Assembly (NCBI GenBank): GCA_977017645.1
Contig: OZ360229.1
Span: 102,920,001-102,984,000, forward strand
Direction: 5' to 3'
From: Torpedo marmorata
Lineage: Eukaryota
DNA: 64,000 nt
The first letter of the stretch is position 1, and each line of letters opens with the position of its first letter. The notes below the pieces were generated by a model. The model made no database searches and was not told the DNA's origin. It saw only the letters and a program-made list of their open reading frames with translations. Of this stretch, positions 1-64,000 are shown one piece after another. The position numbers and the translations under genes are program-made.

Positions 1-37
1 ACAATAAATTGAATCTTGAATCTTGAATCTTGAATCT
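1..37 (+). mobile_element. 3' tail of a Rex1/Babar-type LINE that interrupts the BEL copy
   Basis: ACAATAAA followed by (TTGAATC)n, the same GACAATAAA plus short-repeat end seen on other Rex1-like LINEs in this window; abuts BEL gag sequence at 38. Confidence 0.6.
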
Positions 38-1955
38 TGTGACTCGATACCAATATGCTCTTGAAAGATTTGTCCTTGTATTTGCAAGTCTTGTATCCTT
101 GGTTCTAAAATATCTATCCTTTTGGTTGGTTTCTTTTCCTGTGACTCTTTTTTTAAATATGACCTTTTATTATCAGACACTTTAGATAATTTACTTCCAG
201 CACCAGATACCATTGAGCCTTCTATTGCTTTCTTTTTTGCCTTGGCAATAGTAATGTTTGCTTCCAGCTCCTGCTGTTCTTTTCTCTGCCTTAGCTGTTC
301 CTTATCTTGTATTAGCTGCTCCTTTAGCTGCTCCTCCTTTTGTCTTAGCTGCTCCTCCTTTTGTTCTAAAATATGTTTATCCTTAAGCATTTTTTGTTGT
401 GCAAGAAGAGCGGCCAAATCAACTTCAATCTTTGTATGTGACGATGCAGAACTTGAAGTACGAGAAACTCTGGAGCTCAAACCAGAACTTTGTTTGCTTC
501 TCCTGCTTTCAGCATTTGAGACACTGTCACTTGCTTGTATTTCGTCCTGCAGTTCATATGTTGTCTTCATACTTACCTCTTTCTCCAATTCGAATTGTAC
601 ATCCTTTGCATCTTCAACCTCTTCATTTTCTTCAACCTCTTCATTTGGTGACACAATTTCAGCCATTTCCACGTTATCTTCTTGTTCATCTAATGAAACT
701 GCCTCTTCTTCCTTTGCCAGCTTCAATCTTGTGATGAGAACCTTTTTACTTCCACTTATGTCCTTTTTCAATCGCTTCAATTCTTCTTTAATATCCGCAA
801 CCTTCATGTCTTCAATACGTTGGTCCTCAACAGCAACATCAGCGGTTGCTGCGTCAGCTGCTTATACATCAGTGGCTCCTGCATCAGAGGCTGCTGCGGC
901 CATTTTACTCGTCTTGTTCCACTGTCCTTCAAGCATACACAACACTAGCCAAATCAGTAGTCCCCAATGGACCAGCGGCAGCAATTCCAATCTGTGTTCT
1001 AACTTGCCAAAGATACACAGACGGAGTCCACAGACTTATGCCTACCACTTCAAATGACTGTAATGTGCTGCTATTTACAAACGAGTTTCAACCACAACAT
1101 CCGTCAATAATATCGCTGATTTTCCAAAAATGGTTTCTCCAACGTATTTATAGTACACTTTACTATAAGATTTGAAGCTTTAAATCCCTCTCTGGCTGTT
1201 ACTCATGGCAGATGGATGTGGATTACAAACTGCCCCCAACTCGAGGCATCTCCAAGATGGCCACCATTTTATTTTAAAAATCAGTCCAAAGCACAGAGAG
1301 ATTTTTCTATCTTCTTTCCTTCAATTTTCTGTTCCAAACAGCCTCTTTTATTGACTAATAATATAGTGACTTCGATCCAACAATAGTCACTTGGAGGCTA
1401 AGTGGGATACTTGTCTTTGACGCGTTTCAACCAATTTACCAACAAAGTCCAATATGTTCAAAAACTTTATTTACACATGCGACTTGCAGCAATCTTCAAT
1501 GACTTAAATATAAACAGTTCTTGATAACGATGTATAATGAGTTCCTTTAAACGATTCCTTTGACTGTATTTAGATGTTCAATTAAATGACTTTAAACCAT
1601 AATGAAACTAGTTTAAATGTTCAATGAAACGCTCAATGAAACGGTCAATAAAAGATATGGCGATCTCACTCACCCTCCTACGTCGCCATCTTTTTCCTAT
1701 TCTTCTTCCCGATTCGCGCATACTCAATGCGCCTATTCCACCGCGCACACTCCACCGCGCACACTACACCTCCCACACAACATTGCGCACATTGCCGTCA
1801 ATTCCAGATTGCGCATGCGCCCGTCAGCACTCCAGCGCATGCGCAGAGCACTAAACAAGCCGAGGACGGCCTACAAACACCACGACTTCTCCGTAACCCG
1901 TCGAGACATCGGAGCGCCGCGACCAAGGTAAGTAATTAAGCCTACGGCTCTTGCA
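38..1955 (-). mobile_element. BEL/Pao LTR retrotransposon, 5' part (5' LTR 1362-1955 plus gag N-terminus)
   Basis: Reverse complement of ~27134-29203. LTR begins TG at 1955. The minus frame from ATG at 807 reads MKVADIKEELKRLKKDISGSKKVLITRLKLA, then an acidic/coiled-coil Gag region. The + strand 311-aa ORF is its antisense shadow. Confidence 0.85.
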
Positions 1956-2729
1956 GCTAGTTTCAATGAGTAATTAGAACTGACTCTGACGTTAAATCCC
2001 CTTTGTATGTAAAAATAAATGGCAGGAGTCTGTTGCATTTGGGTTTAGTTTGCAATATTTCTCAGTTTACTATCTGTACAGGTAAATTGCTTCAATCAAG
2101 TCTATCTGTGTCAAAAGTAATTTGGAGACTTATTCCATACTCATGCACAGGGAATATTCGGCAGAACCATGACCATTTGGTGCAATGCACTCGTGATGTG
2201 AATATCAATTTTTCACTTCTGAAAGATTTCTAGAAAAGGTAAAATGTGGAAACTCCTTTTAAAAGGTCACTTACTACAAAAATAACTGGCAGCATTTTTA
2301 ATTTCCCCACAGCCCTCCCTAATCAAACCACCATCTCCTTCCAACCCACATGGGAGTATGTTGTAGAGGTGACTTTGCAGAAATTAGGGATTTGAATGTT
2401 TTCATTTTGAAAGCAATACTGCTTAATACAACATAAGTAAGAACAACCACATCCATTTCAGTTCAATTATTTGTGACAGGCAAATAAAATATATTATTTG
2501 AGATGCATCTACTTAAGTTGGATCTCATCAGAAGTGAAAAAGGTGCATGAGTCAGCATCTCAAACCAGCTCTGCCATTCTGTAGCATCATGGCTGATCTG
2601 ATCTTGGCCCAAGTCCTTGATTCTCCTAAATCTATTTCCTATAAACTTGAATATATCATGATTCAGGTTCCTGGAATGACCACCCTCCACTACACATTAA
2701 CAACTCAGTCAGTCACCTCTGTAGTATAG

Positions 2730-3440
2730 AGAGTGGAGAGCACTAAGTTCCTTGGAGTTCACTTAACTAGTGACCTATCGTGGACACTCAACATCTTCTC
2801 GCTTGTCAGGAAGGCGCAACAGCGACTGCACTTCCTGAGAAGACTGAAGCGGGCAAGGCTACCGGCCACCATTATGTCAACCTTCTATAGGAGCTCTGTT
2901 GAAAGCGTCCTGGCCGGCTGCATCACAGTGTGGTACAGTTGCTGCAGAGAAATGGATTGGAGGTCAATCCACAGGATCATAAGTGTGGCAGAGAGGATCA
3001 ATGGAGTCTCCCACCACCGCCCCCACCCCCTATCGATGTGATCAACCGAGATCGTTGTATGAAGAGGGCTTGCAAAATCATTGAGGACGCCTTCCACCCT
3101 GCACACAGCATCTTTCAGCTGCTCCCGTCGGGGAAGAGATACAGGAGTATCAGAGCCAGAACCACCAGGCTGAAGAACAGCTTCTTCCCACAGGCGGTGA
3201 GAATGCTGAACGACCAAAGGAACTGCTCACACTAAACATCCGAGACTCTCACTTGCACAAAACAATATTTATTTATTTATTTTTATCAATATAACACTTG
3301 TCCTGCATCTGTATTATTTGTCTGTATGTGTGTTATGTCTGGTTGTGTATCTGCATGATTTTGCACCGAGGACCAGAGAACGCTGTTTTGTCGGGTTGTA
3401 CTTGTACAGTCAGATGACAATAAACTTGACTTGACTTGAC
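2730..3440 (+). mobile_element. Rex1/Babar-type LINE, 5'-truncated RT C-terminus and 3' UTR
   Basis: ORFs KFLGVHLTSDLSW..KAQQRLHFLRRLK..ESVLAGCITVWY and HPAHSIFQLLPSGKRYRS..RLKNSFFPQAVR; ends GACAATAAA(CTTGA)n. Confidence 0.85.
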
Positions 3441-4445
3441 TCCCTGAGGTCCAGAATTTCAGAGATTCACAATCCAGTGAGAGAAGAATTCCTTCCGTTT
3501 CCATCCTAAAATGGGGGCCTTTTATCCTACTATTAAATATCTCGTTCAGATGAAGCATTTCTTTATCATTATGGATGCTGAAGATTAATTTTTCCAAAGA
3601 ACAGGTGGGTACTCAGGTTGTCCGGCTTTGTTAAAGGGTCCATTCCGGAAATGTTGAACAACCATTTCTACCCATGGATACAGTCTGACCCGTTGAATTC
3701 CTCCAGCAATTCCTTACTTGCTGACAATTCCAGCATCTTTGTCTTTGTGTTCCTCTATTGCCTGGAAATTTACTAGATGAACATGGCTAGCACTGAGTGT
3801 GAGTTCATGTTCTCCAGGATTGACATCAACTCACATATTTATCCAGACTGAGAATGAAAAAAATCAACGTAATTAGTTATTGCAATATTAACTTGGACTT
3901 TCACTAGAATCAGTGGAAGTGGTTTGAATAGGAGGGTTATTACAGTTTACAGCTCTTTAGCACCTTCATTATTACACAATACTGTAATAAATTGAGGATC
4001 TAACCTTCTAGTAATTGGGGAAAAAATTATATATTTTTAAATTTTTGTTTATTATGCATTATGACAATATGGTAACAAGATATGCTTGGTAAAAGGGTAC
4101 AAAGGAAATAGCGTACATTCATTGTGATAATCAAATACAAAATGTGTTTTCAGAATTGCACCATTGCATGGTGGTGTAAGAGCTTGTTCCATAAACAGCA
4201 CATTAGAATGTAAGAACTTTAGAAATAGTAGGGGCAGGCCATTCGGTCTCCAGAATTGACCCATCTTTGACTAAATTCAGAGATTACCTTTTACCTTAGC
4301 AGCACTTTCCAGCACTCGTCCCTTGATATCTTAATCACTTCCCTAATTATTGTTGGATGCAACTATATTGGTTTAAAAATGACTGAATATCAACTTTATC
4401 TCTAATATTTATGCTTGAGGTCAAAACCCTTTTATAACTATATTT

Positions 4446-4686
4446 TTTAGATGTACAGCACGGTAACAGACACTTCTGGCCTACGAGCCCGTGCCGCCCA
4501 ATTACACCCAATTGACCTACAACCCTCATACATTTTGAAGGGTGGGAGGAAACCGGAGTGCCTGGAGGAAACCAATGCAGACATGGGGAGAACGTACAAA
4601 CTCCTTACAGACAGCGCAGGATTCTAACCCGGGTCGCTAGCGCTGTAACAGCGTTGCGCTAACCGCTCCGCTAACCGTGCCACCCT
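4446..4686 (-). mobile_element. tRNA-derived SINE (HE1-like)
   Basis: Reverse complement of the SINE at 10710/14905; tRNA-like head with A and B boxes, CR1-like tail. Confidence 0.8.
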
Positions 4687-7225
4687 ACGCTCACCATGCC
4701 TTATTTCATTCTTTTTTACATCCACATCTCCTTTAGACTTCCCCCTCTTACATTAAATGCAGGGGAAATGTGTTGCAAGTTGATGCTTATTAATGTTTCC
4801 CAATAGCCTAAGCATATTCAGGGCACATGTTGCTACCTGTAAACAAAACCCACTGAGATAACCTGAGGGATTACAGTGAAGTAGCCAAACTTCCTATTTA
4901 AAAGAAATGCTAGTTCATAAATTGAGTTCCCTTACATGTCATGGTGATTTATGAATTCTTGATCAATGAATTAAGGATCAAAGCTATTAGACCACAGCAA
5001 CAAGTTCAATTCATAATGAATTTTTTGAAATAGGAAGAAATGAATTTGTTTTTTCTCTGTTCCTCCAAGTTCAATGCATGAATTGTCTTGAGTCATCAAT
5101 TTCAAGACTCAGCATGAATTGGAACAAAGAAAAATTAAATCTGCCTTCCAGTTGTCACTTCAGTTGGATTCTGTTCATCTTCGGTGCTAGAGTATGTCAG
5201 ACCTATATCAAAATTACGTGGTGTTGATTTTATTGCTCCAACTATTCTTCCTCCATCATTGAGTTTTTTGCCTTAGCAATGGGTGAACTTTAACATTGCC
5301 TCAACCCTGAATGACCAGGGCGGATGTCAATAATCATTACTATTATATTAGCTTTAGTTTAGTCACACTAGTGGTCAGATTTATAGTCTTTGCTTGATGG
5401 AAGTGAGTCTTATTTCACTGCCTGGCTGGACCACTGCTGGCTGTGAACTGATGTTCTGCTCTTGCTGACACGTTGACATTGTCAATATGGCTCTTTTAGT
5501 TTATTGTGGTGCTTTGGATATTTCTCATGCAATGAGCAAAAATGTCCGGGACTGCATTATTAACTGCCAGTGAGGAACTGATGGCTTCCTGGTAAATTCT
5601 GAGCATGTGTGGGAGAATGGCATTGGTCATGGTGAAAGCAAAAACAACATGGAGCCAGGAACAGTGTGGCATTAGTGGTGCAGCTGGCAGGGAAATGAGG
5701 AGGGCATTGGGCAGAAGGGCTAATTTTCTTGATGGAAGTTTAGAGGTAATTTCCTCTTTGGTATGCATTTGGACATTATCATCCAGCTGCATTGTGGTCC
5801 ATTAACTACGGACCTTCATCAGGATGAAGTGTTCTGGTCCATAATGTTGACCATTCTTTTTCTCCCATTGATACTCCTTGACACGCTGAGTTCCTCCAGC
5901 AGATTGTGTTGAGGAAGGATAGTGGAGCTGAACCCAAGGTCAGGCTAACCATATTCTCATTGAATAGTGGAGCAAGATCAAGGAAGTGTATGGATTATTA
6001 CTGCTCTTCTTTCTTGGATCCTTTGGCTTGCATCAAACTTAAAAGGGCAGCACATTTACAACAGGTGCTGAATCTTTTGTGTGAATTCTCCAAACTACTT
6101 CCATGCTGAATTCCACGAGGAATCCAGTGTTGGAGCACAATTGGACCAACAGCAGTGAACAGCTGGTCACGACTTTGGGTTCTCCATAGGCACAGGCATA
6201 TTTGCAAAAATCCCAGAGGTACTGACACTTAGAGGAAGAAATATCAGCAGTTTCCTGCAAAATCTGAGTTTGCACATTGTGTTCTGTGAACTGTGTGAAT
6301 TTGAGGTTTATTTTTATACACTAAGTACCTGATTAGAGCGCTGGTGAATTTGGGAGGCAATGACCTTTTCCAGCAAATGCCCATTTACAAAGCAACAAAT
6401 GAAAACAGAATTCATTCCCACTTAAAATGCCCTTACATTTCGGACTCTCCTCTCAGGCAGCTAAAGTATCAATCTGCCCCATTTAAAAGGCATAATTTTT
6501 ATTGCTGTCTACATTGGAATAGAAAGCACTGTTTAGAAAGGGGAATACACTGAAAGGCCTCCCTTAAAGCTAACGAAAAGCAAACAAGCTATGGCATTGT
6601 AGTAATCTTCGCCTGGCATGTAAGGTCATTGAACAGGCTGACAATAGCCTTTTCTCGATTTGAATGTGCCTCTTAACTCCGCAACAGAGATCGAGAGAGT
6701 TTGTGTGTGGGAAGGAGAGCAGCTGGAGATTGATTACACAGGGCCATTTATTAATGCACTCAACATCCAACAGGAAGACGTGGAATCTCTTTCAAATGCA
6801 AAGGAGAGGAAAAAAAGTCACTTTGTAATAAGATAGGGAGTTGCCATTTTTGAATAAATTTGTACTTTATTGCTGCAATGCAGTAAGTGGTTGCCTTTTG
6901 AAACATTATTTGTTGACTGCATCCCAATTGATGGGGTGAGATTTTTTTTTTGACATCACATGTTAATTGATTATTTTTAGTCCATACGTTACAGCAAATA
7001 GAGTGAAATGGATCATATAAAGGAGCTTGGATTTTGAACTAACTTTAAAATAATGAGGAAGTACCGGTACATCAGCCGTTACTGTATGGAGGATTTGAGT
7101 ACAGGAGTGGATACATCTTGCTCGACTTATATAGGGCTCTGATGAAAATGCATCTGAACTATTATCCCTCCTTACTTCAGAGAGGATGCAGCAACATATA
7201 AATAGATTGGTTCATGGAGAATGGT

Positions 7226-9930
7226 AGAGCCATAGAACCATAGAACATTACAGCACAGAAACAGGCCCCTTAGGCCCTTCTAGTCGGTGCCTTGTCCCAC
7301 TGGCCTGCACCCAGTCCATAGCCCTCCATATCCCTCCCATTCATGTACCTGCCCAAATTCTTCTTAAGTGTTAAAATTGAGCCCGCATTCACCACTTCAG
7401 CTGGCAGCTCGTTCCACACTCCCACTACTCTCTGTGTGAAGACGTTCCCCCTCATGTTCCCCCTAAACTTTTCCCCTCTCACCCTTAACCCATGTTCTCT
7501 GGTTTGTATCTCACCTACCCTTAGTGGAAAAAGCCTACCTACATTTATTCTGTCTATCCCCCTCATAATTTTAAATACCTCTATCAAATCTCCCCTCATT
7601 CTTCTATGCTCACTGGAATAAAGTTCTAACCTGTTTAACCTTTCCCTGTAACTCAGTTCCTGAAAGTCTGGGCAACATCCTAGTAAATCTTCTCTGCACT
7701 CTTTCTGTCTTATTGATATCTTTCCTGTAGTTAGGTGATCAAAACTGCACACAATACTCCAAATTTAGCCTCACCAATGTCTTATACAACTTTACCATAA
7801 CATCCAAACTCCTATTCTCAATACTTTGATTTATGAAGGCCAATATGCCAAAAGCTCTCTTTACAACCCTATCCACCTGTGACGTCACTTTCAAGGAATT
7901 ATGTATCTGTATTCCCAGATCCCTCTGTTCTACCGCACTCCTCAGTGCCCTACCATTTACCGTGTATGTCCTACCTTGGTTTGTCCTTCCAAAATGCAAC
8001 ACCTCACACTTGTCTGCATTAAATTCCATCTGCCATTTTTCAGCCCATTTTTCCAGCTGGTCCAGATCTCTCTGCAAGCTTTGAAAACCTTCTTTGTTTT
8101 CCACTACACCTCCAATATTAGTGTCACCTGCAAACTTGCTGATCCAATTTACCACATTATCATCCAGATCATTGATATAGATTACAAACAACAATGGTCC
8201 CAGCACTAATCCCTGAGGCACACCACTAGTCACAGGCCTCCAGTCTGAGAAGCAATCATCCACCACTACTCTCTGGCTTCTCCCGTTCAGCCATTGTCGA
8301 ATCCAGTTCACTACTTCACCATGAATACCTAGCATCTGAACCTTCCTGACTAACCTCCCATGTGGGACCTTGTCAAAGGCCTTACTAAAGTCCATGTAGA
8401 CAACATCCACATCTTTGAAGGTCTTCCACTTACCTCGCACATCCTTGCCTTTCCTTCGTTAACTTTCCTGGTAACCTCCTCGTAAAACTCTATAAGATTG
8501 GTTAAACAAGACCTACCACGCACAAAGCCATGTTGACTATCTCTAATCAGTCCCTGGCCATCCAAATAATTGTCTATCCGATCTCTTAGAACACCTTCGA
8601 ATAATTTATCTACTACTGACATCAGGCTCACTGGCCTATAATTTCCAGGGTTACTTTTGGAACCTTTTTTAAACAACGGAACAACGTGAGCTACCCTCCA
8701 ATCCTCCGGCACCATACCTGTGGCTAAGGACATTTTAAATATTTCTGCCAGAGCCCCTGCAATTTCTACACTAGCCTCCCTCAAGGTCCATGGGAATATC
8801 TTGTCAGGCCCTGGGGATTTATCCACACTTATTTGCTTTAAGACAGCAAACACCTCCTCCTCTTTAATCTGTATAGGTTCTATGACCTCACTGCTTGTTT
8901 TCCTTACTTCCCACGACCCTGTGCCTGTTTCTTGAGTGAATACTGATGAAAAACAAACCATTTAAGATCTCCCCCATCTCTTTTTGCTCCATTCAATGAT
9001 GACCACTCTGATCTTCAAGGGGACCAATTTTGTCCCTTATTATCCTTTTGCTCTTAGTATATGTGTAGAAACCCTTAGGATTTTCCTTCACGTTGTCTGC
9101 CAAAATAACCTCATGTCTTCTTTTAGCCTTCCTTATTTCCTTCTTGAGATTTTTCTTGCATTTTTATACTTCTAAAGTACCTCATTTGCTCCATGTTGCC
9201 TATACCTGTTATACACCTCTCTCTTCTTCCGAACCAGATCCCCAATATCCCTCGAAAACCAAGGTTCCCTATGCCTTCTAACCTTGCCTTTAATCCTGAC
9301 AGGAACATACAAACTCTGTACTCTTAAAATTTCACCTTTGAAGGTCTTCCACTTACCTCGCACATCCTTGCCCGAAAACAACTTATCCCAATCCACACAT
9401 TCTAGATCCTTTCTCATTTCCTCAAAATTGGCCTTTCTCCAATTTAGAATCTCAACCCGAAGCCCAGACCTATCCTTCTCCATTATTAGCTTGAAACTAA
9501 TAGCATGATGATCACTGGACCCAAAATGCTCCCCTACACATTCTCTGTCACCTGTTCTGTCTCATTCCCTAATAGGAGTCCAGTATTGCACTCTCTCTAG
9601 TTGATTTAGAAAACTTTCCTGAACACATTTGACAAACTCCAAGCCATCCAGCCCTTTTATAGTATGGGAGTCCTAGTCAATATGTAGAAAATTAAAATCT
9701 CCTACTATCACAACGTTATGTTTCTTGTAGCTGTCTGCTATCTCTCTTCAGATTTGCTCCTCCAATTCTCGTTGACTATTGGGTGGTCTATAATACAACC
9801 CCAAGAGTGTGGTCATACCTTTGCTGTTCCTCAGCTCCACCCATATAGCTTCAGTAGATGAGCCCTCTCGTCTGTCCTGCCATGAGCACAGCTGTGATAT
9901 TTTCCCTGATGAGCAATGCCACTGCTCCCC
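7226..9930 (-). mobile_element. CR1 LINE, 5'-truncated ORF2 (partial endonuclease plus RT), degenerate
   Basis: Minus ORFs with YYRPPNS, KSPGPD, NYRPVSL, YMDFSKAFDKVPH, SGVPQG, FAGDT (degenerate FADD), LEYCVQF; 8-bp (CATAGAAC)n tail at the left end. Confidence 0.93.
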
Positions 9931-9974
9931 CTGATGAGAAATGCCACTGCTCCCTACCTTCCGGGAGTGGCCGT

Positions 9975-10240
9975 TCACACAGGAACGACCAAAACTCCAA
10001 ATATCCGTATCACACTGCGAGTTTAGATAGAATACCTGAAGTGCGGTATTTACATCGTATTCATTAGCCCGTTGCTGCGGATCTCCTGCAGTTCAGTTTA
10101 GACTGCAGGTGATCCATAAAAATATCTAGGGGTCGAGGAGGTAAAATTTCAGAATGGGAATTCCCGTTACGATCTTTTTACACAGACTGCATTCCGAAAA
10201 ATTGGGAATAATTTCCCAGAACGCAGCAGCTGTGTAAAAA
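9975..10240. mobile_element. Possible Harbinger-like MITE remnant
   Basis: Starts GGCCGTTCACACAG and ends CTGTGTAAAAAAC (imperfect inverted termini resembling those of the 45044 element). Confidence 0.3.
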
Positions 10241-10709
10241 ACATAACTGTTTCAAAGTAATGAGTTAGTTATTTAGGACCAAGTTGAGCAGGAATTTCTT
10301 CAACCAAAGAGGACTGAATCTTTGGGAAAGAGGGCATTTGTGGAATATATTCAACACAAAATTTGATAGATTTTGAGATAAGGAATCAGGCAATAAGGGA
10401 ATTGGTGCATGTAATTGGCAATGAAGTAGAAGTTTATCTGTGGTTTTATTGGATGGTGGGGAAGGCTCAAAGACCCTAACGACCTACTCATACATCTATT
10501 TCTTACGTTCTCTTCTTTAGTAGCAGAGAAGACATTCTTACTTTCCAGACCGGAGTTGTTTACCATGTCTGTTTTGCTTGGTGCTGGTTTTCAAATACTT
10601 CAGTCCAGTATCTTATATGAATAGATCCTTTTGGGGCAGATGTTGCTGTGCTCCAGTGCCTCCAGTGTAAGACTTTAATACATTTCAAAAGAGTGGTCAC
10701 GTTAGTCAT

Positions 10710-10962
10710 GGGGCGGCACGGTTGGCGTAGTGGTTAGCGCAACGCCTTTACAGCGCCAGCGATCGAGACCAGGGTTCGAATCCTGCGCTGTCTGTAAGGA
10801 GATTATATGTTCTCCCCGTGTCTGTGTGGGTTTTCCCTGGGGGCTCCAGTTTCCTCCCACCATTCGAAACGTACTGGGGGTGTAGGTCAATTGGGTGTAA
10901 ATTGGGCGGCACAGACTCGTGGGCCGAAATGGCCTGTTACTGTGCTGTATGTCTAAATTTAA
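10710..10962 (+). mobile_element. tRNA-derived SINE (HE1-like)
   Basis: Head GGGCGGCACGGTTGGCGTAGTGG, B box GGTTCGAATCC, tail GGGCCGAAATGGCCTGTTACTGTGCTGTATGTCT. Confidence 0.85.
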
Positions 10963-11156
10963 ATAAAACTAAGTTGGACTAAGAAGAAGCCATCTTCAAT
11001 CTTCATGCTGACTTGGCTCTTGATGTAGGGTTCTGGCCGAAAATGTTCCTTCAGCAGATTGTTTGTGCTTCAGTCTTCACTACATTTGTGCAGTTTCCAT
11101 TCTTCATGCTCTTCCCTCCTCAACTCCCTCAGTGTCTGTTCTTCTAAAGAATTCCT

Positions 11157-11460
11157 TATTAGTAAGGGATTGCTTAAGGTGGTATGTGAGTGGAAAGAAA
11201 AAGTTTGAAAACCACTGTTTTAATCGTACCTAATTGACTCGTTATGTGCATGGTTTCATAACTCCAAATGAAATGGGCCAATGACAATTTTTTTCAAGCA
11301 AAATATTTCAGTAACAATTGGGTCTAGAGCAGTGGTTCTCAACCTTCCCTTCCCACTCACATACCACCTTAAGCAATCCCTTACTAATCACAGAGCACTT
11401 ATGGCAAAGGGATTGCTTAAGGTGGAATGTGAGTTTTGGGGGGCAGTTTGAAAACCATTG
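11157..11460. mobile_element. Non-autonomous hAT/Charlie-like MITE pieces
   Basis: CAGTGGTTCTCAAC...TTGAAAACCA(C/T)TG termini, preceded by TCTAGAG; internal palindromic GGGATTGCTTAAGGTGG / CCACCTTAAGCAATCCC motifs. Confidence 0.6.
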
Positions 11461-12318
11461 CCTTACACCTATGACTGTGTAGCTCGGTACGACAATAACA
11501 CCATCTCCAAATTTACCGACGATACCATGGTAGTAGGTTGTATAAAGGAAGGGGATGAGTCAGCATACAGGATGGAGATTGAAAACCTGGCTGAATGGTG
11601 CACCAACAACAACCTTGCACTCAATGTCACCAAAACTAAGGAGCTGATTGTTGACTTCAGGAAAGGAAAGCCAGAGGTATACAATCCAGTGATCATTGGG
11701 GGATCAGGGGTGGAGAGGGTGAGCAAATTTAGGTTCTTAGGAGTCACTATCTCGGATGACTTTTCCTGGACCCAACACACCAATGGCATTGTGAACAAAG
11801 CACGTCAGTGCCTCTACTTCCTTAGGAGTTTGCGAAGGTTTGTTATGACTTCAGAAACCCTGGAAAATTTCTACCGATGTGTGGTGGAAAGTGTGCTGAC
11901 CGGCTGCATCACGGTCTGGTATGGAAACACCAATACCCCTGAGTGTAAAGCCCTTCAAAAGGTAGTGGACACAGCCCAGGACATCACAGACAAAACCCTC
12001 CCCACTATTGAGTACATCTACAGGGAACGCTGCCGTCGGAGGGCAGCACCAATCATCAAAGACCCACACCACCCAGTACACACTCTGTTCTCGCTGCTGC
12101 CATCAGGAAAGGGGTATAGGTGCCACAAGACTCGCACCACCAGGTTTAGGAACAGCTAGTACCCCTCTACCATCAGAATCCTCAATGACAAAGTCAATCA
12201 GAGACTCATTTAAGGACTTTTACTTGTGCACTTTATTGATTTTCTTTGCTCTCCCTGTATTGCACAGTCAGTTTGTTTACATTCATTATCTGTTTACAGT
12301 TCTTTTGATTGTTTACAT

Positions 12319-12984
12319 TGTTATGGACCATGACTGACCATTTGGACTGCGGACGGTCAGCAGGAAGGATGAAGTCTTTTGGAGTACACACTGGGACCAG
12401 GCACTGAAAGGCTGTGCTCAGAGAGAGAGACAGAGAGAGAGAGAGACAGGCTGTGGAAAGATACTTTGTTGCACTTTTGCAAAAGCAGGTGCAAACCTCT
12501 GCAAAAAGCATTCAGATTCAGTTTGGAGTTGCAAGAGGCTGGAAGAACACAGCCAAAATCCAGGCTTGTGCATCCCAGGGGAAGAGGCTGGTAGAATAGC
12601 ACATGGCCTCCTGTATCAGCAAAATCCTGAGTTAAAACAACTTTCGTGAAGAACAGGCGTGAGATCAGCGAGACAGGCTGTGAGATCCAAGTATACACCT
12701 CAATCAAAACTGATTTGGAGTCGCAATCCTCGTGTATCTACCATCAGAGAAGAAAAGCAGGCCAAGCATTCGTAAGCATAAACAGTCATTGTCTCTCTCT
12801 CTCCAACGTTCATTAAGAAGTCCTTCGTGCCAGCACACAGAGCTGAATTTGGACCCTGAACATAGAGAGTGATTTTTGTGGACTGTATTTTTGGGACTGA
12901 CTTATTTTTATGACTGACCTGGGGGTTTTGGGAAAGTTTTCCATTTTTACATGAGGGTTGGGCACAGACTGTAATGGTCTGGGC

Positions 12985-13042
<58 letters not shown>

Positions 13043-13186
13043 TTAGATAAGAATAGTGTTTATAGATGTTTATAGTGGGGTTAATTGTTAAGAAATTATA
13101 TGTTTAATTGTCTTTAATAAATATAAATTTCAATTTTACCCCTTTTGCATTGCGTCTTCTGTCGTTGCTGGTTTGAATTTGTAACA
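12319..13186 (+). mobile_element. Solo LTR (Gypsy-type, 4-bp TSD)
   Basis: TGTTA...TAACA termini; TSD ACAT at 12315-12318 and 13187-13190; AATAAA; homologous to 31018-31910. Confidence 0.9.
12988..13039. repeat. (CA)n microsatellite inside the solo LTR
   Basis: About 26 CA units; the homologous position in the 31018 copy is much shorter. Confidence 0.95.
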
Positions 13187-13754
13187 ACATGTTTACGCTG
13201 TGTACAGTTTATTTTTTGCACTATCAATTAGTGGTAATTCTGCCACGCCTGCAGGAAAAAGGAATCTCAGGGTTGTATGTGATGTCATGTATGTACTCTG
13301 ACAATAAATCTAAATCTGAAAATCTGAATTGATTGCAACCCTGTGGTTATCTAATATCTGGCTCTGATGGTGAGATTAAGTGTACTGAAGTGAATGCAAT
13401 CATTGAAAAAGAGGATTCCTTCAATTTAGGAGAGCAGCTGAATCATTCTTTTAATCACAACTGGTTGATGTATTATAAACAGGATATTAATTGTCACATC
13501 AATAATTTTCATGTGGTGATGCATTAGCATCAGATTCTTGGAAATCCTTAAAAATATTGAGCTTCTGATAAAGAGAGCTCAAAGTATCCTTCATCCTCCT
13601 ATGTAAGGAACATGCATTAAATATTTATACATGTACTACATTTGATTCTAATCACTGCATACTGAATACAATGTACATTTGAGCAAAATAATTTAAGGTT
13701 AACGTGTCCTTTGTTCTTCATGTCATGTAGCAAATATTCAATAAAAGCATTATA

Positions 13755-14564
13755 GCTCAGAATTGTGTTAATTACTATAAATGTACGTTATAGATTGGTC
13801 TCCTATAATTTTCTTCATCAATTATATTTGACTCCACAAAAATTACATAAATTTAAACCAGAATTATCAGAGATGTGTTTTAGATTTGGAACGGAGGTTG
13901 GTTCTTTTTTACATTCAACATGGATGTGCTGTAAGATGAGACAATTTTGGCATAATCTCTGTGACATCTTATCTAAAGTTATTGGAGTTACTCTAATTTT
14001 AGATCCAGAGATATGGCTTTTGGGACATTTTACTACTATTAAGGACACCCTAACCAGATATCAAATTATATTTTTGGGAATAGCTTTTTGTGTGGCCAGA
14101 AAGTGTTTACTGACTACTTGGAAGTCAGATTCCCCATTGTCTATTGATAGATGGACCTCAGAAATAAATAGTTGTATTCCATTGGAGAAAATTACGTATA
14201 ACATTAAAAACAAACAGGTTATTTTTTATAAAATTTGGCAACCTTATTTAGATTATTTGGGGTCAGGATAAATTAAATTAAAGAAGATTTGCTATTAATT
14301 TGTTTTGGGTTCCTTCACGCGATAAGCCCTGTTGCCGGGAAGCCTTGGAGTTTTTCTTTCTTTTATATATTTTAAATTAGTAATTATATAAACATTGTCG
14401 ACCACTTGTTTTGTTTCGTTTTTTTTACTTTGGGGTAATTGTTTTTTTTATTTTTATTATATATGTTACTTTTATTGTATTACTATATAATGTGATATCT
14501 ATTTTTGAAGTATTTTGTTTTATTGTTTGTTAAAAATGAAAATAAAATATTTTTAAAAATTAAA
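13755..14564 (+). mobile_element. L1 LINE 3' fragment with TSD
   Basis: ORF2 C-terminus YNFLHQLYLTP..CFR..SFLHSTWMC..PLEKITY..KIWQPY; TSD AATAAAAGCATTATA at 13740-13754 and 14565-14579. Confidence 0.88.
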
Positions 14565-14600
14565 AATAAAAGCATTATAAATGTATTTAGAATACAGGAC

Positions 14601-14850
14601 TCTTTTTTTTTTTTTTTGTTATTGTTTTTTTTTCCTCCTTTTATTTTGGATTATCCTTTTTTTTAAGGATACCTACATTTGAATAAGAGTTTTAACATGA
14701 ATTTAGAACTTGGTCAATATGGCTTCTATGGTTTTTTTTTTCTTTATATATGTATAAACACCAGATGATTTTTCAAGTGTTTTTCTTATCTTGTTATTCT
14801 GTATACATGTTTATTTGTTAAAAATCAATAAAAATATTTTAAAAAGAAAG
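14601..14850 (+). mobile_element. Short L1-type 3' UTR insertion
   Basis: T-rich body with AATAAA and an A tail, flanked by direct repeat AGAATACAGGA. Confidence 0.55.
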
Positions 14851-14904
14851 AGAATACAGGATTCTGAAGGGGAATAATCCTTATAAAAGACAAATAGGTT
14901 TTTA

Positions 14905-15155
14905 GGCGGCACAGTTGGCGTAGCGGTTAGCGCAATGCCTTTACAGCGCCAGCGATCGGGACCGGGGTTCGAATCCCGCGCTGTCTGTAAGGAGTTTGTA
15001 CGTTCTCCCCGTGTCTGCGTGGGTTTTCCCCGGGGGCTCCAGTTTCCTCTCACCGTTCGAAACATACCGGGGTGTAGGTTAATTTGGTGTAAATTGGGCG
15101 GCACGGACTCTTGGGCCGAAATGGCCTGTTACCGTGCTGTATGTCTAAATTTTAA
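14905..15155 (+). mobile_element. tRNA-derived SINE (HE1-like)
   Basis: Same family as 10710; intact GGTTCGAATCCC B box. Confidence 0.85.
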
Positions 15156-15394
15156 AAAAATTGCTGAGATCCAAGGACCAGAGTTCTCATTTATTTGGGT
15201 TGTGGATTTATTGTGTGGAGGCACTTGAGAGATCCCTGTCTGAAGTCCATGCGTAGTTCAGGAAACCAAACACAATCTCTTCCCAAACTTCCTGTCCAGA
15301 GCCACTGAAAAGAAAATCTGAATATTATGGATAGATGTTGGCATCGAAGCACATTTCCATCAGCTCCCCCAGATTCTACCGCTCATTTAAACTA

Positions 15395-16365
15395 GGGGAA
15401 ATTGACATTAATCCTATCTGTGATAGATGTAAGATGGAGGTGGCTTCTTTATCTCATATGTTCTGGTCATGTTCTATGTTGGAAAGATATTGGAGGGATA
15501 TATTTAAGACCTTATCAACTATACTAGATGTTAGTTTACAACCTAACCCATTGACTGCTCTTTTTGGAATAATAGTTTTAGATGTGGGACAAATTCCCGC
15601 TTCTACACAGAGGGTTGTAGCTTTCTCTACCTTATTAGCTAGAAGAGCCATTTTGTTTAAATGGAAAGATCCTAACCCACCTACTTTAATTCAATGGCTC
15701 TCTCAAATTATGTCATGTTTGAGTTTAGAGAAAATAAGGAGTCATACATTTGATGCATCTGTTAAATTTGAGGAGACTTGGAGACCATTTTTAAATAACT
15801 TTCGCATGATTTAACTAGTACAATCAATTGCCATTCTGGACAATTGTTATATTTATTTTTTCCTTCTCTTTTTACTACGGTGTACATCAGCTGACGGACT
15901 TTATTTACCAATAAACCTTCAGGATAGAATGCCCAGTTTTGTTTTTTTTTGTTCTGTTTTATTTAGATTAGGTGGGGTTTTGTAGGAATTTTTTTTCTTC
16001 TCTTTTTGCTTTTTCTTTTTTTCTTCTTTTTCATCTCTTTCAAAAATTCGTTTTGAGGAGATGAGAAACTATTAGAATATATTGGTTAATTATAAGGCAG
16101 ATTATTATTGTACTGATTTGTTTTTTTTATGTATATGTATTCTTATTGTCCTCATATTTTGATCACTTATTAAAATATGTTAGTGAGAAAGGGAGAAGAG
16201 GAGATCGGAGAAAATTATATATAAATGATCTATATTTGTTGTACCGAAGATATATCTCTATTGTTACTTACTGTTAAATTGTACTCATTCTGTGCAACAT
16301 TGCCTTTTTAATTTTAATTTCTGTATTGTAATCTTTACAAAATCAATAAAAAGATTGAAAAAGAA
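15395..16365 (+). mobile_element. L1 LINE 3' fragment (second subfamily)
   Basis: CDRCK..SLSHMFWSC..LARRAILFKWK..LSLEKIR..ETWRPF, followed by a T-rich 3' UTR and AATAAA. Confidence 0.82.
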
Positions 16366-16734
16366 AGTAAGACAGTGGACAATTAACTTACCAGCTTGCA
16401 TATTAGAAGGTGGGAGGCAATTGGAGCACTCAGTCACAGGGAAAACGGGCAACCTCTACACTGAGAGCACTTGAGGTCAAGATTGAACCTGCGTCTCTGG
16501 AGCTGTGAAGGAATAACTTGACTAGCTGTGCCCCTGTGCCACCCTGAGATACATCAAGTTAGTAAACCTTGTTCTGGGTGGGAGGAGAGAGGGTGTGTGT
16601 AGGACTGTAAGAGGCGCTTCAGGCAATTTCTGCCTATGGCGAATCTGTCTGCCTTACAGCAGGCAAAAGGAATTTCGTGTAATATGACACCGTTTTATTG
16701 CATGACAATAAATTGAATCTTGAAATCTTGAGTG

Positions 16735-17580
16735 CAGGTAAAAATACAGATGTACTTGAGGGTTCTGTCAATGGTGATGAGGGGAAATGATGGTTGAGGA
16801 AAAAGGAAGACCAATTGAATGCATGGGGGTAGAAGGTAGTGTCGTCAGAACAGATTCAACAGAGCCAAAGAAAATGGGAGAATGGAAGGGAGGTCCTTGC
16901 AGGAACCAGGATGTAAAGAAGAGTCGGCAAGGAACGTTGAGATACTGCTGGTAAAATGGAGACTGAGATCATAGAATTATGTAGCAGGCATGAGTAAACT
17001 GGGCCTGAGCTTGTCTCATTGGAAGAGAAGGTAAGGGGAGAGTTGGATATGGTTATTTGAAGGTGTGATTAGGGTGAAACTTTGCAGCAAAGGTGCTAAA
17101 ACTTTCTAATTCATTCTGACTGCAGGGAATCCCACCAATGATAGTCACTCAAAAAACCAGAGAAAGCAGTGAGGCAGGGGAACTGAAATATCTTGAATAT
17201 TCAACAAAGACACAGGCACAACTTGGATCTCTATTGATTCTCAAAGCAGCATCTTTAAATCAGCAGAAATAAGTAGAATCAAAGGAGAAATTGTTCAACG
17301 TGAGAACAAGTTCAGCCAGGCGAAGATGCATGGCAGTGGAAGGTCAGGCCCCTTTTCTAGGGAGAAGCAAAGAGCTCCCAAACCTTCCTGGATGTCTCTG
17401 GTGAGAGTGGGGGTGGGAACCTGGAAACAGTTTAGTGACAGAGTGTGTGAATGTCGCAAATGTTGGTGGGAATAGACTGGAAAGAGGAGAAAAGTCATGT
17501 CAAGATAGGGCGATATAAATTCCCGGGATCAAGAACACGCTGAAATGATGGATCTCTAAGGAGAATCCTTTGTGAATCTG
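16735..17580 (-). mobile_element. Decayed Penelope-like element RT fragment
   Basis: Minus strand around 17270-17322 reads RLAELVLTLNNFSFDST, typical of vertebrate Penelope RTs; heavily degenerate. Confidence 0.6.
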
Positions 17581-17994
17581 AAGGAGCAGCAACATTATTA
17601 TATTCTGTTATACACTTTGTACCTCACATTGGGTGCACTCGTGTGAATAGCATGCAACACAGCCGTTGTTTTCCTGTGTATAGTATGCCCCTCACCTTAA
17701 ATGTCCATCCTTGGTTTTACTGACTCTCATTCCAATACCACTCATCATCATGCAGGGCCAGTGGCAGTTGCAGTGATGCTCAAGGTATACTGAGACAGTA
17801 AAGCACAGTTTGAATCACCGGTTTGTACCCACAAATATAAAGGTTGCACAATCATGAAAAATGGAAGCAGTCAAGTTCAATTCAAATTGAAAGCATTCAA
17901 CTGCAAGAAAGACTCAAGAGAAATAAGCATCAAAATAAAAGTAAACCTATGCAGTCTTGCAGTGGATGTACTTGATTAATTTATTTTTTAAATT

Positions 17995-18236
17995 TAAATT
18001 TAGACATTTAGCACAGTAACAGGCTCTTCCTGCCCACGAGCCCGTGCCGCTCAAATATCCCAATTAACCTATAATTCCCATACGTTTCGAAGGGTGGGAG
18101 GAAACTGAAGCGCCCAAAGGAAACCCATGCAGATATGAGGAGAACATAGAAACTCCTTACAGACAGTGACGGATTCGGACCCAGGTCGCTGGCACTGTAA
18201 CAGCATTTTGCTAACTGCTATGCTAACTGTGCCGCT
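17995..18236 (-). mobile_element. tRNA-derived SINE (HE1-like)
   Basis: Diverged reverse copy of the 10710 SINE. Confidence 0.75.
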
Positions 18237-18285
18237 CTCTATTATAATTGTAATTTAATAGCAAAAACTTTTCAAAACTATTCTC

Positions 18286-19781
18286 AGAATCAGAATCAGA
18301 ATTTATTGTCATGAACAAGTCATGAAATTCAGTGTTTCGCAGCATCATCATAGTGCAAACATTCATATTATAACCATCTTACGACGTTACAAGAAAAAAA
18401 ATAAAGATAACAGTGCACGAAAAGTAAGGCAGTGTCTTTGGTTCATTGATTATTCAGGAATCTGATGGCAGCGGGGAAGAAGCTGTCCTTGTGCCATTGA
18501 GTGCTCGTATTTAGGCTCCTGTACTTTTTTCCCGATGGTAGCAGAGTGAAGAGGGCATGGCCTGGGTGGAGGGGGTCTTTGAGGATAGAGGCTGCTTTTT
18601 TAAGACACCGCCTCATGTAGATGTCCTCGATGGAGTGAAGTCTGGTGCCTGTGATGTCACAGGCCAAGTTAACAACCCTCTGAAGTTTATTCTTGTCCTG
18701 AGAGGTGGCGCCTCCATACCAGGCAGTGATGCAACCAGCCAGAATGCTCTCCTGTAGAAGTTTACGAGAGTCTTTGGTGACATACCGAATCTCCTCAGAC
18801 ACCTCACAAAGTATAGCCGCTGGCAAGCCTTCTTTGTGATTGCATCAACGTGGAGGCTCCAGGACAGATCCTCGGAGATGTTGACACCCAGGAATTTGAA
18901 GTTCTTGACCCTCTCCACTACTGAGCCCTCGATGAGGACTGGGTCGTGTTCCCCTGACTTCCTCCTGAAGTCCACAATCATTTCCTTGGTTTTGCGAACA
19001 TTGAGAGCAAGGTTGTTGTCATTACACCATTCAACGAGCTGATCTATCTCCCTCCTGTACACTTCCTCATTGCCGTTTGTGATTCTGCCGACAACTGTGG
19101 TGTCATCAGCAAACTTGTAGATGCTATTGGAATTGTGCTTGGCCACACAGTCGTGTGTTTAACGAATAGAGAAGTGGGCTAAGCACGCATCCTTGGGGTG
19201 CGCCTGTGTTGATAATCAGTGAGGAGGAGACGTTGTTTCCAATTCGTACTGACTGTGGTCTTCCGATGAGAAAGTCAAGGATCCAGTTGCAGAGGGGTGT
19301 ACAGAGGCCTGGAGTTTGTAGCTTCTTGACCAGCACTGAGGGAATAATGGTATTGAAGGTCGAGCTGTAGTCGATGAAGAGCAGCCGTATGTATGAATTG
19401 CTGTTTTTGAGGTGATCCAGAGCTGAGTGGAAACCAGCGATGTTGCATCTGCTGTGGAGCGATTGTGACGATAGGCGAATTGCAGTGGGTCCAGATCTTT
19501 GCTTAGGTACGTGTTAATTCTGGCCATGACCAGCCTCTCAAAGCATTTCATCACAATAGAAGTTAGTGCTACTGGGCAGTAGTCGTTGAGGCAGCTCACA
19601 CTACTCTTCTTGGGTACCGGGATGATTGATGCCCTTTTGAAGCAGGTGGGAACCTCTGACTGCCACAATGAGAGGTTGAAAATGTCCGTGATCACTCCGG
19701 CTAGTTGGTTGGCGCAGATTTTCAGTACCCTGCCAGGTACGCCGTCAGGGCCTGACGCCTTGCGAGGGTTCACCCTCTTGA
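18286..19781 (-). mobile_element. Rex1/Babar-type LINE, 5'-truncated RT
   Basis: [48 protein letters not shown]; (TCAGAA)n tail at the left end. Confidence 0.92.
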
Positions 19782-21277
19782 ATGATGACAAATGAAGAAA
19801 AAAACATTGAAAATATCTGGTAATGTTGGATAAAAACATTTTTTCAGATTATTTTTAATGTGTTAATCACATTATAATGTGCCATGTCTCTTAGTTGCTG
19901 TGACCCTTTACACCATGTCAATATAAAATATCCATATTTTGAGCCTTAGGCAAGTTTATTTCGATGCCTTTTAATCATGAAAAATGTTGTATTACTTTAC
20001 AGTGCATGGTTGAGCTCAGAATAACTTCAATTTCTAATGTGATATGATTTATATACACTGTATACTCTCAGAAGGTAGTTAATATATCAAACATTTCTTT
20101 GTAAAGATGTGCCCATATTTTCATGTAACAGCTATGGTGTGACTTCTTAATTAATTTATTGGCCTTTCATTTTTAAACTGAGACAATAATGCAATCTGTT
20201 GACCAGCAGGTTGTTTGCTACATTTTTATATTTATTTCAGATTTTCATCATCCTCAGTATATTGCAACTAAAACAAACTATGCTGGAAAAGATCAGCAAG
20301 TCAGGCAGCATCTGTGGAAAGAGAAGCAGTCAACGTTTTGGGACTGTCACCAGACAGATGCTTCATCAGATGAGTTTGAGGGTCACAGATCTGAAACTTT
20401 GGTTGATTCTCTTTCCTCAGATGTCAATATCAATGTGAGTTTATTGTCTTATACATAAGTATAATATGCAGATGCACTGATGTTCTTTCTTGCTGCAGCC
20501 AAACAGGTATGTAAGGTATGCCAACCACAATAATAAAAATTAAATTACCGTAGTATGCTAAGACAGAAAAGAGATAATAAATATCAAAGGTTAGATAAAG
20601 ACTCACAGCTCCAGTTTGCGCAAAAAAATATTGTTTCAATTAAAAACTGTTCTTTAATCTAGAAGTGCTGGATTTGAGGCTTCTGTACCTTCTGCCTGAA
20701 ATGAGCAGTGAGAATTTTTAATTAGTTAAAAAAAGGGGTTGTGACCAGGGTGATGGGGGGTCCTTTATGAGGGAGCTGCTACTAGACTTGCTGAGTTTTT
20801 ATTTTTATTTTTAAAATTTAGACATCCATCACGGGGTAACAGGCCCTTACGGCCCACGTGCCCTTGCACCCAATTACACCCAACTGACTCACAACCCCCA
20901 TACGTTTTGAAGGGTGGGAGGAAACCAATTCAATTCAGTAAAATATAGGCCATTTGGCCCATCTTCTCAGAGAAATCCCATCAATCCCTGTAACCTATTG
21001 CTCATCAGCTGCCAGTTCTCTTTACACCCCTGATTCTAGGTGTAATGTACGGTAGCCATTTAACCTACAGTGCATCATTGGAATGTTGAAGGAAACTGGA
21101 GCACCCAGGGAACATCCATGCAGTGACAGGGGATGTGCACGCTCCACACCGACAATACCCAGAGTCAAGATCGAACCAGCATCACTGGAACAGTGCAGCA
21201 ATGACACCACCTGTTCAAATTGCTGTGCTCCCCTGCCATTTGGTGCACTGCTGTCTTATTTTTAATTTTTGTAATTT

Positions 21278-21513
21278 TCAAATTTCAGACATACAACACG
21301 GTAATAGGCCCTTTCAGCTCATGAGCCCGTGCCGCCCAATTACACCCAATTGATCTACATGTACCTACAGTAAATTTTTGAACAGTGGGAGGAAACGGAA
21401 GCACCCGGAGGAACCCACTCAGACACAGGGAGAATGTACAAACTCCTTACAGACAGCGCCGGATTCGGACCTCTGTCGCTGGCGCTTTAACAGCGTTGCG
21501 CTAACCGTGCAGC
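21278..21513 (-). mobile_element. tRNA-derived SINE (HE1-like)
   Basis: Reverse copy of the 10710 family; further partial or older copies at ~20810-20925 and ~21040-21235. Confidence 0.75.
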
Positions 21514-22219
21514 CCTATCTCTGACTTGAATGAATTGAGGCACCACAATAATGTAAATAAATTACAGCAATAACTTAAATAAATTTATTTCTTCAAAAGG
21601 AGTGTAAAGTAAGGACTGAAGGATACATTATCATGATTTACTCAGGTCTTGATGCGGCAAAGTCCTATTGTAATTTTAGATGTGAATAGGAATTGCACAT
21701 TAGACCAGAACCTGATGGGCCCTGTAAAGAGAGAAATTTCGACCTAACATAAGAAAGGTGATCAGTGTAGCGGAGTTTGTAGCCAGGCACAGTTACAGAA
21801 CATGCCTAACATGCCATGATATGTTTGAGCTGGTATGCGAAGTGAAAGAAACTACAAACATGGGCCTGGAGCCGCTGAGGTCCTAAATGTTGAAAGGAAT
21901 ATCATGAGGGGAGACGACTTTGTCCCAATGGGTTAACCCCTTTGTTTCATCCATTGCTTAAATAGTCATCTGCAATGCTTGCGCATGAAATTTATAATAT
22001 CATCTGCTTTATATAATAAACAGTAAGATCCCTGTAATCCGGAATTCAAGCAATCGGCAAAAAAATCACAGAAAACAAATAGATGAGGGGGGTGTGGCGT
22101 GATGGCGTTGGTTGGAGTTGTGGAAATACACCTCTCCCTACAGAACTAATCAAAAACTGTAATAAAACTTTAACTGGTTATTAAAAAAAAAGTTAAGAGT
22201 GTTTATTAATGATTAAAGA

Positions 22220-23637
22220 ATGACTACAAGAAAAGGGAAGGAGCAAAAGACAAAGAAAGCAGTGTTAAAAGAAAGTTTAATTCAAGGAGAAGATCGGCCT
22301 ACCTTAGCGATGGAGCCTCGGGATCAAGTTCCTCTCCCTCCTCGAAGGATGCAGACGAGAATGGGTAAGCCTATTGTAATGCCAGCGCCGTCCTCCCGGG
22401 GAGCTGGGGAAGATGGCGCTGGTGCTCGAAGGAAGACTGGACTACAAAAAGATAACGAACAACTGCGCATGCGCAAAATGACGCGCATGAGTGAAACGCA
22501 ACGGGAGCTGTCAACTGAGGTTGACAGCCAAAGAAGAACCTCCCGTTCAATTCAGTACATTTTTGGAGAGGAAAGATCATCGTCAACGGACTCAGAAGAT
22601 AAAGGGAGGAAGAAAGAAATGTTTGGTGGAATGGAGAGACAAGCAGAAGAGATGGAGGGAGAGGAAAGAGACATAATTGGAGGAGAAGAAACTTACCTGT
22701 TTCAAGGTAAACAAGAAATTTCAAATACTTTTATTCAAGCCATAAATTATTTAACAGATCAAGTGTCTACAATGAATCAACGTATAGAACATGGATTTAA
22801 GGCTATAGATATCAACTTTACTGAATTTAAGGAAGAAATGAAAGACATTAAATATAATATGAAAAAGTGTTCAATTGCTGTGGATAAAGTGACATTGAAA
22901 GTCCAGAAAGTTGAAAACAAGGTTAAAGAATGTCGTGAAGAGATGGTGGATTGCAAAGATACAGTGGATAAAATGGAAAATTCATTTACAGGCTGGGAAT
23001 TACAAAGAAATGAACTTTTACAAAAAATAGATACATTGGAGAATCAAAGCCGGAGAAACAATGTTAAAATTGTGGGATTGCCAGAAGAATACGAAGGGAC
23101 AAACTCAACTGAATTTTTTCAAAATTGGATTCCAAAAATGTTGGGTACTGAAAACTTCCCTAATGGACTTGAATTAGATAGAGCTCATAGAGATAATAGA
23201 AGGAAACCATATCCTGGACAAATGCCACGCTCAGTGTTAATTAGATGTCTTCGTTACCAGGATAAAGAGAAGATATTGAAATTAGCCGTTCAAAACGCAA
23301 GAAAGAAACAAGGTCCATTGATGATGAATAAAAACAGGGTATTTTTTATGCTGATTTAAGTGCAGCAATAATTAAAAAACACAAAGAGTTTAATCCAGCC
23401 AAAGCAATTTTTTGGAATAAGGGATATAAATTTTCATTTAGATATCCTGCGATATTGAAAGTTCAATCTCGAGACAATCAGTCTGTTTTTTTCGCTGATT
23501 ATCAAGAAGCTTTGAAGTATGCTAATACGCTTCCTAATATAAAGGAAGATCAAGATTTGTCTGGGCAATTTCAAGTTACTATACCTGTTCAGGACTTGAT
23601 ACACTTAACAGAGAATCTCCAAACAGCTTCAGGATGA
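22220..23637 (+). pseudogene. L1 ORF1p (coiled coil plus RRM), frameshifted near 23350
   Basis: LENQSRRNNVKIVGLPE, LELDRAHR and PRSVLIRCLRYQDKE motifs. Confidence 0.85.
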
Positions 23638-23997
23638 GATGAACTGGCCGAATTGAGTAATGTTAAAGTTAACAGAGATTTGGAAGATGCTGGATTTGGA
23701 TGAAGAATCGACAATAACTGTTATGCAAAATCTGTTGGGGGGGGTGGACCTTTTTTGTCTTCTCCGTACCTAACCACACATCACCTTAATGGCGAGGGCC
23801 ACTTCCTGAACAGCAGAGGGGGGTAGTATTGATGTAAATACACCAGTATTATATAGTGGGTTTCTTTAGTCTTTTATTATTCCTTTTTTTTTCTTTACTT
23901 CTTTTTTCCCTTTTTTTTAAGGAGATGTCAAATTTATTGCAAATGTGGAAGGGGGAACCGATTGGTCTGAAAAGGAGAAAGTTATTAAATATTAGTA

Positions 23998-26658
23998 ATG
24001 GCGGATAGTAAATCAATAAATGTTGTAAGTATTAATATAAATGGGCTGAATAATCCGATTAAACGGAAGAAAACTTTGGCATATATTAAAAAGTTACAAG
24101 TTGATATAGCTTTTTTACAAGAGACACATTTGACAGATGTAGAACATCAGAAACTGAAAAGAGAATGGGTTGGTCAAGTGGTTGCATCTTCATTTAATTC
24201 TACAGCAAAAGGAGTTGCTATATTAATTAATAAAACGTTTTTACCTTTTAAAATACCGTCTGTGGTTTCAGATGTGTCAGGAAGATATGTTTTAATAAAT
24301 TGTCAGATATATTCAGAAATGTGGACACTTATGCATATATATGTGCCAAATACGGAAGATGAACAATTTATTCAAGATTCTTTTATGCATTTATCAGAAG
24401 CAAATGATAATATTTTAATCAGTGGGGATTTTAATTGTTGTTTCGATCCAATAATAGATAAAACATCGAAATGAATTATTAGAACTAAAACTGCGAAAAT
24501 AATTCTTTCTTTGATGAAAGATCTGAATTTAATAGATATTTGGAGGAAGTTAAATCCAAGAGAAAAAGACTATTCTTTTTATTCTTTTAGACATGATTCT
24601 TATTCTAGAATAGATATGTTTTTATTGTCATCTCAATTCAAAGACAGAGTGACTCAAGTACAATATAAAGCAAGAATAATTTCTGATCATTCACCTCTAA
24701 TAATGTCATGTATAATTCCAGAAAAAGAAAAAAATTATATATAGATGGAGATTAAATTCTTCTTTCTTAAAAAGACTGGATTTTTGTAATTATATAAGAA
24801 AAGAAATTCATGAATTTTACAGATTAATTCTAATTCGATTGACAATAAATTTATTATTTGGGAGGCTCTAAAGGCTTATTTAAGAGGTCAAATAATAAGT
24901 TATTCAGCAAAATTTAAAAAGGAATATATTCAGGAATTAGATAATTTGGAGAAGGAGATCGAGTTTCTGGAAAAGGATTTACAAAAGAAGAGATCAGAAG
25001 AAAAGAGGAGGAATTTAATTGATAAAAAATTGTATAATAATACGGGGAGATATCTAGTTATAAGATTAATTCTGATAAAAGAGAAATTATGGCATTGACA
25101 CAAGGGGATTATAGTAAATGTAAAGAAATTACACAATTTAAATGGGCAAAAGAAGGAATTAAATATTTGGAATAAAGACTGATACAAAATTAGTTAATTT
25201 ATATAAATTAAATTATATACCATTATTTATGAAAATTAAAAAAGATTTAAAAAGTTGGAAGGATTTACCTATAACTTTAATAGGAAGGGTAAATTGTATT
25301 AAAATGAATGTCTTTCCAAGAATTCAATATCTTTTTCAACCAATTCCTTATGAAATTCCTCAGAAATATTTTAAAGATTTAAATTTAACTATAAGGAAGT
25401 TTTTGTGGAAAGAAAAGTTGGCTAGAGTAGGTATGCAGAAATTAACTTGGAATTATGAAATGGGTGGTTTACAACTTCCCAATTTTCAAAATTATTATAA
25501 AGCAGCTCAATTAAAATTTATTAATGAAATGTTTGATTCAGGAAAATCTTCTGATTGGATTAAAATAGAATTAAATAATATGGGAGAAGATTTGAAAGAA
25601 GAAGTTATTTATAAATGGAATTCTAAATTAGTATTAACAAGAGGGAAAAATTCTCCCATTTTTAGACATTTGTTAGAAATATGGAATGGAGTGGATAGGG
25701 AGATAGGAGGGAAAGGGTTAATTTCTCGAAGAATGCCTTTATATCAAAATAAACTTATTCCATTTACTGTTGATAATCAATTATTTAAAATTTGGTTTCA
25801 AAAGGGAATTAAGAAAATAAATGATTGTTTTGAAGCTAGTAAATTTATTACTTTTCAAAGAATGAAAGAAAAGTTTAATGTTTTAGATAATACACTTTTT
25901 GCTTATTATCAAATTAGAGCATTTTTAGTTGAAAGGTTGGGTTATAGTTTGACTTTACCAAGACAAAGTGAACTGGAATTATTAGTTATTAATGGAGGTA
26001 TAAATAAATTTATTTCTCAAATGTATAGATTATTACAGATAAAAATGCCCAAAGTAGGAATTCACAAATCAAGATTAAAATGGGAATCAGATTTGAATGT
26101 AACAATAGATGAAGAACATTGGAAAGAATTATGTAAATTAAGTATGACAAAAATTATTAATGTCAGATATAGACTAGTGCAATATAATTTTTTCCACCAA
26201 TTATATTTAACACCTAAAAAATTAAAGAAATTTAATCCGACATTATCTGGTTTATGTTTTAGATGTAATAGAGAGGAAGATTCTTTTCTACATTCTACAT
26301 GGCTTTGTCCAAAGATATATGATTTTTGTTTGAAAGTTAAAAAGTTTTTAGATAAAGTATTAAGAATTACACTCCCAATGGATCCTATGATATTTTTATT
26401 TGGAGATATTAAAAGAATTAGTACCAAGATGAAATTAAATATGTACCAAATAGAATTTTTGCGAATTGCTTTAGCTGGTTCTAAGAAATATATTGCTATT
26501 ACATGGAAATCTCATGTAGATTTAGGGTTAGATAGATGGCATGCAGAACTTCGTTCAGCTATACCACTTGAAAAAATTACTTATAATTTACGTAATAAAT
26601 ATCATTCTTTTTGAAAATATGGAGCCCATATATAAAAACGGTTGGTTTAAGGATTTGA
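23998..26658 (+). pseudogene. L1 ORF2p remnant: APE endonuclease and C-terminal region, RT core missing
   Basis: NINGLNNPIKRKK, FLQETH, GDFN, YSRIDMF, ISDH; near 25040 the sequence jumps to YGEISSYKIN..KYLG; then LIGRVNCIKMN and the CFRC..HSTWLC knuckle. Confidence 0.88.
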
Positions 26659-28211
26659 AGATCTCTGGATATGAGATCTGACTGGTGAACCTATTCTCCA
26701 CAATAAAATTAGTTTATAGTTGTTCTTTTTTTAGATTGACATTCTCCTTATTTTATCTTTTTCTTTCTTTCTTTTCTATTTTACTAGATTAGTAGGGGTG
26801 GGAGGGTTAGGGAGGGGAGGGAGGGTGGGGGGGAGAAAATGTATCACATGTATTTTGATAATTTTGCATTTTATACAGTGTATTGTGTGATTTAAAAATT
26901 TTAAATAAAATATTTAAAAAAAAAGAAAACAAATAGATAAAAAATACGAGTTTAAAATTAAAAGGGCGGCACGGTTTGCGTAGCGGTTAACGTAACGCCT
27001 TTACAGCGGCAGTGATCGGGACCGGGGTTCGAATCCCATGCTGTCTGTAAGGAGTTTGTACGTTCTCCCCGTGTCTGCATGGGTTTTCCCTGGGGGTTCC
27101 AGTTTCCTCCCACCTTTCGAAACGTACCATGGGTGTAAGAGCCGTAAGCTTAATTACTTACCTTGGTCGCGGCGCTCCGATGTCTCGGCGGGTTACGGAG
27201 GAGTCGAGGTGTTTGTAGGCCGTGCTAGGCCTATTTAGTACTCTGCGCATGCGCTAGAGTGCCGACGGGCGCGTGTGCAGTTGGGAATTGACGGCAGTGT
27301 GCGTGGTGGAGTATGCGCGGTTGAGTATGCGCGGTGGAATATGCGCATTGAGCATGCGCGAATCGGGAAAAGGAATAGGAAAAGATGGGGACGGAGGAGG
27401 GTGAGTGATATCGCCATATCTTTTATTGAACGTTTCATTGAACATTTAAACATCATTTCCTTGAACATTTAAACTCGTTTCATTGATAGTTTAAAGTCTT
27501 TAAAGTCATTTAATTGAACATCTAAATACAGTCAAAGGAATCGTTTAAAGGAATTTATTAAACATCGTTATCAAGAACTGTTTATATTTCGTTTAAAGAA
27601 GATATTTAAGTCATTCAAGATTGCTGCAAGTCACGTGTGTAAATAAAGTTTTTTGAACATATCGGACTTTGTTAGTAAATTAATTGAAACGCGTCAAGAA
27701 CAATTGTCTCACCTAGCCTCCAAGTGACTATTTGTTGGATTGAAGTCACGATATAATTAGTCAATAAAAGTGGTTGTTTGGAACAGAAAATTGAAGGAAA
27801 GAAGATAGAATAATCTATCTGTGCTTTCGACTGATATTTAAAATAAAATGGTGGCCATCTTGGAGATGCCTCGAGTTGGGGGCAGTTTGTAATCCACATC
27901 CATCTGCCATGAGTAACAGCCAGAGAGGGATTTAAAGCTTCAAATCTTATAGTAAAGTGTCCTTTAAATACGTTGGAGAAACCATTTTTGGAAAATCAGC
28001 GATATTATTGATGGATGTTGTGGTTGAAACTCGTTTGTGAATAGCAGCACATTACAGTCATCTGAAGTGGTAGGCATAAGTCTGTGGACTCCTTCTGTGT
28101 ATCTTTGGCAAGTTAGAACACAGATTGGATTTGCTGCCGCTGGTCCATTGGGGACTGTTGATTTGGCTAGTGTTGTGTATGCTTGAAAGACAGTGGAACA
28201 AGACGAGTAAA

Positions 28212-31017
28212 ATGGCCGCAGCAGCCTCTGATGCAGCAGCCACTGATGTATCAGCAGCTGACGCAGCAACCGCTGATGTTGCTGTTGAGGACCAACGTAT
28301 TGAAGACATGAAGATTGTGGATATTAAAAAAGAATTGAAGTGACTGAAACAAGATATAAGTGGAAATAAAAAGGTTCTCATCGCAAGATTGAAGCTGGCA
28401 AAGGAAAAAGAGGCGGCTTCGTTAGATGAACAAGAAGATAACAAGGAAATGGCTGAAATTGTGTCACCAAATGAAGAGGATGAAGAAAATTAAGAAAATT
28501 AAGAGGATGAAGAAAATGAAGAGGATGAAGATGCAAAGGATGTACATGTCGAATTGGAGAAAGAGGTAAGTATGAAGACAACATATGACCAGCAGGATGA
28601 AATACAAGCAAGTGACAGTGTCTCAAATACTGAAAGCAGGAGAAGCAAACAAAGTTCTGGTTCGAGCTCCAGAGTTTCTCGTACTTCAAGTTCTGCATCT
28701 TCACGTACAATGATTGATGTTAAATTGGCCGCTCTTCTTGCACAACAAAATTCTCTTAAGGATAAACATGTTTTAGAAGAACAGGAGGAGGAACTAAGAG
28801 AACAGGAAAAACAGCTAAGGCAGAGGCAGAGACAACAGGAGGAACAGCTAAGGCAGAGGAAGAGACAACAAGAGGAACAGCTGAGGCAGAGAGTACAGGA
28901 GGAGCAGCTAAGACAGAGCCAACAGCTAAGGAAGAGACAAGAGCAGCTAAGAAAGAAAAAAGAGCAGCATGAGCTAAAAACAGATATTGCTATTGCCAAA
29001 GCCAGAAAGAAAGCAATAGAAGGCTCAATAGTATCTGGTGCTAAAAGTAAATTATCCAAAGTGTCTGATAATAAAAGGTCATATTTAAAAAAAGAGTCAC
29101 AGGAAAAGAAACCAACCAAAAGAGTAGACATTTTAGAAACAGGGGTACAAGACTTTCAAATACAAGGACAAATCCTTCAAGAGCATATTGGTATCGAGTC
29201 ACATGTACCAGTGGTAACATCTGAAGACAAAGCTGCGGCTTGGGTTCGGTCGAACTATGCAGCTTCCTTGTTATTTGAGTCAAGCATCAAAAATATGGAA
29301 GAAACTACACCAGTGAAGTTTCCAGATACATTAACTGCAACAAGAGCAATGTATTGTCATCCAAAGGAAGACAAAATGAAATTGGTGCATCATTGATTCA
29401 GTTACAGTCTCTCTCTTCTTTACCCAAGAAAGAGATACAAACTTTTCACGGTGATCCACTTCAGTACCAATCATTTATGAGATCTTTCAAACGCAATATT
29501 GAAAATAAATGCCAAGATCGTGATGAATGTCTTTATTATTTGGAAATGTTCACAAAGGGACATCCAAAAGAAATTGTAAAGAGTTGTCAACATATGTTCT
29601 CAGAAAGAGAATTAGACAGAGCTAAGGCTTTACTAGAACAACATTTTGGCAACAAGCATCGAATTGCTTTAGCTTATATGGATAAAGCTCTTAAATGGAC
29701 ATCAATAAAACAAAATGATGTAAAGGCTCTACAAGAATATACTTTATTTTTAAGAGGATGCTGTAATGCCATGGAAGATATCGATAATATTCGTGAGCTT
29801 GAAGTGCCTGGTAATATGCGAATCATCTTAGAAGTTGTGGGATAGATGGAGAAATTTGGCTTGTGATATACAAGAAAATTACGGTGGAAGAGCTAATTTA
29901 AAGGACTTGGTAAAATTTCTTGAACGACAGGTGTACATTGAAACAGATCCAATATATGGAAATACCAGAGACAATTCAATGGGCAAAGATGTGAGGAGGT
30001 CTAACTCACAGCCTAGTCCGAAATTGAAAAGGAGTACTTTTACTACTAATGTGTCAGTTATAAATAAAGAAATGGACAAAGTAAATAAGGAAAAGGAAAG
30101 TTTGCCTGATGAAAAGAATTGTTGGTTCTGTAAAGGTGGACATGTTTAGAAATGTGTTTACAATTGGTAAAGAAGGAACATAATGAGAAGATCGCTTTCT
30201 TAAAGGAAAATGGAATATGTTTTAGCTGTTTGTGTAAAGGGCACATCAGTAAAAACTGTGAGAAGCGAATTAATTGTAACATATGTAAGTTGAAACATCC
30301 TAGAATTTTGCATATCCATCAAAGAAACAAGGAATTGGAAAAGGAGCAAACAGAAACAAAGGAAACATCTGAAAACAATGTTATAACCTCGGTTCAGACA
30401 AATGGTCTTACCGGGGCCGGTGTGGATAACTGCAAACTTGCAATAGTGACTGTACAAGTCAAGACCAAGAATGGGGATGCAACAGTACATACATATGCAT
30501 TTCTAGACCCAGGCAGCACTGCATCTTTTTGCATGGAAGGACTAATGAACAAACTTAATATTTAAGGAAGAAGGTCAAGAATTATGTTGAAAACCATGGG
30601 ACAAGAAAAGAGGTCGTTGAAACTAGCATTGTTTCAGGTTTAGAGGTTGCTGGATTGGATGACAAAAAATTGTGATCTTCCAATGTTATATACTCAGAAG
30701 ACTATGCCTGTGCATGAAGGAAACATTCCTCATCAAAATGATATCCATAACTTATCTTATCTGTGGAAGGTTTATTTACCTGAAATTAACTCTGAGATAG
30801 AAATGCTGATTGGTTCAGATGTGCCAAAGTTTTTGGAACCACTAGAAGTAATACAGAGTAGAAGGAGTGGACCTTACTCTATTAGAACCAAGCTTGGTTG
30901 GACAATCAATGGACCATTGGAAAGAAATAATGATATTGCTCAGGAACACTTAGCGATAAATATTAACAGGATTTCGGTTGTGAAAGTTGATGAGTTAAGG
31001 GAAGAGCAAAAGACTGT
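28212..31017 (+). pseudogene. BEL Gag-protease polyprotein with stops and frameshifts
   Basis: LPKKEIQTFHGDPLQY (DUF1759-like); CWFCKGGH, CFSCLCKGHISKNC, CNICKLKHPRILH; protease YAFLDPGSTASF; MLIGSDVP..TKLGWTINGP. Confidence 0.87.
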
Positions 31018-31910
31018 TGTTATGGACCATGACTGACCATTTGGACTGCGGACGGTCAGCAGGAAGGATGAAGTCTTTTGGAGTATACACTGGGGCCAGT
31101 TACTGAAAGAGTTAACTTCCCCAGGACTTGGTGTACCCAGACAAGATACATTGTTGCACTTTTGGTGTACCCAGAAAAAGAGAGACCAGAGAGAGAGAGA
31201 CAGACTGTGGACAAGATACATTTGTTGCACTTTTGCAAAAGCAGGTGCAGATCTCTGCAGAAAAAGCAGACAGTTGTAAGTTGCAGAGGCTAGAGAACAC
31301 AGCCAAATCCAGGTTTGTGCAGCCAGAGAAAAACCTGGCAGAATAGCACATGGCCTCCTGTCTCAGAGAAATTCTGAGGAAAAGCAACTTCTGTGGAGAA
31401 CAGGCGTGAGATCAGCGAGACTAGCTGTGAGATTCAAGCACACGCCTAAATCAGTGGTATACTGATCTGAACTCGCAATCCTTATGAACACACAAGAAGG
31501 GGACGTCATCAGAGAAGAAAACAAGTATTTGTAAGCATAAACATTGTCTCTCTCCAACGTTCATTCAGAAGTACTTCTACCAGACACAGAGCTGAATTTG
31601 AAGCCTGAACTTAGAGAGTGGATTTTGTGGACTGTATTATTCTTTTTTTTTACTGACTTGTTTTTTATGACTGACCTGGGGTTTTTGGGGAAAGTTTTTC
31701 CATTTTTACATAAGGGTTGGGCACAGACTGTAATGGTCTGGGCTTTACACACACACACATACACCTTTTAGATAAGAATAGTGTTTATAGACGTTTTTGT
31801 GGGGTTAATTGTTGTGAAATTATATGTTTAATTGTGTTTAATAAATATAAATTTCAATTTTACCCCTTTTGCATTGCGTCTTCTGTCGTTGCTGGTTTGA
31901 ATTTGTAACA
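31018..31910 (+). mobile_element. Solo LTR (same family as 12319) inserted in the BEL ORF
   Basis: TGTTA...TAACA termini; TSD CTGT at 31014-31017 and 31911-31914. Confidence 0.9.
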
Positions 31911-32060
31911 CTGTGAATAAGAAAATCACTTTTGAAGAAAAGAAAATAGATCAATGTGAAAATAAATCAAAGGTATTTAAACAACATTGAAGGAATTATG
32001 TTCATCAGAAATGGATGAAAATGAAGTATTAGAAGATGTTGCAAATAATACTATTGATTA

Positions 32061-33325
32061 TTTGACCAATCTGATTGAATTTTTTGAAGAGGTGACTAGG
32101 ACTGTGGATGAGGGTAGTGCAGTGGATGTTGTCTATATGGACTTCAGTAAGGCCTTTGATAAGGTTCCGCATGGAAGGTTAGTGAGGAAGGTGCAGTCTT
32201 TAGGTATAGATTCTGAGATAGTCAAATGGATTGAACATTGGCTGGAGGGGAGAGGCCAGAGAGTGGTAGTGGATAATTGTTTGTCAGGTTGGAAGCCCGT
32301 GACAAGCGGTGTGCCTCAGGGATCTGTATTGGGCCCATTGTTGTTTGTTATATATATCAATGATCTAGATGATGGGGTGGTAAACTGGATTAGTAAATAT
32401 GCAGATGATACCAAGATAGGTGGAATAGTGGATAATGAAGAAGGTTTTCAAGGATTGCAGAAGGATTTGGGCTGCTTAGAAAAGTGGGCTGAAAAATGGC
32501 AGATGGAGTTTAATGCTGATAAGTGTGAGGTGCTTCATTTTGGAAAGAAGAATCAGAACAGGACATATGTAGTAAATGGGAGAGCATTGATGAATACAGA
32601 AGAGCAGAAAGATTTAGGAATAACGGTGCATCGTTCCCTGAAGGTGGAAACTCATGTGAATAGGGTGGTGAAGAAGGCTTTTAGTATGCTGGCCTTCATC
32701 AATCAATGCATAGAATATAGGAGTTGGGAAGTGATGTTGAGATTATATAAGGCTTTGGTGCGGCCTAATTTAGAGTTCTGTGTGCAGTTCTGGTCGCCAA
32801 ATTATAGGAAGGATATCAACAAAGTGGAGAGAGTGCAGAGAAGGTTTACCAGAATGTTACCTGGGTTTAAGAATTTAGAGTACAAGGAGAGATTGAGCAG
32901 ATTAGGTCTTTATTCTTTGGAGCGTAGAAGGTTGAGAGGGGATTTGATAGAGGTATTTAAAATTATGAAAGGGATAGACAGAGTGGATGTGGATAGACTA
33001 TTTCCATTAAGAATAGGAGAGATTGAAACAAGAGGACATGAGCTAAGAGTTAAGGGGCAGAGGTTTAGAGGTAACATGAGGGGGAACTTCTTTACTCAGA
33101 GAGTGGTAGCAGTGTGGAATGAGCTTCCGGGAGAAGTAGTGGCGGCAGAGTCAATTTTAGTATTTAAGAAAAAGTTGGACAAGTATATGGATGAGAGGGA
33201 AGTGGAGGGTTATGGGCAAGGTGCAGGTAGGTGGGACTAGATAGGAATGTTTTGGTTCGGTGCGGACTGGAAGGGCCTAATGGCCTGTTTCCGTGCTGTA
33301 ATTGTTATATGGTTATATGGTTATA
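32061..33325 (+). mobile_element. CR1 LINE, 5'-truncated, RT C-terminal half still open, inserted in the BEL element
   Basis: LTNLIEFFEEVT..YMDFSKAFDKVPH..SGVPQGSVLGP..YADDTK; (GTTATATG)n tail. Confidence 0.93.
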
Positions 33326-33574
33326 TGTGTAATTGAATCAGATACAGAAATAAAACAAGTGACTGAAAACAAACCTGAATGTCGATTTTGTAGTTCAGAG
33401 GTTACAACTGACAAAGTCAATGAAGAAATGTTGCAATGTGATGTAAAACTGGAGAACACAGAAAATTGTGCTGATGGAATAAAGAATAATTTGAATGATA
33501 ATTTAATGCAATTGAATTCAGGGAACAAAATGTTGAAAGGGGAATTGGAAATATTAGATAATCATGAAAACAGT

Positions 33575-34050
33575 AAACAGAAAGATTTAATTGTAAGTAA
33601 AATTCGCAAAGTCAGAAAGCGGAAGAAAAGAATAACTGCTGAAGAAATGTATACAGTTATTGAGTAAAGAGATTCAGCATTATCAAAATGTAAAAGGTTG
33701 GAGGAAGAGATTAATATTTTGAAAGAGAACAAGTTATTGGTTAATAACACAAAACAGTTAACTATAGAAAACAATCAATAATGTAAATTGAATGTTCAGC
33801 TATTAACAATGCAGAAAGAAAGTGATATTGCATTGCAGAAATGTAACAAGCAAGATGAAGAAATTAAAAAATTTCAAGTTTACCACAGCAGGATTGACAA
33901 TAGAAGTACCAATGTATCAATGATATTTTCACTTCAGATCAAGTTATTAATTTCTCGGAAGGAACTGAGACAGAATTGAATGTTGAAAAATTGGATTTGG
34001 AATTGCAGGAAAAGGCAATAGAAACCAGAGTGGTTAAAGAAACTCATTTA
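33575..34050 (+). pseudogene. MIPOL1-like coiled-coil host gene fragment inside the BEL element
   Basis: Read through two TAA stops: IVSKIRKVRKRKKRITAEEMYTVIE*RDSALSKCKRLEEEINILKENKLLVNNTKQLTIENNQ*CKLNVQLLTMQKESDIALQKCNKQDEEIKKFQVYHS; resembles recalled vertebrate MIPOL1 (RITAEEM..RDAALSKCKRLE..LTAENNQ..LLSMQ..EEI..VYYS). Confidence 0.72.
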
Positions 34051-34275
34051 TTAAAATCGAGAGAATCAGATAAATATTCAAATTCTAATTCTAAGAGTTT
34101 AAATTCTTCACATGAGAAGTGGAATGCTGAAAAAAGAAATAAAGTGAAACGACATGCTGAAGAAGTGCCTCGTGTTAAATTCAAAAGAAAAACTGTATCT
34201 ATTTTGTCTGAGGAAGATTTGAGGTTTACTGGTCGACGTTTTAACTCAAAGATTCTGGAGATAAAAGAACTTTGA

Positions 34276-34458
34276 AGAGACATTGTGATTATACTGGATG
34301 ATTCAGCTCCTCGAAACTCCTGGTTACTTGGAAAAATTGTTGAGACTATTCAGGACAAAAGGGGACTTGTGCAACAGGTGCGAATTAAAACTAAGACTGG
34401 CTTTCTAAATAGATCTATTAACAAGGTCTGCCTTCTGTTGGAGATGGAGGAACTTTGA
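34276..34458 (+). pseudogene. BEL integrase C-terminal tail (DUF5641-like)
   Basis: RDIVIILDDSAPRNSWLLGKIVETIQDKRGLVQQVRIKTKTGFLNRSINKVCLLLE, in the same frame as ORF 33976-34275. Confidence 0.85.
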
Positions 34459-36077
34459 TAAATACAAACTGACTTTATTTGTTGTTGTATACTTCACAGG
34501 CACAGACTTTTGTAGATTCACAGTTATGGTAAACTCTGATCTCATGAAGAAAGAAGATTTGTATATTGTTTGAATGTTATATGGTTATTGTCATTCATAA
34601 TTGATTGTGTAATTATTATTTAAGACATTGTGTCTAATTATAATAATTAGGGGCCGGTATAAGAGCCCTAAGCTTAATTACTTACCTTGGTCGCGGCGTT
34701 CCGATGTCTCGGCAGGTTACGGAGGAGTCGCGGTGTTTGTAGGCCGTGCTAGGCCTATTTAGTACTCTGCGCAAGCGCTAGATTGCCGACGGGCGCATGC
34801 GCAGTTGGGAATTGACGGCAGTGTGCGCGGTGGAGTGTGCGCGGTTGAGTATGCGCGGTGGAATATGCGCATTGAGCATGCGCAAATCGGGAAAAGGATT
34901 AGGAAAAGATGGCGACGGAGGAGGGTGAGTGTTATTGCCATATCTTTTATTGAACGTTTCATTGAACATTTAAACATAGTTTCATTGAACGTTTAAACTC
35001 GTTTCATTGATGGTTTAAAGTCTTTAAAGTCATTTAATTGAACATCTAAATATGGTCAAAGGAATTGTTTAAAGGAATTTATTAAACATCGTTATCAAGA
35101 ACTGTTTATATTTCGTTTAAAGAAAATATTTTTAGTCATTGAAGATTGCTGCAAGTCACGTGTGTAAATAAAGTTTTTTGAACATATCGGACTTTGTTAG
35201 TAAATTAATTGAAACACGTCAAGAACAAGTGTCTCCAAGTGACTATTTGTTGGATTGAAGTCACTATAAGGCATGTAGGTTAATGGGTTGTAAATTGGGT
35301 GGCAAGGACTTGTGGGCCGAAAGGCCTGTTACCGGGCTGTATGTTTAAATTTTTTAAATTGGCGCCCCTAGTGGTCAGTTCACCAATCCACACAACACGC
35401 AGTCTTAAGCAACTGGGAAAATTCATTTATCCGGCATCTATCAATCCACATAGGTGCCGGATACCCGGGGATTTGCAGTATAAATGTCATATATGATATA
35501 TAAAATATCATGTGCTTTATAAAGTTGGATTCAGTTGTAAATTTGATTGTCATCCAGTCTCATGGAGATACTTTGTGGACTGTTACCTTCTAGGTGATTT
35601 CACTGAATTGAATAGTTTCAGGGGTTTCTGTAAATTATTCTCTGATTCATGAGGATTTATCTACAAGGGCAGAGGCATTTTCTTGGTTATGCATTAACTT
35701 CACTACACAGGAAATGACAGAGGAGACAAACAGTGAACCCCCTTGGCTGTTTTACTCCCACTTCACATGTCAATGCTGCTCCGGATAAAACCATCATCTT
35801 TAGATGTGACTTTTGAAAAATTCCATTACCTGTTCCTGGTTTCCACAACTCTGAATGAAAATTTCTTCCTTTTATCATTTCTAATGGCAGACGTTATAAA
35901 GACCCTTTATCAGAACCAGGAAAGTCAGAATACAGGTATTGTTTTCTCACTTTTCTCATTTGTTCGCTCAGAAGGACTGCTTACGAGTCTGTTATACCTT
36001 TGGGCGTAATACAGTATGGATCATGTTGCTAAAACGGAGTACTTTGTTCAGATCATCTTTGCATTATTCTATAATAA

Positions 36078-36310
36078 TGTTAGCGTAGCGGTTAGCGCAG
36101 TGCTATTACAGCGCCAGTGACCTGGGTTCGAATCCGGCGCTGTCTGTAAGGAGTTTGTAGTTCTCCCTGTTTCTGCATGGGTTTCCTCCGGGTGCTCCAG
36201 TTTTCTCCCACCCTTGAAAAACAGACGGGGGCTATAGGTTCTTGGTGTATTTGGGGGTCACAGACGCATGGGCTGGAAGGGCCTGTTACTGTGCTGCACG
36301 TCTAAATTTA
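36078..36310 (+). mobile_element. tRNA-derived SINE (HE1-like)
   Basis: Slightly 5'-truncated copy with B box GGTTCGAATCC. Confidence 0.8.
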
Positions 36311-37676
36311 AATGTAAAATTCTATAATTGCATACCCAGTTCTTGTTGACCGTGATGCTGGTTATTTATGGTATTTCCATACTGCTTGGTGTTGCTCAGA
36401 CTGAGAGACTGTTGCACTGGCAATGAATTCTCAACCTCAGTATTTTTCTGATTTTGTGATAGAAATTTGCCTGCTGGAGGTACAAAGAGAGAGCGCAGGC
36501 ACACGCTGTATAACCAATATAAATATGATTCCTAATTTAAAATATGTATGTTCTGCAGCTAAGGTGAAATGGAAGATGCCTACTCATTAAAGAAGGATGA
36601 TCAGAATTCTATGCTTGATTGTACTTACGTTCTTGAGAAAATAAATTACTGATGAGTTTGTTCGTGTGGGAAGACGTACCAAAGAGTAAATGTACCTTTG
36701 GAAATTTGGATTTTAAACAAACTCTGCTTCATTGATCCATGTTGGTATTGTGAATATACATTTTCCTAAAGTCTCTTTTGCTTAATGTCTACAGGAATAA
36801 CTCTTCAAAGCCATTTGTTCATATTCTCTAGATTATGAAAGTAGCACCTGACTTGTGATATATCACATGTATTTAAGCAATATAATGCAGCAATAGTACA
36901 CCTGTTAACATACTTCTGGAAATGTCAATAACATTTTGAGACTGCACCAAAAATGAGCACAATGAAATTCTGCAAAATAGAAAAACACAAAATCTGCAAA
37001 TGCTGGAATCTTGATCAAACAGCAACTCCCTGCAGCTCATTGTTTGCACAATGAAATTCTGTTGTTCCCAATCAGGATAAATATAATAGAAATCGTTTGA
37101 GATCATCAGCCAAACTCTCACCTCCCATCTCCATGCCCAATGGACAAGGGCAGCGTGCATTCGTTCACTGTCTCTCCAAATCTTTCCCCAAGTCACACAC
37201 ACAACACTGATTTGTAAAATCACCTCCGTTCTTCATTATCACTGCTGATCCTGGAACTAAATCGTTCAAAGGCCCCACCCAATTGCACAGTGGGAGTACC
37301 ACGTCATCTTGAAGGTGGCTCGCCACTAATTTTTCATGAAATGGTGACCTTTCCAACAATGCCCATACCTCCCCCTGAAGATGAATTTAAAAAAGTGTTT
37401 CAGCACATTCCAAGGACAAAATTGCAATATTCAGTCATGAATCCTGCAGAGCCATTTTAATCGTAAAGAATAGCTCAATTAGAACGGGGCCCCACACATT
37501 TTGTGGTTGCTGTGTCCTATGTGATTAGGAGAAATGCCATCTCCTGTAATGGTAACAGTTTCCTCTGCTCTGAACAATGCTAAAAATTGTGGTGCATTAG
37601 TCAAAATGACAAAATGGAGGAGATGGTTCTTACACATCTGGGTAGAGTTGACTTCCAACCTGCTTTTTTCTTTCAG

Positions 37677-37874
37677 GTGCTCGCAGTGCAAGGGAGGAGC
37701 CTCAGTTTGTGACTGCCCGTGCTGGTGACAGCGTGATTCTAGGATGTGATGTGGTGCACCCAGTGACAGGGCAGCAGCCCCCATACGTGGTAGAGTGGTT
37801 TAAGTTTGGAGTTCCCATCCCAATATTCATCAAGTTTGGCTTCTATCCCCCTCATGTGGATCCTGAATATGCAG
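37677..37874 (+). CDS. IGSF9B: Internal coding exon (probably exon 2, first half of Ig domain 1) of IGSF9B / turtle homolog B
   Basis: Polypyrimidine tract plus CAG acceptor (AG 37675-37676) and GTAGGG donor at 37875; 198 bp, phase 1-1; translates GARSAREEPQFVTARAGDSVILGCDVVHPVTGQQPPYVVEWFKFGVPIPIFIKFGFYPPHVDPEYAG, near-identical to recalled vertebrate IGSF9B. Confidence 0.93.
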
Positions 37875-38133
37875 GTAGGGCATTTACACTTACTGGACTC
37901 CTTGCTGTGTGTCAGGATATTTAATTAATGGTTTGACACGAGAACATTGTATGTGATGTAACAAATACTGCGGCACTTTCGGAAGCTGGGAAAGGAATGC
38001 TATCTGTTACTGGATTTCATTAAGCCACCTCCCCAACACAGAGATGAAATGTGTTCCCTTTGATTACAAATAAGCACATGGAGAGGCTATAGACTGAGTT
38101 ATCAAATGTATACAGTTGTTAGAATTGATAATA

Positions 38134-38368
38134 TAAAGGTAAAGGTTCCATTATTGTCACGTAATACTACATTTAGAATGTAACATACATGAAATTCTTT
38201 AATTTTTGTCTACCGTAAGGCAGACAGAGGGCCGCTACTTTGTCCAGCGCCCCTCACAGAAACCTACAGCACCTGGTGTTCCTTGGCAGTCTCCCCTCCA
38301 AGTACTGACCAGTCCTGTGCCTGTTTAGCTTCCGAGATCAGACAATCCCAGTCGTATTCAGGCTATTG
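38134..38368 (-). mobile_element. 5S rRNA-derived SINE (SINE3-type)
   Basis: Minus strand 38368-38260 is a diverged 5S (GTCTGATCTCGGAAGCTAA..CTGGTCAGTACTTGGA..GGTGCTGTAGG) fused to a LINE-like tail ending GTGACAATAA and (ACCTTT)2. Confidence 0.8.
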
Positions 38369-38644
38369 GTGCTGAAGACAACAGAGAACAGTACAGGCCC
38401 TTTGGCCCACAATGTTGTGCTAACCTATATAAACCTACTCCACATCAATCCAACCCTTCCCTTCCTCATAGCCCATTATCCTCCATTTTTGAATCCGTGT
38501 ACCTGTCTAAGAGTCTTTTAAATGTTCCTATTGCCTCAACAAATAACAAAGTGCGAATCACCTTAACAAAGTAGTTTTAACTGGAAATCTGGAGGCCAAT
38601 GGTGGAGGTACAGCAAGGGAATAGAAGAATTTTTAATTAAAAAA

Positions 38645-38886
38645 ATTTTTTAGACATACTGCACGGTAACAGGCCCTTTCGGCCCATGAGCCCGTGCCGC
38701 CCAATTACACCCAATTGACCTACAATCCCCATACGTTTTGAAGGGTGGGAGGAAACCAGAGCACCAGGAGGAAATCTACGCAGACACGGGGAGAACGTAC
38801 AAACTCCTTACAGACAGCGCGGGATACGAACCCAGGTCACTGGCGCAGTAACAGCATTGCACTAATCGCTATGCTAACTTTGCCTC
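38645..38886 (-). mobile_element. tRNA-derived SINE (HE1-like)
   Basis: Reverse copy of the 10710 family. Confidence 0.8.
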
Positions 38887-40424
38887 CCTAGCAGGGAGGA
38901 GGGAGGAATTTATTCTTGGTCACAATAGAGGACCGGCCAGAGTTTGTACTCATTCCCAGCTCAACTTGCTCCATTCACATCTGTGTCAGAGAACATGCAG
39001 ATATATACACACCTGACATACATTTTTGCATACAATTCAGCACCAGAGACGATAGTTAAGTTTTTCCCCAAAAGTTAATCCCTTCCTCTCGCAATTCTCG
39101 GACCTGTTCAACAGCTTTCTGTTTCATATATTTATGTTTTGGTGGTCTATAATCTACGGGCCAGGTTTGCATTTCAGGCTTCAGCTCCCTGATGAAAATC
39201 ATATGACTGACAACAGCACAAGAGTTGGTTTTTGGATGTCAAATATATCTCACTCACCAATTATTTCAATTAAAGAATTTGAATACACAAAGCAACAAGG
39301 ATCTCATTATCCAAGAAACATGTTCAAATGATCTCCCCTGCCAGGTTTTCAACAATTTTCTTCTCACTGCTTGCATGTAATTACCTAACAAAAAAACCTG
39401 GGAAACACAAGCACCAAAAGCAAAACCAAAACCCATGGGTTTGTAACTACGGTAATTAAAGCAAATGAATCGAAAATGTGTGCAGTACAATCCAGTTGAC
39501 AGCAATACTGTGATGTGTATTTTGTTCTACTGTTACATTGATAAATAACATGAATGTTCAAAACATGCAGGGAATTTGTGGTCTAATAATAAAATGCCAG
39601 GTTGCATCACATTCATTGACAAATAAAATTTCAGGTATATCAGAAATTCCACAGCATGCAAAATGGACAGTTTCGTATTTGGAAGTGATGAGAATTTTAT
39701 TTATGTTTTGGGAGGAAATTAAAATAGCCTCTGGTTGTTAATTTAATGGGGGGGGATAACTGTGGATTAACAAGTCATTGCTGGGTGTTCTGCATTTGAA
39801 TTGCAACCTCCCCCCTCTGCAGCCTTCTGTGGAGTTGCTCTTCTATCAAGGAACTGCAATGAGATATCAGGGTCAAGTCCTTAAGTGCACAGGTGACACT
39901 GGTGAAATGATTTCTGGTTTGTTCCAGGCTATGAGTCGGGCCTTTCCCAAGGGGTAAAAGAAGAAAAATTGGGAATGAAGAATGATTAGCTGGCCCTTTC
40001 AGTCCATTCGTTTTTCCTTGGATTGACATGGGTAGAAGACTCTGCTCTCCCCACTCTGTCAAGTAAAAGTAGATGGATTAAAACATGAGAAAACCCATCA
40101 ATAAACTAATCACCTGATGTTATTTTAGACTCTAGCAGAGTAACAAATCAATTCACCCCCTGATTGATTAGTTAGAGTTCCATTTTCTGGTTGACTGTTC
40201 CTTTGAAGCACACATGGCAACTGTAAATGGTCGGTGTGGACAGTTTGTGATCTGAATGCCTTGCCAGTATGCAAGGGCTCTCTGGACTCAGTGGGCTGGA
40301 AACCCTGTTTCCCTGCCACATGACTATGGCTTGGTGATGACACCCTTGCCCTTGAGTCACTGCGCCAGGACCAGACCTGCTCTCAGCATTCCTGGAGACT
40401 GCCACTGCATTTTTGGTTGACAAG

Positions 40425-40620
40425 TAAAACACGAAAATCTGTAGACACCGTGGTTGAAGTAAAAAACACAAATGCTGGAGAAACTCAGCAGGTCAAACAG
40501 TGTCTTTTTCTCATACTTTGATGAAGGGCTCAAGCCCGAAACGTCGGTTATGTATTTCTACCTTTGCTACATAAAAGACACTGTTTGACCTGCTGAGTTT
40601 CTCCAGCATTTGTGTGTTTT
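40425..40620 (+). repeat. Palindromic Penelope-type non-autonomous repeat with a hammerhead-like core
   Basis: Arms AAATGCTGGAGAAACTCAGCAGGTCAAACAGTGTC and GACACTGTTTGACCTGCTGAGTTTCTCCAGCATTT surround TTGATGA-A-GGGC-TCAA-GCCC-GAAACGTC; related pieces at ~3630, 5810, 11020, 20280, 41280, 41905, 57560, 61640 and 62585. Confidence 0.65.
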
Positions 40621-40744
40621 ATTTTTGGTTGACATTTGACATGGTGGCCATGTCTAATGGTTAAGGACTTTCCTCCTGTGTGGATTGTGGACACTCATAG
40701 CCATTGTACTACTATAAAGACAGCTGTGGAAGTGGAAAAACTCA

Positions 40745-41225
40745 AAAGAGTCCAACAGCACTGATACAGGCCCTTCGGTCGACCCTGTCCATAGTGACCA
40801 TCTGTAGTAATCCCATTTGCCAGTACTCTATCTATAGCCTTCTCGTGCTTTGGTGATTCAAGTGCTCATATGGATTCTTCTCAAATGTAGTGAGAGGCTT
40901 TCTGCTTCCACCATTCTCGCAAGCAGTGCATTCCAAACTCCAGGTACCCTTTGGGTGATAAATATTTTCTTTGGATAAGCTCTACTCCTCTTACTCTTTA
41001 CTTTAAACTTAAATCCTCTGGTTATACAAATACCTCTACTATGAGGAAAGAGCTGACTACCATCTACCCATTCTAGGTCATTAACAATTTTGTACACTTC
41101 TGGAAAGCTCCCCCCCCCCCACCCCCTCACCCCCCCAGCCTTCTCCCCTCCAAGGAAAACAAACCCAGTCTATCCAGCCTCTCCTTGTAACTGAAACACT
41201 TCATCCCAGGCGAGATCCTGGTAAA
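40745..41225 (-). mobile_element. Old CR1 LINE 3' fragment
   Basis: Minus ORF EVYKIVND..TRGFKFKV..FITQRVPGVWNAL, matching the CR1 ORF2 C-terminus. Confidence 0.7.
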
Positions 41226-42628
41226 TACTGGGGAGTAGAGAGGAGTAAAACACAATCGGGTGCCTGTCTACATTTTGCTCATATCTTGATGAAGGGCTCA
41301 AGCCCAAAACGTTGGTTATGTATCTTTATCTTTGCCATATAAAGTATGCTGTTAGATCTGCTGAGTTTCTCCAGCATTGTAAATACTGGTGAGTGTTCAA
41401 GTTGAACTCTGCGAGTACTTCCACATCTGCACACCATTCTCCAGTAAACAATGCAGCGCTGTGAAAATAACAACTTTAATGCCAAAATTAATTTCATGGC
41501 GCACAAATATTTGATGAGCCTTTCACAGCCTTTTACATTCCACTATTATTTTTGGATAATCCCTGATTTTCATTGGCAACAGGCCAGTCGCTCAGTCCGT
41601 TCAATGCAGAGATCGGTAGAATTTTAGATATTGAGGGCATTGACACATGATTGGGTTAGTGAGGGAAAGTGGTGCTAAGGTACTGTAAATGATCTTCGTG
41701 TATCTCTTTGTTATCAACCAGGCAAAGCTTCTGCAAAATAAATTCTTCACTGTCTGAAGATATTGGACAGACTGAAAGCCTGTACATCACAAAACTGCAG
41801 ACTTGACAGGAGCTGTGTTGCCTTTCTTTTCTGTCTATGAAAGCTCTTGTTAAAGTTCTGAAGGCTCAGCAAGGCTTAATCCCACATAATGTAGCTTAAT
41901 GCTACATAAAGGACTCTGTTTGACCTGCTGAGCTTCTCCAGCATTTTGTGCTTTTTACTTCAACCATGGTGTCTACAGATTTTCGTGATTTACTTAATCC
42001 CACAGGACCTACTTCACAATGTAATCTCAGTAAATGTGTTCTCACTGAAGCTAACCGCAGAACTCTCATGAAAACTAATGGGTCTAATGAGGTTGGTTGT
42101 GGCCGCTGGTTCCAAAGGGAAACTCCAGCATTTGTCTAGCCGCACCTAAAGTGCAGTGGATTTAAGCACCCCTGCAGTTGGTTCACGATGAGCACACAAC
42201 AGACATGCAATTGTCACTCCACAAGGCAACCACAGGCAGAGCCTGATCACACTGGGATTCCCATGAAGGATCTGTCTCTGAAACGCTACAACAGCCAGAC
42301 AAGGCACCTGATTCCTATCACCATTCTTTCAATGTCAATCCTGAGCCAGAAGATTAGGGAGAAAAGGGGAAACAGCGTACTTTTACTTATAATACTCATA
42401 TTAATGTTTCAAATTAATTAATTTCATTGAAAGAATTTGTAATTTTTAAAAAATAATGTTTGTTTTTAATTAATTAAATAAATTTTAATAGGTTTAGGAT
42501 ATCAGAGAAGTTTTAAGGTGCCTACAAAGCATTTTTAAGGGGGTCAAGGCTCACCAAGGCATCCTGGAGTAGTGCCTCAGTGGCTGATGCTAAATTGCAA
42601 TACTAGATTGAAAGGCCCAGGAGAATTA

Positions 42629-43709
42629 CCGTATATTTCGGCGTATAAGTCGAGTCTTGAAACCCTCAAAAATCTCTCAAAAAACTGGGATCGACTTATA
42701 CGCCGGATATACTTTTGAGACCTTAAAATCAGCTCAAAAACCAATCCACGCCGATTCGGCGTATAAGTCGACCCATGAAAAACCGTTTCGGCATATAGGT
42801 CGACCCTGGAAGCACCTACCCACCGCCGGCACCGCCGCTCCCCGACACCTTCCCACCGCCGGGCGCCGCCATAAACCACCCAGACATTCTACAATTGTAG
42901 AGCCCGAGGTCCCCGCTCCTACCCGGGAGAACGAGCTCCCTGCTCCTGCTCGGAAGAAACATGTCCCCGCTCCTGCTCAGGAGAACGAGCTCCCTGCTCC
43001 TGCTCGGGAGAACGAGCTCCCCGCTCCTGCTCGGTAGAACGAGCTCCCCGCTCCTGCTTGGGAGAAAGACGTCCCCGCTCCTGCTCAGGAGAACGAGCTC
43101 CCTGCTCCTACTCGGGAGAAAGACGTCCCCGCTCCTGCTTGGGAGAACGAGCTCCCTGCTCCTGCTCGGAAGAAACATGTCCCCGCTCCTGCTCAGGAGA
43201 ACGAGCTCCCTGCTCCTGCTCGGGAGAACGAGCTCCCCGCTCCTGCTCGGGAGAACGAGCTCCCCGCTCCTGCTCGGGAGAAAGACGTCCCCGCTCCTGC
43301 TCGGGAGAACGAGCTCCCCGCTCCTGCTCGGGAGAAAGACGTCCCCACTCCTGCTCGGGAGAACGCGCTCCCCGCTCTTGCTCCGGAGAAAGAAGTCGCC
43401 GCACCTGCATCTTCCCGGCCAGAAGCAGAGGTTTTTTTTACTGTTTTTTTTACTTACCGGCACTTGCTTAATTTACAGTTTTGTTACTTGGCGATTGGGA
43501 TGTTGTAACAAATTTTGGGTTGTTGCTGGGAGGCCCAGACAGCCTGAAAATTGGGGGTCGACTTATATGCCGGTCAATGCGCAACATCTCAGGCATCGTG
43601 ATTTTTGGGGGTCGACTTATACGCCGGATATACCATAAAACCATTAAAATGAGTCTGAAAAAGGGGGGTCGACTTATCCGCGAGTCGACTTATACGCCGA
43701 AATATACGG
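42629..43709. mobile_element. Non-autonomous Tc1/mariner-superfamily (pogo/Tc2-like) DNA transposon
   Basis: TIR CCGTATATTTCGGCGTATAAGTCGA at both ends; TA target duplication; subterminal GTCGACTTATACGCCG repeats. Confidence 0.9.
42905..43390. repeat. 27-bp minisatellite inside the DNA transposon
   Basis: About 18 units of GAGAACGAGCTCCCCGCTCCTGCTCGG with variants. Confidence 0.92.
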
Positions 43710-45043
43710 TAGTCATGAATTTTGACACCAGATTAGTATGGGCATGCACAGAGTAGGATGAGGGTGCAGGTGGGGATTTAGTGCAGGCAGGGTTAGTGGC
43801 ATTAGTAGGGTTATTTTCTGGCCCTTCCAGGCACCACTAAGAAGGTGATTGTGCTTTACTCTGCCATCATAACCAATATCGATCTCAGATCAACTGTTCA
43901 AGCCTTGCTGGTGTGCCAGGAATGACCACTGTTGCCCACCTTGCAATTTGCTGGAACCCTTTTGACAATGAACCTCCAATTGCCGACATGCCGTCCGAAG
44001 AACACTGTGCTCTAGCTATCCGTCATTTCAAATCATCTAGTTGTTAAAACTATAGATAGAATGATGAATAATTTTCCAAGAATTTGTAGCTGTTTCCTTT
44101 CACTTAATATCTCCTAACTCCTTTGTGAATAGAGCAATAATCTAATGCAGTAAATGGACCAGATCTCGCTGGCTGGTCTGCTTCCAAGCCCACTTCATGC
44201 TTTTCCCATCTGGAATCACTGCCATTGCCCCCACTTCCCTTGGTTCAGATTGGAGAGAGGGAATGGTTTTCCACAGGCCCTCTGCACCTGAAGTCTAACA
44301 GAATGGTCTGGTGCTAATAGGGTCTCAGGGTTCACAAGGGACCCTTACTCTGAACTCAGTGGACAGTCTTTGATAGCTGACAGAACAAGATGAGTGGAGT
44401 TTACTAGCAGTAAAAGCTGTAATTGATTTTTAATCAGTTTTAAATGTCACAATAATTTACAATCCATTGCCATTGAAGTAGATGAGGGAAATAAAAATAA
44501 TGAAACACACCAATAAATAACTCTAAACATTAAACTGAAATAGTTTAAAAATATAATTAGCCTTTCTCTTTACTTTCTAAATGTTTGCCCTCAAATCCCC
44601 ATTAAAATCACTGGGCTCTTGGATTCTGCACTAGGCCAGACCTGGTACATTAAATGAGAGGTGATCCTCCAGCAATAGATTGAATTGACAGATTTGTCTT
44701 TACAAATCTATCATGAAGTCTTGGTCGTCTGTATTTGCTAAGATATGCTCAGCAATTGTGAACATGCTGCAGTTTAAATGGTTGAAGAGCAGTGAATTCG
44801 ATCCGATCATGCTGATAGTGGGAAGAAGATTCAATCAAACATCCATTCAAACACAAAATCTTACTAATATTCAATTGCCTTATCCAGTTCATTGTGTGTT
44901 AGCTTATCATTCCCATTGTTCCCATTGGAACAATTAGTTGATTGCCGCAGACACCTTGTTCAATATGATGATGTTGAATTTATAGTCTGCGAGGAAGCAA
45001 AAACACTTACATTTACAGTATGTCAAAGAAAACTGTTCACAGT

Positions 45044-45789
45044 AGGCCTTTTCACACTGCCAAGTGCATGTGGGTTAACTGGGCGATTTACCCAGTAACT
45101 TACCTAGTAATCGTGCAGTATGAAAAGTCCGAATTGGGCATGGCAGGTCAAAATCGACCAGGCTCCGAGACCTAGTCGGGGGGTACACTCGGAGCCCGGC
45201 CGAGTTAACCCGCCAATCGTCTTCTGGCGGTCTGAAAACACAAATGGCTTATCTGGTAAGATTACTGACGTCAGCGCCTGCGCGCTTGCGTCACATAAAA
45301 CCCATAAAAATAGAAATAAGAGATACAACAATATAAATGTTACTTTAACGATGCCAAAGGGAACTAAGCCACAATATTAAAAGTATTTTAAAATTGCAAA
45401 ACTTGTAGCTTACCGAAATCAAAAAAACAACGGGCCCGCTCAGGGCGGCGGCGGCTCAATGCAGGATCAATGGTTACCCATAATCCCCCATGCAGCTGGA
45501 ACCGCTCTGCGTTTCCCTGGCACTGGCAAATTGGCAGAGCGGTTCCAGCTGCGTGGGGGATTATGGGTAACGAAGATGGCCATTGATCCCGCATTGAGCC
45601 GCCGCCGCCGTCGCCGCCCTGAGCGGGCCCGTTGATTTTTGAAACACTTCCTGTGAGTGCGTAACGCGTCACTCGCATCGTCATCGTTGGAGTTAGGCTG
45701 CGGTATGAAAGACCCCGGAGGTCCAGGCTTCCCTGGAACTTTTCCTGGGACATAAGAGGCTGACATACGTCGGCGGTGTGAAAAGGCCT
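45044..45789. mobile_element. PIF/Harbinger-type MITE
   Basis: TIRs AGGCCTTTTCACAC and GTGTGAAAAGGCCT; 3-bp TSD AGT (45041-45043, 45790-45792); large internal palindrome. Confidence 0.85.
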
Positions 45790-46783
45790 AGTGACAACTC
45801 CTTATTTTCCAATGATAGCAAGCATGATTTCAAAGGGATCTTGGGCACGCAGCAGCTATGATCTAATCAAAGTGGCTAAATAGCCAATTGAATTAAAGAA
45901 TTCTCACATAGCGTATCAGAAAACAAAAAGCACAATTTTCAATTAATATTTTAAGTAGTATAGAGTACTAAATAATGATTGGGAAATTGAAGTAGCAACT
46001 GAAGAATCAATAAAAATGCACATACAAATAGCCTTTTCATTTTGAAACAATAATTTGAAAGGATTGCAGAACACAGACATGGGATGGATTTTTAAGGCCA
46101 GATGGTTTATTATTTATAGATTAGAAAACTATTAAAAACTAAGTTAAAGAATTGCATAAAAATATGAGATTTTCTGGATATTTTATAGCAGAACTAATTC
46201 ATAAATAGGTTCCATTTACATCTGCCCAAGTGATTCCCCTCGACAGTGGCAAGCCGGCAGAAAATAGAGTAGTCTGCGAAGAGGCAACGAATCATTGACA
46301 GCAGCTTTGAGATTTCCTTGTTAAACCAGCTGTGTGAGAACATGGCAAGGCTGCTGTCAATTTCTCAGACCAATGATGACTTTTATTACGCGTACAACTG
46401 CAAAATCTGAGATGTTATCGCGAAAGCTTCTCAATTTCTAATGCATGTTTTCAGATGATAGTGAAGTATTTACCAGAAGAGCATTTCCCACTCATGTGTG
46501 CAACAAGCCAGCAGTTTTTTTTAAACTACGCCATAGGACTGCATCTCTGTAACGCCGCGAATAATATCAAGCATTTTCCATTTCCCTTGATTTCTATCCT
46601 GATACAGCAAAGACTTCCAACTAATTCTCAACTTCGAATCATTATTTTCCCAGGAACAAAGCTCCTAGAATGTAACTTAATGTTATGCTTGAACTTTATA
46701 GGTACCAGAGCGAGAATCCTATCATCTTATCAATCTGGAACGTATTCAAGCCCAAATACAGAGATTTTATTTTAACAATCCAG

Positions 46784-49289
46784 TGTAGCCGACTGCTACG
46801 AAGAAACACACACATGCAGTGTGGAAGATTAAGCTCTCTCCTTTATTGAGGCTGGAAATGCTTCTTTTATACAGTTGGAGTTCCCGCCGTTTGGTTGATT
46901 GGTTGACATCAGCCGCAAGAATAACAATAGAGGGCGGGAACGTTCTTGCATATGAATACCCTTCTTCCCCAGCCTGGTATTGATCTGTTAGCTGGGCAGC
47001 TTGGCCAGCACCATTTTAGGGCTGCTGGTCTTGTACTGCTCCAGCTTTCAACCGCGCCGGTTCACTATGCTAAGGGTCGCGTTACAGAGAGTTATGCCGC
47101 TATTTACTACTGCGCGCGCTGCGCGATATGCCAGCTCGATCTCCGCGGTGGCAGGCCGCCACAAGACCCCCCCAGAACCGGCGCTACAGTTCATAATGTC
47201 TGTGGATGCAGTCCCCAATGTCTTTGGTGGTCTGCCTCTGCGCCGAGGTGCTGGCGTCTCCACGGGTTGTGTCGGGTCCGTGTGTGCCGGCTTGAGCCTG
47301 TCTGCGGTGAAGACCTCTGGTTTGCCACCGATGTCCAGTTCCAAGATGGCCCCGTTGTTCCATATGACTCGGAAGGGGCCTTCATAGGGCTTCTGTAGCG
47401 GTGGACGGTGTGGCCCTCTGCGTACGAACACATACTCACAGTCTTGGACTTCTTTAGGGATTTTGAACTTGCCTTGCCCGTGTCTGGAGGGTGGGATCGG
47501 AGCCAGGTTAATGACCTTTTCCCACAGCCTGTCCAGGAAGGTGGTTGTATCCTCCTGTTGACCTCTGGCCGGTGGGAGGAAATCCCCGGGGACAATGAGT
47601 GGAGCTCCGTAGACGAGCTCGGCGGAGGATGTGTGGAGGTCTTCCTTCGGGACTGTACGAATCCACAGCAGTGCCCATGGCAGTTCGTCAACCCAGTTAG
47701 GGCCCTTGAGTCTGGTCATAAGGGCGGCCTTGAGGTGCCTGTGGAAGCGCTCAACCAGCCCATTAGACTGCGGGTGGTATGCTGTTGTGTGGTGTAGCTG
47801 AGCGCCCCACAGGTTGGCAATGTCGGTCCACAGGCTGGAGGTAAATTGTGCACCTCTGTCGGAGGTTATGTGGCCTGGTAGCCCGAACCTTGCTACCCAG
47901 GACGAGACGAGTGCCTTGGCGCAGGACCTGCTGGATGTGTCAGCCAGGGGGATTGCTTCTGGCCACCGGGTGAAATGGTCGACCACCGTGAACAGGTAGC
48001 GGAAACCCTGTGAGACTGGCAGCCCTCAACGTGGGGCCCACTTGCCTGCATCTTGTGTCCAAACCTGTTGGGCGCATCACGCTGACCTCCGCTACTGTAT
48101 CCACCAAGAATTGTCTACCGGAAAGGCGAACCCATTCGTACAGGAGGCTCCCTCGATGGCCAGCCGCCGTGGCCATCAGTGACGGCTGGCCTTGTCGTTT
48201 CCCTGGAACTTGCACAGCGACCAGCATCGGCTGGCCTCGGAGTCCCATCTTTGGTGGTAGAAGCACCATCTCTCCTTGGACTCATCCCTGCCTCTTGCCT
48301 GACGCTCCTTTCCAGGGCCTGCCTTGGTCTGGTTGTGAGACTTCGTGACGAGCCCCACGGTAGCCGAGCACTTCTGTTTCTACTTCCACAGAATATCTGC
48401 CTGTGCTGTGACTTTCCGGGGGTCGCTGAAATCCGCGTCAGCCAGGAGCAGTTGGATGTCCTCGGGCAGCTGCTCCAAGAACGCCTGCTCGAACATGACG
48501 CAGGGCTTGTGGTCTCCCAGGAGGGCTAGCATCTCGTTCATGAGTGCTGACGGGGATCTGTCCCCTAGCCCATCCAGGTGGAGCAGCCGTGCCCCTCTCT
48601 CAAACCGCGAGAGCCCGAAGGTCTCAGTCAATAGCTCTTTGAAGGCAGTGTAAGTGCCTTCCGATGTTGGCCTCTGGATGAAGTTGGACACCCTTTCTGC
48701 AGTCTCTGGATCCAGGGTGCTGACCACATGGTAGTACCGTGACGTCTCAGCTGTGATGCCCCGAATCTGGAACTGAGCCTCAGCCTGGTCGAACCACACG
48801 TCGGGTCGAACTGTCCAGAAGGTTGGGAGCTTGAGGCTGACTGCGCTGATCGCTGCTTCGCTATCCATCGCTGGGTTTAGATGCCGTCTAAACCGTCGGG
48901 GTCACCAATTGTAGCCGACTGCTACGAAGAAACACACACACGCAGTGTGGAAGGTTAAGCTCTCTCCTTTATTGAGGCTGGAAATGCTTCTTTTATACAG
49001 TTTGAGTTCCCGCCGTTTGGTTGATTGGTTGACATCAGCCGCATGAATAACAATAGCGGGCGGGAACGTTCTTGCATATGAATACCCTCCTTCCCCAGCC
49101 TGGTATTGACCTGTTAGCTGGGCAGCTTGGCCAGCGCCATTTTAGGGCTGCTGGTCTTGTACTGCTCCAGCTTTCAACCGTACCGGTTCGCTATGCTAAG
49201 GGTCGTGTTACAGTGTGTTATGCCGCTGTTTACTACCGCGCGTGCCACGCGATGTGCCGGCTCGATCTCCGCGGTGGCGGGCTGCCACA
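46784..49289 (-). mobile_element. Internally deleted Gypsy LTR retrotransposon (LTRs 46784-47163 and 48910-49289)
   Basis: TG..CA LTRs of 380 bp; TSD CCAG; PBS TGGTGACCCCGACG (tRNA-Trp); gag VSLKLPTFW; protease FLVDTVAEVS; integrase VDHFTRWPEA..TSDRGAQF..NGLVERFHR..GPF; G-rich PPT. Confidence 0.93.
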
Positions 49290-50044
49290 CCAGCATAGTA
49301 GAAGGCTCATCCAGCCCATAAAACCTGTGTCACCCAATAAACCTACTAACCCTGTACATTTTGAAGGGTGGGAGGGCACCGGAGCACAAACCCACGCAAG
49401 TCAGATGAAATGACGATGTGTTGGCACAGTGTGTCCTATCAATGTAACATTTAATTCCACATAAAATTAGCGTAATTCCTTGATCATTACACAGATTTTC
49501 CAAAATTAAATGTTTCTGCTGGTGAAGATTTGCCTTCTAGAGATCTGAACATTTTGCAGTATTATACGCAAAGAAGATAAATGGTTTGCAAATAAGTGAA
49601 CACTAGAATAAAGAATCTAATGGCATAGAGGGAGTCACATTGGCCCAGTCCCAGTTGTGTAGAAGACCTGTCGACGATATCCTACAACCCAGGATCCACT
49701 CCTTGACACTGTCTAACCAGCTGTGGAGTAGATAGATTCAAGCTAGTTAGCTTATTAAAACCACAAATTGTCAAGAATAAATTATTTTTGCCCCTTTGTA
49801 CAACAGTACTCCAAACAGAGAAATCCAGCTTCTCCAATGTCCACATAAAGGCAATTTTGAAGGACCAGTGTCATTCTGTTCCTCCAGCAACCACCTTCCA
49901 TGGGCAGCAGTGTTTCCAGGTCCAGCGACTGCAAAGGATGCAGTCATTACAGTTAAAAAAAAGTTACATGCTGCTTTAATTTAATATGTCCGGTCAGTTA
50001 CCTTAGCCAGGTTCTCAGTGGTAAAGACCATGTTCACAACCATT

Positions 50045-51594
50045 CAGTGACGTATCTAGGGAAAATAGCGCCTATGGCAAGCACTGAAATTGCGCCCCCC
50101 CCCGTTAAAACTTACTTACTTCAACCCTTCACCACGCAACCATCCCTCACCACCGCCACGTCATCCACTTCGCCTTCCCTACCTGACCTCACTGCTGTAG
50201 AACCCTAAAACAGTCATATCCAACGTTGTGTTTGATATATTGAGATATTGGAAAATAATCTACACCTTAAAAAACACGACAGTCGTTTCAATTAAAAAAA
50301 ACCCTCTGCCTACTTCAAAGGCCAGCATTCGCTGAATGAAAGCAGCGAGCGGCATTCCCCTGGCCAGAGCGGAGCGGCCAAAGTTAAAGGTATTGAGTGG
50401 CTGTCACTGTCCCCGCGGGGGCCCGCTCTTACCTTCGGTGGAAAGGTGACTCTCGGCGCCGAGCACCTGGTGGGAGAGAAGCAGGAAGATGCCAAAGCCC
50501 ATGCTCAAACTCATCCTTCAGCGCACACCCTCCTCAGCCCTGGCTCCAACAGGAGACAGGGGAGGGTTTGGAGTCGGGCGTCGGGAACTCCAGTGTAGGC
50601 CGAGGGGAGGGTTCGGAGTCGTGTGTCAAGAGCTCCGGTCACTGCAGCTCCCGATGCCTGACATCGAACCCTCCTCTCGGCCTACCGCATACCGGAGCTC
50701 CCAATGCCCGACTCCGAACCCTCCCCTCGGCCTACCGCATACCGGAGCTCCCGATGCCTGACATCGAACCCTCCTCTCGGCCTACCGCACACAGGAGCTC
50801 CCGACGCCCAACTCCAAACCCTTCCCTCGGCCTACAGGCGCACACCTGAGCTCCCGACGCTGACTCTGAACTCTCCCCTCGGCCGGAGCCCGGTGTGCGT
50901 GTGCAGTAGGCCGAGGGGAGGGTTCGGAGTCGGGCGTTGGGAGCTCCGCTGTAGGCCAACGCTTGCTCATCAAAGAACCACGATAAAAGACACTCACCGA
51001 CACCATTTATGTTTTCTTCACAAGATTACCAAATTCCCGTGTGGAAATAGCGAAAGAAAACCTATCGTCCCCCGTATCCCTGCTGTAATGGATCAGGTTG
51101 GAACGGGAGCCGTTGGCCGTTCCTTTGCCGTTAAAGTTGATACAGTTTAATTTCATGCCTTTGCTGCAGTTTGGTTTGGCACTTTCTGGGTCCCCTCGCA
51201 CCAGTGAAAGCAGTTGTTGAGAAAAAGAGAGCCACCAAGTTTAACCCCACCGCCAACAAAGCTCTACATTTCCTGGTGGTTTTCATTGTGCCCTGAACTG
51301 TCTGTCACCTGTCAGGAGTTGAGGGCGAGTCTTCACTGACAATGCAAACAGCTGGTATTTCTGGTCTGCATTGAAACCTGGTAAACAATTCAAACCAATG
51401 CTGTGCATCCACCGCTGCCGTGTCGGGAGTTAGATGGGGGATGGGGGGTGGTTGGGGGGGGTGGGGGGTGGGGGTTGGTGACGGACAGCCGGGGCTAGGA
51501 GCGAGGCGGTCGGACGAGGCGAGGACAGTGGTGTCCCCCTTCAAGTGGTGCCCAGGGTACGTGCCCTGGCTGCCACACCCTAGATACTTCTATG
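50045..51594. mobile_element. Non-autonomous hAT DNA transposon
   Basis: 8-bp TSD CAACCATT (50037-50044, 51595-51602); imperfect TIRs CAGTGACGTATCTAGGG and CCCTAGATACTTCTATG; internal tandem and inverted repeats. Confidence 0.85.
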
Positions 51595-52133
51595 CAACCA
51601 TTGGAACCATAACATGGCTCATTTCACTTATTGTCACTGCAGACCATTAGGTCTTGAATAACCCTGCCTTCTCGTATGCCTCCAGGACTTTTTCCCTCAA
51701 GATAGTGAGCAGAGACATTTGGAAATTCCCAGAAATGACAGACATCTCATATTTGCGATTTTACCAGCACTCCAGTTAAGGTGGAAATCCATCAAAATTC
51801 TTGAAGAATTACAGCTTCCCACCTGTTTTCCAAAAATTCTGCCTTTGAAAACCACATTGATTCTGTCTGTGCATGCTTTATTGTCTTTGCACCTTGGATG
51901 TTCAGAATCACATGGTATCTCTTTTCATTATCATTGTGCCTCTTGTGTGAACTCTTGTCGCTGAATCTTACTGCTGTTTCACAGGAGCATGAAGAACTAG
52001 AATGGGAAAAAAATCTGCACGTAAATGGTGAAAATGAATGAATGGTTAATGAGCTAAAGTGTTGCTGTAAGTTTAATGCAGCCCCAAGCCACAGCATGAG
52101 ACTCAACACACTGTCGTTTGTCTGCAGGAGGGG

Positions 52134-55100
52134 TGTGGTAAACCACTTTTGTATGTATTATAGCCTGAGGCAAGGATGACCATGACCTGTCTGTCTGTCC
52201 CGGTGACCCCTCCCCCTTTACCTGGAATAAAGGCCTTGAGCCAGCAACTCCTCCCCAGTTCCGGGACAATCCAGCAGGGATCAACCAGGTCAAGGTATAG
52301 CTAGCCCTGGCTTTGATTCTGTTAATAAAAGCCTGTTAATTCCTGCACTTCCAGACTCGCGTCTGTTATTGATAGGCATATCAATTTTATTAACAGTCTC
52401 AAGAAAATCCAAATCAGATGGAGAATTTCTTACGGCCAGATAAGCTAGACATCGACCCCCTGGCCCAAGACGCTGCAAGTGATTTCGAACTCTGGCTGCG
52501 CTGCTTCCTTGCCTACATGAGGTCGTCCGGAGCAACTAATGACGAACAGAAACTCGATATCCTCATGTCTAGGGTAAGCAAGCGAGTGTATGTCACCGTC
52601 AGGGACTGTGAGACTTTCGACAATGCCCTAGACGCACTCCGAACGCTGTACCTGACGCCGGTGAACGAGATTTTCGCAAGGCACCGGCTATCGCAGCGGT
52701 ACCAGCGACCCGGAGAGTCGGTCTCTGAGTACATCCAGGACGTGATGCTCCTGGTGCGGGCGTGCGACTGCCGAGCCCTGACGGCCGAGCAACATGCCGA
52801 GACACTGGCAAGGGACACGATTATAATGGGGATCAGGTCGGGCTATATCCGCCAGCGATTGCTGGAACACGCCGACCTGACCCTGAAATCGACCGTCCAG
52901 AACATCCTTACGCTGGACTCAGCCCTAAAGAACGCTGACGCCATGCAGGCGCAGCCTGCGTCGTGGATCGCCCCAACCGCCAGCCCTGCAAACAACGCGA
53001 CCGCCGCTGCCGTCTACCAGGACCCGATCGCCGCCGCCGACGCTATCCGTGAGTTGGCCGCTGCCGTCGCTGCCCGAGAGCCCGCCGCCACCCGCGAGGT
53101 AACCGCTGCCGCTGTCACCCGGGAGCCCGAGAAGTGCTACTTCTGCGGGCTCGACAAACACCCGCGCAAGCGCTGCCCGGCCAGAGACGCGACTTGTTCT
53201 AGCTGTGGCAAGAAAGGCCACTATGCTAAGGCCTGCCGCTCCAAGTCGCGTACGGGTCCGAGCAGCGCCGCGTGCGAGGTACGGGAGCGGCCATCTTACT
53301 CGACTCCACTTCCGGCGGAGACCTCGTGCGAGGTCTGGAGGCGGCCATCACAGCGCGCTTCACTTCCGGTGGAGACCTCGTGCGAGGACTGGAGGTGGCC
53401 ATCTTGGTCGACACCCCCGCTCTCTACATTTCCGGCGCGGCCATTTTATAACCTCACCGCGGCCCTGCCAGCACTCCCAGCACTTCCGGCGCCGCCATAC
53501 CGTAGCGACACGTGTGAGCTACGGGAGCTGCCACCGGATCAAGACGTCTCGTCGGATCAAGACTTCGTCTCGACCCTGGCATCCGTGACACTGGACCAGA
53601 GCGCGCCCCATCAACTGTCCAGGTCAATGATGGACATCTTCGTTGAGGGACATAAGACCTCCTGCCTGTTCGACACAGGCAGTACCGAAAGTTTTATACA
53701 TCCGGACACTGCCCAACGCTGTGGCCTCACCATTGTACCGGTAAGCCAGAGGGTGGCCATGGCGTCTGGAACGCACACAACAGACATCCGGGGGGGTTGT
53801 GTGGCGAATATAGTAGTGCAGGGCACGGAATACCGGGAATTTTCATTGTTAGTCATGCCCCGTTTGTGTGCGAGTGTATTGCTGGGATTGGACTTCCAAA
53901 GCCACCTGCGTAGCGTCACCATGCACTATGATGGGCCCCACCCCCCGATTGTAGTGGAAAACCCCCAATATTTGAAAAACACGCCCCAGACTACCTGTGG
54001 TCTCTCCACGCTGAGGACCCGACCCCCGCCACTCTTCGCCAACCTGACCTCTGACTGTAAGCCCATCGCAACTAAAAGCAGGCGATACAGTGCAGGGGAC
54101 AGGGCATTTATTAAGGCGGAGGTGCAGCGTTTACTGGGGGAAGGGATCATTGCACCCAGTAACAGCCCTTGGAGAGCGCAGGTAGTCGTGGTGAAGAACG
54201 GGGCTAAGAGCCGAATGGTGGTGGACTATAGCCAGACCATCAATCGGTTCACGCAACTGGATGCCTATCCGCTACCAAGGATCGCGGATATGGTCAACCA
54301 GATTGCCCAATATAAAGTGTTTTCCACCATCGACCTAAAGTCGGCTTACCACCAGCTCCCGATCCGCCGGGAGGAACGAGTGTACACTGCTTTCGAGGCG
54401 GACGGCAGATTATTTCATTTTCTGCGCGTCCCCTTCGGGGTAACAAATGGGGTATCCGTGTTCCAAAAGGAGATGGACAGGATCATTGACCAGTTCAAGC
54501 TCACTGCCACCTTCCCGTACCTGGACGACATCACCATTTGTGGTCATGATCGCCAGGATCACGATAGGAACCTTCGGAAGTTCTTACAGGCGGCCGAGAC
54601 GCTGAACCTCACCTATAACAAGGAGAAATGCGTGTTCGGGACTACCCGACTAGCTATCCTGGGGTGCGTCGTGGAAAACGGGGTGATTGGACCCGACCCC
54701 GACCGCATGCGCCCCCTGTTGGAACTTCCGATCCCCGTTACCCCCAAAGCACTTAAACAATGCCTCGGGTTTTTCTCCTATTATGCGCAGTGGGTCCCAA
54801 ACTACGCGGACAAAGCCCGGCCCCTCGTCAAATCCACCAAGTTTCCCCTTGCAGCGGAGGCACGTGAGGCTTTCGACCTCATAAAAGGGGACATCGCCCG
54901 AGCAGCGATGCACGCGGTGGACGAGTCGGAACCTTTTCAGGTAGAGAGTGACGCCTCGGACTTCGCACTGGCTGCTACCCTCAACCAGGCGGGAAGGCCG
55001 GTAGCGTTTTTCTCCCGCACCCTTCAAGGCCCCGAAATTCGGCACTCCGCGGTAGAGAAAGAGGCCCAGGCCATTGTCGAGGCTGTTCGGCACTGGAGGC

Positions 55101-56873
55101 ACTATCTCGCCGGAAAACATTTTACCCTGCTGACGGACCAGCGCTCCGTCGCATTTATGTTTAACAGCCAGCAGCGGGGTAAAATTAAAAACGACAAAAT
55201 CATGAGGTGGAGAATTGAACTCTCCACCTATAATTACGACATCATGTACCGGCCCGGGAAGCTCAACGAGCCCCCTGACGCTCTATCCCGGGGATCGTGC
55301 GCCAGCGTGCAGATCGACCGGTTATACTCGCTACCTAACGACCTCTGCCACCCAGGAGTCACCAGGCTGTTCCACTTCATCAAAGCACGGAACCTGCCTT
55401 ACTCCCTGGAGGAGGTCAGAACCATGAACAGCAGCTGCCGAGTCTGTGCGGAATGCAAACCGCAGTACTACCGCCCCGACAGAGCACAGCTGGTCAAGGC
55501 CACCCGCCCATTCGAACGTCTCAGTATAGACTTCAAGGGCCCCCTTCCCTCCACGAACCGCAATGTGTACTTCCTCAACATCATCGATGAGTACTCGCGG
55601 TTCCCCTTCGCCATCCCATGCCCAGACACCTCGGCGGCGTCGGCTATCAAGGCTCTCCACCAGGTATTCACCGTGTTCGGTTTCCCCAGCTACGTCCATA
55701 GCGACCGGGGATCCGCGTTCATGAGCGAGGAGCTGCGGCAGCACTTGCAGACCCGAGGCATCGCCACCAGCAGAACCACGGGGTACAACCCACGGGGGAA
55801 CGGACAGGTGGAGAGGGAGAACGCCACAGTATGGACAGCGACACTACTGGCCCTCAAAGCAAAAGAGTGGCCAGTGGCTCGCTGGCAGGAGGTTCTCCCG
55901 GACGCCCTCCACTCCATACGTTCCCTTCTGTGTACTGCAACTAACGCTACCCCTCACGAACGTATCTTTTCCTTCCCCAGGAAATCGACCACTGGAACTA
56001 CACTCCCTGCCTGGCTGACGTCCCCGGGGCCGGTGCTACTCCGCAAACACCTTCGGAGTAGCAAGTACGAGCCCTTGGTTGAGAGGGTGCAGCTGCTCCA
56101 TGCGAACCCATAGTACGCATTCGTTGTTTTCCCTGACAGACGGGAAGACACGGTGTCCATACGGGACCTGGCGCCTGCAGGAGCGTCAGACGAGGTCCCC
56201 GACAGCGGGAACGCCGGGTCGCAGCTGCCCCCTCCGGCCTATCCGCCTCCTAGCACGGCGGGTACAACGCCCCAGCCGCTGCTGGACAGGCCACTAGCCA
56301 GGCAGGAGGCAAACCAGGCCCAGATCCACCCTACTACACCCACTCCCGTCCCACAACCACAACCGCCCCCGCAGGCATCACGTACACTCATTCCGCAACC
56401 ACTACCATCACCGGTGGCGCTACGCAGGTCACGGCGGCAAATCCGGCCGCCGGTGAGGCTCAATTTGTAAATACTACGCATAACCTATAGGCATTTATTT
56501 GTATTTTTTTTTTCTCTCTTAAGAATCCATTTGCACACTATGTATATAATCTATAAGCATTTGTATTTCCTGTGGCGTCCACTTCACCCCCCCCGTCGGA
56601 CTTGTTCTAAAAGAAGGGGTGAATGTGGTAAACCACTTTTGTATGTATTATAGCCTGAGGCAAGGATGACCATGACCTGTCTGTCTGTCCCGGTGACCCC
56701 TCCCCCTTTACCTGGAATAAAGGCCTTGAGCCAGCAACTCCTCCCCAGTTCCGGGACAATCCAGCAGGGATCAACCAGGTCAAGGTATAGCTAGCCCTGG
56801 CTTTGATTCTGTTAATAAAAGCCTGTTAATTCCTGCACTTCCAGACTCGCGTCTGTTATTGATAGGCATATCA
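52134..56873 (+). mobile_element. Full-length young Gypsy LTR retrotransposon (LTRs 52134-52383 and 56624-56873)
   Basis: 250-bp LTRs identical by eye; TG..CA termini; 5-bp TSD AGGGG; PPT AAAAGAAGGGGTGAA. Confidence 0.96.
52418..56470 (+). CDS. Gypsy Gag-Pol polyprotein, single frame, with one in-frame TAG at 56111-56113
   Basis: Zn knuckles CYFCGLDKHPRKRC and CSSCGKKGHYAKAC; protease LFDTGS; RT IDLKSAYHQ, PFGVTNG, YLDD; RNase H ESDASD..EKEA..TDQR; integrase IDFKGP/SDRG/VEREN; the frame continues after TAG to 56470. Confidence 0.92.
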
Positions 56874-57691
56874 AGGGGATCTGGACTTTCTGACACAACA
56901 GATTTCAAAATATCATAGGAACTTCAAGTTCCAAAGTCTGCAATTTGCTGACCAATACCAACTTCTTTTAGAAAGTGAAGTGCTATCTCAATCATTAAAG
57001 CAGTAATAAGTAATTAGCAAAGCTACAATTCACACTGTTGATAGAGCTCTGAGTAGTTTCATTTCGGGATTATTGAACCTTTGTTAAGTGCTAATTAAAT
57101 AATTTGTGATCTTCTCTGATCAACAAGTTATCTAATTTGCAAGGGTCTGCCTATTTGCGGCCTTTCCTCTGATTTCCTGGTAATTCTGCAGATTGTGTTC
57201 ATTGTGCACTCGTGTGTGACAGGACATCCCTCTTGCTCTTTTTACTTTCCTCACAGTCACAGTGAAATTTTGCAGCTGGCAGTAAAGCTCCCAAGGTTCT
57301 CCTGGTGCTTCTGTTGTTATCTTTCTGCATGGCAGAGAGAGCTGCAAGCAGCAATTGGATATCTCAGCCTGGGCTCGAGATCCCCATGCCGTTTTCAATA
57401 TCTCTTATTGGCAAAAGGCCCCCACACTGTCTCCCATTACCTCCACTGAACAGAGATATTTAGAAGCGATTGAAAGATGCTTAAATACAAAATCTAATAA
57501 TTTAAAAAATCATAAATTCACTTAAACACATTTAACTAATATCTCTTAATTAAAAAGTCAATGTTTTGGGTCGGAACTCTTTATCGAGAATCAGTGGATG
57601 CTGCCCAGCAAGCTGAGTCCCTCCAGCTTCTTTGTTCATGCGAGATTCCGGCAGTTCTTATGTTTCTCTGGCCTACTTTCATTTGGTCTCT

Positions 57692-57960
57692 AGGGCAGCA
57701 CGGTTAGCGTAGAGGGTGGCACGGATAGCGTAGCGGTTAGCGCAACGTTGTTACAGTGCCAGCGACCCGGGTTCGAATATCGCGCTGTTGGTAAGGAGTT
57801 TGTACGTTTTCTCCGTGTTTGTGTGGGTTGCCTCCGGGTGCTCTGGTTTCCTCCCACCCTTCAAAGCGTACAGGGGTTGTAGGTTAATTGGGGTATTTGG
57901 GTGGCACGGGCTCATAGGTCAGAAGGGCCTGTTACTGTGCTGTGTGTCTAAATTTAAAAT
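57692..57960 (+). mobile_element. tRNA-derived SINE with a duplicated 5' head
   Basis: GGGCAGCACGGTTAGCGTAG followed by GGGTGGCACGGATAGCGTAG, then the normal SINE body. Confidence 0.8.
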
Positions 57961-58544
57961 TTAATTTAAATTTATCTTGTTCATCAGCCCCGTTCAGGTG
58001 AGGGAGGCTAGTCCAAGCACAGCAGGCAATTAATGTCATAGACATGAGGACAGGATAAGAAGATTGTTTGGCCCCCTCAGTTCAGTGTTGTGGAATGCCC
58101 CAGAGCTCAGTGCTAAGTTCAAGAATGGAATTAGAGATCAGACTGAGCAGACCGGATCCACGCCTCTGTGCTACAACACAAAGGCAGGATGTCTGGGATG
58201 GGCTGAGAAATGCACTACAGCTAACGCTTGCTGTCTACGAAATCTGGCTTCATGTGAACTTGCTGTGAGTCTAGATACACCTGAACCCTTGAGCTAGATC
58301 GGTTCTTAGTGTAAAAAATAGACAACTTGTTTTGCATTTCTTCTAGTTTTATTCCCACTGCCCACCCTATGTTTGCAGCAAGTTATTACTCTGCATTGCA
58401 GATGGGGAACTCTGTCTTGTTTATAACTGTAACCTTATTTTCTAGTTCCTTTGCAAACTGTTTAAAAGTTGCATTGTTAATACAGCAGTCATTCTGAGTA
58501 GTCTTGGTGATGGTGGGGGGGGGGGGTGGGGTGGATGGGCGAGG

Positions 58545-58790
58545 CGTTGCGCGCTTAGCGCAATGCCTTTACAGCGCCAGTGATCAGGACCGGGGTTCGA
58601 ATCCCGCGCTGTCTGTAAGGAGTTTGTACGTTCTCCCCGTGTCTGCGTGGGTTTTCCCCGGGGGCTCCGGTTTCCTCCCACCGTTTGAAACATACCAGGG
58701 GTGTAGGTTAATTGGGTGTAAATTGGGCGGCACAGACACGTGGGCTGAAATGGCCTGTTACTGTGCTGTATGTCTAAATTTTTAAAAATT
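58545..58790 (+). mobile_element. tRNA-derived SINE (HE1-like)
   Basis: Closely matches the 14905 copy; AT-rich tail. Confidence 0.82.
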
Positions 58791-59720
58791 TAATTTAAAT
58801 TTTAAAAATTTAAATTTAAAAAAGAAACATCTCTGCAAGAACTGGTTTGTGAATTAAATACTTCATTGCCTGAAGCAAATTTTCCATATACCTATGATCA
58901 CCCGATCATCAGCCCAGCCCACTGCTCCTTCCAATGCATACCAAAGAGAAATTTGGTTCATAAACTCAGAATGTCAATCTATCACACACATAGCACAGTT
59001 TTAAAGATCTATGTAAGTTCCAGGGATGGAACAGCATACTTTGGTTTCCAGATATATTTATTTTCCAATTAACCTCAAAGCCTTTACTCATAAGACAAGA
59101 AGTCCCTGGATTGCTACAAAGATGAATTTGCTATTTAGCTGCTTCACATGCATCTTCCAGGAATAATGACAGTACACTGCCTCTTCGAACAGCTCTGTTT
59201 CATTGTCAATCCACAGGGTCCTGTTGCAAGGAAGATTTTTACCATATAGCTCTCAGCGGCACACTGCTCAGTTGATCACCATATGAAAAAGGCTTGTATC
59301 AAAATATTTTCTTTGAAGCTACTGTGTATGCCTTTGTAAAGAGGAAAATAAATATTAGTCTCTCCTTAATGAACTGGATTCTGCTGATGGCCAGCCAGTA
59401 GTTCAGCACAGAAGCATGGGTTTGTTGCAGTGCTCATGGTAATGCATCTGGAGGGAAAGTGCAGAACAAGCAGGAAATCTGATCCTCCCACTCCACCCAT
59501 GGGCCCCAGCAGTGGCTTGTAATAATCTGAGTTGTACGTTGTGTAGTTTTTTTTGCACTACCAATAAGTGGTAATTCTGCCTCACCCACAGGAAAAAGAA
59601 TCTCAGGGTTGTATGTGATGTCATGTATGTACTCTGACAATAAATCTGAAATCTGAATCTGAAATCTGAGCTAAGGGGTCGGAACTACCAGATCTATACC
59701 CTTAGCTTGAAACCCAACAT

Positions 59721-60310
59721 ATCAGAATCAGAATCAGAATTTATTGTCATGAACAAGTCATGAAATTTGGTGTTTTGCGGCAGCATCATAGTGCAAACAT
59801 TCATATTATAACTATCTTACAACATTACTATTAAAAAAATAATAGTGCACGAAAAGTAAGCCCGTGTCTTTGGTTCATTGATTATTCAGGAATCTGATGG
59901 CAGTGGGGAAGAAGCTGTCCTTGTGCCATTGAGTGCTCGTCTTTAGGCTCCTGTACCTTTTTCCCAATGGTAACAGAGTGAAGAGGGCATGGCCTGGGTG
60001 GTGGGGGTCTTTAAGGATAGAGGCTGCTTTTTTAAGACATAGCCTCATGTAGATGTCCTCGATGGAGTGAAGTCTGGTGCCTGTGATATCGCAGGCCGAG
60101 TTAACAACCCTCTTGAGTTTATTCTTGTCCTGAGAGTTGGCACCTCCATACCAGGCAGTGATGCAACCAGCCAGAATGCTCTCCACGGTACACCTGTAGA
60201 AGTTTTCGAGAGTCATCGGTGACATACCGAATCTCCTCAGACACTTCACAAAGTATAGCTGCTGGCGAGCCTTCTTTGTGATTGCATCAACATGGAGGCT
60301 CCAGGACAGA
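59721..60310 (-). mobile_element. Rex1/Babar-type LINE 3' fragment, same subfamily as 18286
   Basis: Highly similar to 18286-18870; (TCAGAA)n tail; another Rex1-like 3' tail lies on + at ~59540-59670. Confidence 0.9.
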
Positions 60311-61000
60311 ACCTGGTGGATATCTGGTGCATCCAATGTAATCCCATTCATTGAATGACCTTTGACTTTCACCAAACAGGTAAATGACAGATGGTTAGAT
60401 TTTTAAAACTATTTTAAATTAATATTTATATTTTCAATTAATTTACATACTGCATAGGGTTTTTAATTATTTTTCCAAAATGTTTCTTAATTTCATCAGA
60501 GACATTTGGAACCAATTGAAAAGATCTTTGACAGCACACATTGTGGGATGGGCCTTGGTTTCCATGACAGGTTGCTCTGACACCATAACCCAATCTCCCT
60601 GCCATATGGAGTGGCGCACTCACCGAAGGAAAGTACAACACTGCCATTTCATGAGGGGAAAATGCAAGACATAGACTGGGTCTAACATGATCAGCCCTAT
60701 TGTTTTGCAGTATGTTAAGTGCCATGCAAGCCCGCATTCAGTGGAGCAGATGAGCAATTTGAAAACCAAGTACGTTCAAGTCACTTGACATGGAAGATGA
60801 TTGACTGGTACATTTTCTGGTACATTACATGTTGACTGAAGCAGGAGAAGGTCATACAGTCGCTCGAGCTTGCTCTGTTAGAATGGGACGTTAACAACTG
60901 GGTTCATCTTTGGTCTTAGTTCCACTTTCCATCCTGATCCCCACAATTCCCCTGTTATCCAACATTAAACCAGCTGTGAGAATTCTGAAGATTCACATTC

Positions 61001-61451
61001 TTTTTTTTAAAATATTTTATTTAAAATTTTAAATCACAAAATACATAAGGTAAATATAAAATTATCAAAATACATGTGATACATTTTCACCCCCCCTACC
61101 TCCCTCCCCTCCCTAACCCTCCGACCCCTTCTAATCTAATAAAAGTAAAAAGAAAGAAAGAAAGAAAAAGGTAGTATTAGGAGAATGTCAATCTAAAAAA
61201 TACATCAATAACTAATTCTATTATGGAGGATAGGTTCGCCTGTCAGATCCAATGTCCAGAGATCTTCAAATCCTTAAACCAACAACTTTCATATAAGGGC
61301 TCTATATTTTCAAAAATAAATGATATTTATTATGTAAATTATAAGTAATTTTCTCAAGTGGTATACAGGAATGAAGTTCTGCATGCCATCTTTCTAACCC
61401 TAAATCTACATCAGATTTCCAAGTAATAGCAATACATTTCTTAGAAACAGC
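61001..61451 (-). mobile_element. L1 3' fragment, same subfamily as the 22085 L1
   Basis: Reverse complement of ~26475-26923; flanked by direct repeat AAGATTCACATTC(TTT). Confidence 0.88.
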
Positions 61452-63552
61452 AAGATTCACATTCTTTAAAGAATAGAATGTTTTGTATCTCTCCCCTTAT
61501 CTTCTTCTCCTGAGACTTTATCCACCTCTTGCTTCTCGACCTTCAGACATCCTCACAGCATCCACCCTGCCAAGCTCCCTCAGCATCTTACATGTGCCAC
61601 CTTTCACTCTTAAAAACTCCATAGAGAGATGTTACAGTGGACAAAAGGTGCTGCAGAAACTCAGCAGGTCACACAGCATCCATAGAAAGTAAAGGGCAGT
61701 TGACATTTCGGGCCTGACCCTTCTTCAGGAGTGCCCAAAATCAGGCAGGTGTATTTACGAAACCTGTCCTACTGCCTATCTCTAACAATAGTTGATACCG
61801 TGTTTGTTGATATCTAAATGCATAAATGGTGTAGCCTCCAGAATGAGGATGGAACTTATAGGTGTTGGTACAAGCTGTCATAAATAATTAACCATTATTA
61901 CGTCAAATAATGACTAATTATTTATCTCAGGAAGTTTCCACACGAGATTAATTAAATGCAATGACAAAGCAGATTGTACAGTATTTACAAATTGGTTTGG
62001 ACCAGATGGCTTAATTGCTTATTTTCTAATTTCATGCTTTCTTATCTTTATATAGTGTTTTGATTTTATCTTTTAAGTGCAATTATATCCCTTTTTCTGG
62101 TGTGGTCTAACAGTTTGAAGAATGCTCTTTTTAATTGGCATCATTTATCAAGGGAGCTGTACATCAATAAAGTTGGATTTTTATTTGAATCAAGAAAAGC
62201 AAATTTAAACTCAAACCAGGGAGATGTAACTAACTACTGCCCCATTGAAAATTGTGAGGGTGTAATGTAATCTCAGTATAGTTTAAACTACCCATAAGTA
62301 GAAATTCTGCCAGGCCCGCAGAAAAAATAATCTCAGGGTTGTATGTGATGTCATGTATGTACATAAATTTGAACTTGAAATTCATTGTCACAACTACCAA
62401 GATAGAGTGAGAAAGTTTGTTTTATGCACAATTCTGCTCGTCAAGCCATACATAGCAGTAAAAAAGCACAATGCAGAGTGGTGATTTAGAGGGTTACAGA
62501 CAGAACTGTAACTGTGAGTGAGAAGCATGGAGACTGGAGTTGTAGATATAAAACAACTAGCAGACATTCCGGAAGGAGAAAAAACAAACTGCTGGAGGAA
62601 TTCAGCAGGTCAGACAGCATTGTGGAGGGAAAGAGATAGTCAATGCTTCAGACCAAGATTCTACAGAGAATTTATTGTATTTTAACACCTCCTGCATCCA
62701 TTTTTTTTACCTTTTTGTAAATACATCAAAAGAATCTCACGAGTCCTGTATCAATCCTTTTATCATTTTATTTCCACGCACCTTTCCCACAAATTGTGTA
62801 ATTCCTCTCCCCATCATTTTACACGTGCTGTGCCTTCACTTTGTCATCTTGAGCTACAGCATGAAAGCAGATCTGGGCTGACCATCAAGTACACATTCAC
62901 ACTAATCCTACACTGTACATTTGTTCCAGTCCCATTTTGTTCACTATCATTCACCTACACAAGGGCTAAGTTATAGTTAACCAGTCAACCTGCACATCTT
63001 TGGGATGTGGGATGAAACCAGAGCACCCAGGAGGAACCCACAGGCAGAACATGCAAACTCCACATAGGCAGCACCCGAGATTGGAAGTGAACCTGGATAA
63101 CTGTTCTACTACCTGCACCATTGTGTCATGCCACGTGGAAATAATGTGTAATCCATTTGAATTGAGGAATGAATAATGTGCGCAGATTGTTCTGATGTGT
63201 CTAGAATTGTTCTTCTCTTTCCTGGTTAGTTTTTGTTCTGATGTGCCGGTTAACAATAATGTTCCCAATTCCTGAGATTTATTTCAGTCATTCTATTGAA
63301 TCTTACATCTGTCTCAAACCTGCAGTGACTTAGATTTTCAGAACTTATTTCTCTTAAAAGCAAAAAGAGTTCAGCAATTTCATTGCAGGAATCCATCAAT
63401 GAAACAGACCATAACAACTGATTTCTGAACTTAATATGTAGAGAAGGCACTGAGGATAATTAGTTCTATTCTCCGGTGTTGTTAAAAGCTTGGTGACCCT
63501 AAAAATAAAACAAATACAAAGGTAAATGCTACAAATTTCTGGGTTCAGGAAG

Positions 63553-64000
63553 TGATGAGCCCATCAATAACTCCAAAAGACTAGAAGTTACACAAGAACA
63601 GAAAGGCTTTTATTAGCAAAAGATTGGAGCTACATTCGTGCTGATGATCTGTCCCGGACTGGGGTAGGAGCCGTGGCACAATTGCCTTTATTCAAGGGGG
63701 TTTGTGGGAGGAGCCGCCGGGACAGTCAGCAGGGCATGTCCAGACTTATCGCCCAGCCCACAATCCATACACAGTGGTTTACCACATTCACCCCTCCTTT
63801 TTAAAAGAGTCCAGCGGGGTGAAGTGTATAATAACATTTACATTAACATTACAGATCAAGTCGATCAGGCGGTCGAGTCTGCCGTTGTGATCGGCGCAGT
63901 ACTTGTGGTGATGGGGCAGGTGGCGGAGCTACCTCCTGCCTGATCTGGGGTACTGCAGGTGGCGGAGCTACCTCCTGCCTGATCTGGGGTACTGCCACGT
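63553..64000 (-). mobile_element. 3' end of a Gypsy element related to 52134 (3' LTR 63553-63786); continues beyond the window
   Basis: On minus the LTR starts TGTGGTAAACCAC and ends TTATTGATGGGCTCATCA; PPT AAAAGGAGGGGTGAA; ORF end LRRSQRQTRPPDRLDL*. Confidence 0.88.

Follow-up and report, generated by a model that had tools for sequence, protein, structure and literature searches.

A non-autonomous BEL/Pao retrotransposon family in a ray genome carries spliced exons of BRCA1, MIPOL1 and Elongin A, one of them probably acquired from a circular RNA

Background

Retrocopies mediated by long terminal repeat (LTR) elements have been described in animals, including one flanked by the mosquito element BEL18_AG and a four-gene chimera in mouse (excerpts of Tan et al. 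2016, PMC5131818). The maize LTR element Bs1 unites fragments of three host genes in a single chimeric frame, with switch points common to its one to five copies (excerpts of PMC5131818 and PMC13317346). Pseudogenes derived from mouse circRFWD2 number 33 high-confidence copies, and the excerpted account leaves the mechanism of their formation open (Dong et al. 2016, PMC4897178). In cartilaginous fishes, MIPOL1 ranks first among retrocopy parents, and retrocopy numbers have been tied to non-LTR elements, according to the excerpt of a 2026 preprint, in which the element described below is not named (10.64898/2026.06.26.734816).

This study concerns a single element, and the family to which it belongs, in the genome of the ray Torpedo marmorata (6.22 Gb). 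The window, that is, the whole stretch of 64,000 nucleotides that was analysed, is G000:C41:102,920,001-102,984,000. The original prediction for this locus was that a BEL/Pao (Belpaoviridae) element had exchanged its catalytic core for a MIPOL1-like host segment, by analogy with retroviral oncogene capture. Acutely transforming retroviruses carry gag-onc fusions in a defective genome and depend on a helper. The analogy proves apt for the mechanism of capture and does not extend to a selected protein function.

Results and discussion

Architecture of the window element

The window element is a non-autonomous BEL/Pao retrotransposon in which the reverse transcriptase (RT), RNase H and integrase core have been replaced by spliced host exons. 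All of its features lie on the forward strand and are given in coordinates of the window. The 5' LTR (27134..27753) is 93.4% identical over 623 columns to the 3' LTR (34658..35268), before which lies a purine-rich tract. The element splits a SINE, whose parts (26963-27133 and 35269-35360) flank both LTRs. No clean target-site duplication is readable around the window copy; 5-bp duplications are readable in the cargo-bearing copies L161, L163, L164, L165 and L169.

Downstream of the 5' LTR is a gag and protease region (28167..31013), decayed by stops and frameshifts, which includes the Pao-type gag domain DUF1759 (Pfam, E 3e-6). It aligns with 68-85% amino acid identity to residues 1-1033 of L152, an autonomous BEL/Pao element of the same genome with an intact frame of 2134 aa. 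At the other end, a remnant of the BEL integrase C-terminal tail (34276..34458; DUF5641, E 1.7e-10) is 88% identical to L152 residues 2076-2126. The L152 core (about residues 1170-1944) has no counterpart in the window element. Because the L152 frame matches only residues 1-1033 and 2076-2126, we conclude that RT, RNase H and the integrase core are absent, as originally proposed. L152 itself matches SAP, RT, Peptidase_A17, integrase and DUF5641 in Pfam, and no envelope family is among the seven Pfam matches of this helper frame. The window element thus lacks the single Gag-Pol frame, with protease, RT, RNase H and integrase in order, that characterizes autonomous BEL/Pao elements. Its internal ORF is instead replaced by partial, intron-free host RNA sequence without poly(A), the hallmark of the retrocopies excerpted from Tan et al.

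Two later insertions interrupt the element. One is a solo LTR of another family (31018..31909, with a 4-bp duplication, CTGT), the other a 5'-truncated CR1 LINE (32063..33324; RVT_1, E 9e-25). Both are private to the window copy: they are missing at these sites in all 29 other copies compared, every one of which contains the insert, and there the protease region adjoins the insert directly. The open frame that the original prediction obtained by removing the solo LTR is borne out by natural copies: 22 of the 29 uninterrupted ones are open across the join of protease and cargo. The two TAA stops in the window's MIPOL1 sequence, thought to have arisen at Glu positions, are indeed read as Glu in sister copies. 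A single-copy processed pseudogene is ruled out by the family-wide presence of the insert.

Three donor genes

The cargo runs in the order BRCA1, MIPOL1, Elongin A, with each gene entering in its native frame behind Gag-protease. In the window, BRCA1 is represented by a piece of one exon joined by splicing to the beginning of the large exon (31910..32062; 82-94% identical to the host exons) and, beyond the CR1 insertion, by a further piece of the large exon (33326..33590; 80%). MIPOL1 follows as block A (33583..33888; 84-89% to the host exons), composed of the spliced downstream exons e, f and g and ending at the donor of exon g, and block B (33889..34032; 77-86%), composed of the upstream exons a and b and trimmed by an in-frame deletion of 81 nt. 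Pieces of two Elongin A exons (34032..34253; 79-92%) complete the cargo, the BC box of longer copies having been lost. MIPOL1 was therefore correctly named as a donor, although only 33583-34032 derives from it: the sequence before is BRCA1 and that after is Elongin A.

The identification of MIPOL1 extends well beyond coiled-coil resemblance. With the insert of copy L004 as query, 17 of 17 protein matches carry both MIPOL1 Pfam domains (best E 5e-19), and the cargo is 53% identical to alligator MIPOL1 over 102 aa. Block B, the segment suspected of being out of order, maps to two upstream host exons and reaches E values down to 1e-13 in longer copies. A Pfam profile search of the window piece itself matched no family, and so shows no MIPOL1 match there. 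Generic coiled-coil similarity was ruled out by E values of 5e-19 to 2e-86. A search of 1.84 billion representative proteins yielded 38 matches, among them P0023, a protein of 1943 aa with an N-terminal RING and C-terminal BRCT domains that is 54% identical to the first 142 residues of the query. From its RING, its BRCT domains and its length we regard P0023 as a probable BRCA1; its identity as a BEL polyprotein was ruled out by RING and BRCT (Pfam).

A genome search with a MIPOL1 protein, in which 73 of 42,756 candidates were scored and gave 116 matches, recovered longer copies, L031-L050, in which the frame runs on into an Elongin_A domain (E 1e-15; 715 homologues). The closest named relative of this piece is Elongin A of the electric ray Narcine bancroftii, to which the host exons are 84-100% identical. 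Host exons were located for BRCA1 (G000:C61:25.49 Mb), MIPOL1 (G000:C40) and Elongin A (G000:C41:38.99-39.01 Mb). The longest copy, L043, comprises four BRCA1, six MIPOL1 and five Elongin A exon pieces (the sixth MIPOL1 piece, of <20 bases, identified by eye) at 90-98% identity to the host exons. Eleven introns are gone from it at canonical sites, giving 11 forward splice junctions and the crossing of exon boundaries expected of a spliced template. The window copy is a trimmed version of this arrangement, 77-94% identical to the host exons. At the 9-13 Elongin A residues where host and Narcine differ, eight long copies are host-like at 4-11 and Narcine-like at 0-2; the long copies thus side with the host, and capture followed the split of the host and Narcine lineages.

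Joins between genes, as opposed to the MIPOL1 junction discussed below, fall within exons, with about two bases of microsimilarity at BRCA1-MIPOL1 and a short linker at MIPOL1-Elongin A. The BRCA1 piece comes from a low-complexity region outside RING and BRCT. No annotated chimeric protein of another species appeared among the best 120 of 168 matches (coverage <=54%, lengths 204-650) or among the 38 representative matches, both of which are of weak scope for this purpose.

A back-splice junction in the MIPOL1 cargo

Block A ends at the exon g donor and is joined (33888..33889) to the first base of exon a, whose acceptor is found 206,169 bases further upstream in MIPOL1. In the host, exon a is preceded by a pyrimidine tract and AG, and stops occur upstream in all three frames. 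The two exons abut exactly, with no base gained or lost, in 49 of 49 copies. The scrambled MIPOL1 order is therefore that of an exact back-splice, which makes a circular RNA, rather than an mRNA, the likely template. In keeping with such a circle, the MIPOL1 matches of seven long copies all fall inside exons a-g, with no parental sequence from outside the circle's exons. Exons a-g total 780 nt, of which the long copies hold about 590 nt in circular order; reverse transcription would have proceeded around the circle for about three quarters of one turn. The proposal that a non-autonomous BEL family captured a spliced host mRNA, present throughout the family and in frame with Gag-protease, is thus sound as to the capture, while the donors are three and the MIPOL1 template was probably a circle.

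For the MIPOL1 step alone, the same order might arise from a template jump on linear mRNA, from trans-splicing or from a genomic tandem duplication, an explanation that we find scarcely credible. The reverse transcriptase did switch templates several times in this element, and AG is often common to exon ends; it is indeed all that the end of exon g and the exon normally preceding exon a have in common. Against a jump, both sides of the junction are exact splice sites whereas the other gene-gene joins lie mid-exon, and two shared bases give little purchase: of 27,063 position pairs with three shared bases in the host coding exons, only seven are pairs of exon ends (a chance of about 3 in 10,000). 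The confinement of all captured MIPOL1 sequence to the a-to-g circle likewise speaks against this explanation. As for a duplication, a search of 600 kb found exons a, b, c and g nowhere a second time with intron flanks; of exon c, the stretch that was not captured matches the genome once. Trans-splicing between two pre-mRNAs is compatible with the DNA evidence.

Abundance and copy types

With the insert as query, 40 of 2,025 candidates at the DNA level were scored as matches, each with 94-100% identity over nearly the entire query. The copies compared here are the best similarity matches (29 of 2,025 candidates and 20 of 42,756), so that divergence is biased downward, and the long-type set, selected by similarity to the MIPOL1 protein, favours intact MIPOL1 residues. 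A 120-base junction marker occurred five times in 400 kb (40 stretches), six times in 600 kb at the host loci and once in a further 200 kb. These 12 markers in 1.2 Mb give an estimate of about 62,000 copies (32,000-109,000), from a sample of hand-chosen, round-number positions that is not strictly random and of which 800 kb lies at three loci. The 33,445 first-look candidates of a protein search of the genome are of the same order. If most copies were near the full 6 kb, the family would make up several per cent of the genome.

All 11 markers that were compared with both types are nearer the window type, and a BC-box marker was found in none of the 12 sampled copies in 1.2 Mb. An RNase H marker occurred once in the same 1.2 Mb, a ratio of cargo-bearing to RNase H-bearing copies of 12 to 1. 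The switch points are common to copies family-wide, and further rounds of retroposition followed the capture.

Words of the insert occur in 19 sequencing runs under 11 organism codes, 14 of them at small shares, a distribution that says nothing on species range. Two runs of unrecorded kind (X2 and X3) cover the host Elongin A exons and bridge a GT..AG intron, leaving unique intron stretches uncovered. Contigs from these runs also reach every one of the 30 bins into which a window-type copy was divided. Because intronic repeats are covered as well, this coverage is not evidence of transcription from the element's own LTR.

An open frame without clear constraint on its cargo residues

The frame is open from the end of the protease through the whole cargo in nine of the 29 uninterrupted copies. 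It closes at a stop (34273..34275 in the window) that is present in 27 of 29 copies (23 TGA, four TAA; two not matched) and that precedes the integrase tail. The MIPOL1 block was correctly placed in the same frame as this tail, which nevertheless lies behind the shared stop; a fusion of Gag, protease, MIPOL1-like segment and integrase tail is accordingly not what the family encodes, and the continuous ORF looked for in other copies exists only as far as the stop.

Indels shared in the cargo measure -24, -120, -3, -81, -195, -3 and -111; a frameshift (-8/+1) comes after them, within the final eight codons. This map took L043, which has private frameshifts, as reference and was repeated with four others. 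Seven of the nine shared indels are in frame (P about 0.008 at an expectation of one third), compared with seven of 29 private small indels. Over about 113 changed codons the cargo has no shared stop, against 4.9 expected; a single counted stop proved to be alignment into the unrelated tail and was excluded from the cargo.

Rates of substitution were estimated pairwise among natural sequences (29 window-type copies, 18 long-type copies and the host exons, leaving out the intermediates L034 and L039). Between the window and long types, net dN/dS is 0.22 for Gag-protease (0.15-0.35, 253 codons), on which basis Gag-protease is under purifying selection, and 0.79 for the cargo (0.48-1.33, 317 codons). 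Within the window type the values are 0.56 (0.42-0.74) and 0.87 (0.63-1.34), respectively, and BRCA1 gives 0.53 (0.30-1.06) from host to family. The dN/dS below 1 anticipated for the insert is therefore not established, the interval spanning 1. The cargo residues are not clearly constrained, although the lower bound of 0.48 is compatible with moderate constraint. The best reading is that selection kept the cargo open as a frame, and not clearly as a set of residues.

History of the family

Long copies differ from the host by a dS of 0.08. The two types differ from each other by a dS of 0.54 in Gag-protease and of 0.24 in the cargo. Compared with six autonomous copies, the window gag-protease region shows mostly 83-86% identity to five and 68% to the remaining one; its identity to the long copies is 73-74%. 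In a protease tree of 45 rows, limited to loci with at least 400 aligned bases, 11 window-type rows cluster with seven autonomous rows (100/99), that is, with Peptidase_A17-bearing elements, and 15 long-type rows stand apart (95/86). From the unequal dS of backbone and cargo, together with this grouping, it appears likely that the cargo changed backbone by recombination onto a newer helper lineage.

An 11-mer from the LTR start occurs only at both LTR starts and at the MIPOL1-Elongin A join in the two full copies checked. Because 11 bases of an LTR end stand in that join, the acquisition of Elongin A was likely an event of its own, by nested insertion and subsequent deletion, an order of captures that hangs on this one 11-base match. 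No precursor with only one or two donors was seen among the copies examined. The dominant type emerged after deletion of about 45% of the cargo, which would correspond to a trimming from about 2.0 kb to 1.1 kb. Identity between paired LTRs is 86-94% in cargo-bearing copies.

Mechanism and alternative explanations

Taken together, we consider it probable that host RNAs were captured by template switching in particles, MIPOL1 likely from a circle, and that the resulting family retained Gag-protease, spread with the aid of helpers and carried its cargo as an open-frame passenger. Host RNAs would have been co-packaged in particles, where the reverse transcriptase jumped between templates. The element would make its own Gag-protease and borrow RT and integrase from helper elements, and its cargo would be carried, even while shrinking, under a single requirement, an open frame reaching almost to the 3' LTR. 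RNAs with a long untranslated 3' tail are targets of nonsense-mediated decay. A stop early in the frame would create such a tail on an RNA needed both for Gag and for packaging, which may be why the frame was kept open; a literature search on the decay of long-tailed RNA found nothing specific to this case. The passenger reading gives no account of why 1.1 kb persists in the dominant type, since deletion of the cargo would also shorten the RNA.

Selection may instead have acted on the chimeric protein. HIV Vif is a viral protein that recruits Elongin B/C, and the BC box and cullin box of Elongin A, displayed on Gag-protease, might do likewise; alternatively, the BRCA1 and MIPOL1 parts might serve as decoys or as a coiled-coil scaffold. 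That all three host genes enter in their native frame would suit such a role, as would point estimates of cargo dN/dS below 1 and the survival of the cargo through the change of backbone. Long copies also retain the start of the Elongin_A domain, and L047 and L048 delete sequence before it yet keep the frame. The dominant type, however, has dispensed with the BC box (none in the 12 sampled copies) and with nearly half of the cargo; its BRCA1 piece comes from outside the recognizable domains, and the cargo dN/dS cannot be told from the within-family value of 0.87. As an explanation of the family we judge a functional protein unlikely. It is most plausible for long-type copies, which have the BC box that the most abundant type has lost. 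A bolder scenario, rather unlikely in our estimation, would have the element build on Gag a three-gene protein, its parts taken from BRCA1, from a circle of MIPOL1 RNA and from the end of Elongin A that binds Elongin B/C, disarm host control with it and so expand to several per cent of a 6-Gb genome; the copies would feed small RNAs or decoys acting on BRCA1 and Elongin A, and LTR particles of cartilaginous fishes would routinely take up circular RNAs.

The cargo might also matter as RNA. Two of the donor genes are central nuclear genes, and small RNAs directed against the element could hit BRCA1, MIPOL1 and Elongin A too, making silencing costly and allowing the family to escape. The 12 to 1 excess of cargo-bearing copies in the sampled 1.2 Mb fits such camouflage, which the excerpt of PMC13317346 reports as proposed for plant elements with captured genes. 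Camouflage calls for close resemblance to the host, the opposite of the drift to 77-94% identity seen in the dominant type, and offers no explanation for the open frame; we hold it to be very unlikely. Also very unlikely, in our view, is pure hitch-hiking, in which neither cargo nor frame was ever selected and the frame stayed open by luck or as a side effect of deletion between repeats spaced by codons. Deletion between similar codons can bias lengths towards multiples of three, the cargo dN/dS is compatible with 1, and one shared frameshift does occur near the end. Yet chance fits poorly with the contrast between shared indels (7/9 in frame) and private ones (7/29), with the want of shared stops where 4.9 are expected and with native-frame entry in three cases out of three. 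The open-frame passenger is accordingly the reading that we carry forward.

Implications

A back-splice within a complete LTR element would be a direct record of a circular RNA route back to DNA, the point left open in the excerpted text of Dong et al. The family also represents multi-gene exon shuffling by a vertebrate LTR element at tens of thousands of copies, and its dated stages (long type, trimmed type, change of backbone) separate selection on a frame from selection on a protein. It further offers a plain explanation for the position of MIPOL1 at the head of retrocopy parents in cartilaginous fishes, if that count includes this genome: retrocopy counts can reflect one LTR family rather than selective retention. 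In this genome, read counts and annotations of BRCA1, MIPOL1 and Elongin A are confounded.

Comparison with known systems

The underlying mechanisms are known from maize Bs1 and mouse circRFWD2; the scale and the combination were not found in print. The belief that nothing of the kind had been described therefore holds for this element and not for the general mechanism, which the excerpts of PMC5131818 and PMC4897178 already document. Searches of the literature on MIPOL1 retrotransposons, circMIPOL1 and related subjects, with repeat libraries such as Repbase and Dfam outside their scope, returned no description of the ray element.

Its nearest relatives are the autonomous BEL/Pao elements of the same genome. 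These, L152 among them, resemble the ray family in LTRs, gag, protease and integrase tail, which are 83-86% identical at the DNA level, and have 5-bp target duplications. They differ in retaining RT, Pao peptidase/RNase H and integrase within a single frame of 2,050-2,130 aa, between LTRs that are 94-100% identical. With the gag-onc retroviruses the ray family shares a defective genome, host exons fused to gag and dependence on a helper; it differs in having spread through the germ line and not by infection, in its three donors and in offering no evidence of a selected captured protein.

As in the retrocopies excerpted from PMC5131818, internal ORFs have been replaced between two LTRs by partial spliced mRNAs of several parents, with further rounds of retroposition. 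Those retrocopies, as excerpted, are individual loci, whereas the ray family comprises an estimated 62,000 copies, is in frame with a constrained Gag-protease and has one donor back-spliced. Bs1, as excerpted, likewise joins three host fragments in one frame, the whole cargo being open in nine of 29 ray copies. The ray element is by comparison a vertebrate BEL/Pao element whose copies outnumber those of Bs1 thousands of times over; it has a circular-RNA junction and no demonstrated protein function. Finally, the circRFWD2 copies, so far as the excerpt of PMC4897178 describes them, resemble the ray family in their non-colinear junction at a back-splice site, lack of poly(A), association with LTRs and multiple copies. 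What sets the ray family apart from them is a junction enclosed in a complete LTR element, where it stands in frame between the protease and the integrase tail and in the company of two further genes.

Structure and base composition of the cargo

The host exons a-g of MIPOL1 (G000:C40, the contig of this genome that holds the host gene), joined by back-splicing from the donor of g to the acceptor of a, would form an implied circle of 780 nt, which is a multiple of three, and the native frame is preserved across the junction. Relative to the host exons, the trimmed cargo of the window type (L002-L030) carries a skewed set of base changes, with 48 C>T, 44 G>A and 28 C>A from host to cargo as against only 4 T>C, and in its MIPOL1 part the C content has fallen from 15.6% to 10.2%. 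At the join between the MIPOL1 and Elongin A pieces, an 11-base match to the start of the LTR is present in the longer-cargo copy L044 (2134-2144) and in other long copies; window-type copies are without it.

Genomic distribution of the family and other sequences in the window

The cargo-bearing family has inserted into the introns of MIPOL1, one of its own donor genes, where five of its junction markers lie within 400 kb (G000:C40:64.28-64.76 Mb), and a further copy is found 40 kb from Elongin A (G000:C41:39.08 Mb), on the same contig as the window. Within the window itself, a second copy of the BEL family of the main element, comprising the 5' LTR and part of gag, occupies 38-1955 on the minus strand, is 84-94% identical in pieces and is cut by the window edge. 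The solo LTR type that interrupts the main element recurs at window 12318-13186 and at L026:2679-3544, the latter within another copy of the cargo-bearing family and at a different site from that in the window copy. Two other sequences were noted: an open stretch of 483 codons (25163-26614), putatively the C-terminal portion of a LINE ORF2, and an array of 27-nt tandem repeats (42798-43472).

Autonomous helper lineage and LTR termini

An autonomous BEL copy (L152:691-9086) has LTRs that are 100% identical and an intact frame of 2134 aa with an N-terminal SAP domain. Together with several additional frames of at least 2,000 aa, this marks the helper lineage as very recent. Among 150 scored matches of the window type, no frame exceeds 891 aa. 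Autonomous and window-type copies (L152, L153, L154, L156, L164, L169) share an LTR terminus of TA before the 5-bp duplication; the terminus in long-type copies (L161, L163) is CA, the usual one.
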